Assembly (NCBI GenBank): GCA_963555985.3
Contig: OY820591.1
Coordinates: forward strand, 2,208,001 to 2,272,000
Direction: 5' to 3'
Length of the DNA: 64,000 bases
From: Dehalococcoidia bacterium
GTDB lineage: Bacteria; Chloroflexota; Dehalococcoidia; Bin125
Both the position numbers and the translations under genes were made by a program. Below the pieces are notes generated by a model, which was not told the DNA's origin, ran no database searches, and worked only from the letters and a program-made list of their open reading frames with translations. Numbering within the stretch: the stretch's first letter is position 1; each line of letters starts with the position of its first letter. Below, one piece after another: positions 1-64,000 of the stretch.

Positions 1-414
1 GGCGGCGGTTCGATTATCTCGACCGCATCGGTCGCCGGACTTTCCGGACTTGCCGGGATCGCCGTCTATTGCGCTTCGAAGGGCGGAGTAATTGCCTTGA
101 CCCGCGCGGCGGCCGGCGAGTGGGCGGTGAAGGGAATTCGGATCAACTGCATCTGTCCGGGCGCGATTGCGACGCGGATCGGCGACAACTCGCAAGGTCC
201 GCAGGACCCGGCGGCACTCGAGCGCCGCCGCGAGCGGAACGCCGATGTCCATCCGCTGGGACGCTCGGGCGAAGGCTCTGATATCGCCCAGACGGCGCTG
301 TACCTCGCATCGGACGAGTCCTCGTTCGTGACCGGACAGGCCATCGTGGTCGACGGCGGCTGGACCGCGGTCGACCGGCGCTGGTTCGACCTGACCGGAC
401 TCGACTTCAGCTAA
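1..414 (+). CDS. SDR family oxidoreductase, 5'-truncated by the window edge
   Basis: Frame 1 reads GGGSIISTAS...YCASKGG...IRINCICPG...SFVTGQAIVVDGG, i.e. the YxxxK motif and the classical SDR C-terminus. Confidence 0.9.
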   Translation, partial: GGGSIISTASVAGLSGLAGIAVYCASKGGVIALTRAAAGEWAVKGIRINCICPGAIATRIGDNSQGPQDPAALERRRERNADVHPLGRSGEGSDIAQTALYLASDESSFVTGQAIVVDGGWTAVDRRWFDLTGLDFS

Positions 415-454
415 GTGCGGTCAGCGGTCAACGGAGAGCAGATCGGAGTTGATC

Positions 455-1252
455 ATGGCAGGACGACTTGAGGGCAAGACGGCAGTGATTACCGGCGCGG
501 CGTCGGGGCTTGGCGAGGCTTCGGCGCGGCTCTTCGCAGAGGAGGGGGCGAACGTGATGATCGCCGATCGCGACGCCTCGCGCGGACCGTGGGTGGCGGA
601 GCAGATCGGATCGCAGGCGGCGTTCATCGAGACCGACGTGCGCCGCGGCGAGGACGTACAGGCGATGTTCCGCGCGGCGGTTGACCGCTGGGGGCAAGTG
701 GACGTGATCTACAACAACGCCGGCGTGGGTGGATCCGAGGGGAACATCCGCGACTGCCCGGAGAAGACGTACGACCTCGTCTCCGACGTGAATATTCGCG
801 GAGTTTGGCTGGGGATGAAATACGGGATTCCGCATCTGGAACGGGCAGGCGGCGGTTCGATCATCGTGACGGCCTCGATTGCAGGTGTGCAGGGAGTGCC
901 GGGCGTGGCCGCATACGCCGCCTCGAAGGGTGCGGTGATTGCGATGGTGCAGGCGGCGGCGGGCGAGTGGGCGTCGAAGGGGATCCGGGTGAACTGCATC
1001 TGTCCGGGCAGCATTGTCACGGGTCAAGGCTCGCGCACTCCTGAACAGCTTGAGCAGACACGGCAGATCTGGGCGTCGCGCTACGCCATGGGGCGGGCCG
1101 GAGAGGCGATCGACATCGCACAAGCGGCGCTGTTCCTGGCCTCCGACGCTTCCAGCTTGATTACCGGTCAGAAGCTGGTCGTCGACGGCGGCTGGACAGC
1201 CTTCGACCCGCGCTGGGACGAGGCGATGGGTAACGACTGGTCCAAGGTCTGA
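455..1252 (+). CDS. SDR family oxidoreductase (tandem paralog of the upstream gene)
   Basis: TGAASGLG, NNAG and YAASK motifs; GGAG upstream of ATG 455. Confidence 0.92.
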   Translation: MAGRLEGKTAVITGAASGLGEASARLFAEEGANVMIADRDASRGPWVAEQIGSQAAFIETDVRRGEDVQAMFRAAVDRWGQVDVIYNNAGVGGSEGNIRDCPEKTYDLVSDVNIRGVWLGMKYGIPHLERAGGGSIIVTASIAGVQGVPGVAAYAASKGAVIAMVQAAAGEWASKGIRVNCICPGSIVTGQGSRTPEQLEQTRQIWASRYAMGRAGEAIDIAQAALFLASDASSLITGQKLVVDGGWTAFDPRWDEAMGNDWSKV

Positions 1253-1270
1253 GCGCGACTCGCCACGGCC

Positions 1271-1705
1271 TCAATCGGGAGTCGCCGACCAGGCAGTGAC
1301 GCGCTCCGCCCTGAGGCGCAGCAGCGGGCGCTCTTCGAGACCCATCTCGGCGTATTGGGGGTACTTGTTGCGCAGGGCGCTGATCGCTGTCCGTGCTTCC
1401 GATTCGTCCCATTGGCTTGGCCAGAGGGCGTCGGCGGGCCCGCGCAGCAGGATCCACCAGAGGCGCGACCAGTCATCGTCATAGTGATCGACCAGGAGCG
1501 CGGCGCGGGGATTGGACTCGATGTTGGTCAAACGGCGCAGACGCAGCGTCGTCTTGGGTTTCTCGTCGATCGCGATGTAGACGTGATCACCCACGAGCGC
1601 GAACACGACCGGAATCAGGTGCGGGTCGCCGTCGGGCGAGGCCGTCGCCAGGTGTCCGGCCCGAGCCGATTCGAGTTGCGGGCGAACGTCGTCAAGGGTA
1701 GTCAT
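1271..1705 (-). CDS. Pyridoxamine 5'-phosphate oxidase-like (PPOX class, probably F420-dependent) oxidoreductase
   Basis: [49 protein letters not shown], typical of the Rv0121-like PPOX class. Confidence 0.85.
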
Positions 1706-1752
1706 CGCAGCCTCATATACTCCCCGCGAACAGCCCAACAGAGGAGGCCGCC

Positions 1753-2043
1753 ATGCCTGAACGACGCAAATTGGATGATGCCGAAGTGAGTGAGCGGCTG
1801 GCCGAAATCCCCGGCTGGAGCTTTGCCGACAACCAACTCAACCGCGAGTTCCAGTTCGGCAACTTCGTCCAGGCCTTCGGGTTTATGTCCTCGGTCGCCC
1901 TGCTCGCAGAGAAGCTTGACCATCACCCTAACTGGTCGAACGTCTACAACCGCGTGCAGATCGGGCTGAACACGCACGACGCCGGCGGGGTGACGGAGTT
2001 CGACTTCGTGCTCGCGTCGCAGATCAACGACGCGGCCGGCTAG
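1753..2043 (+). CDS. phhB: Pterin-4-alpha-carbinolamine dehydratase
   Basis: [27 protein letters not shown] signature; GAGGAGG RBS. Confidence 0.93.
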
Positions 2044-3017
2044 CGTTCCGCGAGCAGCTTTCGCAACTGAGCCCGCGTTGCGTTCGCGCCGCTGATCACG
2101 ATCACCACGCGGCGGCCCGCGATCCGCTGCTGCTCTTGCTCAGCCGCTGCAATTGCAACGGCACCGGACGGCTCGGCCATCACGTGCTGCGTGTCCCAGA
2201 GCAGGCGCACCGCGTCGAGAATCTGGTCGTCGTCGACGAGGATGAAGTCGTTCAGGCTGGCCCGCAGGATGTCGATGGCGAACCGAAACGGGGTACCAGT
2301 CGCCAGTCCTTCGGCGATGCTTGCGTTTGGGCGATCTTCGATCCGGCCGGAGCGCCAGGCGTCGTGCGCCGCCGGCGACTGCGCCGATTGCGCAGCCCAG
2401 ACCTCTGCTGGATGACCGAGACCATCTCGGACTGTCACCCAGCCGCTTGAGCCGGTGCCGCCTCCCAACGGCAGCAGGACCAGGTCGGTTTCGGGTTGTT
2501 GGGTTTCGAGGACTTCCAGTGCTGCTGTGCCCACTCCCGCGATCAGTTTGGGTTCTTCGACCGGCTCGACGTAGCGCGCGCCGCGCTCGGCAGCGAACTC
2601 CTCGGCGCGACGGCGCGATTCATCGAAGCGCTCGCCGACGAGCTCGACCCGCCCGCCCAATCGCTCGATCGCCGCAATCTTGTCCGTGTTCGCGTCGGTC
2701 GGCATGAAGATGGTCACTTCCGCGCCCACGGCGGCCGCGCCAAACGCGATCGACTGGCCATGGTTCCCGGTCGAAGACGTGACGAGTCCTAGCTTCCGCT
2801 CTTCGGGCGAGAGCAGGGAGGCGAAGTAGACGCCGCCGCGCACCTTGAAGGCGGAGGTTGGGGTCATGCACTCCAGCTTGAGGGAGATGTCCGCCTGCCA
2901 ACGCTGCGACAGGCCCGGGCTGCGCACGAGCGGGGTCGGCAGTGACAAGCGCTTGCTGATCAGCTCATGCGCACGCCGGACATCGTCCAAGGTTGGCGGG
3001 ACCAGTGCGCCGCTCAT
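2040..3017 (-). CDS. PLP-dependent threonine/serine dehydratase family protein
   Basis: [15 protein letters not shown] (PLP lysine), [20 protein letters not shown]. Confidence 0.9.
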
Positions 3018-3541
3018 GAGCGGTACTTCGCGCGCTGGGCGTCTTGTTGAGCTGCGATGGTCTCAGCCGAGCGGAAGTAGATGTCGGGCGGGTCCCAACC
3101 GTTGAGTCCGGCGTAGGTGTCGATCTGGGAACGATGGTGGATGTCGTGTTCCATCATCATCAGCAGCACCCGCCAGCCGTTGAGGGTGGCACCGGGCGTG
3201 TCGATCATTTCGACCTGGCGGGTCAGTCCCTGCGGCCCGACTTCGCGCACGAGTTGCGAAAACTGCTCGAAGCTGTCGTTCAGAGCCGGGGCCCACAGTT
3301 CGGAGCGGCTCACGTCTGGCGGCTCGGGCGAGATCCAGCCTTCTTGCCGGTAGGCGCTGGCGAAGTAGAGGCGCGAGCCGCACATGTGGCCAATGAGTTT
3401 GTTGATTGACCAGGCGTTCTCGCCTTCTCCGCCGACGGGCGTCCAGCCGTCGGCCTCCGGCGGCAAGGCGGTGACATCGCGCACGGCGCGGTTGTTGACC
3501 GAGCGAAAGTAGCGCAGAAACACGTCGATGTCGGTAAACAC
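3014..3541 (-). CDS. DinB/DUF664-like four-helix metalloprotein
   Basis: WSI..LIGH and EHDIHHRSQI..Y His motifs; overlaps the next gene by ATGA. Confidence 0.8.
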   Translation of the reverse strand: MFTDIDVFLRYFRSVNNRAVRDVTALPPEADGWTPVGGEGENAWSINKLIGHMCGSRLYFASAYRQEGWISPEPPDVSRSELWAPALNDSFEQFSQLVREVGPQGLTRQVEMIDTPGATLNGWRVLLMMMEHDIHHRSQIDTYAGLNGWDPPDIYFRSAETIAAQQDAQRAKYRS

Positions 3542-3542
3542 G

Positions 3543-4262
3543 TCAGATTGCCTTCCGCTCGAGGAGTTGATCGAAGCTGGGTTGTTCGTGCGGCTGGAGC
3601 AGGCTGGGATCGTCGTTTCGGACCGAGTTCACGCGCGGCGAGACCGTCGTCGAGATGAAGGCGTCATTCGGCGCTGCGACGAGCAGCGCGCTCAATGCGT
3701 TCACGTCCTTCGCCGTCGGATCGAGCCAATCGTCGAGCCGATCCTGTGGCATCACGACCGGCATCCGCTGGTGAATTGCAGCCAGCGTATCGTTCGCATC
3801 GGTAGTGAGGATCGCGAACGTCGTCTGCGGCTGCTCCTGCTCCGGGTACCAGAGCTCGTAGAGGCCGGCGAAGAGAAACGGCTCGCGATCGGCGTGATGG
3901 ATCCAGTGCGGCTGACGCGCGTCTTTGGGGCCGCTCCACTCGTACCAGCCGTCGGCCGGGACGACGCAGCGCTTTCGCTTGAATGGGCGAGCATAAGCGC
4001 GTGAGGTTGCGGCCGTCTCGGAACGAGCGTTGATCTGGCGACCGGCTCGCTTTGCATCCTTGGCCCAGCTGTTCACGAGTCCCCAGCGTGCCGTCTCAGC
4101 AGCGAAATTCTCGCCGCCCGCGTGAACGATCGGGTGCTCTTGCGTGGGCGCGACGTTGTACCGGGGTTGGTGCGGGACGCCGGTGAACAACGTCTCTGCC
4201 AGTTGCTGCGCTGCCGCAACCAGCTCGAGCGTCTCGACCGTGAGCGTGAAGCGTCCGCACAT
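3543..4262 (-). CDS. SRAP (SOS response-associated peptidase, YedK/HMCES-like abasic-site protein)
   Basis: N-terminal MCGRF, RYNVAPTQ, INARSET, ADGWYEW, IHQRMPV. Confidence 0.93.
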   Translation of the reverse strand: MCGRFTLTVETLELVAAAQQLAETLFTGVPHQPRYNVAPTQEHPIVHAGGENFAAETARWGLVNSWAKDAKRAGRQINARSETAATSRAYARPFKRKRCVVPADGWYEWSGPKDARQPHWIHHADREPFLFAGLYELWYPEQEQPQTTFAILTTDANDTLAAIHQRMPVVMPQDRLDDWLDPTAKDVNALSALLVAAPNDAFISTTVSPRVNSVRNDDPSLLQPHEQPSFDQLLERKAI

Positions 4263-4371
4263 GCACCCAGTCTAGCCAGCGGTGAAGTCTGCGGGCGGTT
4301 GGAGGTTCATATCCCGGCCTGCGCCTAGCATGAAATCTCAAGCGAGAGCGAGTATCGATTGGAAATGCCGT

Positions 4372-5178
4372 ATGAACACTGAGGCGACGGTGCTTCTGGA
4401 CAAGTACGACGACGGGGTGGCGTTGATCACGCTGAACCGCCCTGAGCGGCTGAATGCGTTTGGGGATGACCTGCTCCAGCGGCTGAGCGAAGCGCTGGTC
4501 GATTGCGATGACGATCCGCAGGTTCGCTGCGTCGCCTTGACCGGCGCGGGGCGCGGGTTCTCGGCGGGGGCGGATATCAACAACATGGGCCGGCGCTCGG
4601 ACGGGCCGCCGCCCGGGCCGGGCGTCGTCAACCGCCGCAGTCATCGCAGCCAGATGCAGACGTCGGGAATGCTGCATGAGATGGGCACGCCGACAGTGTC
4701 GCTGGTCAACGGACCGGCCGCGGGCGGCGGCCTCGGTTTGTGTCTGGCGACCGACTTTCGAATCGCTTCCGAGCGCGCCCGTTTCGTGACCGCGTTCCGC
4801 AACATCGGCGTTTCCGGCGACTACGGCGTCGCCTGGTTCTTGCAGCACATGGTCGGCAGCACCCGCGCCCGAGAACTGCTGATGCTCGATCACCGGATCA
4901 ACGCCGATGAGGCCCAGGCGCTCGGCATCGTGACCAAGGTCGTGCCGCACGACGAATTGTTGCCGCAAGGCCTGGAGTTTTGCCGGGAGATTGCGCAGGG
5001 ACCGACGGCGGTACTGGCGATGATGAAGTGGACGCTGAATTTCGCGGCCACCTCGAACCTGAGCGACTCGCTCTATCAGGAGGGTTCGCACGTGATGCTG
5101 TCGTTCACGGGCGAGGACAATAAAGAGGCGGCGAAGGCGTTCCTGGAGAAGCGTTCGCCGCGATTCGTCGGCCGCTAG
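4372..5178 (+). CDS. Enoyl-CoA hydratase/isomerase family protein
   Basis: LITLNRPERLNAF, GRGFSAGADI, VNGPAAGGG, AFLEKRSPRF. Confidence 0.92.
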   Translation: MNTEATVLLDKYDDGVALITLNRPERLNAFGDDLLQRLSEALVDCDDDPQVRCVALTGAGRGFSAGADINNMGRRSDGPPPGPGVVNRRSHRSQMQTSGMLHEMGTPTVSLVNGPAAGGGLGLCLATDFRIASERARFVTAFRNIGVSGDYGVAWFLQHMVGSTRARELLMLDHRINADEAQALGIVTKVVPHDELLPQGLEFCREIAQGPTAVLAMMKWTLNFAATSNLSDSLYQEGSHVMLSFTGEDNKEAAKAFLEKRSPRFVGR

Positions 5179-5182
5179 CCCC

Positions 5183-5220
5183 AGAAAAACCGAACCCCGG
5201 GGGGTGAACCCCGGGGTCGG
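5183..5220 (-). terminator. Intrinsic terminator (U-tract on the minus strand)
   Basis: Minus strand CCGACCCCGGGG-ttcacc-CCCCGGGGTTCGG followed by TTTTTCT. Confidence 0.75.
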
Positions 5221-5435
5221 CCAGGAGGAGGGGCAGGGCGAGCGAGAAACCACTGCCCCTGAGTTCGTCGGGCGGTCGTTCCCGACAGGACTCGCATGTT
5301 GGCGGCCGCTGGCTGCCGAGGCAGGGGTGTGGGTTCGTTGCGCGTCGTGACGGGTTAACCGCAAAGAGCCAACCGCTGCATCCACCATGAGTGGCGGACA
5401 GACTCGGCTGGCTCCCGACGAAGCGCGGACCTCCC

Positions 5436-5575
5436 TCGGTCGCCTACGGGGTTAGCTGACGGGTTCGGCGCGAGAGAGTGCGCCTGGGAGCCAAAGCTCC
5501 GTTCACCCCAAGTGATGGGTCCCCCGTTTCCCGCAGTCGAAGCGCTCGCGCTGCCTCGCTGGGGAATTCGGCCGT
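5436..5575 (-). ncRNA. Cyclic di-AMP (ydaO/yuaA) riboswitch aptamer
   Basis: Minus strand GCCGAATTCCC...GGGAAACGGGGGACCCA..TTGGGGTGAA...GCCGAACCCGTCAGCTAACCCCGTAGGC reproduces the conserved ydaO blocks in order. Confidence 0.9.
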
Positions 5576-5593
5576 CTATTCAGTTGTGCGTTC

Positions 5594-5623
5594 AGAGTAA
5601 CGGGCGCGAACACGAATTGCCAA
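5594..5623 (-). promoter_or_regulatory. Putative sigma70-type promoter for the riboswitch transcript
   Basis: Minus strand TTGGCA-N18-TACTCT about 20 nt upstream of the aptamer. Confidence 0.5.
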
Positions 5624-5660
5624 TCGCGACGGCGGATTCACCGCCAAGAGCGGCGATTCG

Positions 5661-5858
5661 TTACGGCTTGCAGCCCAATGCGAGCAATTCCTTCCGCAGG
5701 TCGTTTATCTGATCGTAAATTTCGCGCAACTCCGGGTTCCCCGGACCAAGCGGCCCATCTCCCGGACCGGGCGACAGGCGGCCAGGCAAGTCGTCGGCGA
5801 GCTTGTTCAGACGCGCGCGTTCCGCGCGGATCTCTGCACAACGATCCGAATCAGCCAT
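5661..5858 (-). CDS. Small hypothetical protein (65 aa; helical hairpin, one Cys near each end)
   Basis: GAGGAG RBS; ATG overlaps the stop of the upstream ORF (ATGGCTGA). Confidence 0.6.
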   Translation of the reverse strand: MADSDRCAEIRAERARLNKLADDLPGRLSPGPGDGPLGPGNPELREIYDQINDLRKELLALGCKP

Positions 5859-6144
5859 CGTTCTTGCTCCTCAGTCGGTGAGCGCGATCGAGCGCTTCGG
5901 CTTCCAAACGGGTGAGGGCTGGTCTGGCACGGAGGCGAATCCCAATCGACTCCGCCTCGTGCACGACCCGGAACCAGGAAAGATCGTCGGGCGCTTCGAC
6001 GGTGAGCGCCAGTTCGGCGCCGTCGAGCTGAAGCGCCTGCACGAGCTGCCCTCCCGTGCGCTGGATCGATGTCTCCAGCGCGTGCAGCGCCTCATCCAGG
6101 CCGCGCGCGCCGTCCCATTCCCCATGTGCGAGCCAGAGCGCCAT
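5851..6144 (-). CDS. Small hypothetical protein (possibly GYD-like fold)
   Basis: ATG at 6144 within ORF 5851..6216; translationally coupled to 5661..5858. Confidence 0.5.
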   Translation of the reverse strand: MALWLAHGEWDGARGLDEALHALETSIQRTGGQLVQALQLDGAELALTVEAPDDLSWFRVVHEAESIGIRLRARPALTRLEAEALDRAHRLRSKNDG

Positions 6145-6219
6145 GAGTCGTACGATAGCCGTGATTGTCCAACAGAGACGAGGCGGCGTTCGCCGATCAA
6201 GCCCCGCGAGGAGCACGAT

Positions 6220-7110
6220 ATGGAACGAATCGGATTTATCGGGCTGGGCATCATGGGAGTGCCGATGGTGGCCAACCTACTCCAGGCCGGCTACGGCGTC
6301 ACGGTGTGGAATCGCTCAGCAGGTGGAACCAATGCTTGCAGCGAAATGGGCGCCGCGGCAGGCGCGAGCCCGCGGGCAGTCGCTGAGGCAGCGGACATCC
6401 TGATCACAATCGTGACCGATTCACCAGATGTCCAGCAGGTGTTGATCGACCACCCGGATGCGGCAATTCACGGTCTCGCACCCGGATCGGTCGTGATCGA
6501 CATGTCGACGATTAGTCCCGTCGTCACACGGGAGATCGCCGCGCGACTTGCGGAGCGGGGAGTGGCGATGCTGGACGCGCCGGTGTCAGGCGGAGACAGC
6601 GGGGCAAAGGCGGGGACGCTCTCGATCATGATCGGCGGGGAGGCGGAGGTATTGGATCGCTGCCGGCCGGTGCTGGAGGCGATGGGGCAGACGATCACGC
6701 ACTGCGGCCCAAATGGGGCCGGACAGACGGTCAAGCTCTGCAATCAGGTCGCGATCGCAGGGGCGCTGCTGGGTGTCTGCGAAGCGCTGGCGTTGGCGCA
6801 GAAGTCAGAGGTCGACCCGGAGCGAATGCTGGCGGCGATCTCGGCCGGCGCGGCTGGCTCGTGGCAGCTCTCGAACCTTGGGCCGAAGATCGCCGAGCGC
6901 GATTTCGCGCCTGGTTTCATGATCCGGCTGATGCAGAAGGATCTGCGGCTGGCGCTCGAGGCAGCGGCCGATGTGCTCCAACCGCTGCCGAATACGTCGT
7001 TGGTGCAGCAGCTCTACTACCAGTTACAGGCGCAGGGGGCTGGGGGTGACGGTACGCAGGCGCTGGCTCGAGTGATTGAGAGTCTGGGGGAAACGACGAT
7101 CGGGGAGTAG
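6220..7110 (+). CDS. NAD(P)-dependent beta-hydroxyacid dehydrogenase (3-hydroxyisobutyrate dehydrogenase/tartronate semialdehyde reductase family)
   Basis: IGFIGLGIMG, LDAPVSGG, GQTVKLCNQ, QKDLRLA; GAGGAG RBS before ATG 6220. Confidence 0.92.
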   Translation: MERIGFIGLGIMGVPMVANLLQAGYGVTVWNRSAGGTNACSEMGAAAGASPRAVAEAADILITIVTDSPDVQQVLIDHPDAAIHGLAPGSVVIDMSTISPVVTREIAARLAERGVAMLDAPVSGGDSGAKAGTLSIMIGGEAEVLDRCRPVLEAMGQTITHCGPNGAGQTVKLCNQVAIAGALLGVCEALALAQKSEVDPERMLAAISAGAAGSWQLSNLGPKIAERDFAPGFMIRLMQKDLRLALEAAADVLQPLPNTSLVQQLYYQLQAQGAGGDGTQALARVIESLGETTIGE

Positions 7111-7135
7111 GCACTAGTCAGCGCGGGGCAAGCCT

Positions 7136-7186
7136 GACCCCCCTCTGTCCCTACGGGACATCTCCCCCCGCGGTGCGGGGGGAGAG
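7136..7186. repeat. REP-like double-hairpin element, family A
   Basis: GACCCCCCTCTGTCCCTACGGGACATCTCCCCCCGCGGTGCGGGGGGAGAG; near-identical copies at 55373 and 62374, inverted copy at 49726. Confidence 0.85.
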
Positions 7187-7214
7187 ATGGATGCGTTGCC
7201 CTCTCGGCGGACTG

Positions 7215-7658
7215 CTAGTGCGAGTGCATCTCGCCGATGGCTTCGTCGGCGTGGGTGAGGCGCTCGGCCACGTGCTGGAGCATCGCCCAGAGGACTTCCT
7301 TGTTCGACTGCTCCTGGAAGGTCTGGCGCAGAATGGTCATGCACTCGGTGGCTTCGCTGGCGACGATCGTGGCGCTGCGGGGGCGTCCGAGCAGGAGCGC
7401 CATTTCGCCGAAGAAGTCGCCCTCGCCGAAGCTGGCAAGTTGCTGCTGGTGCTCGGCGTCGCCGTAGGCCTGGTAGACGTCGACTGCGCCCGAGCGAATG
7501 ATGTAGAGCGCGGTGCCGAGTTCGCCCTCGCGCTGGATCACCTGTCCGGCGTTGTAGTTGTTCAGCTGCACCCAGCCAGCGATCTCGTGCAGGGCGTCAC
7601 GGTCGACGCGCGAGAACAGGTCGGTTCCGGCGAGCATGTCTTCGATGGATTGCGGCAT
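7215..7658 (-). CDS. Stand-alone cyclic nucleotide-binding domain protein
   Basis: IQREGE.G.ALYII.SG.V.V, GDFFGEMALL..RPRSAT; GGAGG RBS. Confidence 0.9.
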   Translation of the reverse strand: MPQSIEDMLAGTDLFSRVDRDALHEIAGWVQLNNYNAGQVIQREGELGTALYIIRSGAVDVYQAYGDAEHQQQLASFGEGDFFGEMALLLGRPRSATIVASEATECMTILRQTFQEQSNKEVLWAMLQHVAERLTHADEAIGEMHSH

Positions 7659-7835
7659 GATGTCCTCCGTAGCTAGCGCCGTGCATTCTACGGCTGTGGT
7701 CAGAGTAGGGAGTTGCGGTTGGAGAGGGCAATCGGAAGACAGATGTGGACAGAACGGATGTTACGCGGGATGCGCAGCAAGGGGCACATTGGCAACACTG
7801 CGCACAGATCGATGCGGATGGCTGTGAATCCAGTG

Positions 7836-9134
7836 TTAACCAGCGAGCTCGTCGCGGAAGTCGGGGTGCGCAACTGTGCGCAGCGCTTCCGCCCGAGCGC
7901 CGAGACTGCGGCCCGCGAGCGCAGCCTCGCCGTACTCCGTGATCACGCGATCGGCGAGTGTGCGGGGGGTAGTGACTACTGCATCCGGATCGAGTTTGCG
8001 CACAATCCGTGACACTCGTCCGCGGGCTGCGGTCGCCGGCATCGCTACTACCGAGATTCCGCCGTTCAGGATCGCACCGGCGGCAAAGTCTGGTTGTCCG
8101 CCGGGTCCCGAAATCTGGCGGCCGCGCAACGACTCGGCATTGATCGTCCCATCGAGCGCGACCTGCACTGCGGAGTTGATTCCAACGAAGTTGGTTTGCC
8201 GCGCCAGGACTTCGAGTGAATGCGTGTAGCCGGCGGGGGCCATGCAGACAGCCGGATTGCGATCGATCCAGTGGAAGAAGGCCGCGCTACCGGCGGCTTC
8301 GGTAGTGATGATCAGCTCGGGCGCGGTTCCTTTGTTCACGCCGGTCAGCGCGCCGCTCTCAACGAGGTCCTTCACGCCGTCCGAGATCAAGCCGGAGTGA
8401 ATTCCAAGATCGCGCCGGTCTCCGAGCATCCCCATGATCGCCTCAGGTACCCCGCCGATGCCGAACTGGAGTGTCGCGCCGTTCGTCACGAGTTGGGCGA
8501 CTGCCGCCGCAATCTCGCGCTCGGTTGGTCCCGGTTCGGCGCGGCGCAGCTCGAGCACCTCGCTTTCGAGCGGCACGAGCCAATCGAATTCCTCGCGGCG
8601 GAGCTCAGATGCGCCAAATGTGTAGGGGAGATTCGGATTCACCTGCGCGATCACCAGCGGGGCCGTTCGCACCACATCAACGATCCCGCCGACTGAGGTT
8701 CCCAGCGAATACAGACCCTCGGGGCTCGGTTCCGAGACCTGGATCAGGATCGCGTCGGCCGGCAGCGGCCCGTCCTGACGAAACAGTGTGGGTACCTGGG
8801 CATACGTGGCCGGAATGTGCTCCAGTGCGCCGGCGGCTTCCACCTCGCGCAGCGGGCCGCTGGTCTGATACGTCAAAAAGCGAAACGGCTGGTGGGGATG
8901 GTCTAGCGGGGGTAGATGTGCAAAGAGATTGCCGGTGGCTATTTCGATGTCGGTCCAGCCGGTGCGCAGGTCGTCGAGCGCGGCTAGTAGTCCGACGGGG
9001 GTCGCGGACATGGGCGGAACTACGACGCGGGCACCATCGGGGATCTGGCGCAGGGCCTGCTCGGCCCTGCTCTCACGGGTTGCTCGTGTGGCTGACCGAG
9101 GCGGGAGGTAAGCGTCGAATTCCATCGTCGTCAT
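7836..9134 (-). CDS. Acetyl-CoA hydrolase/4-hydroxybutyrate CoA-transferase family protein
   Basis: GATLQFGIGGVP, LGIHS, INSAVQVALDG, ISGPGGQPDF, VITEYG. Confidence 0.9.
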   Translation of the reverse strand: MTTMEFDAYLPPRSATRATRESRAEQALRQIPDGARVVVPPMSATPVGLLAALDDLRTGWTDIEIATGNLFAHLPPLDHPHQPFRFLTYQTSGPLREVEAAGALEHIPATYAQVPTLFRQDGPLPADAILIQVSEPSPEGLYSLGTSVGGIVDVVRTAPLVIAQVNPNLPYTFGASELRREEFDWLVPLESEVLELRRAEPGPTEREIAAAVAQLVTNGATLQFGIGGVPEAIMGMLGDRRDLGIHSGLISDGVKDLVESGALTGVNKGTAPELIITTEAAGSAAFFHWIDRNPAVCMAPAGYTHSLEVLARQTNFVGINSAVQVALDGTINAESLRGRQISGPGGQPDFAAGAILNGGISVVAMPATAARGRVSRIVRKLDPDAVVTTPRTLADRVITEYGEAALAGRSLGARAEALRTVAHPDFRDELAG

Positions 9135-9225
9135 GCAGTGCGCCCTCGATTTGGCCTCGTTGCTCGGATACGAACGCGCCGCCACCTCGCGGTGACGGCG
9201 CGTCTGAGTTGGTTGGTCGGAGGAC

Positions 9226-10341
9226 CTATGGCTGCGAGATGTCCAGCACGCCGCGGGCGACTTCGCCGGCTTGCATGGCGGCGAAGGCCTCGTTGATCTG
9301 GCCCAGCTCGAAGCGCTTGGAGACCAGGCCGGTGAGGTCGAGCTTGCCCTGGCGGTAGAGGTCGAGCAGCTTCGGCATGTGCTCGCGGAAGCGGGTGCTG
9401 CCGTACATGCAGCCGATCGCCTTCTTCTCTTGCAGGAACTCGGGGCCGGGGAGGCTCACCTCGGAGCCGAGCGGCATCATGCCGACGATGCAGGCGGTGC
9501 CGCCGGGGCGAACCATGTCCCAGGCCTGGCGGGCGGCATTGACGTTGCCAATGGCCTCGAATGCGATCTCCACGCCCATGCCCTCGGTCATCTCTTTGAC
9601 CGCCTCGACTGCATCGACCTCGGTCGCGTTGATGCGGTCGGTCGCGCCGAACTGCTCGGCGAAGTCGAGCTTGTTGTCGAGGATGTCGACCGCGATGATC
9701 CGGCTCGCGCCGGCGATCCGGCAGCCCTGGATCACATTGAGGCCAACCCCGCCGCAGCCGATCACGGCAACGATCGAGCCGCCCGGCACCTTGGCGGTGT
9801 AGAGCGCGGCGCCGACGCCAGTCATCACGCCGCAGCCGACCAACGCAGCCTCAGCCGGGGGCACGTCCTCGGGAATCTTGAGGACACCGGCCTGGGTGGT
9901 GAGCATGTACTCGCTGAAGGAGCCGACCGAGGCCATCTGCATGACCGGGCGGCCGTCCCAACTCAGGCGGCTCATCGAGAGTTGGGTGTCGTTGGGCGCG
10001 GGGCAGAGATTCGGTTCGCCACGCAGACACCAGTAGCAGTCTCCGCAGAAGGGGCGGAAGGACATGATCACGTGGTCGCCGGGCGCCACATAAGTCACGT
10101 CGGAACCGACCTCTTCGACCACACCGGCGGCCTCGTGGCCGAGGATGGTCGGGCGGCCACCGAACGCTGCGCCCCACTTGCCGTCGATGAAGTGCAGGTC
10201 GGAGTGGCAGACGCCGCTGGTCGTGGTGCGGACGAGCACCTCAGAGGGCTGGGGGTCGCGGACCTGAACGTCGTGGACTTCGAGTACGTCGCGGTCACCG
10301 TCTTTCGTTTGCGCTCCGGGTTCCCAGATGGCGGCTTTCAT
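9226..10341 (-). CDS. Zn-dependent alcohol dehydrogenase (class III-like)
   Basis: GVCHSD, GHEAAG, CGDCYWC...C, GCGVMTG, GCGGVG. Confidence 0.95.
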   Translation of the reverse strand: MKAAIWEPGAQTKDGDRDVLEVHDVQVRDPQPSEVLVRTTTSGVCHSDLHFIDGKWGAAFGGRPTILGHEAAGVVEEVGSDVTYVAPGDHVIMSFRPFCGDCYWCLRGEPNLCPAPNDTQLSMSRLSWDGRPVMQMASVGSFSEYMLTTQAGVLKIPEDVPPAEAALVGCGVMTGVGAALYTAKVPGGSIVAVIGCGGVGLNVIQGCRIAGASRIIAVDILDNKLDFAEQFGATDRINATEVDAVEAVKEMTEGMGVEIAFEAIGNVNAARQAWDMVRPGGTACIVGMMPLGSEVSLPGPEFLQEKKAIGCMYGSTRFREHMPKLLDLYRQGKLDLTGLVSKRFELGQINEAFAAMQAGEVARGVLDISQP

Positions 10342-10539
10342 CGCAGTTCCTTCCCAGGTTCTGGCAGTGATTGCTCCAGCCGCAGGGTTGGGCGGCTGCT
10401 GCGGCAAATGGTAGGTGAGCGTCTGGCAGGAGACAACCGAATCGGCCCGTCAACGAGGTCGCCAGCGGGGGATTGCAGGCGATCGGTTGATTTTTCAAGC
10501 GGAGCGGGGCCGTTCGCGGTCGGGGGCAGCGAATGGTGA

Positions 10540-10670
10540 GCGAGGTAGTCCGAGATAGTCCAGATTTGTCCAGGTTTATGCGGATTCTGCTGAATTTCGG
10601 GCGGAAATGACAGTGAGCATGCGGCTTTGTCCAAGCGTGTCCAGGTTGTGGGTGAGTAGCCATTTCGGGC
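10540..10670 (-). repeat. Dispersed 10-bp-periodic element (TCTGGACAAA family) upstream of the alcohol dehydrogenase gene
   Basis: GGTAGTCCGAGATAGTCCAGATTTGTCCAGGTTT... aligns by eye with the reverse complement of 49890-50012. Confidence 0.65.
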
Positions 10671-10773
10671 ACCGCGTGACGGCTGGGACGATGCGGGATG
10701 AAGCGATCGTATACGGACAGATGTACTGTGATGGGTCTAGATTGAGGCGGGTGTTGCGGAGGCGACAATCCGC

Positions 10774-11115
10774 TCAGGTGGGCGGCAGCAAGCCGAAGAA
10801 CCGCCGCTTCTTGGGAGGTTCCTTGCGGCGGGGGACGCGAGCCGCACCGGCCTGCACAAGTTCGGCCATGCCGCGGGCGCTCCAGCGATCTCCGGCGAGC
10901 CATTGGGCGAGTTGCTGATCGGCGCGGCTGACGGCGGGGGCGAAACGTCCGTCGTGCAGCCGCTCCAGCCGACGCACGAAGCGGTAGACCTTGAGGGAGG
11001 TCCAGACGACGAACAGGAGGAAGGCGAAGGCGGCGACGGCGGCGGCGATCCCGGCGAGGATGAGCACGGCGTCGCGGAGTTCGGCAAGGTCGCGGAAGAC
11101 GGCCAACTCGGTCAT
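10774..11115 (-). CDS. Hypothetical membrane protein
   Basis: N-terminal hydrophobic helix, basic C-terminal tail. Confidence 0.6.
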   Translation of the reverse strand: MTELAVFRDLAELRDAVLILAGIAAAVAAFAFLLFVVWTSLKVYRFVRRLERLHDGRFAPAVSRADQQLAQWLAGDRWSARGMAELVQAGAARVPRRKEPPKKRRFFGLLPPT

Positions 11116-11143
11116 CGGCTACCCTGACGGCGGAGGCGGAATC

Positions 11144-11254
11144 ATGCCCAAGCGCGGCCCGACTGAGATGCTCATCCTATTCCAATTGGCGTTGGGGGCG
11201 GCGTTTGCGGGGATGCTCGTGTGGACGGTGCTGGCCTGGGCGGGTGCGTTCTAG
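11144..11254 (+). CDS. Putative 36-aa single-TM small protein
   Basis: GGAGG RBS then MPKRGPTEMLILFQLALGAAFAGMLVWTVLAWAGAF. Confidence 0.45.
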   Translation: MPKRGPTEMLILFQLALGAAFAGMLVWTVLAWAGAF

Positions 11255-11294
11255 GGGGTCCAAGCCACCTCAGCTCGAACCACCAAAGCAACTT

Positions 11295-11392
11295 CGTCAT
11301 ACCCGCGCTTGTCGCGGGTATCTCGCCGAGTCGGGTACGAGCGTCAATACCGCGCACAGCGAGATTGCCGCGGCGGAGCGCGGCAATGACGG
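11295..11392. repeat. REP-like paired palindromes, family B (GTCAT...ATGAC, RS3-like)
   Basis: CGTCATACCCGCGCTTGTCGCGGGTATCTC ... GAGATTGCCGCGGCGGAGCGCGGCAATGACGG; related copies at 41260, 49550, 57040, 60278. Confidence 0.8.
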
Positions 11393-11437
11393 AGCGGGTG
11401 GATGCGAGTGTGGCGGTGCGGAAAGTGTGAACGTGAC

Positions 11438-12604
11438 CTAGCTGAAATAGCGGCCCTGGATGTTTCGGGCGATGACCATTCGCTGGATTTGGTTTGCGCC
11501 CTCGAAGATCTGGAAGATCTTGGCGTCTCGCATCCACTTTTCGAGGGGGAGGTCTTTCATAAAGCCCACGCCTCCGCAGACCTGGACGGCATCGGTGGTG
11601 ATCTTCATTGCCGCGTCTGAGGCGAATGTCTTCGCCTTGCTGGCTTCCTCAAGGTTGAAGGGTTCTCCGGCGGCGGCCATTTCGCCGGCTCGCCAGGTGA
11701 GCAGACGGGCGGCGTCGATGGCGATGTCCATGTCGGCGAGCATGAAGCCGACGCCCTGGTGCTCGATCAGGGGACGGCTCATGGTCTTGCGCTCGCGGGC
11801 GTAGTCGGCGGCGTATTCGAAGGCGGCGCGAGCGAGGCCGACGGCGAACGCGCCGATCCAGGGGCGCGTGGCGGCCAGCGTTCCCAGCGCTCCGCGACCG
11901 CCGGAGCGGAAGTCGGGATCGGGATCGCCGAGGCGGTTTTCGAGCGGAATGCGAACATCGTCGAAGGCGAGATCCGCGGTGTGGGAAGCGCGAATACCCA
12001 TCTTGTCCCACTTCTTGATCTGGCTGAATCCGGGCGCGTCGTTGGGGACGACGAAGGCGGAAACATCGCGCCAACCCTCGGAGTCCGACTCGCGCGCGAA
12101 GACGACGGTGAGGTCGGCGATGCCGCCACCGGTGATGAAGCGCTTGGTTCCGTTGATGACGTATTCGTCGCCGTCGCGGACGGCGCGCGTCTTGATCATG
12201 CCCGCGTCGGAGCCGGCGTCAGGTTCGGTCAGCGCGAGTGCGCCCAGGCGCAGCTTGCCGTCCTCGGAGGTGCATTCGGGGAGCCAGCGGTCGGCCTGCT
12301 CGGGCGTGCCGATCACCGAGATCGCAGTTGCGGCCAGACCGCTCACCTGCGTTCCCAATGCAATACCCGCGCAACCCCAGGACAGCTCTTCCGCCGTGAT
12401 CATCGCGGTGATGCCCGGTTCGGCCGCCTGACCTCCGAGGGCGACGCCGGTGAGTCCGATCTCGGCCGCTTTCTCGGCGACGTCCCAGGCGTACTCGTTG
12501 CGTTCGTCGTACTCCATCGCCACCGGGCGCACCTCGTTGGCTGCGAACTCGTGCGCGGTGCGCTGCACCATGCGGTCGGCTTCGGTCAGTGAGAAGTCGG
12601 TCAT
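11438..12604 (-). CDS. Acyl-CoA dehydrogenase
   Basis: ALTEPDAGSD, INGTKRFIT, KMGIRAS.T, RDAKIFQIFEGANQIQR. Confidence 0.95.
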   Translation of the reverse strand: MTDFSLTEADRMVQRTAHEFAANEVRPVAMEYDERNEYAWDVAEKAAEIGLTGVALGGQAAEPGITAMITAEELSWGCAGIALGTQVSGLAATAISVIGTPEQADRWLPECTSEDGKLRLGALALTEPDAGSDAGMIKTRAVRDGDEYVINGTKRFITGGGIADLTVVFARESDSEGWRDVSAFVVPNDAPGFSQIKKWDKMGIRASHTADLAFDDVRIPLENRLGDPDPDFRSGGRGALGTLAATRPWIGAFAVGLARAAFEYAADYARERKTMSRPLIEHQGVGFMLADMDIAIDAARLLTWRAGEMAAAGEPFNLEEASKAKTFASDAAMKITTDAVQVCGGVGFMKDLPLEKWMRDAKIFQIFEGANQIQRMVIARNIQGRYFS

Positions 12605-12876
12605 CGTCGTGATCGCCTTGCGTGAATCTGCCGGACGGGATGGGTTGAGGATACGTCCGGCGTCGGTGAGCGCTGTTGCAGAGGAGGCAGACGATTGAGC
12701 AGCCGCGCAGTGGCGAAGGCGATCTCGTCGATCGCCTGCTCAAACGCCGCTTCGTTCTTCGCTGAGGGACGCTGCATACCGCTCACCTTGCGCACGTATT
12801 GCCGCGCGGCCTCGGCGATCTCGACGGCGCCGGCGGAACCTTCCGGTTGGCGTAGACGCTTGATTGAGCGGCACAT
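12601..12876 (-). CDS. DUF2277 family small protein
   Basis: MCRSIK.LR...AARQYVRKVSG...PS..NEAAF..A. Confidence 0.85.
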   Translation of the reverse strand: MCRSIKRLRQPEGSAGAVEIAEAARQYVRKVSGMQRPSAKNEAAFEQAIDEIAFATARLLNRLPPLQQRSPTPDVSSTHPVRQIHARRSRR

Positions 12877-12885
12877 CAGTTGGAG

Positions 12886-12985
12886 CCCTCACCCTATCCC
12901 TCTCCCTCAGGGAGAGGGGATTTCTGGCCCTCACCCTAACCCCCCGCATCAGGTGCGGGGCAGGCTCTCTCCCAGAGGGCGCGGA
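12886..12985. repeat. Tandem CCCTCACCCTA-type palindromic repeats with a nested palindrome
   Basis: CCCTCACCCTATCCCTCTCCCTCAGGGAGAGGG, then a second copy interrupted by CCCCGCATCAGGTGCGGGGCAGG. Confidence 0.7.
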
Positions 12986-13008
12986 AATTGACTCTCGGAG
13001 AAGAGAGC

Positions 13009-13866
13009 TTAGAAGCCAGTGAACTTGGGTTCGCGGCGTTCGCGGAAGGACATGCCGCCTTCGATTCTGTCGAAGGAGCCGGTCACCAGCGGCAGCACGC
13101 CGCCGGAGAGTTCGAGGGCGGATTCGTAGTCGAGGTAGGCGGTGCGATAGGCCATCAATTTGCCGACCTTCTGGCCGACTGGGGGACCGTTCTCGACCTC
13201 CTGGGCGAATTCGAGCAGCTTCTCGCGGAACTCTTCCGGCTCGAACAGGTAGTTGCTGAGGCCAGCTTCGTGGCCCTCCTGCGCCGACATAAAGCGACCG
13301 GTGAACATCATCTCCATGGCCTTGCGCCAGCCGATGATCTTGGGGATCGCCCAGAAACCGCCGAGGTCGGCGTAGAGGCCGCGCTTGACGTATGCGACCT
13401 GGTAGCGGGCGTTGGTCGAGGCGACGAGCAGGTCGCAGAGGCAGGCCATGTCGAATCCGGCGCCGACGCAGGGGCCGTTCACGCCGGCGATGACGGGGAT
13501 GTCGAGGCGGCGGAGTTCGGCAAAGGTCTTAGTCTCGTAGCGGAAGTTGAGGCGCTGGCCTTCGTTGTCGGTGTAGTTCGGGGAGTCGGGCGCACCCAAG
13601 AGCGGGTCGGGGTTGTCGTCCCAGAAGTCGGTGCCTCGTCCGTCTCCGCCGCCTCCAGCGTCCATGCCGGCGCAGAAGCCGCGGCCCTTGCCGGTGATCA
13701 CGAGCACGCGCGCGGTGCGGTCCATGCGGATCCTGGTGAGCGCGTCGTACATCTCGGCGAGCAATGGGAACGTGAGCGCGTTCAGCTTCTCCGGCCGGTT
13801 TAGCTCCAGCCAGATGATGCCGTCCTGGTTTCCCGTGCGTTCGACGGTGATCAACTCGTAGCTCAT
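13009..13866 (-). CDS. Enoyl-CoA hydratase/isomerase family protein
   Basis: LNRPEKLNAL, GRGFCAGMD, VNGPCVGAG, FRERREPKF. Confidence 0.92.
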   Translation of the reverse strand: MSYELITVERTGNQDGIIWLELNRPEKLNALTFPLLAEMYDALTRIRMDRTARVLVITGKGRGFCAGMDAGGGGDGRGTDFWDDNPDPLLGAPDSPNYTDNEGQRLNFRYETKTFAELRRLDIPVIAGVNGPCVGAGFDMACLCDLLVASTNARYQVAYVKRGLYADLGGFWAIPKIIGWRKAMEMMFTGRFMSAQEGHEAGLSNYLFEPEEFREKLLEFAQEVENGPPVGQKVGKLMAYRTAYLDYESALELSGGVLPLVTGSFDRIEGGMSFRERREPKFTGF

Positions 13867-13885
13867 CGTGATCTCCTCTTGCCCT

Positions 13886-14893
13886 TTAGGTCAGGCGGGG
13901 CATGACGTCGTTGGTAAAGCGGAGGAAGGAGTCGTGGCTGAAGGGGGCGCACATCAGATAGTCGAGGCCGATGGTCTCCTGCAGTTCGAGCACCTTGTCG
14001 GCGACTTTGCTGGCGGAACCGTGGATCACGACCTCGTTCGCGTAGCGGTCGATCCGGGCGTCGTCGGAGAGTTGCCGAATTGGGCTCGAATTGCCGCTGA
14101 CCTTCTCGTTGGCGTAGGAGCCGATCGTCCACTGAGCGCCGTTGCGCGCAATCTGCTCTGCCTCCGCGTCGGTCTCGGCGACCGCGATCAGGCGCGCCAT
14201 CGGCATGACGCGGTTCTCGGTGTTGTGGCCATGCTTGCGCAGGCCCTCGAAGTAACTCCGGCGTTGCTCGCCGAGCTCCGCGGTCGTCGTGTGCGGCCCG
14301 AGCAGGATCGAATAGCCCTGCTTCGCCGCCCAGCCAATCGCATCGGGACCGCCGGCTGCCACCCAGAACGGCGGCGTCGGCTGTTGGTAGGGCTTGGGCA
14401 GGACTTCGATCTCGTCGAAGTCGTAGTAGTTGCCGTGCCAAGTGATCCGTTCCTGGCGCCAGGCCTCAAGCACGACCTGCACCGACTCGCGAAAACGTGG
14501 ATACGATTCCTCGATATCCACGCCAAAGGCGCGAAACTCAGTCCGGTCGAAACCGCGCCCCGCGCCCCAGTTCACCCGTCCCCCGGAGAGGATGTCGAGC
14601 AGAGCGACTTCCTCTGCGATTCGCAGCGGGTGGTAGAAGGCCGCCAGCGTGACCGCCGTGCCGATTCGCAGCCGCTCCGTCCGCCCTGCCACGTGCATCC
14701 CCATCAGATGCACGGAGGGACAGACGGAGTAGGTGGAGAAATGATGCTCGGCCAGCCAAACACAGTCGTAGCCGGTCTCCTCCATGATGTCGATCCGGTT
14801 GAGCGCACGCTCGTAGACGGTAGGGAGGGGTACGCGGCGTCCGGGCCAGGAGAAGAATTGGAGGACGCCGAATTTGAGAGGAGTGTTGCTCAT
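13886..14893 (-). CDS. LLM class flavin-dependent oxidoreductase
   Basis: WLAEHHF, LRIGTAV, HPLRIAEEVALLD.LSGGR, PKPYQQPTPP. Confidence 0.92.
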   Translation of the reverse strand: MSNTPLKFGVLQFFSWPGRRVPLPTVYERALNRIDIMEETGYDCVWLAEHHFSTYSVCPSVHLMGMHVAGRTERLRIGTAVTLAAFYHPLRIAEEVALLDILSGGRVNWGAGRGFDRTEFRAFGVDIEESYPRFRESVQVVLEAWRQERITWHGNYYDFDEIEVLPKPYQQPTPPFWVAAGGPDAIGWAAKQGYSILLGPHTTTAELGEQRRSYFEGLRKHGHNTENRVMPMARLIAVAETDAEAEQIARNGAQWTIGSYANEKVSGNSSPIRQLSDDARIDRYANEVVIHGSASKVADKVLELQETIGLDYLMCAPFSHDSFLRFTNDVMPRLT

Positions 14894-14928
14894 GCGCGTA
14901 GCGTAACCGCCCACCGCCGGCTGGCCGA

Positions 14929-15615
14929 CTAGCTCCAGATCAGCGAGCAGTCGAGGGTGAAGCCTTGCAGCACATCCTCACCCGAGAGCGTGTCCGGGCG
15001 TTCGAGGAAGTCCGGCTCGTCCTGTCCGGCTCGATAGATCCAGACCAACTCGCGCTTCGGATCGATCAGCCAGCCGAGCTGGACGCCGTAGCTCATCCAC
15101 ATCACCATCTTGCGCTGTTGGGAGGCGAGCGTCTGGGAACTTGAGATGATCTCAACCATGAAGGCAGGTGCGAGGTGGGGATAGCCCGCGTCGTAATCTT
15201 CGTCCATCGCGTCGAGCTGCGCGCCGCTGATCCAAGAGAGATCCGGCGCTCGCAACTCGAACTTGCTGCTGTCTTCCTCGCCAGTTTCCGGGCGTTCACC
15301 CATCCGGAATCCGCCGGTACCGTCTCGTGCTCGTCCGCCCCCGCCAGCGTCAATCCAATTCACGAGCGCGGCGATCGCTCGGGCAGCCAGATCCGGACCT
15401 TTGCCAGTCGGAGGAGGTGAGATGATGAGCTCTCCATTCGCTGAGCGTTCGAGGTCCAGGGCGTCGTTGCACGCACCGAGCCGGTCAAACGCATCATCCG
15501 TCAGTCGCCATTCCGGCGGTAGCTGCAACACAATCGGCCCGACCGGTCGGGTCGGCCTCTCTGTCTCCTCGGCGGTGCCGGCAACTCCGCTTGGCTTGCG
15601 TTGGGTCGTGACCAT
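14929..15615 (-). CDS. Uma2 (DUF820) family putative endonuclease
   Basis: LERSANGELII.PP, APDLSWI, APAFMVEIISSS, GVQLGWLIDP, LSGEDVLQGF. Confidence 0.9.
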   Translation of the reverse strand: MVTTQRKPSGVAGTAEETERPTRPVGPIVLQLPPEWRLTDDAFDRLGACNDALDLERSANGELIISPPPTGKGPDLAARAIAALVNWIDAGGGGRARDGTGGFRMGERPETGEEDSSKFELRAPDLSWISGAQLDAMDEDYDAGYPHLAPAFMVEIISSSQTLASQQRKMVMWMSYGVQLGWLIDPKRELVWIYRAGQDEPDFLERPDTLSGEDVLQGFTLDCSLIWS

Positions 15616-15617
15616 GA

Positions 15618-16628
15618 TCAGCTACCCCGTCTCGATACAGCGACGCCGGACAGTGTCTCGAGCACGACGCGGTTCGCCAGCAGCGCCGTCACCTCCGACT
15701 GATCGTAGGGCGGCGCGACTTCGACCACATCCATGCCCAGCAGCTTGCTCTCCATGCCGATCCGGCGCACTGCATCCAGCAACTGGCGCGAGGTCAGACC
15801 GCCCGACTCGGGCGTGCCCGTGCCGGGCGCCATGCCCGGATCGACCACATCGACATCCACCGAGAGGAAGACGCCGTCACAATCGTCGGCGGCACGCTCT
15901 AGCGCCTCCGTGAGGCAAGCGTCCAGGCCGCGCTCGACGACTTCGGTCATCTCGTACCAGCGCATCCGTTGGTCGGCCATCCACTCCAGGATCGGCGGAT
16001 CGGGCCAATAGCCTCGCAGCCCGATCTGGAGAAAACGATCGCCGCGGATCGCGCCGCTCATGATCAGTCGCCGCATCGGGGTACCGTGCCCCCACAGGCC
16101 GCCGTCGGAATCGCCGGTGTCGGCGTGAGCGTCGAAGTGAATCAGCGATACACGGCCAAAACCGTGGTGTTGCGCCACGCCCTGCGCGGTTGCATAGGTG
16201 ATCGTGTGATCGCCGCCGAGCACCACCGGAATTGCGCCGGCGGCCGCGACCGTGCGGCACGCCTCCATCAGCCGCCCCAGTCCGCCCTCGCTGTCGAGTT
16301 GGGGCATACGCACATCGCCGACATCGACGACACCCAACTCGCCCAGCGGATCGACACGGAGCCTGAGATGCGGCCGGTACCCGCTCTGCGGGAGGTAGTC
16401 GGTGGAACGAATCGCCTGCGGTCCGAAACGAGCGCCGGGGCGCCAGCTCGTACCCGCGTCGAACGGCGCGCCGACGATCACGGCTTGCGCGCCGGCGAGC
16501 GAGTCCGGCTCGCGAAGACTCGCGGCGGGGACGCCGAGGAAGGTGGCAGAGGGACCGTATTGGGTTGCCGGGCGCTGGCGGTAGTGCGCCTCCGCGTAGG
16601 AACGAGGAAGTTCGGACTGGTCGCTCAT
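15618..16628 (-). CDS. speB: Agmatinase (ureohydrolase family)
   Basis: GAPFD...RPGARFGP, GGDHTI, HFDAHAD, SVDVDVVDP..APGTGTP; start could also be 16643. Confidence 0.85.
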   Translation of the reverse strand: MSDQSELPRSYAEAHYRQRPATQYGPSATFLGVPAASLREPDSLAGAQAVIVGAPFDAGTSWRPGARFGPQAIRSTDYLPQSGYRPHLRLRVDPLGELGVVDVGDVRMPQLDSEGGLGRLMEACRTVAAAGAIPVVLGGDHTITYATAQGVAQHHGFGRVSLIHFDAHADTGDSDGGLWGHGTPMRRLIMSGAIRGDRFLQIGLRGYWPDPPILEWMADQRMRWYEMTEVVERGLDACLTEALERAADDCDGVFLSVDVDVVDPGMAPGTGTPESGGLTSRQLLDAVRRIGMESKLLGMDVVEVAPPYDQSEVTALLANRVVLETLSGVAVSRRGS

Positions 16629-16717
16629 CACACGCTTCCCCATCGTTCGGCTGCCTGCAAGGTGGTATCTAGAATGGTATCCAGCGCGTCTGACCGGGCG
16701 GCAGGGAGGATTCCGCG

Positions 16718-18289
16718 GTGGCGACAGAGACGGCAACCGAGGCGCTACTGAGCGAACTTCAACAAGCGCTGACCGCGCTCCCGCGTCAGCGGACGCAGGC
16801 GCTGCCCGCGCTGCACATCGTTGATGAGGTGTACGGCTACCTCGATCACGCGGCGCTGGAGCAGGTCGCGCAATGGGTGCATATGCCCCGAGCGGAGCTG
16901 TTCGCGGTCGCCACCAGCTACACGGAGTTCCGCTGGTCCCCGCTGGCTTCAGATTCGCTTCGCATCTGTCGGGGCCTGTCCTGTCAGATCGCCGGCGGGG
17001 GTGCAGAGCCGAGTGGCGAAGCGCACGAGTGCATGTTCCTCTGCGCGGCGGCGGAGCGCGGCCCGGTCTCAGCGGCAGGCGCGGGCCACGTTGAAGCGTT
17101 GGTCGACGCAGACGTGTGGCAGGCGGCGAGGAATCAGATCGGGGGCGGTCTCTCTAGGCTCACCAGTATTCGCACCGGAGCTTCGCCCAAGTGGAGCGGC
17201 TGGGAGGCCGCTGCGTCGATCTCGCCGGCAGCAGTGGTGAACCTCGTTGAAGCATCGAGTCTGAGAGGACGAGGAGGGGCCTATTTCCCGGTACATCTGA
17301 AGTGGCGCGGCGCAATCGAGGCAGCGGCTCGCAATGGACGCCCCCTCTTGGTGATCAACGCCGAAGAGGGTGAACCAGGCATCTTCAAGGACCGGGTGCT
17401 GATGGAGCGCGATCCGCAACGGCTGCTCGAGGGCATCCGCATCTGCTGCTATGCCATCGGCGCAGAGCAGACCTATCTCTACATCAACGGCATGGCCGAT
17501 CGCTCAGCGCAGGCGATGGCTTCCGCCATCGCCGAAGCCCGGGTTGCAGGGCTGCTCGACGGACTGAAGATCGAGATTCGTCGCGGGGCCGGCGGTTACG
17601 TCTGCGGCGAGGAATCGGTGATCCTCGAATCGATCGAAGGACGGCGCGCCGTTCCTCGGCTCAAGCCGCCGTTCCCGACCGAGCGCGGACTCTGGGGGCG
17701 TCCGACGGTGATCAACAACGTCGAGACGCTGGCCAACCTGCCCGACATTTTCGAGTTCGGCTCAGATTGGTTTCGCGAGGTCGGCATGAGCGACGCGCCG
17801 GGGACGAAGTTGCTGTCGTTGAGCGGCGCGTTCGCCAATCGCGGCTGGATCGAACTCCCGCTTGGCACGCCGGTATCGGAGATCATCGAGCTCGCTGAGC
17901 CGACCGAGACACTCGCCGGGGTCGCCATCGGCGGACCATCGGGAGGATTTCTCGCCCCAGAGCACTTTGATACGCCGATCGCGCCTGGCTCCCTTGATGG
18001 TCACGGCGCGGTCCTCGGCGCGGGCGGGATCATCGGCATCCCCGAATCGTTCGGGATCGAGCGCGCGCTGGCGGTCTGGGCGGAGTACAACGCGAACGAA
18101 TCCTGCGGCAAGTGCACGCCCTGCCGCGAAGGATCGGGGCGAATGGCCGCCGCGCTCGCCAACGGGGATTGGGCCGATGTGGAGGAACTGATCCCGCTGA
18201 TCACGGCTGGTTCGCTCTGCGGGCTCGGACAGATGGCCCCCAATCCGATCACCTCAGCCCAGCATCAATTCGGCGGCTCGCTCAGGTAG
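16718..18289 (+). CDS. NuoE/NuoF-like fusion, diaphorase module of NAD-linked formate dehydrogenase
   Basis: NuoE-like ICRGLSC..CMFLC; NuoF-like LRGRGGAYFP, NAEEGEPG.FKDR, GAGGYVCGEE, ESCGKCTPCREG, SLCGLG. Confidence 0.88.
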   Translation: MATETATEALLSELQQALTALPRQRTQALPALHIVDEVYGYLDHAALEQVAQWVHMPRAELFAVATSYTEFRWSPLASDSLRICRGLSCQIAGGGAEPSGEAHECMFLCAAAERGPVSAAGAGHVEALVDADVWQAARNQIGGGLSRLTSIRTGASPKWSGWEAAASISPAAVVNLVEASSLRGRGGAYFPVHLKWRGAIEAAARNGRPLLVINAEEGEPGIFKDRVLMERDPQRLLEGIRICCYAIGAEQTYLYINGMADRSAQAMASAIAEARVAGLLDGLKIEIRRGAGGYVCGEESVILESIEGRRAVPRLKPPFPTERGLWGRPTVINNVETLANLPDIFEFGSDWFREVGMSDAPGTKLLSLSGAFANRGWIELPLGTPVSEIIELAEPTETLAGVAIGGPSGGFLAPEHFDTPIAPGSLDGHGAVLGAGGIIGIPESFGIERALAVWAEYNANESCGKCTPCREGSGRMAAALANGDWADVEELIPLITAGSLCGLGQMAPNPITSAQHQFGGSLR

Positions 18290-18310
18290 CCCCCAACCAC
18301 CAGATATGCG

Positions 18311-21300
18311 CTAGAACTGCAACCAGCGCGTCGGCCCGACCGCGTCGATCTCGACCCAGAGGGCCTGGCCGTAGACGAGCGGCTCAGTTGCGGAGCGCGA
18401 CTCTTCCACGTCGTATGTCCGGCCGTTCAGCTTCACCGAGACGAGCGGCTCCGCCTTCATCCCGCGCAGCGGGGCGATGGCGTCGGTGAGCCGTTTGTCC
18501 GGCGTCCCAAGCCAACAGACAAGGTTGCGTCCCGGTTGCAGGTGATATCCCACGCCGCCGTAGGGGGCGTCGGGCCAGTGCAGCGTCTCCCCGTTGCGCA
18601 CGCGAACGTAGTAGGCGCGGCCCTGTTCGAGCGTGTCGAGGGTGTTGAACCGGGCAGACATATCGGGCGAGTACGACAGCCACGACTCGGACGTCGCATC
18701 CCAGGCGTAGATGGCCTGGAGACCGTCGAGGTCGAGCTCGGCGATCGGTTGGGTGGCGTCGGTCCAGCCTCGGAGGTGGAGTCCCTGGGTCAAGGTTTCA
18801 CCTTGGGTCGGGTCGTGGATGGTGTAGTAGGCGACGCTGCGGCGTTCGAGCTCGTCGGCATTGGTGACGGTCACTTTGCCGATGCAGACGCCACGCGGGA
18901 TGACCAAAGCGATATCGGCGCCAGAGTTCCAGACCCTGCCACGGAAGACGGCTTTCGGCAAGTGGAATCGCTCCGTCTTCCACTGCTGGTCATTGTTTGG
19001 TGGAGCGGCACCTGATGAAACGTGGGCGAACCCCTCCTCATGATCGAACGCGGCACCATCGAACACCAAGTGCACCCAGAAGTCTCTCATGTCACTTCCG
19101 TCGTACCAGTCGACCTCAACCACGCAGTCCGCCTCACCTTTCCCCATGAATAGATCGCGCGTGACTTCAAATGCGATATAGCCGTGTTGCGTTTCGGTAG
19201 AGGTCATCTCTATCTCTCGGCGGCAGGGGCGTCCATCTCGTACGACGGCTTCGGTGGTCGTCCAACCCAGGTCTACCTCGCGCACGCCGTTCTCCGCGTT
19301 GGTTTCGCCCAAACTGACAGAGGCTTGGAAGCCACTGCGCTCGTCGGTGGTGGCACTGATGCGCCCGTAGTGAAAACGGACGGTATCGTCGCGCACGCCG
19401 ACCGAAGAACTGCCGAGCGGTTCGTCGTGGCGGTTAAAGGCGGTCAGATGAACACGCGGGCTGAACTGATCGAGTGCGCGCAGGGAGATGGGAGTATCAG
19501 TTCCTGAAGGCTGACGCAGAATGAGGCCCTGGGATTCGCGCTGCTCGATCAGATAGTGCTCTCCCTCACTGAGAGCTTGCCCGTTGTATGCGCGGAAAAC
19601 CCCGCCCGTACGTGATCCGTCTTGCGCAGCGGCGATTACTCCGCCCGGCGCTAATGTGTGACGACCTACCTTAATCGCCTCTTCCACGGCCCATTCTGCC
19701 GTTACCGTATAGGCCCCGAAACCACTCGTTGAGACATTTCCGTTCCTGTTGAATACGGTCAACAGCTCATCGGCATACTGAGAGCACACGTGATGAGCGA
19801 ACGAGGCGAACAGATCAATCTCTTCTTGCGGCTCGAATCCATGCAAATGCAAACCATGCCCCATCGCCAGTTGGTGTCTGAGATAAAACAGCGCGTCAAT
19901 GCCAAGACCGGTCGCCTCTGTGAAAGCCGGAATCTCATCTCTGTGGTAGCGGAACGGTCCATCCCACTGAACCACTTTGTCGCGTAACAAGGCCGCGCTA
20001 GCAGGAAATGTGGACCAGGTGTCGATGCCCCACGCACCCGAATACGTGTCGAAGCCTATGTGGTCATGGACCTGCCACTGAAAGAACGAGAATGTCTCGG
20101 CGAGTCGATCCCAACCGCCCTCGCCTCCCAGCCGAAGGTGTTTCCAGCGACGGGCGTAGTCAACCCAACTGTGATGACGTGTCATAGGACTGGGAGCATC
20201 CGGGTGATAGTCGAAAACTCGCCACACATTACCAACAACGTCCCAATACACTAAGTCACTATTGGCTAGCTCGTGGCCTCGCATCGCAAGGTCAGACCCC
20301 TCGATCACTCGTGGGTCATACAGCGATACGTAGACGCCTTCCTGCCAATCGCCTCTGCCGTCTACTGGCCAGGACAAACGGTACGGGGTGCCAATCTGAT
20401 CTCGGACTGCCAGATCATCAAGGCTGCCGCTCGTATCAAGGTATACCGCTCCGGTGTACGAAGTGGGTGCCCACCATGGTGGGTCGACGAACGTCTGAAC
20501 CAGCGTTCCATTTCTCTGGACTGACGACATCGCCGCCCAATAGCCCTCGACACCACCAAGTTCTTCTGCAGGAGGCCAAACGTCCGGTTGGTCCCTTATC
20601 CAACCTTGCTCCATGTAGTTTGTCAGCCAGATGATGAGTGGCGGTTCGATGCCGTTCAACCACTCTCCGAACTGGTGAAAGTCCATCGCGCCGAAATAAC
20701 GTGGCGATGCGCTCAACCGCGCCGCCGCGAGAGCGGCTTGACTAACATCGCCCAACTTCTGCCTGATTGACGGGTACTCTGGGTAGCGATTGTGATCGCG
20801 CACGCGGGACATGAGCTCCAACGGTTGGTCGCTCAGGACGCACCGTTGGGTCGGTGTCTCCAATCGTTGCCCCGCCGCGAGGCCAGTCGCGATCACATGG
20901 TTGAGTTGACCTTCGTCGCCGTAGCGGTTGAACCCAATCTGGGCCGGCCAGTAGATCGATGGCCCATGTACGGCGTACCACGCCATTGTTGGGCCGCCGA
21001 AGTCGAGCCACGTAAGATCGATGAAGGCGGAGCCACTCGGATACTGGGCATGGTACCCACGTGGCTCTTCGAAGAACATTCGATTAAACATCACCCCTGG
21101 CAAAGCCGGCGCGAACGCCCGCTGCGCGCGATGGTAGTCAAACGTCAAGCTATGAGGAAAACTGAACCAATCGATATCGGGGCCGGACATGTGATCGACT
21201 GCGGCCGTCAAATCGAACCAGGGGCTGTTCGTGGCACGCGCCTCCACCGTAACGTCAGTCTGAAATCGACCGTTGTCTAATTCGTAATGCATCCGAAGAG

Positions 21301-21694
21301 TGCGTAGGTCGAGCAGCCACTCATAACGGAAGCGGCGTCGCGGCACTTCATGAGAAAACGCAACGAGCGCATATCCTTCTGAATTAGGATCCTGTGACCA
21401 TCCATCCCGGTGTCGTCCAATGGCCCACAACGATCCGCCCGCGTTCCCCTCCGACACCACGCCGCCGCCGCGTTTATCGAAGATCCGCGTGATCGCCCCG
21501 TTTCGGCGATCGAAATCCACCTCGTAAAACCGATTGCCCAGCGTCAACTTGGACGCTGACTCTCGAAAGTAGGGCCCCTCCGACTCTTCTTGCGCGCTGC
21601 TGCGCTTGCTGCCGAGACCGAGCGCCGCCAATGCCGCGCCGACGCCGAGACGCGCAGCGGTCTGGAGCAGGGAGCGGCGGCTCAGGCGCGGCAT
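18311..21694 (-). CDS. Large Tat-exported protein, DUF6259/glycoside-hydrolase-like central region, duplicated C-terminal motif
   Basis: GGAGGA RBS, MPRLSRRSLLQ...SSA|Q Tat signal; TIM-barrel-like aromatic-rich core; C-terminal QGLHLRGWT / PGRNLVCWLG repeats. Confidence 0.7.
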   Translation of the reverse strand: MPRLSRRSLLQTAARLGVGAALAALGLGSKRSSAQEESEGPYFRESASKLTLGNRFYEVDFDRRNGAITRIFDKRGGGVVSEGNAGGSLWAIGRHRDGWSQDPNSEGYALVAFSHEVPRRRFRYEWLLDLRTLRMHYELDNGRFQTDVTVEARATNSPWFDLTAAVDHMSGPDIDWFSFPHSLTFDYHRAQRAFAPALPGVMFNRMFFEEPRGYHAQYPSGSAFIDLTWLDFGGPTMAWYAVHGPSIYWPAQIGFNRYGDEGQLNHVIATGLAAGQRLETPTQRCVLSDQPLELMSRVRDHNRYPEYPSIRQKLGDVSQAALAAARLSASPRYFGAMDFHQFGEWLNGIEPPLIIWLTNYMEQGWIRDQPDVWPPAEELGGVEGYWAAMSSVQRNGTLVQTFVDPPWWAPTSYTGAVYLDTSGSLDDLAVRDQIGTPYRLSWPVDGRGDWQEGVYVSLYDPRVIEGSDLAMRGHELANSDLVYWDVVGNVWRVFDYHPDAPSPMTRHHSWVDYARRWKHLRLGGEGGWDRLAETFSFFQWQVHDHIGFDTYSGAWGIDTWSTFPASAALLRDKVVQWDGPFRYHRDEIPAFTEATGLGIDALFYLRHQLAMGHGLHLHGFEPQEEIDLFASFAHHVCSQYADELLTVFNRNGNVSTSGFGAYTVTAEWAVEEAIKVGRHTLAPGGVIAAAQDGSRTGGVFRAYNGQALSEGEHYLIEQRESQGLILRQPSGTDTPISLRALDQFSPRVHLTAFNRHDEPLGSSSVGVRDDTVRFHYGRISATTDERSGFQASVSLGETNAENGVREVDLGWTTTEAVVRDGRPCRREIEMTSTETQHGYIAFEVTRDLFMGKGEADCVVEVDWYDGSDMRDFWVHLVFDGAAFDHEEGFAHVSSGAAPPNNDQQWKTERFHLPKAVFRGRVWNSGADIALVIPRGVCIGKVTVTNADELERRSVAYYTIHDPTQGETLTQGLHLRGWTDATQPIAELDLDGLQAIYAWDATSESWLSYSPDMSARFNTLDTLEQGRAYYVRVRNGETLHWPDAPYGGVGYHLQPGRNLVCWLGTPDKRLTDAIAPLRGMKAEPLVSVKLNGRTYDVEESRSATEPLVYGQALWVEIDAVGPTRWLQF

Positions 21695-21779
21695 GGGCGA
21701 TCCTCCTGGTTCGGCGGGCATGATAGGCGCGGAATCTTCTTGCGCCGCTCTTCGGTACCATCTGCGAGAGGGGGCGACC

Positions 21780-24542
21780 ATGACAGACACCGTTTCGGTC
21801 ACCATCGACGGACAGCTGCTCGAAGCGCCTGCCGGCGCAACGATCCTCGACGCCGTCCTCTCCGCCGGGATCGATCTGCCCCACCTCTGCAAAGACGACG
21901 ACGGCCCCGCCCTGGGCGCGTGCCGCACCTGCCTCGTGGAGATCGAAGGCGGTCGCGGACTTCCGGCCGCGTGTCACACGCCCGTGGCGAACGGTCAAGC
22001 GATCCGCACGAACTCCGAAGCAGCGACGACGGCGCGCAAGGGCATCCTCGAGCTCACGCTGGCGATGCGCGACACGTCCAACGGTCGCGCTGACGCGCAG
22101 ACCGAACTCAACCACCACGCCACGACGCACCATGCCAGCCCCAGCCGCTGGGCAGCCCGCGTCCACGATCACGCCGACGACAGCAACCCCTTCTACCGCT
22201 TCGACGCGACCGACTGCATCCTCTGCGGACGCTGTGTTTCGGCCTGTTCGGATCGACAGCACATCGGCGCGATCGGCATCGCCGGCGCAGGCAAGGCGGC
22301 TCGCATCGCCGCCTTCAACGACGAGCCGCTCGGCGAATCGACCTGCACCTCCTGCGGTTCCTGCGTCGCCGCCTGTCCCACCGAGGCGCTGATACCCAAG
22401 CGCGCCGCTGCGGGCACGCGCACCGTCTCTACCGTCTGCCCCTACTGCGGCGTCGGCTGCGGCATCCGCATCACCGCCGAGAACGGGACCCTGACTCACG
22501 TTGACGACGACCCCAACAACCGCTCCTCTAAGGGGCTGCTCTGCGTCAAGGGACGCTTCGGTACGGCCTTCGTCAATCATCCCGATCGCTTGACCCAGCC
22601 GCTGATCCGTCGCGCGAGCGGTCTGGAACCGGCCAGCTGGGAGGAAGCGCTTGAGCTCGTCGCCGAGAAGTTCGCCGAGCATCGCGGCGCGTTCGGCGCG
22701 TTCTCCTCCGCTAAAGCGACGAACGAAGACAACTACCTCCTGCAAAAGTTCACCCGCGCCGTAATGGGTACCAACAACGTCGATCACTGCACCCGCCTCT
22801 GCCACTCTCCCTCAGTCGAGGCGATGCTGGCGCAGCTCGGTTCCGGCGCAACCTCCAACTCCTACTCCGACTACGAGGCGGCTGACTGCCTGATGGTCGT
22901 GGGCGCCGACCCGTCCTCCAATCATCCTGTCGCTGCGAGCCGGATGCGCTCGGCGATCGTCGATCGTGGCGCGTCCTTGATCGTGCTCAATCCCAAGCGG
23001 ATCGAGCTCTGCGACCACACCGACCTCTGGCTGCGCCAGTATCCGGGTACCGATGTGGCCGTGCTCAACGGCATGGCCAAGGTGATCCTGGACGAGGGTC
23101 TGGCGGACGAGGCGTTCATCGCCGACCGCACCGAGGGCTACGAAGACTGGCGAGCCGAGCTGGACGAGTACACGCCTGAGCGCGTCGAAGAGCTATCGGG
23201 AGTACCCGCCGAACTCCTAATTCGCGCAGCCCGAACCTACGCCCAGCCCAATCCGACAGCCGAAGGTCCCGGCGGTTCCTGTCTGATCTGGGGCATGGGC
23301 GTCACTCAACACACCAACGGCACGGCCAACGCGACCGCGCTGCTCAATCTCGCCCTGCTCACCGGACAAGTCGGTCGCGTCGGCAACGGCGTCTCGCCCC
23401 TGCGCGGACAGAACAACGTCCAGGGTGCCGGCGACGCCGGCTGCGTCCCCGACGCGCTCCCGGGCTACCAGCGCTACACGCCCGAGGTGCTGGCCAAGTT
23501 CAACGGCGTCTGGAACGCAGACCTGCCCAGCGCCGAGGGACTGCGCGCGACCGACATGGTTGAGAACATCCTCGATCCGGCCGGCGGCATCCGCTGTATG
23601 TACATCGTGGGCGAGAACCCGCTCCTGACCGAACCCAATCTCGCCCACGCCCGCGAAGCCTTCGAGCGGCTCGACTTCCTGGTCGTGCAGGACATCTTCA
23701 TGCACGAGACCGCCGAACTCGCCGATGTCGTCCTGCCCGCCGCCTCGTTCGCCGAGAAGGAAGGCAGCTTCACCAACTCCGAGCGCCGCGTGCAGCGCGT
23801 CCGCCAGGTGATCCCGCCGGTCGGACAAGCGCGAGCGGACTGGGAGATCGTCCAGGAGATTGCGCGCCGCACCGCAGCGCGGCTGGGGCTCTCACCAGCC
23901 GGATTCGAGCATGGCTCTGCGGCCTCCGTGTTCGACGAGCTCGCCTCCCTGACGCCGATCATGGCCGGACTTTCACATGCGCGGTTGGACCACGAGGGCG
24001 GCATCCAGTGGCCCTGCCCCGAACCGTCGCACCCGGGCACCGAGCGGCTCTATCAAACCGACTTCCCGCGCGGGCTGGGCAAGTTCGTGCCGGTGCGCCA
24101 GACCGCGCCCTCCGAGGAGTCGCCCGACGAGCGCTACCCCCTGATTCTGAACACCGGCCGCGTGCTCTACCACTGGCACGGCGGCACGATGACCCGCCGC
24201 GTTGACGGTCTAGTCGATTCCTGGCCGGAACTGCGCGTCGCGATTCATCCCAATGACGCGGCGCGGATGGAAGTGAGCGACGGCGAAGCGGTATTCGTCG
24301 CCTCACGCCGAGGCCGGATCGAGGGCGTCAGCTTCGTCACCGAGGATGTCGCCGAAGGCTCGATCTTCGTCCCGTTCGTCCGGCTGCAAGACTCTGCTGC
24401 GAACTGGCTCACGAATAACGTCTACGACGAGCAGGCCCGCATCCCCGAGTTCAAGGTCTGCGCCGTCGCCGTGGAGCGCGCCGCCAATCCGGCAGAGTGG
24501 CGCAGAGACGGCAAGCGCGGCAAGCGCCGTCAGTACTGGTAA
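21780..24542 (+). CDS. fdhF: Formate dehydrogenase alpha subunit (Mo/W-bisPGD, Cys-type)
   Basis: N-terminal 2Fe-2S and two 4Fe-4S motifs (CILCGRC, CTSCGSC), CPYCGVGC, DHCTRLCHSPS, PLRGQNNVQG, PEFKVCAV. Confidence 0.95.
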   Translation: MTDTVSVTIDGQLLEAPAGATILDAVLSAGIDLPHLCKDDDGPALGACRTCLVEIEGGRGLPAACHTPVANGQAIRTNSEAATTARKGILELTLAMRDTSNGRADAQTELNHHATTHHASPSRWAARVHDHADDSNPFYRFDATDCILCGRCVSACSDRQHIGAIGIAGAGKAARIAAFNDEPLGESTCTSCGSCVAACPTEALIPKRAAAGTRTVSTVCPYCGVGCGIRITAENGTLTHVDDDPNNRSSKGLLCVKGRFGTAFVNHPDRLTQPLIRRASGLEPASWEEALELVAEKFAEHRGAFGAFSSAKATNEDNYLLQKFTRAVMGTNNVDHCTRLCHSPSVEAMLAQLGSGATSNSYSDYEAADCLMVVGADPSSNHPVAASRMRSAIVDRGASLIVLNPKRIELCDHTDLWLRQYPGTDVAVLNGMAKVILDEGLADEAFIADRTEGYEDWRAELDEYTPERVEELSGVPAELLIRAARTYAQPNPTAEGPGGSCLIWGMGVTQHTNGTANATALLNLALLTGQVGRVGNGVSPLRGQNNVQGAGDAGCVPDALPGYQRYTPEVLAKFNGVWNADLPSAEGLRATDMVENILDPAGGIRCMYIVGENPLLTEPNLAHAREAFERLDFLVVQDIFMHETAELADVVLPAASFAEKEGSFTNSERRVQRVRQVIPPVGQARADWEIVQEIARRTAARLGLSPAGFEHGSAASVFDELASLTPIMAGLSHARLDHEGGIQWPCPEPSHPGTERLYQTDFPRGLGKFVPVRQTAPSEESPDERYPLILNTGRVLYHWHGGTMTRRVDGLVDSWPELRVAIHPNDAARMEVSDGEAVFVASRRGRIEGVSFVTEDVAEGSIFVPFVRLQDSAANWLTNNVYDEQARIPEFKVCAVAVERAANPAEWRRDGKRGKRRQYW

Positions 24543-24545
24543 CAC

Positions 24546-25553
24546 TCAGACTCGGGTCATATGGCGCAGCAAACCGACCAGCACCAAGCGGTGCGAGTAG
24601 GTGTGCGTTTCCACGTCAAACGAGCCGTTGCACGTGATCAGCGTGACCACCGGCTCCTCAGTCTGGCGCAGGTAGCTAAGCGCGTCCGGATCGGTTGGGT
24701 CGACCGTGACCTTCTCGATGACCTCGTACACGTACGCGACTGCGTTGTCCGTGTCAATCACAATGATCGCGTCGCCGAGACTCGACTTGTCCAATTCCCA
24801 GCAGACGCCGTAGCCCACCTTGCCGTTGATGTCGGTGTAGTCGCGGTGGCCCACCATCAGGGCGTTGCCCGCCTCTCCGGGCTCGGCGCTGCTGTCGAGC
24901 CAGCCAATCACGTCGGGATTGTCGGGCGCGCCCATCGCCCCGTTCGGCGTCCGCCCAACCTTCTTGATTGAGGCATAGATTCGCGCCGATGGCACCATCA
25001 GTTCCCAAGAGGTCGCAAAGCGAGGACCGCTGGAGGGAACCACTCCGTTGTCAATCGGCAGAATCGCGCCCTCTTCGCCGCTGCCGCCGTACTTCAGCGA
25101 CGACCGGTCAATTTGCTCAACCAGCACATCCTCCAGCGCCGGCAGAGTCTCTTCCTCGGCAACCGCCTGCTCCTCAGCCGCCTCCACTGGCGCGGGCGTT
25201 TGAGCTTGCTCACCGCCCGCATCCGTACTGGACTCAGCCGCCTCCGCCGGACGCGCGGGCTGAGCTGGTTGCGTCGTCGTCTCGGCGCTGCTCTGCTGCT
25301 CATCCTGGCCAGCGCCCGTCGTGCGCACTTGCACGACCGGAGTCTGCTGCTGCTCCTGTTGCTGGAGCACGACCACATCCGCTTGCGCTTGGGACTGCTG
25401 CTCCTGCAACGAGACAATCTCGCCTCCGCCGCCCCCGCCGCCGTTCGCGGCCAGAATCGCCAGGAACGTGATCACAAACGCGATCGGCGCGGTCACCGCA
25501 ACGATCACCAGGATCGGCCGCTCTTCCCACTGCGCGCGCAGATATTCGATCAT
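24546..25553 (-). CDS. Class F sortase with an N-terminal TM anchor and a Q/E/A-rich linker
   Basis: PGEAGNALMVGH, TLITC.G.FD...YSHR catalytic His/Cys/Arg. Confidence 0.88.
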   Translation of the reverse strand: MIEYLRAQWEERPILVIVAVTAPIAFVITFLAILAANGGGGGGGEIVSLQEQQSQAQADVVVLQQQEQQQTPVVQVRTTGAGQDEQQSSAETTTQPAQPARPAEAAESSTDAGGEQAQTPAPVEAAEEQAVAEEETLPALEDVLVEQIDRSSLKYGGSGEEGAILPIDNGVVPSSGPRFATSWELMVPSARIYASIKKVGRTPNGAMGAPDNPDVIGWLDSSAEPGEAGNALMVGHRDYTDINGKVGYGVCWELDKSSLGDAIIVIDTDNAVAYVYEVIEKVTVDPTDPDALSYLRQTEEPVVTLITCNGSFDVETHTYSHRLVLVGLLRHMTRV

Positions 25554-25807
25554 GCTGCGTCTCGTTCCCCCCGCCGGCGCTGAGTCCGACCGCTCGGCCT
25601 TGGTGCTGCCTAGCATCCAAATCTATGCCGGTCGTCTCCCCGCCCGCAAACGGAGTTTGTCACCCCGATTAGCCAAGCGTAAAGCGTCCCGCCCCTCGAT
25701 CGCCAGAGCGATCCGGGCTCCGCTTCACGGCGATAGCGCGCAGCCGGATCACTGGCGCAACACCGGCGGTCTGGTTACTATCGAGTCAGCGCAAAGCCGC
25801 GTCGCGT

Positions 25808-25883
25808 GGGGCTGTAGCTCAGCTGGGAGAGCGTTTGACTGGCAGTCAAAAGGCCGGGGGTTCGAGTCCCCCCAGCTCCACCA
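25808..25883 (+). tRNA. tRNA-Ala (GGC)
   Basis: GGGGCTG acceptor with G3-U70, TTTGA-CTGGCAG-TCAAA anticodon arm, TTCGA T-loop, CCA end, 76 nt. Confidence 0.97.
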
Positions 25884-25979
25884 AACTCCCTAAAGTCAAG
25901 GAATCCCGACCGGCACTCTGCTGAGAGCATGCACCGCCATCGGCGGAATCCATACGAGGAACAGGAAGAAAAGGATCTT

Positions 25980-26215
25980 CAGGCTTCAGGGCGTCCTGGG
26001 TCTCGCGCTCGAGCAACTTCAGGAGGCGGAACCCCTAATCAACGGCAACGTCCTCCCTTTTGAAGGGCGAGGCCGGGATCGGCAAGACTCACCTGCCGTG
26101 CAATCTTGCCCGTAGCCGAGTCGACGCGGGCCTGCCGACCGCTCTGCTCATGGGTCAGCGATTTCTGATCAAAGACGACCTTTGGGTCCAGGCGTTGCGG
26201 CAACTGCATCTAGAG
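25980..26215 (+). pseudogene. Decayed fragment of a STAND/NACHT NTPase (Avs2-like)
   Basis: Walker A GEAGIGKTHL followed by PTALLMGQRF..DDLWVQALRQL; frameshift just upstream; no rest of the gene. Confidence 0.55.
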
Positions 26216-27015
26216 CTTGTTCACGCAAAACGAAGGTGTCGCCTGCGCAACAGTGAAGCCTCGGCCAAGCGCTTGACTGCCGGCGTTCATCGCAGTACGT
26301 TTGTACTTATCATCTCCGAGCACGAAGCGAGCCTCGTCATGCCCGCCCCCAGCCTTCCCCAACCTGGAGCCCCGGCCTGTTCCAAAGTGACCGGGAACTT
26401 TCCGAGACCTACCCAGACTGACCAACGCCAACCAATCCTAACCATCCTGAACGCACGATCTCCCGTAAAACACTGGGCATCGCATGTTTTCGAGCCGGAA
26501 CAAAAAAATTCTCCACAGCACTACCGCGCGAACACCCGCAACGCCCGCGCAAGTAGTGTGAACAGGCCCTGGGCGCTCTTGAACCCGAACAGTCTCTGGG
26601 TGCTCTCGAAGCGGCAGCGCAAGCCGCGATCGGCCCGTTCGAACCGGTCCGGGATCCGATCTGGACGCTCTTGATGTCGCTCGCCTTCATCTACCTGGCC
26701 ACCCGGGTGCCCTTAACGTTGGGCGCCTCCAGCCCGTTCGATGCCTGGCTGCTGACGCTCTGGTCCGGTCCCTCCCTGCCCTGCCGCTGGCGGCTTCCGC
26801 ATCGACCAGCCGGTGCGCCCGCGCGGCGGGACGGGACAGTCACCGATCTGGAGTTGCTCCACCGCCTCGCTGCCCGGTACTCCCTGATAGTCATGTACAG
26901 GTGCCACGCTGTGGGAGGTCGAGTCTGTTAAGCTCGTACCCTACTTGCTGACAGCCTTGTGAAGAGCCCCGGCGCGCAGCAGATTCGAGCCGTTGCCGGA
27001 GCTACGGGTGGAGCT

Positions 27016-28338
27016 ATGGAGATCAGAAACCTGATCATCGACGACCGCGAGAGAGGAATCTTCCGGGTACACCGGTCGGCCATGACCTCCGACGAGTTAT
27101 TCCAGCGGGAACGCGAGCTGATCTTCAACCGCTGCTGGATCTACCTGGGGCACGAGTCGGAAGTGGAGGAACCCGGAGACTATCGCCGCCGCACGGTGGC
27201 GGGACGGCCGCTCTTCTTCGCTCGTGGCAAGGACTGCCAGGTCCGAGTATTCCTCAACACCTGCCCTCACCGGGGCGCCTTGATCTGCCGCCGCGACATG
27301 GGAAACGCCGAGGTCCTGCAGTGCTTCTATCACGCCTGGACGTTCAACACCCGCGGAGAGCTGATCGGCGTGCCCGGCGAAGACGCCTACGGCCCCGCGT
27401 TCGACCGCAGCGAACTGGGCCTGAAGCAGCCGCCCAGGGTCGAAAGCTATCGCGGCTTTATCTTCGTGAGCTTCAACCCCGACGCCGACGACCTGATCAC
27501 CTACCTCGGAGGGGCCAGGGAATACCTTGACCTGATCGAGGACCAGGTCGACGAAGGGATGCGAGTGGTCGCTGGTTCCAACAAGTACACGATCAAGGCC
27601 AACTGGAAGTTGCTGGGGGAAAACAGCTTCGACGGGTACCATCTGGTGCCGACGCACCAGACATACCTCGACTACATCAGCAGCCTGGGAACCGACGACA
27701 GCGGAGAAACACTGGCTGCACGTCCTCCCGGTGTGGCGAGAGCCTTGGGCAACGGACACTGCGTGGCGGTGAACATCGCCCGCAACGGCCGCCCCATCGC
27801 GCGCTGGCACCCGCTGTTCGGCGAGGAAGCCAGAGAGCCCATCGCGCAAGTCCGCCGGCGATTGGTGGAGAAGTACGGGGAAGAGCGCGCCTACCAGATG
27901 GCCGACACCTCTCGAAACCTGCTCATCTATCCCAATCTGGTCATCAACGACTTTGTAGCCATCACTATCAGGTACTTCGAACCCCTGGCCCCCGACCGCA
28001 TGGAGGTGACCGCCTGGCACCTGGCCCCGAAGGTAGAATCGGAGGCCATGCTGACCACCCGGTTGGACAGCTTCCTGACCTTCCTCGGGCCGAGCGGTTT
28101 CGCCACCCCCGATGACGTGGAAGCGCTGGAATCATGCCAGGCCGGCTACCGTGCCACCGAGCTCGAGTGGTCCGACCTCTCCAGGGGTATGCTGAACCCC
28201 GAGCCGGGAACATCGGACGAACTGCAGATGCGCGGATTTTGGCGGCAATGGCACGCCCACATGCAAGGCTTGAGCCACGCCAATGTTCAGGACGGCCAGC
28301 CTCTGAAAGCAGAAGCCGTGCTGGCAACGGACGACTGA
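27016..28338 (+). CDS. Rieske aromatic ring-hydroxylating dioxygenase alpha subunit (p-cumate dioxygenase-like)
   Basis: CPHRG...CFYHAW Rieske motif, NWK...ENSFDGYH...TH, DDVEALE. Confidence 0.93.
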   Translation: MEIRNLIIDDRERGIFRVHRSAMTSDELFQRERELIFNRCWIYLGHESEVEEPGDYRRRTVAGRPLFFARGKDCQVRVFLNTCPHRGALICRRDMGNAEVLQCFYHAWTFNTRGELIGVPGEDAYGPAFDRSELGLKQPPRVESYRGFIFVSFNPDADDLITYLGGAREYLDLIEDQVDEGMRVVAGSNKYTIKANWKLLGENSFDGYHLVPTHQTYLDYISSLGTDDSGETLAARPPGVARALGNGHCVAVNIARNGRPIARWHPLFGEEAREPIAQVRRRLVEKYGEERAYQMADTSRNLLIYPNLVINDFVAITIRYFEPLAPDRMEVTAWHLAPKVESEAMLTTRLDSFLTFLGPSGFATPDDVEALESCQAGYRATELEWSDLSRGMLNPEPGTSDELQMRGFWRQWHAHMQGLSHANVQDGQPLKAEAVLATDD

Positions 28339-28375
28339 CAGCCCTACGTTCAGGGCCCGTTGGACAAGTGCAACG

Positions 28376-28870
28376 ATGACAACCGCTCACACGCCCTCGC
28401 TGCGCGAATTGGTGGAAGACTTCCTGTTCAAAGAGGCGGAGCTCCTCGATGATTGGCGCCTGGACGATTGGGTTGGTTTGTTTACCGAAGATGGCCGCTA
28501 CGTGGTGCCCACCACCGATTTGCCGGAAGGCGACCCGAAACGCGATCTGGTGTTCATAGACGACGACATCACCCGTCTGCGCGCCCGGGCGGTGCGGTTG
28601 AACAGCCGTCATGCTCACCGCGAGTATCCGTGGTCGCGTACCCGCCGGTTTGTTTCCAACGTGCGGGTTGCCGAAACCAGAGACGGCGAACTGTCGGTCA
28701 CAGCAAACGTCATGGTCTACCGGTTCCGCAGCGGCGAAGGAGCGCCTTACGTCGGCCGCGTCCACTACATCCTGCGGCGAGACGATGGGGAGTTGCGAAT
28801 CGCCTATCGTCGCGCCGTGCTGGATCTGGAAGCCCTCTCCTGGCACGGAGCGGTCAGCATCATCTTTTGA
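28376..28870 (+). CDS. Ring-hydroxylating dioxygenase beta subunit
   Basis: FLFKEAELLDDWRL.DW..LFT, SRTRRFVSNV, IAYRRAVLD. Confidence 0.93.
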   Translation: MTTAHTPSLRELVEDFLFKEAELLDDWRLDDWVGLFTEDGRYVVPTTDLPEGDPKRDLVFIDDDITRLRARAVRLNSRHAHREYPWSRTRRFVSNVRVAETRDGELSVTANVMVYRFRSGEGAPYVGRVHYILRRDDGELRIAYRRAVLDLEALSWHGAVSIIF

Positions 28871-29164
28871 TGCCCCGAACCCTCCGATCAGGCAGTGCCT
28901 GGCTACCTGCCGAGTATCCGAGCTGGCGGCGCTGATCTGGGCTGGCATGATCCCGATTCCTTGAGCGAAGAGGTTTCCACGACGGGACTACTGTTCCCCA
29001 TATCGAACACGGGCGCGACTTCACCGCTCAGGTCGTCCCGGCCGAAGATTGGCCCACCCTCAACATCTATCCCAAGCTGTGGGGCGAAACGATGGGCGAC
29101 GACAGGCATGAGTTCTGGCTCGCTTGTGAAACCGCGCTGCGGCTGCGCCTCTCCGGTAGGGCGT

Positions 29165-30376
29165 CTAGAAGGACGGCAGTTGCGGATCGAGTCCCAGCCT
29201 CACGCGGCCTGCGCCCTCTTGCAGCCCTCGCCATTTCTCGAGCGAAGCGCAGATCGCGTGGGCATCCCGCAGACCCGCTTCGACGGGGTTCGCACGCGCG
29301 TAGAAGGCGCTCCCCATGAGCAGCAGGAGGTCACTGAGCAGCGCTCGCGTCTGATCCATGACCCAGAGCGACGTGGCGTACATCTGCGCCTGCGCCGCTC
29401 GGCTCAGTTCGCCCGCCTGGGCGTCGGCCCAGACTGCCTCCGCCATCGCCTGGAGGCCTGCGCTGTAGACGTCGACGGCCGCGGTCGCTTCGCCCAAGCG
29501 CTGGTGAAAGCTCACTCGGTCGCGCGCGATGATCGAACCGGACGTTCGCGCGGCGAGGCGCGTGGCCGTCTCGTCGATCGCCCGACGCGCAATCCCCACG
29601 AGCATCGCCGCAGACGCAGGCGGGCCCATGTGGGCGAGCACCGGGATCCGGAAGACTGGGCGATCGATGACCACGGCCGGCTTGATCAGTGAGCGGGTAC
29701 GGCCTTCCGGGACGAAGGCATCCGTGACCGTTGCGGCGTCGCTGCCGGTCCCGCGCATGGCGCGGGCGGTTCCCCACGTAGATTCGACGCTGAAGTCCGA
29801 GGCGGGCAGGATGAACTGGCGTCTGTCCGGCATGCCCTCCAACTCGCGGACCGCCCCGTTCTCGTGGACGTCACCATGAAAGAGCGCCCAGGGCGCGTCA
29901 TTCACGCCGGTCATGAACGGAGCGCGTCCGCTTGCGCGATAGCCGCCCTCGACCGGCTGCCCATGGACGGTCGTGACGCCGCCAAAGCCGAACGGGCCAG
30001 GCTCTGCGGCGAAGATCGGATCACGGGCGTCGGCCTCCAGGCCCGCAGCCGCGGCGCACAGGGCGGCCGAGTTCGCGATGTGCCAGGCCGCGCTGGGGTC
30101 CGAATAACCCAGCTCTTCGAAGACTGCGATCCCTTTGGGGAACGCCACCTCGGCGCCCCCTACCTCACGCGGTGCGATCATGGTGAAGAGACCCGCGTCG
30201 CGCATTGCCTGCACCACCTCAGGCGCCATGCGGCAATGTTCGTCGGCCCATGCGCGGTTGGCGTCGATCGTGCCTCGCAGATCGCGGGCAGCCGCGACCA
30301 GATCGGTACTGTTCGCCACGATCGCCTCCAACCATTGCGATGTCGGACTGCCAGCGAACTCCTCGCCGGGCGGCAA
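29165..30376 (-). CDS. Flavin-dependent monooxygenase of the acyl-CoA dehydrogenase fold (HsaA/NcnH-like)
   Basis: DAGLF.M.APREVGG, DPSAAW, W...AMRGTGS, N.VE..LRDAH; exact start uncertain. Confidence 0.8.
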   Translation of the reverse strand: MPPGEEFAGSPTSQWLEAIVANSTDLVAAARDLRGTIDANRAWADEHCRMAPEVVQAMRDAGLFTMIAPREVGGAEVAFPKGIAVFEELGYSDPSAAWHIANSAALCAAAAGLEADARDPIFAAEPGPFGFGGVTTVHGQPVEGGYRASGRAPFMTGVNDAPWALFHGDVHENGAVRELEGMPDRRQFILPASDFSVESTWGTARAMRGTGSDAATVTDAFVPEGRTRSLIKPAVVIDRPVFRIPVLAHMGPPASAAMLVGIARRAIDETATRLAARTSGSIIARDRVSFHQRLGEATAAVDVYSAGLQAMAEAVWADAQAGELSRAAQAQMYATSLWVMDQTRALLSDLLLLMGSAFYARANPVEAGLRDAHAICASLEKWRGLQEGAGRVRLGLDPQLPSF

Positions 30377-30508
30377 GTCTAGTTAACCCACGCTTCGATT
30401 GACGCCTCGGCGACGATTCGCGCTGCGGCGTTCAGGCTTCAGCAGGGATGCCGCGAGTGTTAGCTTGCGAGCCAAGGTTGGGACGCTCAAAGCCGTTCGG
30501 AGAACATC

Positions 30509-31390
30509 GTGGATGTCGGCATCTTCACTTGGACGAATGCCTCGATCGACCCGGCCGTGTTGGCGAAGCGGGCCGAGGAACTCGGTTTCGAGTCGTTCTG
30601 GGTACCGGAGCTTCCCATCATCCCTATTGAGGCGAATCAGGACTTCCCGACAGACACAATCAGCGGGGTGGACACGAGCTCGGCGACGGACCCGTTCGTG
30701 GCGTTGTCCCGGGCGTCGGCCGTCACCACCAGGATCAAGATAGGTACCGGGGTCTGCTTGGTACCGGAACACAACCCATTTCACCTGGCAAAGAAAGTGG
30801 CAAGCCTGGATCAGTTCTCGCGCGGCCGATTCATCTTCGGCATCGGCGCCGGCGGACTCCGAGAGCAGCAGGAGATCATGGGGGCCGACTTCGACCACCG
30901 CTGGACCCAGACCCGAGACGCGATGCTGGCGATGAAGCAGCTGTGGACCCAGGACGAGGCGGAGTACCACGGACCCTACTACGACTTCCCGCCGGTCAAG
31001 TTGTTCCCCAAGCCGGCCCAGAAGCCTTACCCGCCGGTGTTTCTGGGCGGTACGGCGAAGAATGTGCTCAAGCGAGTCGTTGACTACGGCGACGGCTGGA
31101 TGCCCGCTCGAGCTGCCACAATTGTGTCCAAGGACCACGCAAACTTCGTTGATCGGGAGGAAATCGAACGAGGCCGGAAGGAACTGAACGATCTGGCTGA
31201 GGCAGCCGGCCGGGACCCCGCATCCATCCAGGTCTTGGCCTTCGGCGGTCCCCGCCAATACCGGACCCGGGCAGCGATCGACGCACTGGAAGAGGCTGGG
31301 GCAGACCGGGCGACTATCTGGTTGAGAAGTGACACTGAAGGCGGGGCCCTCGAAGAGATGGCGGAGCTCGCCAGCGAGGTGTTGGACTAG
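30509..31390 (+). CDS. LLM class, probably F420-dependent, oxidoreductase (Rv2161c-like)
   Basis: AEELGFESFWVPE, DPFVALS, LAKKVASLDQFSRGRFIFGIGAG, PKPAQKPYPP. Confidence 0.9.
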   Translation: MDVGIFTWTNASIDPAVLAKRAEELGFESFWVPELPIIPIEANQDFPTDTISGVDTSSATDPFVALSRASAVTTRIKIGTGVCLVPEHNPFHLAKKVASLDQFSRGRFIFGIGAGGLREQQEIMGADFDHRWTQTRDAMLAMKQLWTQDEAEYHGPYYDFPPVKLFPKPAQKPYPPVFLGGTAKNVLKRVVDYGDGWMPARAATIVSKDHANFVDREEIERGRKELNDLAEAAGRDPASIQVLAFGGPRQYRTRAAIDALEEAGADRATIWLRSDTEGGALEEMAELASEVLD

Positions 31391-31528
31391 AGCATGGCGC
31401 CACTGCAACGACCTCGTGTTGTGCTGTTGAGTGAGCAACGGATTCCCCGGCTTTGCTTCCGGGAGATAGAGTGTGTGAGTCGCACGCATCTCAGATGAGG
31501 AACCGTTGGACTGAATGGAGGCCACACC

Positions 31529-32419
31529 TTGAGCGAAGACGCGATCTCTGCTGCTGACTCCCACCCGCGGAAGCGAGTTTCCGTCGACGGAACTGAGATC
31601 TCCTACGTGGATGTGGGCGATGGCCCTCCCGTGGTGTTCTTGCACGGGAATCCGACGTCGTCCTACCTGTGGCGCAACATCATTCCCCATCTGTCCAACT
31701 CGGTCCGCTGCCTGGCCCCGGACCTTGTGGGGATGGGGGACTCGGGCAAAGCACCTGATGGCTCGTACCGCTTCGTCGATCACCGGCGTTACCTGGACGT
31801 CTGGTTTGAGTCCCTGGGCCTGGGCGACGATGTGACGTTAGTGGTGCACGATTGGGGCTCCGCTCTTGGGTTTCACTGGGCCTACCGGAACCAGGAACGG
31901 GTCAAGGGATTGGCGTATATGGAAGCGATGGTACGGCCGCTGACCTGGGACGCATGGCCGGCGGGCGCGAGAGAGCTCTTCCAGGGTCTGCGGTCGCCCG
32001 TCGGCGACCAGATGGTGCTCGAGCAGAACGCATTCGTGGAGTTCATCCTGCCCGCCGGCATGCTTCGAGATCCGAGCAATGAGGAGATGACCATCTACCG
32101 GCGTCCCTACACCGAGCCCGGTGAATCCCGCCGCCCGACGCTCACCTGGCCGAGGGAGATTCCTTTCGAGGGTGAGCCCGCCGACGTAGCGGAAATCGTC
32201 GATGAGTATTCCCGCTGGCTGGCGGGGAGCAGCGTGTCCAAGCTGTTCATCAACGGAGAGCCCGGATCGATCTTGACAGGCCCTCAACGGGAGTTCTGCC
32301 GCACCTGGCCCAATCAGCAGGAAGTGACCGTTCCCGGATTGCATTACCTCCAGGAAGATTCCCCCGCCGCGATTGGTCAGGCCATCGCCGAGTGGCACTC
32401 TTCGCTGCCGCTCGGCTGA
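31529..32419 (+). CDS. Haloalkane dehalogenase (HLD-II, LinB/DhaA-like)
   Basis: LHGNPTSSYLWRNI, HDWG nucleophile elbow, YMEA, RRPTLTWPREIP, HYLQEDSP. Confidence 0.92.
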   Translation: MSEDAISAADSHPRKRVSVDGTEISYVDVGDGPPVVFLHGNPTSSYLWRNIIPHLSNSVRCLAPDLVGMGDSGKAPDGSYRFVDHRRYLDVWFESLGLGDDVTLVVHDWGSALGFHWAYRNQERVKGLAYMEAMVRPLTWDAWPAGARELFQGLRSPVGDQMVLEQNAFVEFILPAGMLRDPSNEEMTIYRRPYTEPGESRRPTLTWPREIPFEGEPADVAEIVDEYSRWLAGSSVSKLFINGEPGSILTGPQREFCRTWPNQQEVTVPGLHYLQEDSPAAIGQAIAEWHSSLPLG

Positions 32420-32431
32420 CGCGGACCGGAA

Positions 32432-33415
32432 TCAGACGCCGCGCAAGCGGGGGTCTAGGACATCGCGAAGGGCGTCGCCCAGCAGGTTGAACGCCATCAC
32501 CAGGAGCGTGATCGCACCACCGGCGAAGACACTCTCCCAGGGATGAATGTCCAGCGCCCCGCGTCCGGAGGACACCATCCTGCCCCAGGAGATCTCGCCG
32601 CGCGGCCCCGCGCCCAAGAACGAGACCGTCGCTTCGGCCAAGATGTAGGCTCCGATCCCAATCGAGAAGGTGATGATCAACACCGCACCGATGTTGGGCA
32701 GCACGTGCCGCAGCATGATGCGGAGATCGGAAGCGCCGATCACGCGGGCCGCCTGGACGTACTCCGATCCGCGCACGGCGAGCACCGCGGATCGAATCAG
32801 GCGCCCGGCGAAGGGGATCCCGCCAAAGCCGAGCGCGAGCACGACGTTTCTCGTGGAGGGCTCCGAGATCTGCACGAGCAGCAGAATCAAGATCAGGAAC
32901 GGGAACGCATAGATCGCGTCCATCACGCGCTGGACGACCAGGTCGATCCAGCCCAGGTAGTAGGCGGAGATCACCCCGATGATGAGGCCGGCGGCGACGG
33001 CGATCAGCGAGGCGCCGAAGCCGATGATCAGCGCGAGCTCGGCGCCGTGGATCACGCGGGCGTAGATGTCGCGCCCGAACCTGTCGGTACCGAACCAATG
33101 CTCGCCGCTCGGCGCTTGGAACTGCGCCACCACACGCGGTGAGCCGATGTCCGGATCCTCAGCGAGTTCGGCGACCGTGGGGTCGGCCTTAAAGTTGGGA
33201 TTCTCTGTATCAAAGACCATGGCCGGGTCGTAGCGGCCCAGCGCTCCGGGGAACAGTGCCAGCACGCTGAAGACAAGGACGATGACGAGGCCGAGGCCGC
33301 CGAGTTTCTTCTGGCGGAAGAAGCGCCACAGGGCGGGGGATGCGCTCGTCATGCGCGTCAGCGGCGAGATGCGGTCCTCGAACGGCAGAGCGGAGGAGGC
33401 GTCGGGAGGCGTCAC
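32432..33415 (-). CDS. Peptide/nickel ABC transporter permease (DppC-like)
   Basis: HWFGTDRFGRDIYAR, EYVQAARVIGAS..RI..RHVLPN, NLLGDALRDVLDPR. Confidence 0.93.
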   Translation of the reverse strand: MTPPDASSALPFEDRISPLTRMTSASPALWRFFRQKKLGGLGLVIVLVFSVLALFPGALGRYDPAMVFDTENPNFKADPTVAELAEDPDIGSPRVVAQFQAPSGEHWFGTDRFGRDIYARVIHGAELALIIGFGASLIAVAAGLIIGVISAYYLGWIDLVVQRVMDAIYAFPFLILILLLVQISEPSTRNVVLALGFGGIPFAGRLIRSAVLAVRGSEYVQAARVIGASDLRIMLRHVLPNIGAVLIITFSIGIGAYILAEATVSFLGAGPRGEISWGRMVSSGRGALDIHPWESVFAGGAITLLVMAFNLLGDALRDVLDPRLRGV

Positions 33416-34371
33416 GCGAGTCTCACACGCGGATCGAGCAGCCCGTAGAGCAGGTCGACGAAGAGGTTGGTGAAGACCACGACGAAGGCCACGACCAAGA
33501 CGAGGCCTTCCAGCAACGGCGTGTCACGCAGCGTGATGGCTTGGAAGAGCAGCCGGCCCACACCGGGGACGTTGAACATCTGCTCGAGCACGATTTGGCT
33601 ACCGATGATCGTGGCCACCGTCAGGCCCATGACCGTCAGCACGGGCAGCCAGGCGTTGCGCAGCACGTGGCGGATGATGATTGTGCGCTCCGGCAGCCCC
33701 TTCGCGCGGGCCGTGACGACGTAGTCCTCCCGCAGCACTTCGAGCATTTGGGAACGCAGCAGCCGCATGGTCGTCGCGGTGCTCGCGATCCCACCTGCGA
33801 ACATGGGGATCAGATACCACTGGATAGCCGATTTCGGGTCCTCCCACAGATGGGGCTGGCGGTCAACATCGATCTTGAAGAGGTCCCACTGCAAGACAAG
33901 GATTACCGCGATCGAGGCGGTCCAGAAGACCGGCGCGGCGAGGGCGAAGATCGCGCCGCCGCGGAGGAGGTAGTCGGGTAACTGATCCTGCTTGACGGCG
34001 CTGATGATGCCGACCGGGACGGCGATCGTGAAGCCGACCAGGACGATCAGGACGCCGAGTTCAATGGAGTAGGGCACGGCGCGGCCGAGCTCGCTCCAGA
34101 CGGAGCGCTTGGAGCGGAAGGACTCGCCGAGGTCGAGCTGCACCAGATCCCAGAGGAACGTGCCGTACTGCTCCAAGACAGGCTTGTCGAGGCCAAGGAC
34201 CGCCTCGGCCCGGGCGATCGCTTCGGGGGTCACGCCGCCCAGGTTCGCGCTGGCGAACTGCTGGGACGCAAAATTGCCGGGCAGGACGTGCACGGCGAAG
34301 AACACCAGCGTCGTCACGATCCAGAGGACGAAGATGTTCAGAATCGCGCGGCGAAGGATGTACTGCTGCAC
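33412..34371 (-). CDS. Peptide/nickel ABC transporter permease (DppB-like)
   Basis: YILRR, DLGES, DYVVTARAKGL, RHVLRNA, DLLYGLLDPR; GTG start at 34371 inferred. Confidence 0.9.
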   Translation of the reverse strand: MQQYILRRAILNIFVLWIVTTLVFFAVHVLPGNFASQQFASANLGGVTPEAIARAEAVLGLDKPVLEQYGTFLWDLVQLDLGESFRSKRSVWSELGRAVPYSIELGVLIVLVGFTIAVPVGIISAVKQDQLPDYLLRGGAIFALAAPVFWTASIAVILVLQWDLFKIDVDRQPHLWEDPKSAIQWYLIPMFAGGIASTATTMRLLRSQMLEVLREDYVVTARAKGLPERTIIIRHVLRNAWLPVLTVMGLTVATIIGSQIVLEQMFNVPGVGRLLFQAITLRDTPLLEGLVLVVAFVVVFTNLFVDLLYGLLDPRVRLA

Positions 34372-34475
34372 TGGTCCGTTGACGGTTTCCTCGCGGAAGA
34401 CGAGGGGAGGGCCGGGCCGAAGCCCACGGTTTGGGTCCCGGCCCCAAGTGATCTCCTCGCGTGGCTCGTCGCCCG

Positions 34476-36479
34476 CTAGAGCGGACGCGGCTCCGGCTCC
34501 GGGCGGCCTTCGATGCTGGGGTCTTCCGGGTCGATCCACGAGTCGAGGGCCTGGAGGCTCTCCGACTCGAAGGTATAGCCTTCGGTCTCCGACTTCAGCG
34601 CGGGGTGCAGGTAGTTCCAGGCGACTGTCGGCGAGACGGCGTTGTAGATGATGTGACGGCCGAACTGACCGTTCTCGATGATGAATTCCTGGACTTCACG
34701 CACAAGCCCGTTCGCGGTTTCGAAGTCGAATTCCTGGATTGCAGCGTCGAGCTTGGCATCGATCTCGTCTGGCTCGCTCACGTCCCAAAAGTTGCCCGGC
34801 GCGCCGGTCTTGAACGCTGCGGCCAAGTCCGCTCGTGCGTCCGGAACCGTCAGGTTAGGAATCCAGGAGAAGAACGTGGTGAACGTCTTGTTGAACCAAG
34901 CGGGGAAGATCTCACCATAGGTTTGGGTGACACCTTGGAACTGGTCGGTACCGAACGCCTGGTTGAACATCTGCGCGACGGCCTCGGTCGAGCCCGGCCG
35001 CGTGGCCTCATAGGCGTCTGAATTGACCCAGGGGATCTCGCCCACCTCCGCGCCGCCGGCCGCGCTCCAGAGTTCGTTGGCCTCTTGCAGGGCCGCATCG
35101 CGGTCGAGGCTATAGGCCGCGAAATCGGCGAGCTCTTCCTGCGGAATCGCCCAGGCCTCCTGCACCCAGGGCACGGGACCGCTGACCTTCCCCAGCCCTT
35201 GCGCGAGTTGCTGGATGAGCGCGCGCCGATCGATGGCGAGGTCGATCGCCTTCACCATGCGCGGGTCGGTCCAGGGTTCGAGGTTGCGATTGACGTAGGC
35301 GGCAATCGGGAAGGCGCTGCCTTTGAAGGTGAGGAAGGTCGAATCCGGTTCCTCGTCATGGATCGCCTGGAGCAGTTCCGCGCCCCCGGTCAGCATCGAG
35401 TCGACCTGCTTTTGCTCGAAGGCGATCCGGTAGGCCGTGGGATCCTCGAACGACTGGTTCCAGACCCAGTTGTGCGCCCGCGGGCCGGGGCTGTGGTAAT
35501 CCGGGTTGCGAACGGCGGAGATGCTCTCGCCGGGCAGCCACTCGGTGAGGATGTAGGGCCCGGTCCCGATCACCTTGTCGGCGGAGACGTTGACGGCCTC
35601 CGGTTCGATGGCAATGAGCAGTTCGGGCTGGCCCATGAGGTTGAACTCGTTGGCGAGACCCTGGAGGAATGCTGCATTGGGGCTACCCAAGTTGAGCGTC
35701 ATCGCGCCGGCATCGATGTCGATCGAGGCAACGCTGCTCCAGTAGCCCTTGCGACCGAAGGCGCCCTCCGAGCCGTCCTGCAACAAGCCGGCCTTCTGCC
35801 GTTCGATGTTCCAGGCGAGGTCTTCGGCGGTCAGCGGGCGCCCCGCGGTGGAGGCGGGATGGTCCGCGCCGGGGCCCTCGGCGTGCCATTTCACGCCCTC
35901 GCGGAGCTGCAACACGACGGTCTGGCCGTCGGGCGCCTCCCATCCGGAGGCGAGATCAGCGGCGAGTTCGCCCGAGTCCGGATTCTCGAATCGCAAGAGC
36001 TTCGATTGAATCCGGCCGAGCACCCGCAAGACCTCGCTGGACACGCTCTGGCTGGCGTCGGCGGAATCGAAGATGACGGCCGTGATATCCACGATCGTAC
36101 CGCCGTCGACGGGCGTCTTGTCGAAGCGGGAGACTGCGGCCTGCTGCTCGGCCTGTTCCTGCTCGGTCTGCTCCTGCGCCTCGGCCTGCTGGGCCTGCTG
36201 CTCGGCTTGCTGCTCCTGTTGCTCTTGCGTGACCTGCTGCTGCGACTGTTGTTGCTGCATGGCCTGCTGTTGCTGCTGCTCTTGCACGGCCTGCTGCTGT
36301 TGCTGATCCTGTTGTTGGACCTGCGTTACAGCCTGCTGCTGATCGTCGTCATCGTCGTCGCCGCAGCCCACCAGGGCCAGGCCGGCCGCGCCCACGCCGG
36401 CGCGTCCGCTCGCGTGCAGCATCGCGCGACGGGAGATCTTCCGGTCGCGCAGGCTCCTCCAGTAGTTCCGCTTGTTCAT
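34476..36479 (-). CDS. Family 5 ABC solute-binding lipoprotein with Tat signal and poly-Gln linker
   Basis: SRRAML twin-Arg, LVGC lipobox, DDDDDD then Q-rich tract, LREGVKWH, IGTGPY. Confidence 0.9.
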   Translation of the reverse strand: MNKRNYWRSLRDRKISRRAMLHASGRAGVGAAGLALVGCGDDDDDDQQQAVTQVQQQDQQQQQAVQEQQQQQAMQQQQSQQQVTQEQQEQQAEQQAQQAEAQEQTEQEQAEQQAAVSRFDKTPVDGGTIVDITAVIFDSADASQSVSSEVLRVLGRIQSKLLRFENPDSGELAADLASGWEAPDGQTVVLQLREGVKWHAEGPGADHPASTAGRPLTAEDLAWNIERQKAGLLQDGSEGAFGRKGYWSSVASIDIDAGAMTLNLGSPNAAFLQGLANEFNLMGQPELLIAIEPEAVNVSADKVIGTGPYILTEWLPGESISAVRNPDYHSPGPRAHNWVWNQSFEDPTAYRIAFEQKQVDSMLTGGAELLQAIHDEEPDSTFLTFKGSAFPIAAYVNRNLEPWTDPRMVKAIDLAIDRRALIQQLAQGLGKVSGPVPWVQEAWAIPQEELADFAAYSLDRDAALQEANELWSAAGGAEVGEIPWVNSDAYEATRPGSTEAVAQMFNQAFGTDQFQGVTQTYGEIFPAWFNKTFTTFFSWIPNLTVPDARADLAAAFKTGAPGNFWDVSEPDEIDAKLDAAIQEFDFETANGLVREVQEFIIENGQFGRHIIYNAVSPTVAWNYLHPALKSETEGYTFESESLQALDSWIDPEDPSIEGRPEPEPRPL

Positions 36480-36780
36480 TGGCTGCGCTCCCAGTTCGTG
36501 CGTGTGTCCGTCGAGACCCTTGCGGGTGGTTGCAGGCTACAGAGAACTGGACAGAGCGGTCAGAGAGTGCACTTGTTTGTTTGTTGTTTGCTCGAGTCGA
36601 CGCCATGGCGGCGGACTGGCCCGTCGTAGTGGTCGGGGGTGGACGGGAAAAACGGGCGCGGCGGGGGTTCAGGTGTTCGGCGAACTTTTTTTCCGGGGCG
36701 GCGGCGGGCGTGATCTACGGTGAAACACTGGAGATCGGGGCTCAGGTCGTTCAGGTTTTTTCAGGTTTCCTGAGAGCGGG

Positions 36781-36850
36781 GTGTTCGGGTTTGGACGGGT
36801 TTGGACGGGTTTGGTCGAATGTGGACGATGTTGGTTGAGTGTGGACGGGT
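36781..36850 (-). repeat. Seven-unit 10-bp tandem repeat at the distal end of the cassette array
   Basis: GTGTTCGGGT TTGGACGGGT TTGGACGGGT TTGGTCGAAT GTGGACGATG TTGGTTGAGT GTGGACGGGT. Confidence 0.85.
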
Positions 36851-36900
36851 CAGGCGGGGACCTGTTCGGTGGAACGCTCGGGTGGGACGCCCGATCTCGT
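36849..36900 (-). pseudogene. 3' remnant of a DUF2283 gene
   Basis: Minus strand encodes SGVPPERSTEQVP then GCCTGA, matching the ends ELATEQVPA* / ELSLEKVPA* of the intact copies. Confidence 0.6.
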
Positions 36901-36906
36901 CGTCGC

Positions 36907-37299
36907 TCAGCCGCTCTCGACACGGAGGCTGCCGATGCGCTCGAAGTGGCGGCGGTTGTTGGTGAGGAGGGTGAGGCCGTGTTGCAGCGCGGTCGCGGCG
37001 ATCAATGTGTCGAAGTTGCCGATGGGTTGCCCGCGCAACTGGAGGGACGCCTTCATCCGTCCGAAGATTTCGCCGGTTGCCGAATCTATCGGCAGTAACG
37101 TGAATGGCCCGACATACTCGAGCAACTCGGCTTTCGCCTGCTCCGCGTGCGGCGACCGATACGGACCCACGAACAGTTCCGCCATGCTGATCACGCTGAT
37201 CGCGATACCGGCGGGGAGCAACTCAAGAATGCGCACCCGCGCCGGAGTTGAACCTCTCAGCGCTTCGACGACCCAGTCTGTGTCGATCAGGTAACGCAC
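36907..37299 (-). CDS. vapC: PIN-domain toxin (VapC)
   Basis: YLIDTD, SVISMAEL..G, NFDTLIAATAL...LTLLTNNRRHFERI. Confidence 0.92.
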   Translation of the reverse strand: MRYLIDTDWVVEALRGSTPARVRILELLPAGIAISVISMAELFVGPYRSPHAEQAKAELLEYVGPFTLLPIDSATGEIFGRMKASLQLRGQPIGNFDTLIAATALQHGLTLLTNNRRHFERIGSLRVESG

Positions 37300-37302
37300 G
37301 AG

Positions 37303-37431
37303 CTAGTCGTCTGTTGACGGCCCGCAGCCGCAGTCTCGACGGAACGCCTCGATCAGGGTCGGGTCTTCGGCAAAGCGCTTGGCCCAGGCGGCCGCGGCGC
37401 GCTCCATTCGCTTGCGGGCCTCTTCCGACAC
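37303..37431 (-). pseudogene. Truncated antitoxin (C-terminal part only) upstream of vapC
   Basis: VSEEARKRMERAAAAWAKRFAEDPTLIEAF starts directly at the cassette repeat; no N-terminal DNA-binding domain. Confidence 0.45.
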
Positions 37432-37550
37432 TCAGCCTAGCGCGTTTGGGCGGCTCTTGGCGGGGGTGATTTCGTCGTCGGCGAGGTGGTCGATTTGGGT
37501 TTGGGGTGGTCGGATTTGGACGATTTTGGACGGGTTTGTTCGGGTGAGGC
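37416..37550 (-). repeat. Cassette boundary repeat (10-mers, methyltransferase-3'-end copy, TAGGCT, RBS)
   Basis: 37468-37494 GATTTCGTCGTCGGCGAGG-TGGTCGAT matches 41340-41387 of the methyltransferase gene with a 21-nt deletion. Confidence 0.85.
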
Positions 37551-37742
37551 GGGAACGTGCTCGACGGAGCATTCAGGCAGGACGCCGCGTTCGCGGGCGA
37601 ACTCGATCGTGAGGGCGACTAGGCCGCCATCGGCGTCCAGGTCGACCAGGTTCTCGTAGCCCAGATCCTGCGTCTCCTCAACCGGCGCGTCGGTGAAGAC
37701 GATCAGCAGGGTGTCCGTGTCCTCAAAGTAGGTGGCTTTCAT
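37437..37742 (-). CDS. DUF2283 family antitoxin-like protein, reading through into the repeat
   Basis: MKATYFEDTDTL...DLDADG.LVALTIEFARERG; the TGA after VPA found in paralogs is TCA here. Confidence 0.8.
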   Translation of the reverse strand: MKATYFEDTDTLLIVFTDAPVEETQDLGYENLVDLDADGGLVALTIEFARERGVLPECSVEHVPASPEQTRPKSSKSDHPKPKSTTSPTTKSPPPRAAQTR

Positions 37743-37805
37743 GGCTTGCACCCGCTATCGACGAAGGCTGTGCGCAGCGTTTCGCCCTCAGCGTATCCGC
37801 CTCGC

Positions 37806-38228
37806 TCAGGCCGAGGTGTTCCGCAACAGCGCCACGAACCCGGCCTGTGCGAAGTCTCGGTCGTAGGCCAGGGCGTCAGTGATGCCGCGCTCTTCCATCA
37901 CGAGGAAGCTGGCGCAATCGACGAGGCTCCAGGATTGGTCCAGCCGGTTCTCGTAGCGTTCAAGAGCTGAGCGAAACTGGCCGTCCGTCATGGGCACGAC
38001 CTCGATGTCTGCAGAGTTCAGGATCCGGCGCACGAGCGCCGAGGCGTCCTCGCGGCTGGCGGCGCCATCGTTTGAAAAGAAGGCCAGCACCTCTAGGAGC
38101 ACCATTTGCGAGGTCACGATGTCGTCGTCCTCATGCGTGACGAAGCGCGTCATGGCGTAGGGGTGCAGGTCATCATCCGGATCGAGCAGCGCAATCCAGA
38201 AACCGGAGTCGGCGAAGACGGCGCTCAC
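37806..38228 (-). CDS. vapC: PIN-domain toxin (VapC)
   Basis: VFADSGFWIALL...D..H, WSLVDCASFLVMEERGI..AL.YDRDFAQAGF; GTG overlaps the antitoxin stop. Confidence 0.92.
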   Translation of the reverse strand: MSAVFADSGFWIALLDPDDDLHPYAMTRFVTHEDDDIVTSQMVLLEVLAFFSNDGAASREDASALVRRILNSADIEVVPMTDGQFRSALERYENRLDQSWSLVDCASFLVMEERGITDALAYDRDFAQAGFVALLRNTSA

Positions 38229-38500
38229 TCGTCGTCGTCCCGGGAGAATTGATACATCCGCTGCCTGAAGGTGCGGGCATGATTGTGCTTCCAGCCCAAG
38301 CGCCGCTGCGTTGGCCATTGCTCCTGATCTTTGAGCAGCTCATGCATGTACTCCGGGTACCTCGCCAGTTCCTCTTCCGTCAGCGGGACATCGAGCTCTA
38401 TGTCGCCCACGCAGCCTTCGACCACGCCGGCGGCTGCCTTGGGGTCGATGGGCGTGAAGACTCCGTCGCGGAACACCACGCGGATTACCCGTGCAACCAT
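38225..38500 (-). CDS. Antitoxin, AF2212/DUF104-like
   Basis: VIRVVFRDGVFTP N-terminus; coupled to the downstream PIN gene; GGGAGG RBS. Confidence 0.75.
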   Translation of the reverse strand: MVARVIRVVFRDGVFTPIDPKAAAGVVEGCVGDIELDVPLTEEELARYPEYMHELLKDQEQWPTQRRLGWKHNHARTFRQRMYQFSRDDDE

Positions 38501-38502
38501 GA

Positions 38503-38560
38503 CGGCCTCCCTCTGACGCCCAGTCTACCGAACCAGGCGGCCCTCGATGGGGGCGATTGG
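38503..38560 (-). repeat. Cassette boundary repeat (short form)
   Basis: CCCTCGATGGGGGCGATT (38541-38558) vs CCCTCGACGGCGGCGATT at the methyltransferase 3' end; followed on the minus strand by TAGACT and GGGAGG. Confidence 0.7.
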
Positions 38561-39016
38561 TCAGGCGGGCGCCTCATCGTCGAGGAGATCATTGAGGATG
38601 ACGGTTGGCAAGTCTGGGATGCGACGGAAGTCGGCGTCGTTGGTGACGAAGAGATCACACCCGACGTGCAGCGCGGTGGCCGCGTGGAGCGCGTCGGGAA
38701 CGCTCAGGTTTGAATCGGCGCGCAGTCGAGCGGCATCACTCCAGAGTTCGCGGGTCATGGGGATCAGACTCACCTCGCGAGCATCTAACAGCGACAATAG
38801 GAGCCGTTCGAGCATTGCGTCTCCTTCTCGCAGCGGCTTGACCAGCGTCTCCAAGATGACGATCTCGCTGCTCACGATCACGAAGTCGCCTGCGCGCGCC
38901 CGCTGCCACATCGGTTCGAGCAGCGTGCGGAACGGTTCGACGCGCTCAACGCTGTAGATGAATCCGTTGCTGTCGAGATAGACGGAGCCGCTGGCCGGTA
39001 AGGTCAGCGTTCCCAT
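38561..39016 (-). CDS. vapC: PIN-domain toxin (VapC)
   Basis: VYLDSNGFIY..E, SEIVILETLVKP, PDALHAATAL..GCDLFVTNDADF. Confidence 0.92.
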   Translation of the reverse strand: MGTLTLPASGSVYLDSNGFIYSVERVEPFRTLLEPMWQRARAGDFVIVSSEIVILETLVKPLREGDAMLERLLLSLLDAREVSLIPMTRELWSDAARLRADSNLSVPDALHAATALHVGCDLFVTNDADFRRIPDLPTVILNDLLDDEAPA

Positions 39017-39234
39017 GACATCCGCTCTTCCTGGATGTAGGCGTCGACTTCGGCTGCCGTCTGGAACAGCCGATTGCCGGGCGCTTCGGCCAGGATGTCG
39101 ACGACGGACCGACGCGCTTCGGCCGGGGATCGCAGCACCACGACCTCAACGGTCTCGCCGGGTTCGAGTTCGGGACAGTCGAACTCGACCTTGCCGCCAG
39201 CCTGCACCGTGACTCGCTGGTGAATGGTCGGCAT
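39004..39234 (-). CDS. Antitoxin (AbrB/swapped-hairpin-like)
   Basis: VTVQAGGKVE..CPEL.PGETVEVVV...EVDAYIQEER.SWE; overlaps the PIN start; GGAGGAGG RBS. Confidence 0.82.
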   Translation of the reverse strand: MPTIHQRVTVQAGGKVEFDCPELEPGETVEVVVLRSPAEARRSVVDILAEAPGNRLFQTAAEVDAYIQEERMSWER

Positions 39235-39240
39235 TGCGGG

Positions 39241-39345
39241 ACCTCCTCCGAGCTCAGCCTACCGCGTTCCGGAGGCCCTTGGCGGGGGTGATTTCGGCTT
39301 CGGGATGTTCGGGTTTGGACGGTTTTGTTCGGGTGCGTTCGGGTC
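39241..39345 (-). repeat. Cassette boundary repeat
   Basis: Minus strand: 10-mers, then GAAATCACCCCCGCCAAGGG..GGAACGCGGTAGGCTGA..CGGAGGAGG. Confidence 0.85.
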
Positions 39346-39766
39346 AGGCGGGGACTTGCTCGGTGGCGAGTTCGGGCAGGATGTTGCGCTCGCGGGCGTG
39401 CTCGATCGTGAGGGCGACCAGATTGCCCTCGCAGTCGAACTCGAGCGAGGTTTGGTAATCGAGGTCGACATGGTCAATGGGGCCGTCGACGAATGGGTCG
39501 CCGAACTCGAACAGCAGCGTGTCCGTGTCTTTGAAGTAGATGCGATTCACAGTCGGAGACTTCCTGTCCCAGACCGCCCCACGGCTGACTTGCTCAGAGA
39601 CCCGCTGCTTCGCGAACTCGATGGTCAGCCCGACGGGGTACCCGTCGCAGTCCAGTTCCAACGACGCATTCTCGTCCAGGTCGACATGATCCAGCTCTTC
39701 CCCGACTGGTACGTCGCGAAAGACGAACATGAGAGTGTCCGTGTCCTCGGAGTAGATACGCTTCAC
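39344..39766 (-). CDS. Tandem double-DUF2283 protein
   Basis: Two repeats of RIY..DTDTL.F.F.D..V....DHVDLD...SLE.DC.G..V.LTIE.A. Confidence 0.82.
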   Translation of the reverse strand: MKRIYSEDTDTLMFVFRDVPVGEELDHVDLDENASLELDCDGYPVGLTIEFAKQRVSEQVSRGAVWDRKSPTVNRIYFKDTDTLLFEFGDPFVDGPIDHVDLDYQTSLEFDCEGNLVALTIEHARERNILPELATEQVPA

Positions 39767-39838
39767 GGCCTGAATCTCCCGTCGTCTTCATTGGCGGGAT
39801 TCACCCTATCAGATCAGAACTGGTGGTCGATAGCCGGT

Positions 39839-40004
39839 CCTCGGCGGCGATTTTGGGGTTGGGGTGTCCAGATTTGTCTGGATCTGTCTGGATTCGTCTG
39901 GATCTGGCTAGATTTTGGGGGTGTTTGTCGCGGAAATTCTTGCTGGGGTTGGGAACGTCCGGTGTTCGGGTTTGGACGGTTTTGTTCGGGTGCGTTCGGG
40001 GTGG
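39839..40004 (-). repeat. Cassette boundary repeat with two blocks of 10-mers
   Basis: CCTCGGCGGCGATTT; GTCCAGATTT GTCTGGATCT GTCTGGATTC GTCTGGATCT; GTTCGGGTTTGGACGGTTTTGTTCGGGTGCGTTCGGG identical to 39307-39343. Confidence 0.8.
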
Positions 40005-40490
40005 TCATGCCTCGCGGATGGCTCGGTTGAATGCTTCCCATTGCTCATCGGTCAGGTCGATTCGCACGAGTTGGCCGGGATTGAAGCGCTTCTGTTCGGG
40101 CTTGTTCAGGAACGTGTCGAGGTCGAACGGTTTCGACCACGCCTGGGTTTCACGGAGCTGCTCTACGCGGACGGTGATCCATTCGTCCTGGTCGTCGAAG
40201 CGTCCACTGCCCCGGAGCTCGACGTGACGGCCGGTCAGCCGCCGCATCTGCTCGGCCTGCGAGGGATCGAAGCGCAGGCTGACCTGACCGCCGCCGGCGT
40301 CGTGAAGTTGCGCGGTTCCGCTTTGCCAATCGACGTCCTTCAGCCACCCCGTCAGCAGGGCTTCCTCAATGTCGCCCGCCGGCTCCTCCTCCGAGACGGA
40401 GACGGTGACGACGCAGCCCTCTGTGAGGTCTAGGGATTCGAGCGGCGTCAGCACGCCGTTGGCGTATTGGGCGCGGAATTGGGTGGTCAC
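40005..40490 (-). CDS. AF2212/DUF104-like antitoxin domain fused to an uncharacterised beta-rich domain
   Basis: FRAQYANGVLTPLESLDLTEG.VVTVSV N-terminus; GGAGGAGG RBS before GTG. Confidence 0.75.
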   Translation of the reverse strand: MTTQFRAQYANGVLTPLESLDLTEGCVVTVSVSEEEPAGDIEEALLTGWLKDVDWQSGTAQLHDAGGGQVSLRFDPSQAEQMRRLTGRHVELRGSGRFDDQDEWITVRVEQLRETQAWSKPFDLDTFLNKPEQKRFNPGQLVRIDLTDEQWEAFNRAIREA

Positions 40491-40494
40491 TGGG

Positions 40495-40581
40495 GGCCTC
40501 CTCCGACGGTCAGCCTAGCGCGTTCCGGCGGCCCTTGGCGGGGGTGATTTTGGGTTTGGGGTGTTCGGATTTGGTCGGGTC
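40495..40581 (-). repeat. Cassette boundary repeat
   Basis: Minus strand CCCGACCAAATCCGAACACCCC..AAATCACCCCCGCCAAGGGCCGCCGGAACGCGCTAGGCTGACCGTCGGAGGAGG. Confidence 0.85.
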
Positions 40582-40777
40582 AGGCGGGGACTTTTTCGAG
40601 GGAGAGTTCGGGCAACACGCCACGCTCGCGGGCGAACTCGATCGTCAGGGCGACCAGATTGCCGTCCGCGTCGAGCTCCAGGAGTGTGTTCTCATCCAAG
40701 TCGCGCGTTTCGACGATCAGCGCGTCCGAGAGCGCGAGAAAGAGCGTATCCGTATCCTCGAAGTAGGTGGCTTTCAT
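40580..40777 (-). CDS. DUF2283 family antitoxin-like protein
   Basis: MKATYFEDTDTL.L.LSD..IVETRDLDENTLLELDADGNLVALTIE. Confidence 0.85.
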   Translation of the reverse strand: MKATYFEDTDTLFLALSDALIVETRDLDENTLLELDADGNLVALTIEFARERGVLPELSLEKVPA

Positions 40778-40917
40778 GGACGTGCGACTCCCCACCGCAA
40801 CGCTTTGATCTGCGTTGATGTAAGTATAGCAATGTGGAGGACCAAATTGATCGGCTTGCCGGGCGCCGAAATCGCCCGCCAAGCCTGATGCAGCCGCCGG
40901 CCCGTTGGCAGCGGCGT

Positions 40918-41154
40918 TTACGGCCTGAAATTGCGGTCGAAAAAGGCGTTGAGCACCGTCTCCCGGTCGGGCAGGAGCACCACGCGCAGATACCGCCCGC
41001 CGAATTCCGGCACCGCCCCCCAGCGGCTGATGCGGCCGTTGGACTGAACGAGCTCTCGCTCAGGATTGGAGAGCACCCGCTCGATCCACTCGTCCGTGAT
41101 CTGCCGCCTATCTGGAAACTGCCGCCGCCAGTCGAAGTACGGAGTGGTTTTCAT
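40918..41154 (-). CDS. Small RelE/BrnT-like (DUF4258-like) toxin, the usual partner of DUF2283
   Basis: EWIERVL.NP....Q.NGRI.RWG..PE.GGRYLRVVLL.D.ETV.NAFFDRNF. Confidence 0.75.
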   Translation of the reverse strand: MKTTPYFDWRRQFPDRRQITDEWIERVLSNPERELVQSNGRISRWGAVPEFGGRYLRVVLLPDRETVLNAFFDRNFRP

Positions 41155-41259
41155 AGAGTCTTTCTCAGAACCGCTCCAGCGCCATGCCTGAGGTTGTTAG
41201 GCCGAGCACCTGCTTTCAAGCAGAACTCCGGGTTTGCGCGGGGCAGGCGTAAGGCCGGG

Positions 41260-41291
41260 CGAGATACCCGCGGCAAGCGCGGGTATGACGG
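41260..41291. repeat. REP-like palindrome, family B
   Basis: GAGATACCCGCGGCAAGCGCGGGTATGACGG, near reverse complement of 11295-11324. Confidence 0.8.
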
Positions 41292-41309
41292 AGTTGGGGG
41301 CGGGCGCCA

Positions 41310-44300
41310 TCATCGGGATACCCGCCCCTCGACGGCGGCGATTTCGTCGTCGGTGAGGCCGTAGAGGTTGTAGACGAGCTGGTCGATCTCTTGCTCGGCG
41401 TCGGTGTCGGGAGTGGCGGCATTGAGGATGCGGTCGACCAACTGGACGAAGGGCTGTTGCTCCTCTTTGCTGGGCTTCGGAAGAGGCAACCTCTCGACGT
41501 AGACTCTCTTCCAGCGAAGCGTGCCCATGCCTGAGGTGGGCGCAATTTGCCTGAGATGCCAGTGCATCAGGCGAGAGTTCAGTAGCGCACACAGATACTT
41601 GAGGTTCTCGCCTGTCATCAGAAAGGTCGTTGCTTCGGGATACGTCTTGCTGTCGTCGTAAGCGAAGCGTCCGCGATCCACCAGCTCGATCCACAGCAAC
41701 TTGGGCTTGGCAAAGTCCTCGTAATAAGCGCAGCTTCGCAAGTTGTAGTAGGTGAGGCCCTGATCTTGCCGTCTCTCGACTTGCGGCAGGAAGCCGTCGA
41801 GGTGATCTTTGACCGCTGGGTAATCGTCGATGTTAATCGGCGGCACGTCGTCATAGCCGTTATGGGTGTCGATCAACCACTTGCCCGCCCACTCAGCTCG
41901 ATATCGCTGAATATCCCGGCCACGTAGCACCGGCTTGATGATCTCGTCCGAGTTTGGGTCTTCCGCAATCAGCGCGTCCCGCGTGGGAGTGTCGATGATG
42001 AACGCTTTGTTGTAGCCCGTGAGCACTCCGCGGTTGATCTTTACATCCCACTCGCTGAGCGGCGTACCGCGATCGAGCATCTTGTCCATCACGCTCCACT
42101 CGGTGTGGGAGAGGACGCTCCAGGGGGCGTCGCCGTTGGGCCGGGTTTGGCCCCAGTGTTGGTCGGCGGGCGGGATTTGCTTGTCTGGCAGGGCGTCCAG
42201 GTCGACCGAGGGGAACGGGTCCCCGCTCGGGGGCGGGGAACCGGCGGAGTGTGAGCGGCCGGTGCGGAGCAGCAGGACGCCGCTGTCGACGATGGCGCTG
42301 TCGAAGACGTCTTTGCCCAAGTCGAGCCAGCGCAGCGGGGTGTGGCGCTGGGCGAAGTGGCGGCGCGTCTTCTTGCCGTACTCGGCGCGGAGCCAACTGT
42401 TGGAGCTGATGTAGGCCATCAGGCCGCCGTCGCGCCGCAGCAGTTGGCAGCCGCGCTCGAAGAAGAGTTGGTAGATGTCGCCGCTGCGGACAAAGGTCTC
42501 GAAGCCGCAGTCGGCGTAGCGTTTGCCCAGCTTGCCGCTGTCTTTCTGGAGTTGGATGTAGGGCGGGTTGGCGATCACGATGTCGAAGCCGCCGTCGGCG
42601 AAGACTTCGGCGAATTCGACGCGCCAGTCGAGGGCGTTGCCGCTCTGCGCGAAGTGGCTGAGCCGCTCGCGAATGTCTGCTTCGACCGCTTCGATTGACT
42701 GACGTAGCGCTTGCTTGCGGTCGCCGATGTACTCGGTCATGAACTGGCGCTTGAGCTCGCGCAGTCGGTCGATTCGAGTCCCCTCATATCCGAGCACGCC
42801 CTGCTGTCCGGTCTCGCTCGGGTCGGGACCGAGCAGGCTGTCGCCCTGGACGATCTTGAAGTCGAGGTTGGGCAGCGGCTCGGGTTGGTCGCCCTCGTAG
42901 TCGATGGCGAGCGAGAGCCAGAGCCGGAGCATGGCGATGTTGGTGGCGAAGCCGTCGATGTCGACGCCGTAGAGGTTGCGGCGGATGATTTCGAGTTTGA
43001 GTTCGTAGAGCGACTTGGGGTCGTGGGTGACGTTGAAGAGGGTCTGCTGGAGTTCGACCAGTTCGTGCATCATGCCGAGCAGGTAGGCGCCGGAGCCGCA
43101 GGCGGGGTCGACGACGGTGACATCGGCGAGGGCGTTGGAGATCGCGCGGGCGTCGGGGATGCGGATGCGGGCGGTGTCGCGGCGGTCGACGAAGGCGGCG
43201 ACGGCGTCGGCGTCGAGCGGGTCCCCGCGTGAAGCGGGGACTGGGAGGCGGGCTTCGAGGTAGCCCTTGAGCGCCTCGCGGCACATGAAGGAGACGACTG
43301 GGCGGGGGGTGTAGTAGGCGCCGGAGTCGTGGCGTCCGGTGACGAGTTCTTCGAAGACCATGCCGAGCATTTCGGGGTCGACGGCGACCTCGATCTCCAG
43401 CGGGGTCGATTCGGAGACGGTGAAGTAGAAGCGGTCGAAGAGTTCGCTGAGGACGGGCAGGATCGCGTCGTCGGGGACGAACAGGTTGTCGCGCTGGTCC
43501 AGCTCGGTCGGCTGGAAGAGGCCGCCGTTGAGGAAGGGCACGTCGCCGATCAGGATGTCGAGGCCGTGTCTGAGGTCGCGCGAGTCGGGATTGTTCAGTC
43601 CTTCGAAGAAGAGGAAGCTGAGGCGGTCGCGGTAGAAGTTGTCGTGCTGCTCGTGAGCGAGGTAGTCGTTCTTGAGGGCGTTGAGATAGTCGCGGTCGCC
43701 TCTGTAGGCGAGCCAGCCCTTGCGCGAGAGGAACTGGACGAACATCAGCCGGTTCAGCAGGGTCAGCACGAAGCGGCGGCGCTGCTCGCGTTCGCGCTCG
43801 GAGAAGCCGGAGACCAGTTCGACCGCCTGATCGAAGAGGCGCTTGTACTCGCGGTAGAAGCGGCGGTTGAGCTCTTCGGTGTCGAGCGCGTCGAGCCAGG
43901 CGTCGAGCAGGCCGTCGAAGTTCTGCGGCTTGCCGTTGGATTGCATCCAGTCGAGGCGATTGGCGAGCGAGAGTTGTTCGAGGATGTCGATATGGGCGCG
44001 GTGCGGCTTGGCGGGATCGAGCTCGCGGATCAGGGAGACGCTGCCGAGCACGTCGCGGTCGGGGTCGCGTTTGTGTTCGCGGCGATGGACGAAGGCGAGC
44101 GTGAGCAGTCCGTCGCCGCTGTGGAAGAGGACGACGGTGGGGATTCCGAAGCGTTTGTTGAGCTCGCGGGTGAACTGCGCGTACTTGCCGCGCGGGTAGC
44201 GGGCGCCGTCCAGTTCGACGGCGGCGAAGAGGAAGCTCCTGGCGAGGCCGCTGTCGAACTCGTCAGCCGGGAACATGGATCGTTCCAGTCCGGCCTCGAT

Positions 44301-44558
44301 TTCCTGATCGGTGAGCTGGAAGATCAGGCGGACGGAGCGAGCGGCGTCGCGGAATTCCCGCTCGGCCTTGGTGTCCGGGTTGTCGGCGGGAAATTGGTCC
44401 AGGAAGTCCGAGACGTCGCCACTCTGGCCTTCGAGTGTGCGTTCGCTGCGATAGCCGAGGGCGCCGAGCAATCCTTCGGCGTCGCGGGCGAACTGGCCGC
44501 CGCAGTCGCGGAGGGTCTGCTTGATGCGTTCGCGGGTCGCTACCTGATGATCAGCCAT
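41310..44558 (-). CDS. Eco57I/Type IIG-like N6-adenine restriction-modification methyltransferase with a TaqI-C-like TRD
   Basis: PFLNGGLF, GAYYTPR, VVDPACGSGAYL, IANPPY, YLCALLNS, EIDQLVYNLYGLTDDEI. Confidence 0.92.
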   Translation of the reverse strand: MADHQVATRERIKQTLRDCGGQFARDAEGLLGALGYRSERTLEGQSGDVSDFLDQFPADNPDTKAEREFRDAARSVRLIFQLTDQEIEAGLERSMFPADEFDSGLARSFLFAAVELDGARYPRGKYAQFTRELNKRFGIPTVVLFHSGDGLLTLAFVHRREHKRDPDRDVLGSVSLIRELDPAKPHRAHIDILEQLSLANRLDWMQSNGKPQNFDGLLDAWLDALDTEELNRRFYREYKRLFDQAVELVSGFSEREREQRRRFVLTLLNRLMFVQFLSRKGWLAYRGDRDYLNALKNDYLAHEQHDNFYRDRLSFLFFEGLNNPDSRDLRHGLDILIGDVPFLNGGLFQPTELDQRDNLFVPDDAILPVLSELFDRFYFTVSESTPLEIEVAVDPEMLGMVFEELVTGRHDSGAYYTPRPVVSFMCREALKGYLEARLPVPASRGDPLDADAVAAFVDRRDTARIRIPDARAISNALADVTVVDPACGSGAYLLGMMHELVELQQTLFNVTHDPKSLYELKLEIIRRNLYGVDIDGFATNIAMLRLWLSLAIDYEGDQPEPLPNLDFKIVQGDSLLGPDPSETGQQGVLGYEGTRIDRLRELKRQFMTEYIGDRKQALRQSIEAVEADIRERLSHFAQSGNALDWRVEFAEVFADGGFDIVIANPPYIQLQKDSGKLGKRYADCGFETFVRSGDIYQLFFERGCQLLRRDGGLMAYISSNSWLRAEYGKKTRRHFAQRHTPLRWLDLGKDVFDSAIVDSGVLLLRTGRSHSAGSPPPSGDPFPSVDLDALPDKQIPPADQHWGQTRPNGDAPWSVLSHTEWSVMDKMLDRGTPLSEWDVKINRGVLTGYNKAFIIDTPTRDALIAEDPNSDEIIKPVLRGRDIQRYRAEWAGKWLIDTHNGYDDVPPINIDDYPAVKDHLDGFLPQVERRQDQGLTYYNLRSCAYYEDFAKPKLLWIELVDRGRFAYDDSKTYPEATTFLMTGENLKYLCALLNSRLMHWHLRQIAPTSGMGTLRWKRVYVERLPLPKPSKEEQQPFVQLVDRILNAATPDTDAEQEIDQLVYNLYGLTDDEIAAVEGRVSR

Positions 44559-47500
44559 GTCACGAGCTCGAAGTCTGTTGGGGCGCCCGGGTGCTCCGAG
44601 GCTTTGGGCAGGACGGCGTCGCGGGAGCCGCCGCGGGCTACGCTACTCGCTGCGGCGGAGGCTTCGGCCTGGCGGATGTGGGCGAGCACGTTGGCTATCA
44701 GCTGGTCATAGCGGCCCAGCTCCTGGCCGTGCTTGGTTTCGAGGTTGAAGGCGTCGCAGAGGTCTTGCACGGGTTTGTCAACGCCGAGCGCGGCGCGCTC
44801 GAAGGTCTCCAGCACTTGGCGCGCGTTGGCGGCGCCGAAGCGGATCGTTCCGTCGTCCTGGATCAGGACGAGGAAGAAGGGATGCAGCGGGCTGACGCTT
44901 CGCTGCCGCGCGTTCGTTTCGGCCGCGCGCTGCTTCAAGAGGAAGAGCACGCTCGCGCCGGGGCCGTGCTCGGGGTTGCGGGCGAGGGCGTAGACGCCGT
45001 TGGGGGTCGCTTCCAGTTCTGCGCGCTTCTGCTCGAGGAACTGCTTGAGTTGGGCGAAGAAGTAGTCCATCGAGAAGTCGCTCATCACGACGGTGTCGGA
45101 GAGTTCGTCCAAGTCGGGCACTTCTTCGCGCAGTCGTTGCAGTTGCCGGTCGCGGAAGTTGAGTTCGAGTTGCGCGCCCGCTTCCAGTTCGCGCTCGTTG
45201 AGGAGGTCGTCGCTGCCGCTGGCGGCGGTGTCGGCCAGCGCCATGCGCGCGAAGACGCGGTTCTCCAGCTTGAGGTAGGCGTCCATGTCCTTGGTCGGCC
45301 AGTAGTTGATCATGCGGACTTCGGCGTTACGGCTGCCGATCCGGTCGATCCGCCCGAAACGCTGGATCAGCCGTACCGGATTCCAGTGAATGTCGTAGTT
45401 GAGGACGGTGTCGCAATCCTGGAGGTTCTGACCCTCGGAGATGCAGTCGGTCGCGATCAGGAGGTCGATATCCGGTTCGGAACTGTCGCCGGTTCGATTG
45501 CGGGCGTTGGGCGCGAAGTCGGTCAGGATGGCGTTGAAGTCCCCTGTTCCACGGCTATCGCGCGCGCTGTCGCCGGAGACCATCGCCATCCGCAGACCCA
45601 GTTGCTTGGCGTCGGCTGCGAGCTGTTCGTAGAGGTACTCGGCGGTGTCTTTGAAGGTGGTGAAGATCAGCAGTTTGCGGTTCGGGTTGCCGTCCAGGTC
45701 GGCGCTGGGCTTCGCCGCCCGCTGATGGAGCGCCTCTCGCAGTTCGCGCAGCTTGCCGTCGCGCGCGGGGCTGATGTCCCGTACGAGCTCGAGGGCGGCG
45801 GCGAGCGTGTCCCGGTCTTTGCGGATGTCCTTGCTCCAGCGGGGGAGGTCGAGCTCTCTCAGGTGGTAGGGGTTGCGCGCGCGGTTGATCAGGAAATCGT
45901 CGTCCTCCTCGTCCTCATCGGGCAGATAGTCGCTCTGGATGTCCTCGTCGCGCGCTTGTCGTTCGTAGCGCTCGATCTTGTCCAGCAGCGCTTCCATCTT
46001 GTCGATCGTGCGCTTCAGGGTGAGTTGCAGTGAACGCGGAGAGCTTTCGAGCCGCTTCAGGAAGTTGGTCAGGATCATCTGAACGAGGAAGCGCTCGCGG
46101 TCCTTCTGATTGAAGTTGCGCCGCTTGCGCTCCGCCTCGAGTTCCCGCTGCCGCTCCGGGTCGTCCAGATAGTCGGAAGGGCGGTAGATCGAGAGCTCGA
46201 ACGCGCCGATCCGCGTTGCCAGCTGTTCATAAGAGAGCGCGCCGTCCAAATCGGTCGCGGGGTAGCGGTTGAGCGGCTTCGCGTGTCGAGGGAACTGGCC
46301 GATCCGATCCATTTCGGCCGCGTAGAACCGCGTGATCTGTCGCCGCGAGCGGGCAATCGAAACAGCGTCAAGCAGCCGCAGAAAATCGGCGCCGAGCCGC
46401 TCCAGCAGTTGCGCCTTGTCGGATTTGCCGCCGCGCTGTTCTTCCTCCCACTGCTTGAACGCGCGCTGAGCCGCGCCCAGGACGCGCCCCATACTGCCGA
46501 TTCCGAGCTCGCTCTGAAAGTAGGCCTCGTTCTTCTCGGTCATCAGGTAGATCTGGTTGCGGAGATCGAGCAGAGACGTGTTGACCGGGGTCGCCGAGAG
46601 CATCAGGACCTTGGTCCTGGAGCCGTCCTTGATGACGTTCTCGAGCAGGCGTTTGTAGCGCGCGCCTCCGTCATTGCGGAAGTTGTGCGACTCGTCAATG
46701 ACGATGAGGTCGTAGGCGCCCCAGTTGAAATTGGCGAGGTCGATGCCGCCCACCTCGCCCGTGTCTCTTGAGAGATCGGTGTGGGAGAGCAGCGTGTAAC
46801 CGAAGCGATCTTCGGCAAAGGGATTGTCCCGGCGCCGAAAGTGCAAGGGGTACAGCGCCCAGTTCTCCCGCAGCTTACGCGGGCAGAGCACGAGCACATT
46901 CTTGTTTTGGAGTTCGTAGTACTTGATCACCGCCAGCGCGGTGTAGGTCTTGCCCAAGCCCACGCTGTCGGCCAGGATGCAGCCGTGGTGCTGTTGCAGG
47001 CGGTTGATCACGCTCCTCACGCCATCCTGCTGGAACTCGTAGAGCGCGTTCCAGATCACTTTCTCGACTAGATGCGTGTCCTTCAATGGCTGATCGTCGA
47101 GCTCGGAGTTCACTCTGCTCTCGAGCAGCTCGAAGAGCGACTTGAAGTAGACAAATTCGGGGGAGTAGTCCCTGCCAAGTCGATCGAGCGCATTGAGCAC
47201 ATCCGGCTTGACGTCTTCGGTGAGGCGTTCGTCGCCCCACAGCTGGTCGAACCACTCGCGAAGAGCGGACAGCGTGTGCTCATCGGTGACTGCCAGATTG
47301 ATCTCGAGATTCGGCCTCTGGCTGCCGCCAAGCCCTCGCCTGGTGAAGTTCGAACTGCCGACGACGCCGGCGCCGTCGGTGAGGTACATCTTGCCGTGCA
47401 GAAAGTTCGAGCGCCTGATAGATCGCACCGCGACGGCGCCGCTCTTGAACCATTCGGCGCAGGCGCGGGCCAGACCCTTCTGATGCAGCGTCTGCATGGG

Positions 47501-47749
47501 CGTAAGCCCACGCTCGGTGAGGTAAAAGGCCTGTTCGTCCTTCGCACCGGGATCGAGGTCGTCCACTGAATAGGGGTCGCCGAAGAGGAAGCGGGTATCG
47601 TTGAGGTTCTCCAGTTCCTCGGCCAGGAGCGCGTAGCCGTAGATGCTGAAGTATGCCGATACGATCCGGAACGCGCTCGAACGATCGAGCTGCGCGCTCA
47701 AGTACTCAGAGACCTTGCGAGTGCGATTATCCAGAATGACGTCCTGCAT
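44540..47749 (-). CDS. PLD-nuclease + SNF2-type helicase fusion
   Basis: HGKMY...VGSSNFT (HKD-like), LADSVGLGKT, DESHNFR, LSATPVN, ISEGQNLQ, IHWNPVRLIQRFGRIDR; overlaps the methyltransferase start. Confidence 0.92.
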   Translation of the reverse strand: MQDVILDNRTRKVSEYLSAQLDRSSAFRIVSAYFSIYGYALLAEELENLNDTRFLFGDPYSVDDLDPGAKDEQAFYLTERGLTPMQTLHQKGLARACAEWFKSGAVAVRSIRRSNFLHGKMYLTDGAGVVGSSNFTRRGLGGSQRPNLEINLAVTDEHTLSALREWFDQLWGDERLTEDVKPDVLNALDRLGRDYSPEFVYFKSLFELLESRVNSELDDQPLKDTHLVEKVIWNALYEFQQDGVRSVINRLQQHHGCILADSVGLGKTYTALAVIKYYELQNKNVLVLCPRKLRENWALYPLHFRRRDNPFAEDRFGYTLLSHTDLSRDTGEVGGIDLANFNWGAYDLIVIDESHNFRNDGGARYKRLLENVIKDGSRTKVLMLSATPVNTSLLDLRNQIYLMTEKNEAYFQSELGIGSMGRVLGAAQRAFKQWEEEQRGGKSDKAQLLERLGADFLRLLDAVSIARSRRQITRFYAAEMDRIGQFPRHAKPLNRYPATDLDGALSYEQLATRIGAFELSIYRPSDYLDDPERQRELEAERKRRNFNQKDRERFLVQMILTNFLKRLESSPRSLQLTLKRTIDKMEALLDKIERYERQARDEDIQSDYLPDEDEEDDDFLINRARNPYHLRELDLPRWSKDIRKDRDTLAAALELVRDISPARDGKLRELREALHQRAAKPSADLDGNPNRKLLIFTTFKDTAEYLYEQLAADAKQLGLRMAMVSGDSARDSRGTGDFNAILTDFAPNARNRTGDSSEPDIDLLIATDCISEGQNLQDCDTVLNYDIHWNPVRLIQRFGRIDRIGSRNAEVRMINYWPTKDMDAYLKLENRVFARMALADTAASGSDDLLNERELEAGAQLELNFRDRQLQRLREEVPDLDELSDTVVMSDFSMDYFFAQLKQFLEQKRAELEATPNGVYALARNPEHGPGASVLFLLKQRAAETNARQRSVSPLHPFFLVLIQDDGTIRFGAANARQVLETFERAALGVDKPVQDLCDAFNLETKHGQELGRYDQLIANVLAHIRQAEASAAASSVARGGSRDAVLPKASEHPGAPTDFELVTWLIIR

Positions 47750-47993
47750 CCGCAATCCCCTCTTGGCGCCTGCATGGAGCCGCCGATATCGTCGAAAGCG
47801 TAGCGAGCCCTTGCCTGCTCCTTCCCAGCATCGGCCTTGGGGTTGAGAAGATGCGGCCCAGCGCGCCGCTAATCACGGCCAAGCCCCCCACCCAACCGCA
47901 ACTTCCCTGCCAACCCGTTAACCTGAACTCGAGTCCGCTCTGGCTACCGTATCCCTCACGCCGGACCCGTCATTCCCCGGAAAGGACACCCTC

Positions 47994-48731
47994 GTGGCCA
48001 CCTCCGCAGACATCACCGATCTGCCGGGACGCCTGATCGTCGTGGAGGGCATCGATGGCTCCGGCAAGTCCACCCAACTCGACCTGCTCCACAAGTGGCT
48101 CCGCTCCGAGGGTTACGTGACCGTCTTCACTGAGTGGAACTCGTCGCCAATCGTGAAAGAGACCACCCGGCGCGGAAAGCGGCGGCAGCTGCTCACGCCG
48201 ATGTCCTTCTCCCTGATCCACGCCGCCGACTTCGCCAGCCGCACCCACGAGCAGATCCTGCCCGCGCTGCAAGCCGGGGCGATCGTGCTCGCCGACCGTT
48301 ACACCTACACCGCCTTCGCCCGCGACGCGGCGCGCGGCGTCAGCCGCCAGTGGGTGCGTCAGCTCTACTCCTTCGCCGCCGAACCCTCGCTCGCCCTCTA
48401 CTTCCACGTCACCCTCGACGAGTCCATTCGCCGCATCGCCTCCGCCCGTGCACGAATCAAGTACTACGAAGCGGGACAAGACCTCGGCCTCGACGAAAAT
48501 GTCGAGACCTCCTTCCGCATCTTCCAAGGCCGCATCCTCGACGAATACGACGCGCTCTGCCGCGAGTTCGACATCGTGCGTATCGACGCGACCGAATCTC
48601 TCGTCAATCAGCAGAAGCTGGTGCGCGAGCTGGTCAAGCCCCTGCTTGAGGGAATGCCCCGTCGCGGCCAGGCGGCAATCCCGGCCGACGCTCCCGACAC
48701 GCTCGCTGCCGCAGCCGGAGGTGGCGCATGA
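47994..48731 (+). CDS. Thymidylate kinase-like P-loop kinase (first of a pair)
   Basis: LIVVEGIDGSGKSTQ, VLADRY. Confidence 0.88.
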   Translation: MATSADITDLPGRLIVVEGIDGSGKSTQLDLLHKWLRSEGYVTVFTEWNSSPIVKETTRRGKRRQLLTPMSFSLIHAADFASRTHEQILPALQAGAIVLADRYTYTAFARDAARGVSRQWVRQLYSFAAEPSLALYFHVTLDESIRRIASARARIKYYEAGQDLGLDENVETSFRIFQGRILDEYDALCREFDIVRIDATESLVNQQKLVRELVKPLLEGMPRRGQAAIPADAPDTLAAAAGGGA

Positions 48732-49423
48732 CCGACGTCCGCTTCTACGGCGAACGACCGCCCGGCATCAACCAGGACTGGCTGCCCGGCCGCCTGATCG
48801 TGGTCGAAGGCACCGACGGCGTCGGCCGCTCCACCATGATCGGAATGCTCAAGGACTACCTCGAAGCGAACGGCTGGGGCGTCGTCGATAGCGGCCTCCG
48901 CCGCTCACCGCTGGTCGGACCCGGCATCGAGCAGGCCAAAGAAGGCCACACGCTCGATCCGATCACGCTCAACCTCTTCTACGCCACCGACTTCTGGGAC
49001 CGCTTCGAGCGGATCATGCTCCCCGCCTTGCAAGCGGGCATGGTCGTCCTCGCCGACCGCTACATCTTCTCGCTGATCGCGCGCGCCATCGTGCGCGGCG
49101 CCTCGCGCGAGTGGCTCGAGCAGATCTACGGCTTCGCCATGATCCCCGATCAGGTGATCTACCTCGATATCGACGCCGAAGACCTCGTATTGCGCGTGCT
49201 CGAACGCGGCTTCGACTACTGGGAATCGGGCGGCGACTACCTCCACGGGGTCAGCATCTACGACGGCTTTATGGAGCATCAGCGCGCCCAACTCCGCGAA
49301 ATGTCTGCAATGGCCGAACGTTACAGCTGGGACATCGTTGATGCGCGCGGCTCGATCGAGCATGTCTTCGCGCAGATTCGCGCTAAAGTCATGCCCACCG
49401 TCGAGACCATGCCCAGCGCCTGA
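48728..49423 (+). CDS. Thymidylate kinase-like protein (second of the pair; P-loop Lys replaced by Arg)
   Basis: LIVVEGTDGVGRST, VLADRY; ATGA overlap with the first. Confidence 0.88.
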   Translation: MTDVRFYGERPPGINQDWLPGRLIVVEGTDGVGRSTMIGMLKDYLEANGWGVVDSGLRRSPLVGPGIEQAKEGHTLDPITLNLFYATDFWDRFERIMLPALQAGMVVLADRYIFSLIARAIVRGASREWLEQIYGFAMIPDQVIYLDIDAEDLVLRVLERGFDYWESGGDYLHGVSIYDGFMEHQRAQLREMSAMAERYSWDIVDARGSIEHVFAQIRAKVMPTVETMPSA

Positions 49424-49454
49424 TCACCCGCCCTCATGTACACTGACCCCACCC

Positions 49455-49530
49455 GCCGAGGTAGCTCAGGTGGTAGAGCACACGGCTGAAAACCGTGGTG
49501 TCGGCAGTTCGACTCTGCCCCTCGGCACCA
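49455..49530 (+). tRNA. tRNA-Phe (GAA)
   Basis: GCCGAGG/CCTCGGC acceptor, CACGG-CTGAAAA-CCGTG anticodon arm, CCA end. Confidence 0.97.
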
Positions 49531-49549
49531 AATCTCCCACCCCCTCTCC

Positions 49550-49780
49550 CGTCATTTCCGCACCCATGCTCGTCACACCCGCGCTCGCCGCGGAGCCTGT
49601 CCCCGTCCTGTGGGATCTCTCGCCGTGCTCTGCATCGTCGTCGCTCACACGGCGAGATTGCCGTGGCGGAGCACGGCAATGACGGAGAACGTCGACTTTC
49701 ACAAAGATCTCCGCAGACGCCCAATCCCCTCTCCCCTCGCACTGCGGGAGGAGATGCCCCGCAGGGGCAGAGAGGAGTCC
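49550..49780. repeat. Cluster of REP-like palindromes (families B and A)
   Basis: GAGATTGCCGTGGCGGAGCACGGCAATGACGG resembles 11361-11392; 49726-49780 is an inverted family A copy. Confidence 0.75.
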
Positions 49781-49889
49781 GCCCCCTGTCGCCCCCGCAA
49801 CATCCCAACAACTCCAGCCCTGACAAAGACCAGATGCCCATATAAGATCGCCTGTGCTCAACATCTCGACCACCACCAACGAAACCCGC

Positions 49890-50012
49890 CATGACCACCC
49901 GAACCCGTCTAGACATCCCTGGACAAACTTGGACACATGCCCCCAATTCCGCTCGGAACACCCAAAAATCCAGACGGATCTGGCCAAATCTGGACTTTTC
50001 CGGACTACCTAC
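49890..50012 (+). repeat. Dispersed 10-bp-periodic element upstream of gap
   Basis: TCTAGACATC CCTGGACAAA CTTGGACACA ... TCCAGACGGA TCTGGCCAAA TCTGGACTTT TCCGGACTAC. Confidence 0.7.
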
Positions 50013-50180
50013 CGCCCAATTCTCCGCCCACAGCGGCAAATTCGCCGCCTCCGCTCAGAAATTCCTCCCACGCCCGCAACTACCGCCCAACCTGTCAGAG
50101 TGTCAGCAGCGACCAGAGTTGAGCGCATCGCCCCGCTCTGCGATCCTGCACCAGAACAGCGCCAACACACGGGAGACATT

Positions 50181-51203
<1,023 letters not shown>

Positions 51204-51257
51204 GTCTGTAGTCTTCGCGGAACTCCCGGCTACGCCAAGAAACGGCGGAACAACCCC

Positions 51258-52607
51258 ATGCCGATGTTCGACTCCCTCAGCGGCAAGCTCCAGGACGTCT
51301 TCGTCTCCCTCGGCCGGCGCGGCGCAATCTCCGAGAAGGAACTCGAAACCGCCCTCCGCGAAGTCCGCCTCGCCTTGCTCGAAGCCGACGTCAACTACAA
51401 GGTCGCCCGCGACTTCATCAAGTCCGTCCGCGGTCGCGCCGCCACCGACGAGGTGCTCCGCTCACCCACGCCGCTCAACCGCGTCGTCGAAATCATCAAC
51501 GAAGAGCTGGTCGCCCTGCTCGGTACCGAGTCGCCCAGCCTCAAGCGCGCCTCCCAAGGCTCCACGATCATCCTCATGGTCGGCCTGCAAGGCTCCGGCA
51601 AGACCACCACCTCGGCCAAGCTCGCCCTCCGCGCCCGCAAGTCGGGCGAGCGCCCGCTCCTGATCGCCGCCGACGTCTACCGTCCCGCCGCCATTGATCA
51701 GCTCCAGGCGCTCGGACGCCAACTCGACATCGAGGTCTTCGAGCAAGGCGCCGACGCCAAACCGACTGAGATCGTCGCCGCCGGACTCGAACGCGCCGAG
51801 ACGATCGGCGCGCGCACGATCATCGTCGACACCGCCGGCCGGCTCCACATCGACGACGCCATGATGTCCGAAATCACCGAACTGCGGCAGCGCTTCGAGC
51901 CGACCGAAGTCCTGCTCGTCGCCGACGCAATGTCCGGACAGGACGCGGTCAACGCCGCCCAAGCCTTTGACGAGGCGGTCGGCATCACCGGCGTCGTGCT
52001 CTCCAAGATGGACGGCGACGCGCGCGGCGGCGCAGCCCTCTCCATTCGCGCCGTCACCGGCGCGCCAATCAAATTCCTCGGCATCGGCGAACGCCCCGAC
52101 GCACTCGAATCCTTCCACCCCGACCGTCTGGCCGGACGCATCCTCGGCCGCGGCGACATGTCCACCCTGATCGAGCGCGCCGAGCAGGAATTCGGCGAAC
52201 AGGACGCCAAACAGTGGCGACGCCGACTTCAGGACGGCGACTTCAACCTTGAAGACTTCATCGAGCAGATCGGCAAAGTCCGCCAGATGGGCCCGATCTC
52301 CCAGATCGTCAACATGATCCCGGGCCTCAGCTCGATCAAGAACCAAATCCAGGTCGACGAGCTCGACGATGACTTCTTCAAACACTTTGAAGCCATCGTC
52401 TTCTCTATGACCCCTCAGGAACGGCGCAAACCCGACATCATCAACGGCTCCCGCCGCCGCCGCATCGCCAACGGCAGCGGTACCACCCCCCAGGAAGTCA
52501 ATCAGTTGCTCAACCAGTTCAAACAGGCCAAAGGCATTATGAAAGACTTGGCCGACGGCAAAATGCCCACCGCGCCGGGTATGCGAGTGCCAGCCGGTAG
52601 ACGTTAG
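51258..52607 (+). CDS. ffh: Signal recognition particle protein
   Basis: ALLEADVN, GLQGSGKTT, DTAGR, DGDARGGAA, SRRRRIANGSG. Confidence 0.97.
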   Translation: MPMFDSLSGKLQDVFVSLGRRGAISEKELETALREVRLALLEADVNYKVARDFIKSVRGRAATDEVLRSPTPLNRVVEIINEELVALLGTESPSLKRASQGSTIILMVGLQGSGKTTTSAKLALRARKSGERPLLIAADVYRPAAIDQLQALGRQLDIEVFEQGADAKPTEIVAAGLERAETIGARTIIVDTAGRLHIDDAMMSEITELRQRFEPTEVLLVADAMSGQDAVNAAQAFDEAVGITGVVLSKMDGDARGGAALSIRAVTGAPIKFLGIGERPDALESFHPDRLAGRILGRGDMSTLIERAEQEFGEQDAKQWRRRLQDGDFNLEDFIEQIGKVRQMGPISQIVNMIPGLSSIKNQIQVDELDDDFFKHFEAIVFSMTPQERRKPDIINGSRRRRIANGSGTTPQEVNQLLNQFKQAKGIMKDLADGKMPTAPGMRVPAGRR

Positions 52608-52674
52608 CCCTCAGCGGCTAGCGCCGATCCCCACTACGCTGAAGCCAATACCGCCGACGAGGAGAGAGACCGCA

Positions 52675-52983
52675 GTGCTCAAAATTCGACTGGCCCGCCA
52701 CGGACGCAAGGGGCGTCCGTCCTACCGTGTGGTCGTACAGGACAGCCGCAAGCCCCGCAATGGGCGTTTCGTGGAGATCTTGGGCCGCTACGACCCGCTC
52801 GCCGATCCGGCCGTCTTCGAGGTCAAGGGCGAGCGAGTGACGCACTGGCTCTCGCAAGGGGCCAGGCCCTCGGAAACCGTGCATCGCTTCCTCGCCCGTG
52901 AAGGCCTGATCGAACCCTTCCAGGCCAAACCCCGCAGCAAGCGCGCCGACGCCAAACGCGCAGCCGCCGAAGCGAGCGGATAA
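52675..52983 (+). CDS. rpsP: 30S ribosomal protein S16
   Basis: LKIRL.R.GRK..PSYRVVV.DSR.PRNGRFVEILG.YDP. Confidence 0.97.
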   Translation: MLKIRLARHGRKGRPSYRVVVQDSRKPRNGRFVEILGRYDPLADPAVFEVKGERVTHWLSQGARPSETVHRFLAREGLIEPFQAKPRSKRADAKRAAAEASG

Positions 52984-52988
52984 GCGTC

Positions 52989-53216
52989 ATGGAAACCTTC
53001 GTCGAATACGTCGCCAAATGGATGGTTGACGAGCCGGATGCAGTCCAGGTCGAACGCGAACAAGTCGGCGACCACGTCACCATCTACCTGCAAGTCCACG
53101 AAGACGACATGGGCCGCATCATCGGCCGCGATGGACGCCTCGCCACTACCTTGCGCACCCTCCTCTCCGTCGCCGGACACGCCCGCGCCCTGGAGACCTC
53201 GCTCGAGATCCGCTAA
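52989..53216 (+). CDS. khpA: KH-domain RNA-binding protein
   Basis: DDMGRIIGRDGR; position between rpsP and rimM. Confidence 0.92.
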   Translation: METFVEYVAKWMVDEPDAVQVEREQVGDHVTIYLQVHEDDMGRIIGRDGRLATTLRTLLSVAGHARALETSLEIR

Positions 53217-53764
53217 TGGCGCTGCGCTTAGGCCGTGACCGTGAACCGCGAATGCCGCGCGACGGCTACCGCGCCATCGGCCTGATCGAGCGTCCGCGCG
53301 GGCTCAAAGGCGAACTCAAAGCGCTCCCCCTCACCGATTTCCCCGAACGCTTCGCCGCCGGCGCGCGCGTCTACATCAGCGGCCAAGCCCGAACCGTCAC
53401 CCGCGCCACTTGGCAGAAAGGCCGCGTCTACTTCTACTGCGCCGGTGTCGAAGACCGCGAAGCCGCCGAGCAACTGCGCAACGAACTGATCGAGATCCCC
53501 GCCAACGAACGCCCCCAAGACGCCGGCGAATTCTGGTACATCGACGAAATCGAGGGTCTGCGCGTCACCGCCGTCACCGGCGAGCACCTGGGCACAGTCA
53601 GCGAAGTCTTGCAAACCGGAGCCAACGACGTCTATGTCGTCCGGCGCAACGACCGGCGCGACCTCCTCGTCCCCGCGCTCCAAGACGTGATCAAGCGGAT
53701 CGATATCGATGCCGGCGAGATGCGGGTCGATCTCCCCGACGGCCTAGCCCCGGAGCTTGATTGA
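53216..53764 (+). CDS. rimM: 16S rRNA processing protein RimM
   Basis: [37 protein letters not shown]. Confidence 0.95.
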
Positions 53765-53842
53765 CCGCGCGCAGCCGCCGATCCGCACGCCATTGAACCA
53801 GCCCCGAACGCCGATGTAGGCTGAGAGCGCTGGAGACTGCGT

Positions 53843-53918
<76 letters not shown>

Positions 53919-54251
53919 ACCTGGACAACATCAAGAACATTTGCGTTGACCTCTGAGCTTGGGCTTTGAGCGGAAGCCGTTCACCAGCTTGGGGGTGTAG
54001 CAAAAGGCGACTCCAACCGGGGCGACCGTTCGGCGACCGCCCAATCCGGCCTTGGAGCGGGCTATCTGTTAGCAAATCTCGCCACCGCTGTCATATCGGC
54101 GTGTTGATGCGCTTGCACCGGCGAAGACAGTGTCAGCACGATCAAAACCCAAAGCCCTGGGAGCACTCTATCGCTCCCGGCCACAGAGGCTCCGCGGGAG
54201 GTCGCGGTCGTCTATCTTCTTTGCGATCCCGGTCGCGTTCTAGGGGGTTTT

Positions 54252-55340
54252 ATGGACTACGGCATTGCCTTTCCCTCGTACATTAATGCTTGGCGCGAGG
54301 CGGCCGCGGCTGAGGCGGCGGGCTTCACCCATGCTTGGTTCTTTGATTCGCAACTGATCTACAGCGATGTGTACGCGACGATGGCGTTGGCGGCGGAGCA
54401 CACCAGCCGGATTGTGCTGGGCACCCTGGTGTCTATTCCGAGCAACCGGCTCTCCGCGGTGACCGCTTCGGCGATCGCCACGATCAACTATCTGGCGCCC
54501 GGACGAGTCGTCCTGGGCCTGGGTACTGGTTACACGGGTCGCAACACGATGGGCCTGCCTGCGGTATCGGTCGCTGATTTCCGCGAACACACGCAGCAGG
54601 TGCGCGGCCTGTTGCAAGGCGAGGAAGTGTTGATCCGCGAGGGCGAGCGCGAGCGTTGGATTCGGCTCTTGCATCCGGATCGCGGCGGCTTCATCAACAT
54701 TGAGGACGAGATTCCGATCTACCTCGCCGCAAACGGGCCTAAAGCGCTCGCGGCGACCGGGGAGTTGGCCGACGGCTGGGTCACGGGGGCGCTCACGCCC
54801 GACATCTCGACGGGCTTCGAGGCGATTCGTGTCGCGGCTGCCGCTGCCGGCCGATCCACCGACAAGCCGTACACGGTCGGACTCACCGCTGGCTGCGTGC
54901 TGCGCGAGGGCGAGTCGCTCAGTTCGCCGCGCGTGATCGAGCGGGTGGGGCCCAACGCGCTGCCGGGTCTTCATGCGATGTGGGAGTCGCACTACGGGCC
55001 GGGGGCGAACCTGGGGATTACGGACCCCGACGCGGCGGCTGCGTTCCATCGGTACATCGTGGAGTACGGGGACGCGCGGGGGAGCAAGCCCGATCGACGG
55101 TACCTGGATGTGCATACGGGGCATATGGTCTTTCTCAAGCCGGGCGAGGAGCAATTCATCAGCGAAGCCTCGATCGGGGCGACGCTGACGGGTACGCCGG
55201 CGCAGATCATCGAGCGGCTGGAGGAGATGGAGGCGGCGGGGATCGACAACGTCGCGATTGCCTGCGTGGATGCGGCGGGCGCGCGCGACTTGATCGCCGA
55301 TTTTGGCAGAGAGGTGATCGCCAAGCGGTCTCCCGCCTAG
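54252..55340 (+). CDS. LLM class (Mer-like) flavin-dependent oxidoreductase
   Basis: GFTHAWFFDSQ, ALAAEHTSRI.LG, LAPGRVVLGLGTG, IPIYLAANGPK..GELADG. Confidence 0.9.
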   Translation: MDYGIAFPSYINAWREAAAAEAAGFTHAWFFDSQLIYSDVYATMALAAEHTSRIVLGTLVSIPSNRLSAVTASAIATINYLAPGRVVLGLGTGYTGRNTMGLPAVSVADFREHTQQVRGLLQGEEVLIREGERERWIRLLHPDRGGFINIEDEIPIYLAANGPKALAATGELADGWVTGALTPDISTGFEAIRVAAAAAGRSTDKPYTVGLTAGCVLREGESLSSPRVIERVGPNALPGLHAMWESHYGPGANLGITDPDAAAAFHRYIVEYGDARGSKPDRRYLDVHTGHMVFLKPGEEQFISEASIGATLTGTPAQIIERLEEMEAAGIDNVAIACVDAAGARDLIADFGREVIAKRSPA

Positions 55341-55372
55341 GAGACGTTTGCAAGACCCTCCCACTGCACTGT

Positions 55373-55428
55373 GGGGACCCCCCTCTGTCGCTGCGCGACA
55401 TCTCCCCCCGCGGTGCGGGGGGAGAAGG
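55373..55428. repeat. REP-like element, family A
   Basis: GGGGACCCCCCTCTGTCGCTGCGCGACATCTCCCCCCGCGGTGCGGGGGGAGA between convergent genes. Confidence 0.85.
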
Positions 55429-55453
55429 GATCGGGATCTTTGCAATCGTCTCC

Positions 55454-56743
55454 TCATATGAGGGCCTGGTAGGTCAGCTTCATGAAGCGGCGGGTGAGGT
55501 CGGCCATGCCGCCGGGGCGATTGCCATAGAGGAAGACGTGGTTGAAGAAGAGGCCGATGAGGTCTTCGAGCGGATCGACGAAGAACCAGGTGCCGGCGGC
55601 GCCGCCCCAGCCGAAGGTTCCGGCTGAGCCGGGGTAGAACGAGCGCTCGACCGACTTGCGGACCGCGTAGCCGAGGCCGAAGCCGTAGTTAGGGATCGGG
55701 AGCAGGTCGATCTCGCGATCTCCGAGGTGGTTGGAGGTCATGAGCTCTACCGTCTTGCGGCCCAGGATGCGGACGCCGTTGAGTTCGCCGCCGTTGAGCA
55801 GCATCTGGGCGAAGCGGGCGTAGTCGGGCGGGCTACAGAGGATGCCCCCGAAGAGGCCGTTGCCGGAGCGCAGGTCTCTTGAGCGCGAGCGCACCTTCTC
55901 GGCGGTCTCGGGGCGATCGCGCGTGATGAGGTTGCCCTCGGCGTCCCAGGTGTGGTCGGTGACCAGGCGTCCTTGATCAGCGTCGTCGCAGTAGAAGCCG
56001 GAGTCGTCCATGCCGAGCGGATCGAAGAGGCGCTCGCGGAAGAGTTCGTCGAGGTTCTTGCCGGTCAAGCGAGTGAGGAAGAGGGAGAGGACATCGAAGT
56101 CGGAGCCGTAGTTCCAGCGGTCGCCGGGATGGGCGTAGAGGGGCATGTCGGCGATGGCGAGGACCATCTCCTCGTAGCTGCGGGGGGGATCGTTGATTAG
56201 GGTGTCGCCGGGCATGAAGCCGGTGCCCTGGGAGGATCGCACGAGCAGCGGATAGTAGGCGGCGGGGAGTTTGCCGATTGCGGGCAGGCCCGAGGTCATG
56301 GTCATCAGGTCCATGACCATGATGTCGCGGCGGGCGGGTTCGACGTTCATGGGTGGGAAGGCGCCGCGCAAGCGATCGTGGGGCGGGGTTTCGATGGCCA
56401 CCAGGCGGTTGGCGAACTCGGGGAGCCAGCGGGTGATCGGGTCGTTGAGCTCGAAGGCGCTTTCCTCGAAGAGGCTCATCAGCACGACTGCCGCGACCGG
56501 CTTGGTCTGGGAGTACATGCGGAAGAGGCTGTCCATGCCGACGGGGGTCTCGCGTTCCACGTCGAGGGCGCCCGCTGCGTGGGCGTGGACGACCTGGCCG
56601 CGGCGCAGGACGATCGTGACCGCACCGGGTAGGTCTCGGGCGGCTACTGCCGCATTGGTCATGTCTTCGATGAGGGAGAGGCGCTCAGGGTCGAAACCGA
56701 CGGCGGCTGGGTCGGTTGTGGGGAGGGCGTTGAGTGAACTCAA
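55454..56743 (-). CDS. Serine hydrolase, beta-lactamase-like (class C/EstB) family
   Basis: FRMYSQTK (SxxK), PGDRWNY, LFDPLGM.D, FGWGGAAGT. Confidence 0.92.
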   Translation of the reverse strand: MSSLNALPTTDPAAVGFDPERLSLIEDMTNAAVAARDLPGAVTIVLRRGQVVHAHAAGALDVERETPVGMDSLFRMYSQTKPVAAVVLMSLFEESAFELNDPITRWLPEFANRLVAIETPPHDRLRGAFPPMNVEPARRDIMVMDLMTMTSGLPAIGKLPAAYYPLLVRSSQGTGFMPGDTLINDPPRSYEEMVLAIADMPLYAHPGDRWNYGSDFDVLSLFLTRLTGKNLDELFRERLFDPLGMDDSGFYCDDADQGRLVTDHTWDAEGNLITRDRPETAEKVRSRSRDLRSGNGLFGGILCSPPDYARFAQMLLNGGELNGVRILGRKTVELMTSNHLGDREIDLLPIPNYGFGLGYAVRKSVERSFYPGSAGTFGWGGAAGTWFFVDPLEDLIGLFFNHVFLYGNRPGGMADLTRRFMKLTYQALI

Positions 56744-56864
56744 AGGGGACTCCTTGCTGTCGAGAGGAGCGAGATAGGGATCGCGGGAAGCGCAAGAGAC
56801 GTGGTTAGGGCGTGTTCAGATTGCGGCCTGAGAGGGAGGACTCTACTCAAACCAGCCTTCAATG

Positions 56865-57124
56865 GGGGGCGGGACCCCCCTCCGCCTTCGGCACCTCCCC
56901 CCTCAGGGAGGAGGAGGTTCTTTTCGCGGTTTTGCATCGGTCTCTGCGAGGGAGAGCGTGAGGAGCGGATCGGCGCTTTGCAGAGGAACACGACGCCCAT
57001 CTGAACAGGACCTAGCAGGCTGCTGAAAGAGTCAACCATCGTCATTCCAGGCTTGACCTGGAATCTCGCTCTCCTCGCTCCCCTATCTGGTCGGGCGAGA
57101 TTCCAGCTTTCGCTGGAATGACGG
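56865..57124. repeat. REP-like palindrome cluster
   Basis: GACCCCCCTCCGCCTTCGGCACCTCCCCCTCAGGGAGGAGG, and GTCATTCCAGGCTTGACCTGGAATCTC...GAGATTCCAGCTTTCGCTGGAATGACGG. Confidence 0.75.
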
Positions 57125-57157
57125 ATCCGAAGGACAGAGGCACTTTTCAGCACCCTG

Positions 57158-59122
57158 CTAGGCCTTCAGCTTTTGGACTGCGAAGAGTTGCTCGTTGCCT
57201 CTGGGCTGGACGGCTCCGGCGGGCCAGCGGACTCCTGAACGCACGACCCCTGCGGTCTGGATCTCGACCAAGGGGAGCATGTAATAGCCGAGGGTATGTT
57301 CGATGAACAGTTCGCTGATCAACTCGCTGCGCTTGGCCGGGTCGAGCTCCAGCCGTTGGGCCCGCGCGAGCGCCGTGACCTCTTCGCTGCTGCCGAGGGT
57401 ATAGACGCCCTCCGGCAAGACGGAGATGTTGACGGTTGTTTGGATGTCCGTGCGCTGGCCGTCGATGAACCACCAGATCCCGGGCGCTCCATCGGTCCTG
57501 CCGGCTCCCGCCTGTCGAATGCCGGCGTCGGTGAAGTATTCCGAGGCGGGATACTCCTTGATCGTCAGGCGGATGCCGATTGCCGCGAGGTCCTGCTGGA
57601 CGGCGAGCGCCATCTCCGGAATGCCGGGGGAGAAGCCGATGACGATGTGGAAGGTGGTGTCGAAGCCGTCGGCGTAGCCCGCCTCGGCCATCAACTGCTT
57701 GGCCCGCTCGGGATCGTAGTCGAACATCAGCCCGGCTGCCTCGATCTCCTCCTCGGTGGGATAGCCGAAGGCACTGCGGCCGGTGAACATGGGTTGCTTC
57801 TCGGTGCCCGTGAGCAGGCCGTCAATGATCGCCTGGCGGTTGACGGCAATGTTGGCCGCCTCGCGGACGCGAATGTCGAGGAAGGGATTGGGCGAGCCGT
57901 CCTCGAACAGCGGGTTATTGAGGTTGAACCTGGGCAGCATGGTGGTGGCGCCCTGGTAGTGGATTGTGTACTCGGGGTCGTCGATGAACCCCTCCACGTC
58001 CTTGGTCGCCAGGCCGTAGAGCACGTCCAGTTCCCCGGCTTCGAGGCCCGCGATCTGGGTCAGCACCTCGGGGCGGATTAACACCGTGAGATCCTTGTGG
58101 AAGGGCACGTGTTTGACGTTGACCGGGTGGTCAAGCGGCTTGAGGTGGTCGTCGAAGCGGGTCATGACGAAGTCGGTGTCGTCGGTGTGGCTGACGAAGC
58201 GGTAGGGGCCGGTGCCCATCGGCTCGCGGTCCATCGCGGCGTCGCCGACGGTCTCGACGTAGGCCTTGGAGAAGATCGCCCCCACGGTTGAGGCGTTGGG
58301 CATCTGGTTGGAGATCCAGGCGGCATCGGGCTGGTGCAGCCCGACCTTCCAGGTGCGCTCATCGATCGCTTCGCTGCTGACCCAGTTCTGCGAGCCGAAG
58401 GAGACGCGCGCGCTGGTCCAGCCTGCCGGGTGATCGGTGGTCTCGCCGCCCTGGTGGTACTCGGCGATGTTGCCCATGCGCTCGTAGGTGAAGACCATGT
58501 CTTCCGCCGTGAGGATGGTTCCGTCGTGGAACATGGCGGGCATGACCTGGGCGACCATGGTCACGTCGTCGACGAACTCGGGCGCGATCATGTGCGGGCG
58601 GATGGAGTTGTCGTCCGGATCGAAGACGATGCCGGCGTCGTAGACGTTGCCGTGAGAGATGTAGTTGACGTGGCTGCCGGAGCGGATCGGGTCGAGTCCG
58701 CCGCCGTCGCGGGCGACGGCGGTCGTGATCGCGGCGTCCAGGTCGACGTCGGCAAAGGGAGCCGGAGCGACGGCCTGTTGCTCGGCCTGCTCTTGCGCCT
58801 GTTCCTGTTGGGTCTGTTCCTGCGCCTCGACCTGCTGGGCCTGCTGCTCGGCCTGTTGTTCGGCGGGCTGCTGCTGCTGCTGTTGCTGGGCGGCTTGCTG
58901 CTGCGGCTCGGCCTGTTGCTGCTGCTGCGCGGCGGGCTGCGGCTGCTCCTGCTGTTGTTGTTGCGCCTGCGCTGCGGCTGGCTGCGCGTCGTCATCGTCG
59001 TCGCCGCAGCCCACGAGGGCCAGACCAGCAGCGCCAACCCCCGCCCTAGCGGTGGCGGCGAGCACGCTGCGCCGCGAGAGCCGCCGCCGTTGGAGCCGGG
59101 TCCAATAATTGCGCTTGCTCAT
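57158..59122 (-). CDS. Family 5 ABC solute-binding lipoprotein with Tat signal and poly-Gln linker
   Basis: MSKRNYW..LSRRSVL, LVGC lipobox, Q-rich tract, FHDGT.LTAED, PMGTGPY, YDPERAKQLMAEAGY. Confidence 0.92.
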   Translation of the reverse strand: MSKRNYWTRLQRRRLSRRSVLAATARAGVGAAGLALVGCGDDDDDAQPAAAQAQQQQQEQPQPAAQQQQQAEPQQQAAQQQQQQQPAEQQAEQQAQQVEAQEQTQQEQAQEQAEQQAVAPAPFADVDLDAAITTAVARDGGGLDPIRSGSHVNYISHGNVYDAGIVFDPDDNSIRPHMIAPEFVDDVTMVAQVMPAMFHDGTILTAEDMVFTYERMGNIAEYHQGGETTDHPAGWTSARVSFGSQNWVSSEAIDERTWKVGLHQPDAAWISNQMPNASTVGAIFSKAYVETVGDAAMDREPMGTGPYRFVSHTDDTDFVMTRFDDHLKPLDHPVNVKHVPFHKDLTVLIRPEVLTQIAGLEAGELDVLYGLATKDVEGFIDDPEYTIHYQGATTMLPRFNLNNPLFEDGSPNPFLDIRVREAANIAVNRQAIIDGLLTGTEKQPMFTGRSAFGYPTEEEIEAAGLMFDYDPERAKQLMAEAGYADGFDTTFHIVIGFSPGIPEMALAVQQDLAAIGIRLTIKEYPASEYFTDAGIRQAGAGRTDGAPGIWWFIDGQRTDIQTTVNISVLPEGVYTLGSSEEVTALARAQRLELDPAKRSELISELFIEHTLGYYMLPLVEIQTAGVVRSGVRWPAGAVQPRGNEQLFAVQKLKA

Positions 59123-59236
59123 GTCGGTCCTCTCTGCGGGCTTCAGCGGGCTGATCGTTCGCCGCCTCCGAGCGGTTCGATCGCTGGCGGGAGTATGCCT
59201 AGCTCGTCGTTCGGTTGTCAACGTGTCATTCGCTGT

Positions 59237-60028
59237 CTAGCCCATGCTCCGGGGCCAGGGTTCACCGAGGGGTCGGGTGTCGATGGTGATGACGTCGATG
59301 GTGGTGACGGCTAAGGGGTCGTCGGGGCGAGGGCGATTTCGGGGCGGGTAGGGGCGTTGGGGGCGGGATTTCGTTGGCTTACGTGCGGAATCGCCGCCGG
59401 GGACTGGGTTTTCGTCGATTTGGCGTCCAGATTTGTCCAGATTTGTCCGGATTGATCCAGACTCGTCCAGATTTGGTGAGGATTGTTCCGGCTCAGGCGC
59501 GCTGGGAGCAGGTTCGTCCGAGTGGTCGAGATATTTTTTGTGGAAGTCGCTCATGCAGCGGGGGCAGCTCAGGGTGCAATCGCCTTTGCCGGGGCCGCGG
59601 ATGTAGCGGCGGTGGCCATCGGCATGATCGCGGGTTTCCCGCTCGCGCTCGCGGGCACGAGCCTCGGCCTCTGCGTTGAGGGCGGCGAGGGCCTGTTCGC
59701 GTTGTTGCTGATCGTGTGCTTGGATGGCGGGCAGGCTCTGGAGGAGGAGGCGCAGTTCGCGGGTGGCGGCGACGGTCTGCCGGTGCTGGTCGGCTGCGGT
59801 ATCGGCCTGGGTGAGGCGGTGGACCTGGTCGGCGAGGCGGTCGGCGGCGACGGACTGGAGGATGTGTGCGCGGTGGAGTTGGAAGTCGCGGAGGTAGGCG
59901 TAGACGGTCGAGCGGGCACAGCGGAGCCGTTGGGCGACCTGTTCGGGGGAGAAGCCCTGGCAGTCGAGGTGGTGGGCTTCGAGGATGCGTCGGCAGCGTC
60001 TGGGTGTGGGCGGGTTGGATGCGGGCAT
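59237..60028 (-). CDS. Hypothetical protein with an N-terminal HTH, a CxxxCxxC motif and an embedded 10-bp repeat
   Basis: GFSPEQVAQRLRCARSTVYAYL HTH; GAGGAG RBS before ATG 60028; CTLSCPRC. Confidence 0.65.
   Translation of the reverse strand: MPASNPPTPRRCRRILEAHHLDCQGFSPEQVAQRLRCARSTVYAYLRDFQLHRAHILQSVAADRLADQVHRLTQADTAADQHRQTVAATRELRLLLQSLPAIQAHDQQQREQALAALNAEAEARARERERETRDHADGHRRYIRGPGKGDCTLSCPRCMSDFHKKYLDHSDEPAPSAPEPEQSSPNLDESGSIRTNLDKSGRQIDENPVPGGDSARKPTKSRPQRPYPPRNRPRPDDPLAVTTIDVITIDTRPLGEPWPRSMG
59420..59490 (-). repeat. 10-bp-periodic repeat inside the HTH gene
   Basis: GTCCAGATTT GTCCAGATTT GTCCGGATTG ATCCAGACTC GTCCAGATTT. Confidence 0.8.
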
Positions 60029-60052
60029 GGTTGGCTCTCCTCGGTCGGTTAG

Positions 60053-60071
60053 GTACGAACGTTCTATTCTA
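60053..60071 (-). promoter_or_regulatory. -10 box with an adjacent putative LexA (Cheo-type) SOS box
   Basis: Minus strand TAGAAT-AGAAC-GTTC-GTAC, i.e. GAAC-N4-GTAC, about 25 nt before the ATG. Confidence 0.55.
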
Positions 60072-60277
60072 GGATGATGGGCGGGGGAAGTCAAGTCGGG
60101 GTTGGGGAGGGAGGCGCTCTCCCTCGAGCGACCTGCGCAGCACTGCTGCTCTTGCCGCAGGAGAATTGTGGCGATGCGGCTCTTGGGGTACGGCCAGATG
60201 TAGAGGCGGCTTCGGACTTGGTTGCTTCGAGATTCCCGCCTGCGGAGGGCTTGGCACAATCCCCGATCTGAGCATCT

Positions 60278-60395
60278 CGTCATTCTTGCGAACGCGAGAA
60301 TCTACATCCCACTCGATACACCGTATGGATTCCCGCCTGCGCGGGAATGACGGAAACGGGAGTTTTGCAGAGGTCTCCCTGCGCGGGAATGACGG
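60278..60395. repeat. REP-like palindrome cluster, family B
   Basis: CGTCATTCTTGCGAACGCGAGAATC; GATTCCCGCCTGCGCGGGAATGACGG; CCTGCGCGGGAATGACGG. Confidence 0.8.
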
Positions 60396-60526
60396 CAATG
60401 GATGTTTCGCACTGGTCTCCTCGGGGAGAGGGGATCGGAGGGAGGGGAACGGGCGGGGTTGGTTTGACTAGCATTGCGGCGTATGGGTTCGGGCCTGAAT
60501 GGGCCGGACTCGAGTCGGGGCGCGCC

Positions 60527-61459
60527 GTGCAGTTCTGGAACTTCCTCGCCGTTCGCCTGCTCCAGGCGGTCGTGGTCGTGTTCGTCGTGGTGACGATCGT
60601 TTTCTTCGTCGCGCGGCTGGTGGGCAATCCGGAGTCGTTCCTGTTGCCGTATGAGGCGACCGACGCGGAGATTGAGACGATCCGCGATCGTTTGGGCCTG
60701 AACGACACGCTGATCGTGCAGTACGGCGACTTCCTCTGGGACCTGGTGAACCTGGACTTCGGGACGTCGTACCGCGGCGCGGGCACATCGACGATTGCCG
60801 CGATCGGCGAACGCGCGGTGAACACGCTGAAGTTGACGGTCGCGGGGATGGTCTTCGCGGTCGGCCTGTCGATCCCGCTGGGGATTGCGGCGGCGCTGCG
60901 GCGGGGCAAGGCGACGGACTGGGTGGCCCGCTTCCTGGCCGTGTTCGGGCAGGCAACGCCCAGCTTTTGGCTGGGGCTGATGGTGATCTTCTTCTTCGCG
61001 GTGGAACTGAGATGGTTCCCGACCGGCGGGGCCGAGGGGTTCAAGTCGCTGATTCTGCCGGCGGTCTCGCTGGGGCTGCTGGAGATGGCGGCGATCATGC
61101 GTCTGACCCGCTCGGGGATGATCGACGTGATGGGGTCCGACTTCATTACGACGGCGCGGGCGAAGGGACTGCGAGAGCGCACCGTGATTATGCGGCACGC
61201 GCTGCGCCATGCGCTGTTGCCGGTGGTGACGATTCTCGGTCTCGGGCTGGGGCGGCTGATCGCAGGGGCGGTGATCATCGAGGTGGTGTTCGCCTGGCCG
61301 GGGATCGGGCGGCTGATCGTCGATTCGATCGTGCAGTCGGACTACCCGATGGTGCAGACGGCGATCATCGTGCTGGCGGCCTCGATCGCGCTGGCGAACG
61401 CGCTGGTGGACGTGTCGTACCGGCTGATTGATCCGCGGATCCGGGCGGGAGCGCTCTGA
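60527..61459 (+). CDS. Peptide/nickel ABC transporter permease (DppB-like)
   Basis: DFGTS, PSFWLG, DFITTARAKGL, RHALRHA, IDPRIR; GTG start inferred. Confidence 0.92.
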   Translation: MQFWNFLAVRLLQAVVVVFVVVTIVFFVARLVGNPESFLLPYEATDAEIETIRDRLGLNDTLIVQYGDFLWDLVNLDFGTSYRGAGTSTIAAIGERAVNTLKLTVAGMVFAVGLSIPLGIAAALRRGKATDWVARFLAVFGQATPSFWLGLMVIFFFAVELRWFPTGGAEGFKSLILPAVSLGLLEMAAIMRLTRSGMIDVMGSDFITTARAKGLRERTVIMRHALRHALLPVVTILGLGLGRLIAGAVIIEVVFAWPGIGRLIVDSIVQSDYPMVQTAIIVLAASIALANALVDVSYRLIDPRIRAGAL

Positions 61460-62352
61460 TGGCCGAACGCGCGGCCCCACAGATCGAAGTTGAGTTCTCC
61501 GCGCCGCGCGGCCCAATCCACTGGCGGCGTTGGCTGGGCCTATCGGCGCCGCTGGGGATTGCGCTGGTCTTCGTCTTGGCGGGCGCGTTGGCGGATGTGC
61601 TCGCGCCGCACGATCCGAGCTTCGTCAATCTTGGCGCGCGCCTGGAGCCGCCGGTGTTCGACGGCGGCACCTGGGATCACCCGCTGGGGACGGACGATGT
61701 GGGCCGCGACATCCTGAGCCGGCTGATGCACGGGGCGCGGCTCTCGCTGATCGTGGTGGGGATCGTGGTTCCGGGCGCGGCGGCGTTCGGGACGCTGGTG
61801 GGGATGACGTCGGGCTGGATTGGGGGCATGACGGGCCAGATCCTGATGCGGGTCGTGGATGTGCAGCTCGCGCTGCCGGGGATTCTCTTCGCGCTGCTGC
61901 TGGGCAGCATCTTCGGGCCGAGCCTGCGCAACGTGATCATCATCCTGCTGATCTGGACATGGTCGGGTTACGCGCGGCTGGTTCGGGCGGAGGTGCTGTC
62001 GTTGCGCGAGCGCGATTTCACGACGGCGTCGCGGGCGCTGGGGGCGGGCGGCTGGTGGATCATGCGCAAGCACCTGTTTCCCAATGTCGTGAACACGATC
62101 GTGATCATCATGACGCTGGAGGTCGCGATCGTGATCCAGGTGGAGGCGGCGTTGAGCTTCCTGGGGGTGGGCGTGCCTGCCGGGACGGCTTCGTGGGGGC
62201 GGATGATCACGGAGGGGCGCGAGGTGATGATCGTGGCGTGGTGGCCGATCTGGCTGCCCGGGTTGGCGCTGTTGATTATCTCGCTGACGGGGAATCTGAT
62301 GGGCGATTGGCTGCGGGATCGGCTGGATCCGCGGCTTCGGCATCTGCACTGA
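61459..62352 (+). CDS. Peptide/nickel ABC transporter permease (DppC-like)
   Basis: HPLGTDDVGRDILSR, ARLVRAEVLSLRE, GDWLRDRLDPR. Confidence 0.93.
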   Translation: MAERAAPQIEVEFSAPRGPIHWRRWLGLSAPLGIALVFVLAGALADVLAPHDPSFVNLGARLEPPVFDGGTWDHPLGTDDVGRDILSRLMHGARLSLIVVGIVVPGAAAFGTLVGMTSGWIGGMTGQILMRVVDVQLALPGILFALLLGSIFGPSLRNVIIILLIWTWSGYARLVRAEVLSLRERDFTTASRALGAGGWWIMRKHLFPNVVNTIVIIMTLEVAIVIQVEAALSFLGVGVPAGTASWGRMITEGREVMIVAWWPIWLPGLALLIISLTGNLMGDWLRDRLDPRLRHLH

Positions 62353-62373
62353 CGGCGCGTTGATTGCGGCGGC

Positions 62374-62471
62374 GGGGACCCCCCTCTGTCCCTGCGGGAC
62401 ATCTCCCCCCGCAATGCGGGGGGAGAGGGGAAGAGAAGGGAACGGGTCCCCGCGTAAAGCGGGGACTGGGA
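62374..62471. repeat. REP-like element family A plus a GTCCCCGC-N5-GCGGGGAC palindrome
   Basis: Family A copy at 62374-62429; 62443-62471 matches 43218-43246 at 28 of 29 positions. Confidence 0.85.
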
Positions 62472-62487
62472 AACTGATCCCTATGCT

Positions 62488-63726
62488 GTGAGCACTATGT
62501 CAGACGACTTGCCGCTTCCGCTTGATGGGATCCGGGTGACTGATTTTTCGTGGATCGTTGCGGGTCCGCAGGCGACTCGGATTCTGGCGGATCTTGGGGC
62601 CGATGTCGTCAAGGTCGAGAACGAGTCCTATCTGGACTCGATGCGGATTGGTCTGCGGCAGGATCCGAACAATCCATCGCTGAACCGGTCGGGGTTTCAC
62701 TCGAATCTGAGCCGCAACAAGCGGGGGATTACGGCGAACCTGTTTCATCCGAAGGGCCGGGAAGCGGTCGAGCGTTTGCTGGCCGTGTCGGATGTGGTGA
62801 TCGAGAACTACAGCGCCGGGGCGTTTGCTCGGATGGGCTTCTCTTGGGAGCGGTTGCAAGAGATCAATCCGTCGTTGATTTACGTCTCGGTCTCCGGTTT
62901 CGGTCATGTTGGTAGGGACTCTTCTTATACGACGTGGGGACCTAGCGCTCAGGCCGTGTCCGGGGCGACCGCGATGTCCGGGCTTCCGGATCAGCCGCCT
63001 GCCGGTTGGGGCTTCTCTTATCTGGACCACAGCGCCGGTTACTACGCCGCGATTGCCGCGCTGATGGCGCTCCATCATCGGGCGCGGACGGGTGAGGCGC
63101 AGCATGTCGATATGTCCCAGATCGAATGCGGGATGGTCGTGAGCGCGGTGCCGATGCTCGACTATCAGGTCAATGGGCGCAGTTACGAGCGGATTGGGAA
63201 TCGCTCCCGCTATCCCGCCACGGCTCCTCACAACACTTATCCCTGCGCCGGTGATGATCGCTGGATCGCGATCGCGGTCGACGATGAAGCGCAGTGGGCA
63301 GGGCTTTGCGCGGTGCTGGGCCTCGATGCTCTTTGCGACGATTCCCGCTTCGCGGATATGGCCGCCCGCAAGGATCACGAGGACGCGCTCGACGAGGCGA
63401 TCACTGCTGTCACCTGTGAGCGCGATCCCTTCGAGCTGATGATCCAGCTCCAGGAGCGGGGCGTCCCCGCCGGAGTTTGCCAGCGGACGGACGACAAGCA
63501 GGAGCGCGATCCGCAGCTCGCCGAGCGCGGCTTCTACCCCACGGCTCCGCACGAGGAGCTCGGCGAGCACCGCTATGAGGGTTTGCCGATGCAGTTCTCC
63601 CAGGCCCGCTGGCGCATGGATCGGGGCGCGCCGCTGCTCGGCGAGCACAACCTTGCTGTTCTGAGCGAGTTGCTCGGCTATGACGACGAGGAAGTTGCCG
63701 CGATGATTGCGGAGCTCGCGATCTGA
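62488..63726 (+). CDS. Family III CoA-transferase (CaiB/BaiF)
   Basis: PLDGIRVTDFS..VAGP, LADLGADVVKVE, RNKRG, DVVIENY, GAPLLGEHN. Confidence 0.95.
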   Translation: MSTMSDDLPLPLDGIRVTDFSWIVAGPQATRILADLGADVVKVENESYLDSMRIGLRQDPNNPSLNRSGFHSNLSRNKRGITANLFHPKGREAVERLLAVSDVVIENYSAGAFARMGFSWERLQEINPSLIYVSVSGFGHVGRDSSYTTWGPSAQAVSGATAMSGLPDQPPAGWGFSYLDHSAGYYAAIAALMALHHRARTGEAQHVDMSQIECGMVVSAVPMLDYQVNGRSYERIGNRSRYPATAPHNTYPCAGDDRWIAIAVDDEAQWAGLCAVLGLDALCDDSRFADMAARKDHEDALDEAITAVTCERDPFELMIQLQERGVPAGVCQRTDDKQERDPQLAERGFYPTAPHEELGEHRYEGLPMQFSQARWRMDRGAPLLGEHNLAVLSELLGYDDEEVAAMIAELAI

Positions 63727-64000
63727 TGACTAGCTCGGACAATGCCTCCAGTGACTCGCTACCCGGACCACTTGAAGGTCTGCGGGTGATTGAGATTGGC
63801 GACCTCGGTGAGGTTGCGGGCAAACTGCTTGCGGACGCCGGCGCGGACGTGATTCGGGTTGAGCCTCCGGGCGGGGGTCGGAGCCGTCATGTGGGGCCGT
63901 TCGTCAATGACGATCCGGGTCAGGCGTCTTTGCTTCATGCCAGCCGGAACACGAGCAAGCGCGCCGTGACGCTCGATGTCGGCCAGCCTGCCGGCCTTGA
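63726..64000 (+). CDS. Second family III CoA-transferase, 3'-truncated by the window edge
   Basis: TGATG overlap; GPLEGLRVIE...GKLLADAGADVIRVEPPGG...NTSKR. Confidence 0.88.
   Translation, partial: MTSSDNASSDSLPGPLEGLRVIEIGDLGEVAGKLLADAGADVIRVEPPGGGRSRHVGPFVNDDPGQASLLHASRNTSKRAVTLDVGQPAGL

Follow-up and report, generated by a model that had tools for sequence, protein, structure and literature searches.

Integrons and CALINs (attC clusters without an integrase) are rows of compact co-oriented cassettes, many of them toxin-antitoxin or defense genes, with a repeated element between them. Integrative elements accrete in tandem at the 3' ends of tRNA or protein genes; each supplies a substitute 3' end that keeps the target gene whole, and the displaced ends remain as direct repeats. 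Invertible (shufflon-type) specificity switching occurs in both Type I and Type IIG genes.

The nearest known kinds to the locus described here are insertion with long target duplication and the tail-end repeats of the pneumococcal tvr locus. For the former, PMC2853133 describes inserted restriction genes flanked by long (>30 bp), variable direct repeats, the insert carrying no mobility gene. The repeats far exceed transposon duplications in length, some overlap the 3' end of a gene, and tRNA targets of integrative elements are mentioned. The tvr locus (SpnIV, Type I; Nucleic Acids Res 2018, PMC6265443) has direct ~70 bp "tail end repeats" behind specificity-gene segments, a circular intermediate that is excised and reintegrated, and toxin-antitoxin homologues inside the restriction locus. 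Some excision at the longer repeats is reported to be independent of the recombinase or recA.

Here, we analyzed 64,000 nucleotides of a Dehalococcoidia genome (the window), in which small toxin-antitoxin cassettes form a tail behind a two-gene restriction system, an HKD-SNF2 helicase and a Type IIG methyltransferase, with which they are probably co-transcribed. A search for a terminator-like site on the coding strand within the array found none. The methyltransferase is followed by 11 co-oriented small genes (three PIN, three DUF2283-type, AF2212-like and other antitoxin-like, one DUF4258-like) with tail relics at five junctions, all on the minus strand. The cassettes are split by a recurring module, as originally predicted, judging from the repeats (D8, D9, D11) and the Pfam gene content. 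The features are as follows.

44540..47755, minus: HKD/PLD and SNF2 helicase, partner gene of the methyltransferase (Pfam PLDc_2, SNF2-rel_dom, Helicase_C)
41310..44558, minus: Type IIG restriction-modification methyltransferase (Pfam Eco57I 2.1e-34, TaqI_C 3.2e-16)
41310..41387, minus: its real 3' tail, IDQLVYNLYGLTDDEIAAVEGRVSR-stop, template for the scars (profile A1, E 5e-22)
41258..41304, unstranded: generic, high-copy REP-like hairpin element just 3' of the methyltransferase stop (92-100% matches at many sites in family genomes)
40918..41154, minus: first cassette, DUF4258-like small gene, toxin-like (Pfam DUF4258 E 0.0017, under the Pfam cut-off)
40580..40882, minus: DUF2283 gene (Pfam 3.8e-12, residues 37-84)
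40491..40579, minus: connector 1, phased repeats, relic c40 (40510-40551, KITPAKGRRNALG-stop), GGAGGAGG, start codon (repeats D8, D10, D11)
40005..40490, minus: AF2212-like (DUF104-type) gene, 161 aa (Pfam 2.7e-07)
39767..40004, minus: connector 2, phased CGAACA repeats, CCAGAC repeats, relic c39b (39801-39854, KIAAEDRLS...) (D1, D14)
39344..39766, minus: double DUF2283 gene (Pfam, two stretches)
39235..39343, minus: connector 3, phased repeats, relic c39a (39254-39295, EITPAKGLRNAVG-stop), GGAGGAGG, ATG (D8, D10)
38561..39234, minus: 76-aa antitoxin-like gene and PIN toxin, overlapping (Pfam PIN 1.8e-19)
38501..38560, minus: connector 4, relic c38 (38525-38557, IAPIEGRLVR-stop) (D11)
37806..38500, minus: 91-aa antitoxin-like gene and PIN toxin (Pfam PIN 1.7e-12)
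37432..37545, minus: connector 5, phased repeats and the longest relic, c37 (37432-37494, IDHLADDEITPAKSRPNALG-stop) (D8, D9)
37437..37751, minus: DUF2283 gene with run-on frame (Pfam 9.1e-10, residues 5-52)
36907..37431, minus: 42-aa antitoxin-like gene and PIN toxin (Pfam PIN 2.4e-14)
36768..36906, minus: array end, DUF2283 3'-end relic (~36850-36880) and last phased-repeat block (D1, D6, D12)

The restriction genes were also recognized by PADLOC, the methyltransferase as REase_MTase_IIG (9.6e-155) and the helicase as C3a139 'HKD+Snf2' (E 7.6e-108), the latter with DrmD-like matches too. The methyltransferase contains the sole TaqI_C match in the genome; therefore, a silent specificity copy is absent.

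Many of the cassettes have homologues in relatives, and this homology ends at the gene borders. Homologues of the DUF4258-like gene adjoin DUF2283 in loci L027, L012 and L013, and the 161-aa AF2212-like gene has ~70% nucleotide homologues in L014, L015 and L030. The double DUF2283 gene has homologues at 85-87% in two genomes (G035 and G030), and the 76-aa/PIN pair is kept at 63-66% in L016 and L018-L020. The PIN of the 91-aa pair is homologous to the one that L024 and L002 carry between their methyltransferase and helicase genes, and the 42-aa/PIN pair shows 65% nucleotide identity to L032 from 37427 onward. The first DUF2283 gene likely starts at an ATG near 40776. In the last one, TCA replaces the usual TGA, so the frame continues through connector 5; homology to relatives stops at 37544-37547. 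Beyond the array end lies the upstream region of an ABC substrate-binding gene.

The five cassette junctions are scars, namely decayed in-frame copies of the last 10-21 codons of a Type IIG gene plus the stop, each followed by a common ribosome-binding site (GGAGGAGG) and then by the next cassette's start codon. All five relics, read in the frame of the methyltransferase, resemble its real tail. Relic c37 differs by a 21-nt in-frame gap, the deletion originally described for the copy at 37468-37494, and c39b is short by one codon. Relic c38 lies immediately 3' of a PIN stop, with phased repeats absent; the 16/18 identity claimed for 38541-38558 is correct by eye. In connector 2, ~40 nt of the phased part recur, with no more than 4 mismatches, at 39303-39345. 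The recurring module itself is found as 60 nt in three copies at 75-88% (D8), as 43 nt in four copies that include the real gene end (D9), and as 23 nt in five copies (D11).

We compared the alignment score of each relic to the real tail with 2000 composition shuffles. The relic score was reached by none of the shuffles for c37, c38 and c39b, by 12 for c40 and by 36 for c39a, so the proposed match between module core and last methyltransferase codons withstood the shuffled control. We also ranked 3101 crudely called genes by how well their 3' ends match each relic. For c37 the methyltransferase end was the best non-self match, and for c38 it tied for best non-self; it ranked 3 for c39a and c39b, and 25 for c40.

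The scars in this genome are old. Three connectors and the upstream DUF2283 gene form one 183-nt repeat (D2, D5) starting inside the DUF2283 genes, and they have common derived features, a TPAKG..NALG tail and two extra codons. Local duplication therefore accounts for part of the pattern. However, these connectors are alike at 75-88% and the adjoining DUF2283 genes at only 64-73%, and c38 and c39b are separate relic types, nearer the resident tail and unlinked to a DUF2283 gene. The connector core was absent from 64 other genomes of the family, save one match with 3 mismatches.

Other proposed parts of the boundary did not hold up as pieces of a dedicated module. The 10-bp phased repeats, an intergenic element present throughout the genome, are not array-specific: at least 3 phased units occur at 36 loci in the genome (three shuffles gave 0, 1 and 1), and only 4 of those loci are inside the array. 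A generic, oriented, unstructured C/A-rich intergenic repeat has overrun the upstream parts of the scars. Each cassette was supposed to have its own -10 box; a consensus scan found 0 sigma-70-like promoters. The suggested inverted copy near 40850-40883 amounts to a 25-nt pair at 76% (I7), which is at chance level among many similar weak pairs. The REP-like element behind the methyltransferase stop is likewise generic, with 70 (at most 4 mismatches) or 95 (at most 6) copies of its 35-nt core in this genome and depth peaks of 224-1831 in metagenome contigs.

Next to these old scars stand younger replicates in other genomes. We ran profile searches over two sets of 401 genomes, one from the class and one from the phylum, and followed up the loci. 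Direct tail copies bracket cargo, including HicAB, DarTG and PIN, in G057/L023, G054/L033, G591/L043 and G473/L044, and orphan tails stand immediately upstream of cargo in G319, G179 and G068. These cargo-flanking repeats are 77-91% identical, and the left edges of the repeats range from ~50 to 600 nt before the stop. Elsewhere in the phylum, other families and classes have this architecture with cargo and nucleotide sequence that are both unrelated. We found no two strains that differ by the presence of a cassette, so an event has not been directly observed.

G057 has copies of the methyltransferase end of 172 nt (90%), 148 nt (89%), 73 nt (85%) and 130 nt (91.5%), which sit between HicB/HicA, DUF433/DUF5615 and other cargo. 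Its farthest relic is 202 aa long; the last ~75 aa are ~90% identical to the resident gene, and the specificity part is divergent, which would be expected after displacement of a different allele. The pN/pS of the copies is 0.32-0.72 on small counts, which hints that part of their divergence may have arisen inside working genes. Three of the copies have an identical 25 nt after the stop, yet different cargo is joined ~5 nt before the start codon. In G591, a 147-nt repeat at 88% encloses a single gene of 459 aa. The ATG of this gene overlaps the stop of the tail copy that precedes it; this looks like a native junction imported with the cargo. In G054, two relics are 94% alike over 97 nt, but each resembles the resident tail at only 77-78%; the pair brackets DUF6650-type genes and precedes DarT/macro-domain genes. 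In G018/L035, all that is left of the methyltransferase is an N-terminal piece plus a tail of 62 aa, which still stands ahead of its accessory gene.

We tentatively favor, at somewhat below even confidence, a reading in which recombination guided by homology inside the conserved tail block brings in cargo; the old tail stays behind as a scar, and addictive cargo resists loss. The last 170-190 nt of the gene family form a block that is conserved and follows the variable specificity domain. Incoming DNA with a related tail block and its own downstream cargo could recombine into the resident block by homology, either by homologous exchange on one side or by a circle integrating, and no dedicated recombinase would be needed. 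New cargo would end up directly behind the working gene, and the displaced old tail would remain joined to the old cargo and keep supplying its ribosome site. Because addictive cargo would be hard to delete, the row would lengthen as older scars shrink and drift. How the DNA recombined, in which direction the row grew and what part addiction played are inferred. In favor, we directly observed scars that are real, in frame and replicated in other genomes (G057, G591 and G054), together with the G057 202-aa relic and pN/pS, the G018 tail, the lack of a nearby recombinase or a terminator-like site, and homology that halts at gene borders. Against plain homologous exchange, the precise joints in G057 and in the window, where homology extends right to the start codons, are easier to obtain through a site-specific step or gene conversion. 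Against the reading as a whole are the failure to find strains that differ by a cassette, the signs of in-situ and local duplication, a fold of the G057 repeat (all but 1 of 200 shuffles fold less well than its bottom strand), and the near confinement of the connector core to this genome within its family.

It is unlikely, in our estimate, that the tail block was instead duplicated on the spot, with cargo inserted between copies all derived from the resident gene. This would happen by staggered breaks, slippage or unequal exchange, possibly aided by REP-type hairpins behind the stop. Such an element follows the stop in the window, and a 30-nt hairpin precedes both G054 relics. Furthermore, tandem tail repeats without cargo exist: G662/L041 has a 123-nt unit (tail plus REP hairpin) repeated ~3.4 times beside a Y1-transposase-like gene (E 6e-4, under the cut-off), and in G732/L042 the unit is 272 nt long (95%) and combines ~100 nt of REP-like sequence with 170 nt of tail. 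These tails are ~95% identical, with cargo absent or only a REP-like insert, so in-situ duplication happens as well. The insertions in PMC2853133 resemble our locus in their long variable direct repeats, lack of a mobility gene and restriction-modification context. However, there the restriction genes are the insert and the repeats near-identical, whereas here the repeated target is the restriction gene's own tail, toxin-antitoxin or defense genes make up the cargo, and the events are serial, with up to five scars. Repeats around cargo that are not near-identical, G054 relics far more like each other than the resident tail, the different specificity part of the G057 relic and a pN/pS below 1 argue against duplication on the spot.

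We consider it improbable that the tail copies are sites for a tyrosine recombinase, acting in trans or since lost, which would make the window a frozen remnant of a formerly mobile or phase-variable locus. Precise cargo joints at the ribosome site and the weak G057 fold signal would fit. The relative L002 has a tyrosine recombinase and, directly behind the gene, a silent specificity-domain copy in convergent orientation with an AF2212-like/PIN pair; convergent tail pairs occur in 8 further genomes. This corresponds to shufflon-type switching and shares with our locus the gene family, the position, the partial C-terminal copies downstream and often the toxin-antitoxin pair. However, those copies are convergent, comprise the whole specificity domain and lie beside a recombinase, whereas the window copies are direct, 30-60 nt long and without a specificity domain. 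In addition, the repeat common to the active and silent copies in L002 (174 nt, 80%) sits upstream of the specificity domain, and their 3' ends showed no match. Direct tail repeats and toxin-antitoxin genes in a restriction locus are likewise seen in tvr, which shuffles specificity segments and encodes its own recombinase; the window has neither silent segment nor recombinase, its repeats bracket toxin-antitoxin cargo, and the system is Type IIG.

No tyrosine or serine recombinase was found in the window, in agreement with the original prediction, or near the G057 and G054 arrays. The profile matches in this genome (G000), two for PF00589 (C1:962692, C1:1448131), one for PF00239 (C1:1052777) and none for PF01797, all lie outside the window. 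The connectors are less structured than their shuffles (z +0.1 to +2.8; +1.6 for connector 1 and +1.7 for connector 3), and no attC-like fold was found. With no integrase nearby, no such fold and variable repeat edges, the array is not an integron. It shares with integrons and CALINs the row of compact co-oriented cassettes with a repeated element between, but it has no IntI and no connector hairpin, and the repeat is coding sequence of the anchoring gene. Tandem integrative elements share the replacement 3' end and the displaced ends as direct repeats between elements; those have an integrase and fixed att cores, whereas here the units are 0.5-2.4 kb without a recombinase.

Equally improbable is an ordinary local history, in which one old relic linked to DUF2283 and a spacer was copied by duplication and gene conversion inside a toxin-antitoxin cluster and the tail is not special: the 183-nt repeat, its derived features, the generic phased repeats and a core unique to this genome within the family fit, but c38 and c39b, the greater likeness of connectors than of adjoining genes, and the recurrence elsewhere in the phylum do not.

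The idea of a recurrent insertion site at the Type IIG tail thus stands insofar as tail copies flank cargo in other genomes, and is set aside in its integron-like, site-specific part. The tail of the Type IIG family is supported as a recurrent place of cargo flanked by tail copies, which points to the gene tail as a repeated landing place for new defense cargo.

The window's genome (G000; 3.33 Mb, 65% G+C, 11 contigs) carries the Type IIG methyltransferase, its helicase partner and a row of small genes between two housekeeping flanks. The relatives retrieved with the methyltransferase as query are Chloroflexota/Dehalococcoidia MAGs.

Features of the locus in the window
Ends at 36479: ABC substrate-binding gene, housekeeping flank
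Minus strand: small genes, in order DUF4258-like; DUF2283; AF2212-like (161 aa); double DUF2283; 76 aa + PIN; 91 aa + PIN; DUF2283; 42 aa + PIN
After the 42 aa + PIN cassette: short relic of a DUF2283 end
41258-41304: REP-like hairpin (ATACCCGCG...CGCGGGTAT), 47 nt, directly after the methyltransferase stop
41310-44558, minus strand: Type IIG methyltransferase (Eco57I + TaqI_C; PADLOC REase_MTase_IIG, 9.6e-155)
44540-47755, minus strand: HKD/PLD-SNF2 helicase (PADLOC candidate family "HKD+Snf2")
From 47994: two thymidylate-kinase-like (tmk) genes, housekeeping flank

The methyltransferase is predicted to be Type IIG from its domains, an Eco57I-type methylase domain and a C-terminal TaqI_C specificity domain in a single long protein, and the HKD-SNF2 partner may supply its nuclease activity. 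All of the small genes behind it are on the minus strand (11/11), arranged as co-oriented, compact cassettes like those of integrons and CALINs. A small gene precedes each of the three PIN genes, and the DUF4258-like gene adjoins a DUF2283 gene. These small adjacent or overlapping pairs with a predicted toxin domain are putative Type II toxin-antitoxin (TA) modules (VapBC-like, DUF4258/DUF2283). In the flanking ABC substrate-binding gene, a long glutamine-rich CAG/CTG-type repetitive stretch (36145-36330, repeat family D3) lies near the N-terminus, and metagenome contig depth peaks there.

The original prediction held that the cassette boundaries are copies of the end of the adjacent Type IIG gene, and this is what we found at five junctions. 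Each holds a relic of the methyltransferase tail that is open in the methyltransferase frame and ends in a stop that coincides with the real one or lies close to it (5/5).

The methyltransferase tail and its relics at the cassette junctions
Real tail: ...LYGLTDDEIAAVEGRVSR-stop
c37: IDHLADDEITPAKSRPNALG-stop, with a 21-nt in-frame gap against the real tail
c38: IAPIEGRLVR-stop
c39a: EITPAKGLRNAVG-stop
c39b: KIAAEDRLS..., shorter by one codon
c40: KITPAKGRRNALG-stop

The gap in c37 had been noted beforehand and is seen in the frame reading. The relics resemble the real tail more closely than most shuffled controls: of 2000 composition shuffles, none reached the alignment score for c37, c38 or c39b, 12 did for c40 and 36 for c39a. 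We also ranked gene ends, using the 90+20 nt at the ends of 3101 G000 genes from a crude gene caller. The methyltransferase end is the best non-self match to c37, scoring 23 against 17 for the next (mean 8.3, sd 2.1 over the 3101 ends); for c38 it ties for first non-self place, for both c39a and c39b it comes third, and for c40 it is 25th. A repeat search of the window recovered a 60-nt connector, the spacer between cassettes, in three copies at 75-88%, a 43-nt family that takes in the true methyltransferase end, and a 23-nt family with five members. After each relic comes GGAGGAGG or a variant of it and then the start codon of an unrelated gene, and homology between connectors reaches that start codon. 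An HMM of this boundary module, a check proposed with the prediction, gave full-length matches on the G000 genome in the array only; its run on 20 loci fetched from relatives returned an empty output. The connector core pattern, searched in 65 family genomes, has three matches in G000 and one 3-mismatch match elsewhere. The mismatch search also exposed a separate dispersed G000 repeat (core GACATCTCCCCCCGCAAGGG, ~20 places, e.g., C1:3440, 112893 and 336784) that is unrelated to the array. An inverted copy had been proposed at 40850-40883, and this proved to be a 25-nt pair at 76%, of a grade expected by chance, as good as many other pairs in the repeat list.

The 10-bp phased C/A-rich repeats, which had been counted as part of the boundary module, turned out to be generic. 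The unit is oriented and reads CGAACA/CGTCCA/TGAACA + 4 nt. Genome-wide, 36 loci have at least three phased units, whereas three shuffled genomes gave 0, 1 and 1, and only four of the 36 are inside the array.

Phased repeats
36778-36854, in the window
37503-37559, in the window
39302-39348, in the window
39959-40005, in the window
G000:C1:192489-192528, example elsewhere
G000:C1:2186676-2186868, example elsewhere
G000:C1:2749973-2750002, example elsewhere

With a crude gene caller, the repeats mostly occupy short intergenic spacers and are co-directed with the next downstream gene at 33 of the 36 loci; some are continued by CCTGAACA repeats and a CCCGTTTTTCCCG motif. Given this genome-wide distribution and alignment with the next gene, we dropped the idea that they are recombinase arm sites. 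They might act as an unstructured leader, form bent DNA or serve as a protein-binding array. The third DUF2283 gene has TCA at 37545-37547 where its paralogues have the stop TGA; therefore, its frame extends ~36 codons across phased repeats and a tail relic. We folded four window connectors on both strands, and none beats its shuffles (z +0.1 to +2.8 in seven of eight folds, -0.25 in the other). This fits open spacers ahead of ribosome sites, not hairpin recombination sites. Each cassette had also been credited with its own -10 box; a consensus scan for sigma-70-like promoters found 0 in the array (shuffle mean 0.7), and Chloroflexota promoters may differ from that consensus. No terminator-like site was found on the coding strand within the array, and an Rfam search gave no family at gathering score and one match at E 0.85.

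The REP-like hairpin behind the methyltransferase is a high-copy element. Its 35-nt core has 70 copies in G000 at ≤4 mismatches and 95 at ≤6, and family genomes have many copies at 92-100%, which often cluster locally at spacings of 110-220 nt (G036, G027). A search of the G000 genome for the Y1 transposase (PF01797) gave 0 matches. Four metagenome runs of one study hold the window stretch as short contigs of even depth, and the longest pieces in X1 and X2 have 0 differing letters. The contigs tile the array and none spans it whole, so the array could in principle be a chimera. Contigs of X1 and X3 join 36768, the far end of the array, to 41258/41259; this joint is not trusted because its sides are only 26 nt, and it would fit an array-less variant or simply another REP copy. 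A second joint (36407 to 41258, side 37 nt) likewise terminates in the REP element. As reads were matched at 90% likeness, the joints may stem from other places or organisms, and we set aside as evidence both these and the joints between DUF2283 paralogues. Neither a direct event nor a strain polymorphism was seen.

The same architecture is found in other genomes. A DNA search of 60 relatives identified G057, of another family, with four methyltransferase-tail matches inside 3.5 kb (locus L023). Here, a Type IIG gene of 973 aa has HicB(/HicA), HicB/HicA, DUF433/DUF5615 and other DNA behind it, and tail copies of 148 nt (89%), 172 nt (90%) and 73 nt (85%) lie between the cargo. The last member of the row, directly against a housekeeping gene, is a relic of 202 aa (130 nt at 91.5%); over its final ~75 aa this relic shares ~90% identity with the resident gene, and in its specificity part it diverges. 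There was no close relative of G057 among the 61 genomes searched.

We then surveyed more widely with a profile of the last ~56 residues of the methyltransferase (A1), which matched 94 of 401 genomes of the class at E ≤0.05 and 65 of 401 genomes of the phylum at E ≤1e-4, the two sets being partly overlapping samples of their groups. Loci with more than one A1 match were fetched for inspection. In G054 (L033), two relics match each other at 94% over 97 nt and the resident tail at 77-78%, with a 30-nt hairpin ahead of each; the cargo comprises HicAB, a DUF6650 gene and neighbours, DarT with a macro-domain protein, and PIN. At L033 5281-5894 (G054:C26), a tail relic with the DarT/macro-domain cargo is apparently inserted in an MFS-transporter-like gene, whose fused open frame terminates in the methyltransferase tail. 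In G591 (L043), a 147-nt repeat at 88% surrounds a single gene of 459 aa overlapping the stop of the tail copy upstream of it, and in G473 (L044), DUF2188 and DUF4062 lie between direct tail copies. Two lineages have tandem tails only: G662 (L041), where a 123-nt unit of tail and REP hairpin is repeated ~3.4 times without cargo beside a Y1-transposase-like gene scoring below the Pfam cut-off, and G732 (L042), with a tandem 272-nt unit at 95%, also without cargo. At L041 5600-6760 (G662:C1), the methyltransferase's final codons and stop lie inside the REP hairpin, and further hairpins flank the Y1-transposase-like (RAYT-like) gene. Orphan tails lie just upstream of cargo in G319 (HicB), G179 (AAA_21/AAA_15 + DUF4276) and G068 (small genes + DUF2283), as well as in G018, where the methyltransferase middle is lost. 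Together, these loci support the tail as a recurrent seam for added cargo in at least four lineages (G000, G057, G054, G591); G473 is probably a fifth, judged only from its ORF and tail-motif layout. TA pairs also lie between methyltransferase and helicase in G014, G020 and L002; thus, small cargo behind the methyltransferase is a family habit. When we scanned the whole genome for gene ends with further copies close by, tandem paralogues dominated the result.

Distinct from the direct copies is a convergent arrangement, in which a silent copy, partial but with its specificity domain complete, lies directly behind the gene. At L002 12634-14395, the silent copy is beside a tyrosine recombinase (PF00589, 2.2e-15) and an AF2212-like/PIN pair, and a 174-nt repeat (80%) common to the active and silent copies sits upstream of the specificity domain. 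Eight more genomes have such copies.

Convergent silent copies besides L002
G024:C1:1007186
G200:C1:2477088
G204:C1:1153382
G172:C1:560675
G259:C1:1241656
G223:C13:75733
G693:C1:991731
G672:C9:8786

It is likely that these form an invertible specificity switch of the Type IIG + HKD-SNF2 system.

How would cargo reach the seam? The copies around cargo are only 77-91% alike, the G054 relics resemble each other and differ from the resident tail, and pN/pS among the G057 tail copies is 0.32-0.72 (~15-30 differences per pair). Because of these features, sequence comparison suggests that incoming cargo is attached to a foreign version of the conserved tail block, which would recombine with the resident block, so that the resident tail stays behind as a scar. 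In G591, the cargo start overlaps the tail stop, which would fit the import of a native junction in one piece. Old cargo would be retained by addiction; a restriction gene complex has reportedly been found to resist replacement. Three observations argue against a purely homologous route. Joints are precise, as in G057, where an identical 25 nt past the stop is joined to different cargo; the near-identical tandem tails in G662 and G732 show in-situ duplication; and three window connectors were copied jointly with the upstream DUF2283 gene.

Going further, the tail block could itself be a portable, recombinase-free attachment site, such that DNA with block and cargo is captured behind the gene and two-block cassettes are excised, exchanged between cells and re-captured; we consider this rather doubtful. 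A dedicated site-specific system is unlikely because no recombinase was found near the G000, G057 or G054 arrays, the copies differ in their left edges, and the L002 repeat is upstream of the specificity domain. Given where that repeat lies, we also rejected a 3'-end recombinase site for L002. PF00589 has two matches in G000 (C1:962692 and C1:1448131) and PF00239 has one, all far from the window, which agrees with the original observation that the window has no integrase; no PF00589 match was found near the G057 and G054 arrays. The integron-like nature proposed for the array is the part of the interpretation that falls, with no IntI-type tyrosine recombinase beside the array and, judged by connector folding against shuffles, no attC-like imperfect hairpins (~60-140 nt) at cassette ends; the part that stands is the recurrent seam, seen in several genomes.

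Looser analogies are integrons, CALINs and the tandem accretion of elements at the 3' ends of genes. The nearest descriptions to the window are insertion with long target duplication, described for restriction genes (PMC2853133), and the tvr locus of pneumococcus, which has TA homologues, circles and direct tail-end repeats (PMC6265443). As in long target duplication, where flanking direct repeats exceed 30 bp and vary in length, we found repeats of 73-172 nt (L023), 147 nt (L043) and 64-97 nt (L033), those of the window being 23-63 nt and decayed, and the insert has no mobility gene. In an empty-site comparison, tmk-side (island-side) synteny was absent in all five loci fetched from the nearest genus. 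The window shares direct tail-end repeats and TA genes with a tvr-like locus but has no locus-encoded recombinase and no silent specificity segments, the single TaqI_C match in the genome being the methyltransferase itself. Judged by the defining features of each, the window is neither an integron nor a tvr-type locus, and its repeats agree with those of long target duplication. In the literature searched, supplements aside, we found no report of TA/defence cassettes serially separated by Type IIG tail copies.

Defence islands are known to cluster; to our knowledge, how small cassettes without mobility genes arrive in them is mostly unknown. The Type IIG tail as a repeated seam offers a concrete, testable route of island growth without integrases, and it ties allele turnover of the specificity gene to a ratchet-like build-up of addictive genes. 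Tail relics could also serve as markers for cargo of unknown function beside Type IIG genes. If the tail block were indeed a portable site, restriction genes would be the anchors of an integron-like, homology-driven market of defence and TA cassettes across Chloroflexota, perhaps wider, and the addictive cargo would in turn shield the restriction gene from loss.
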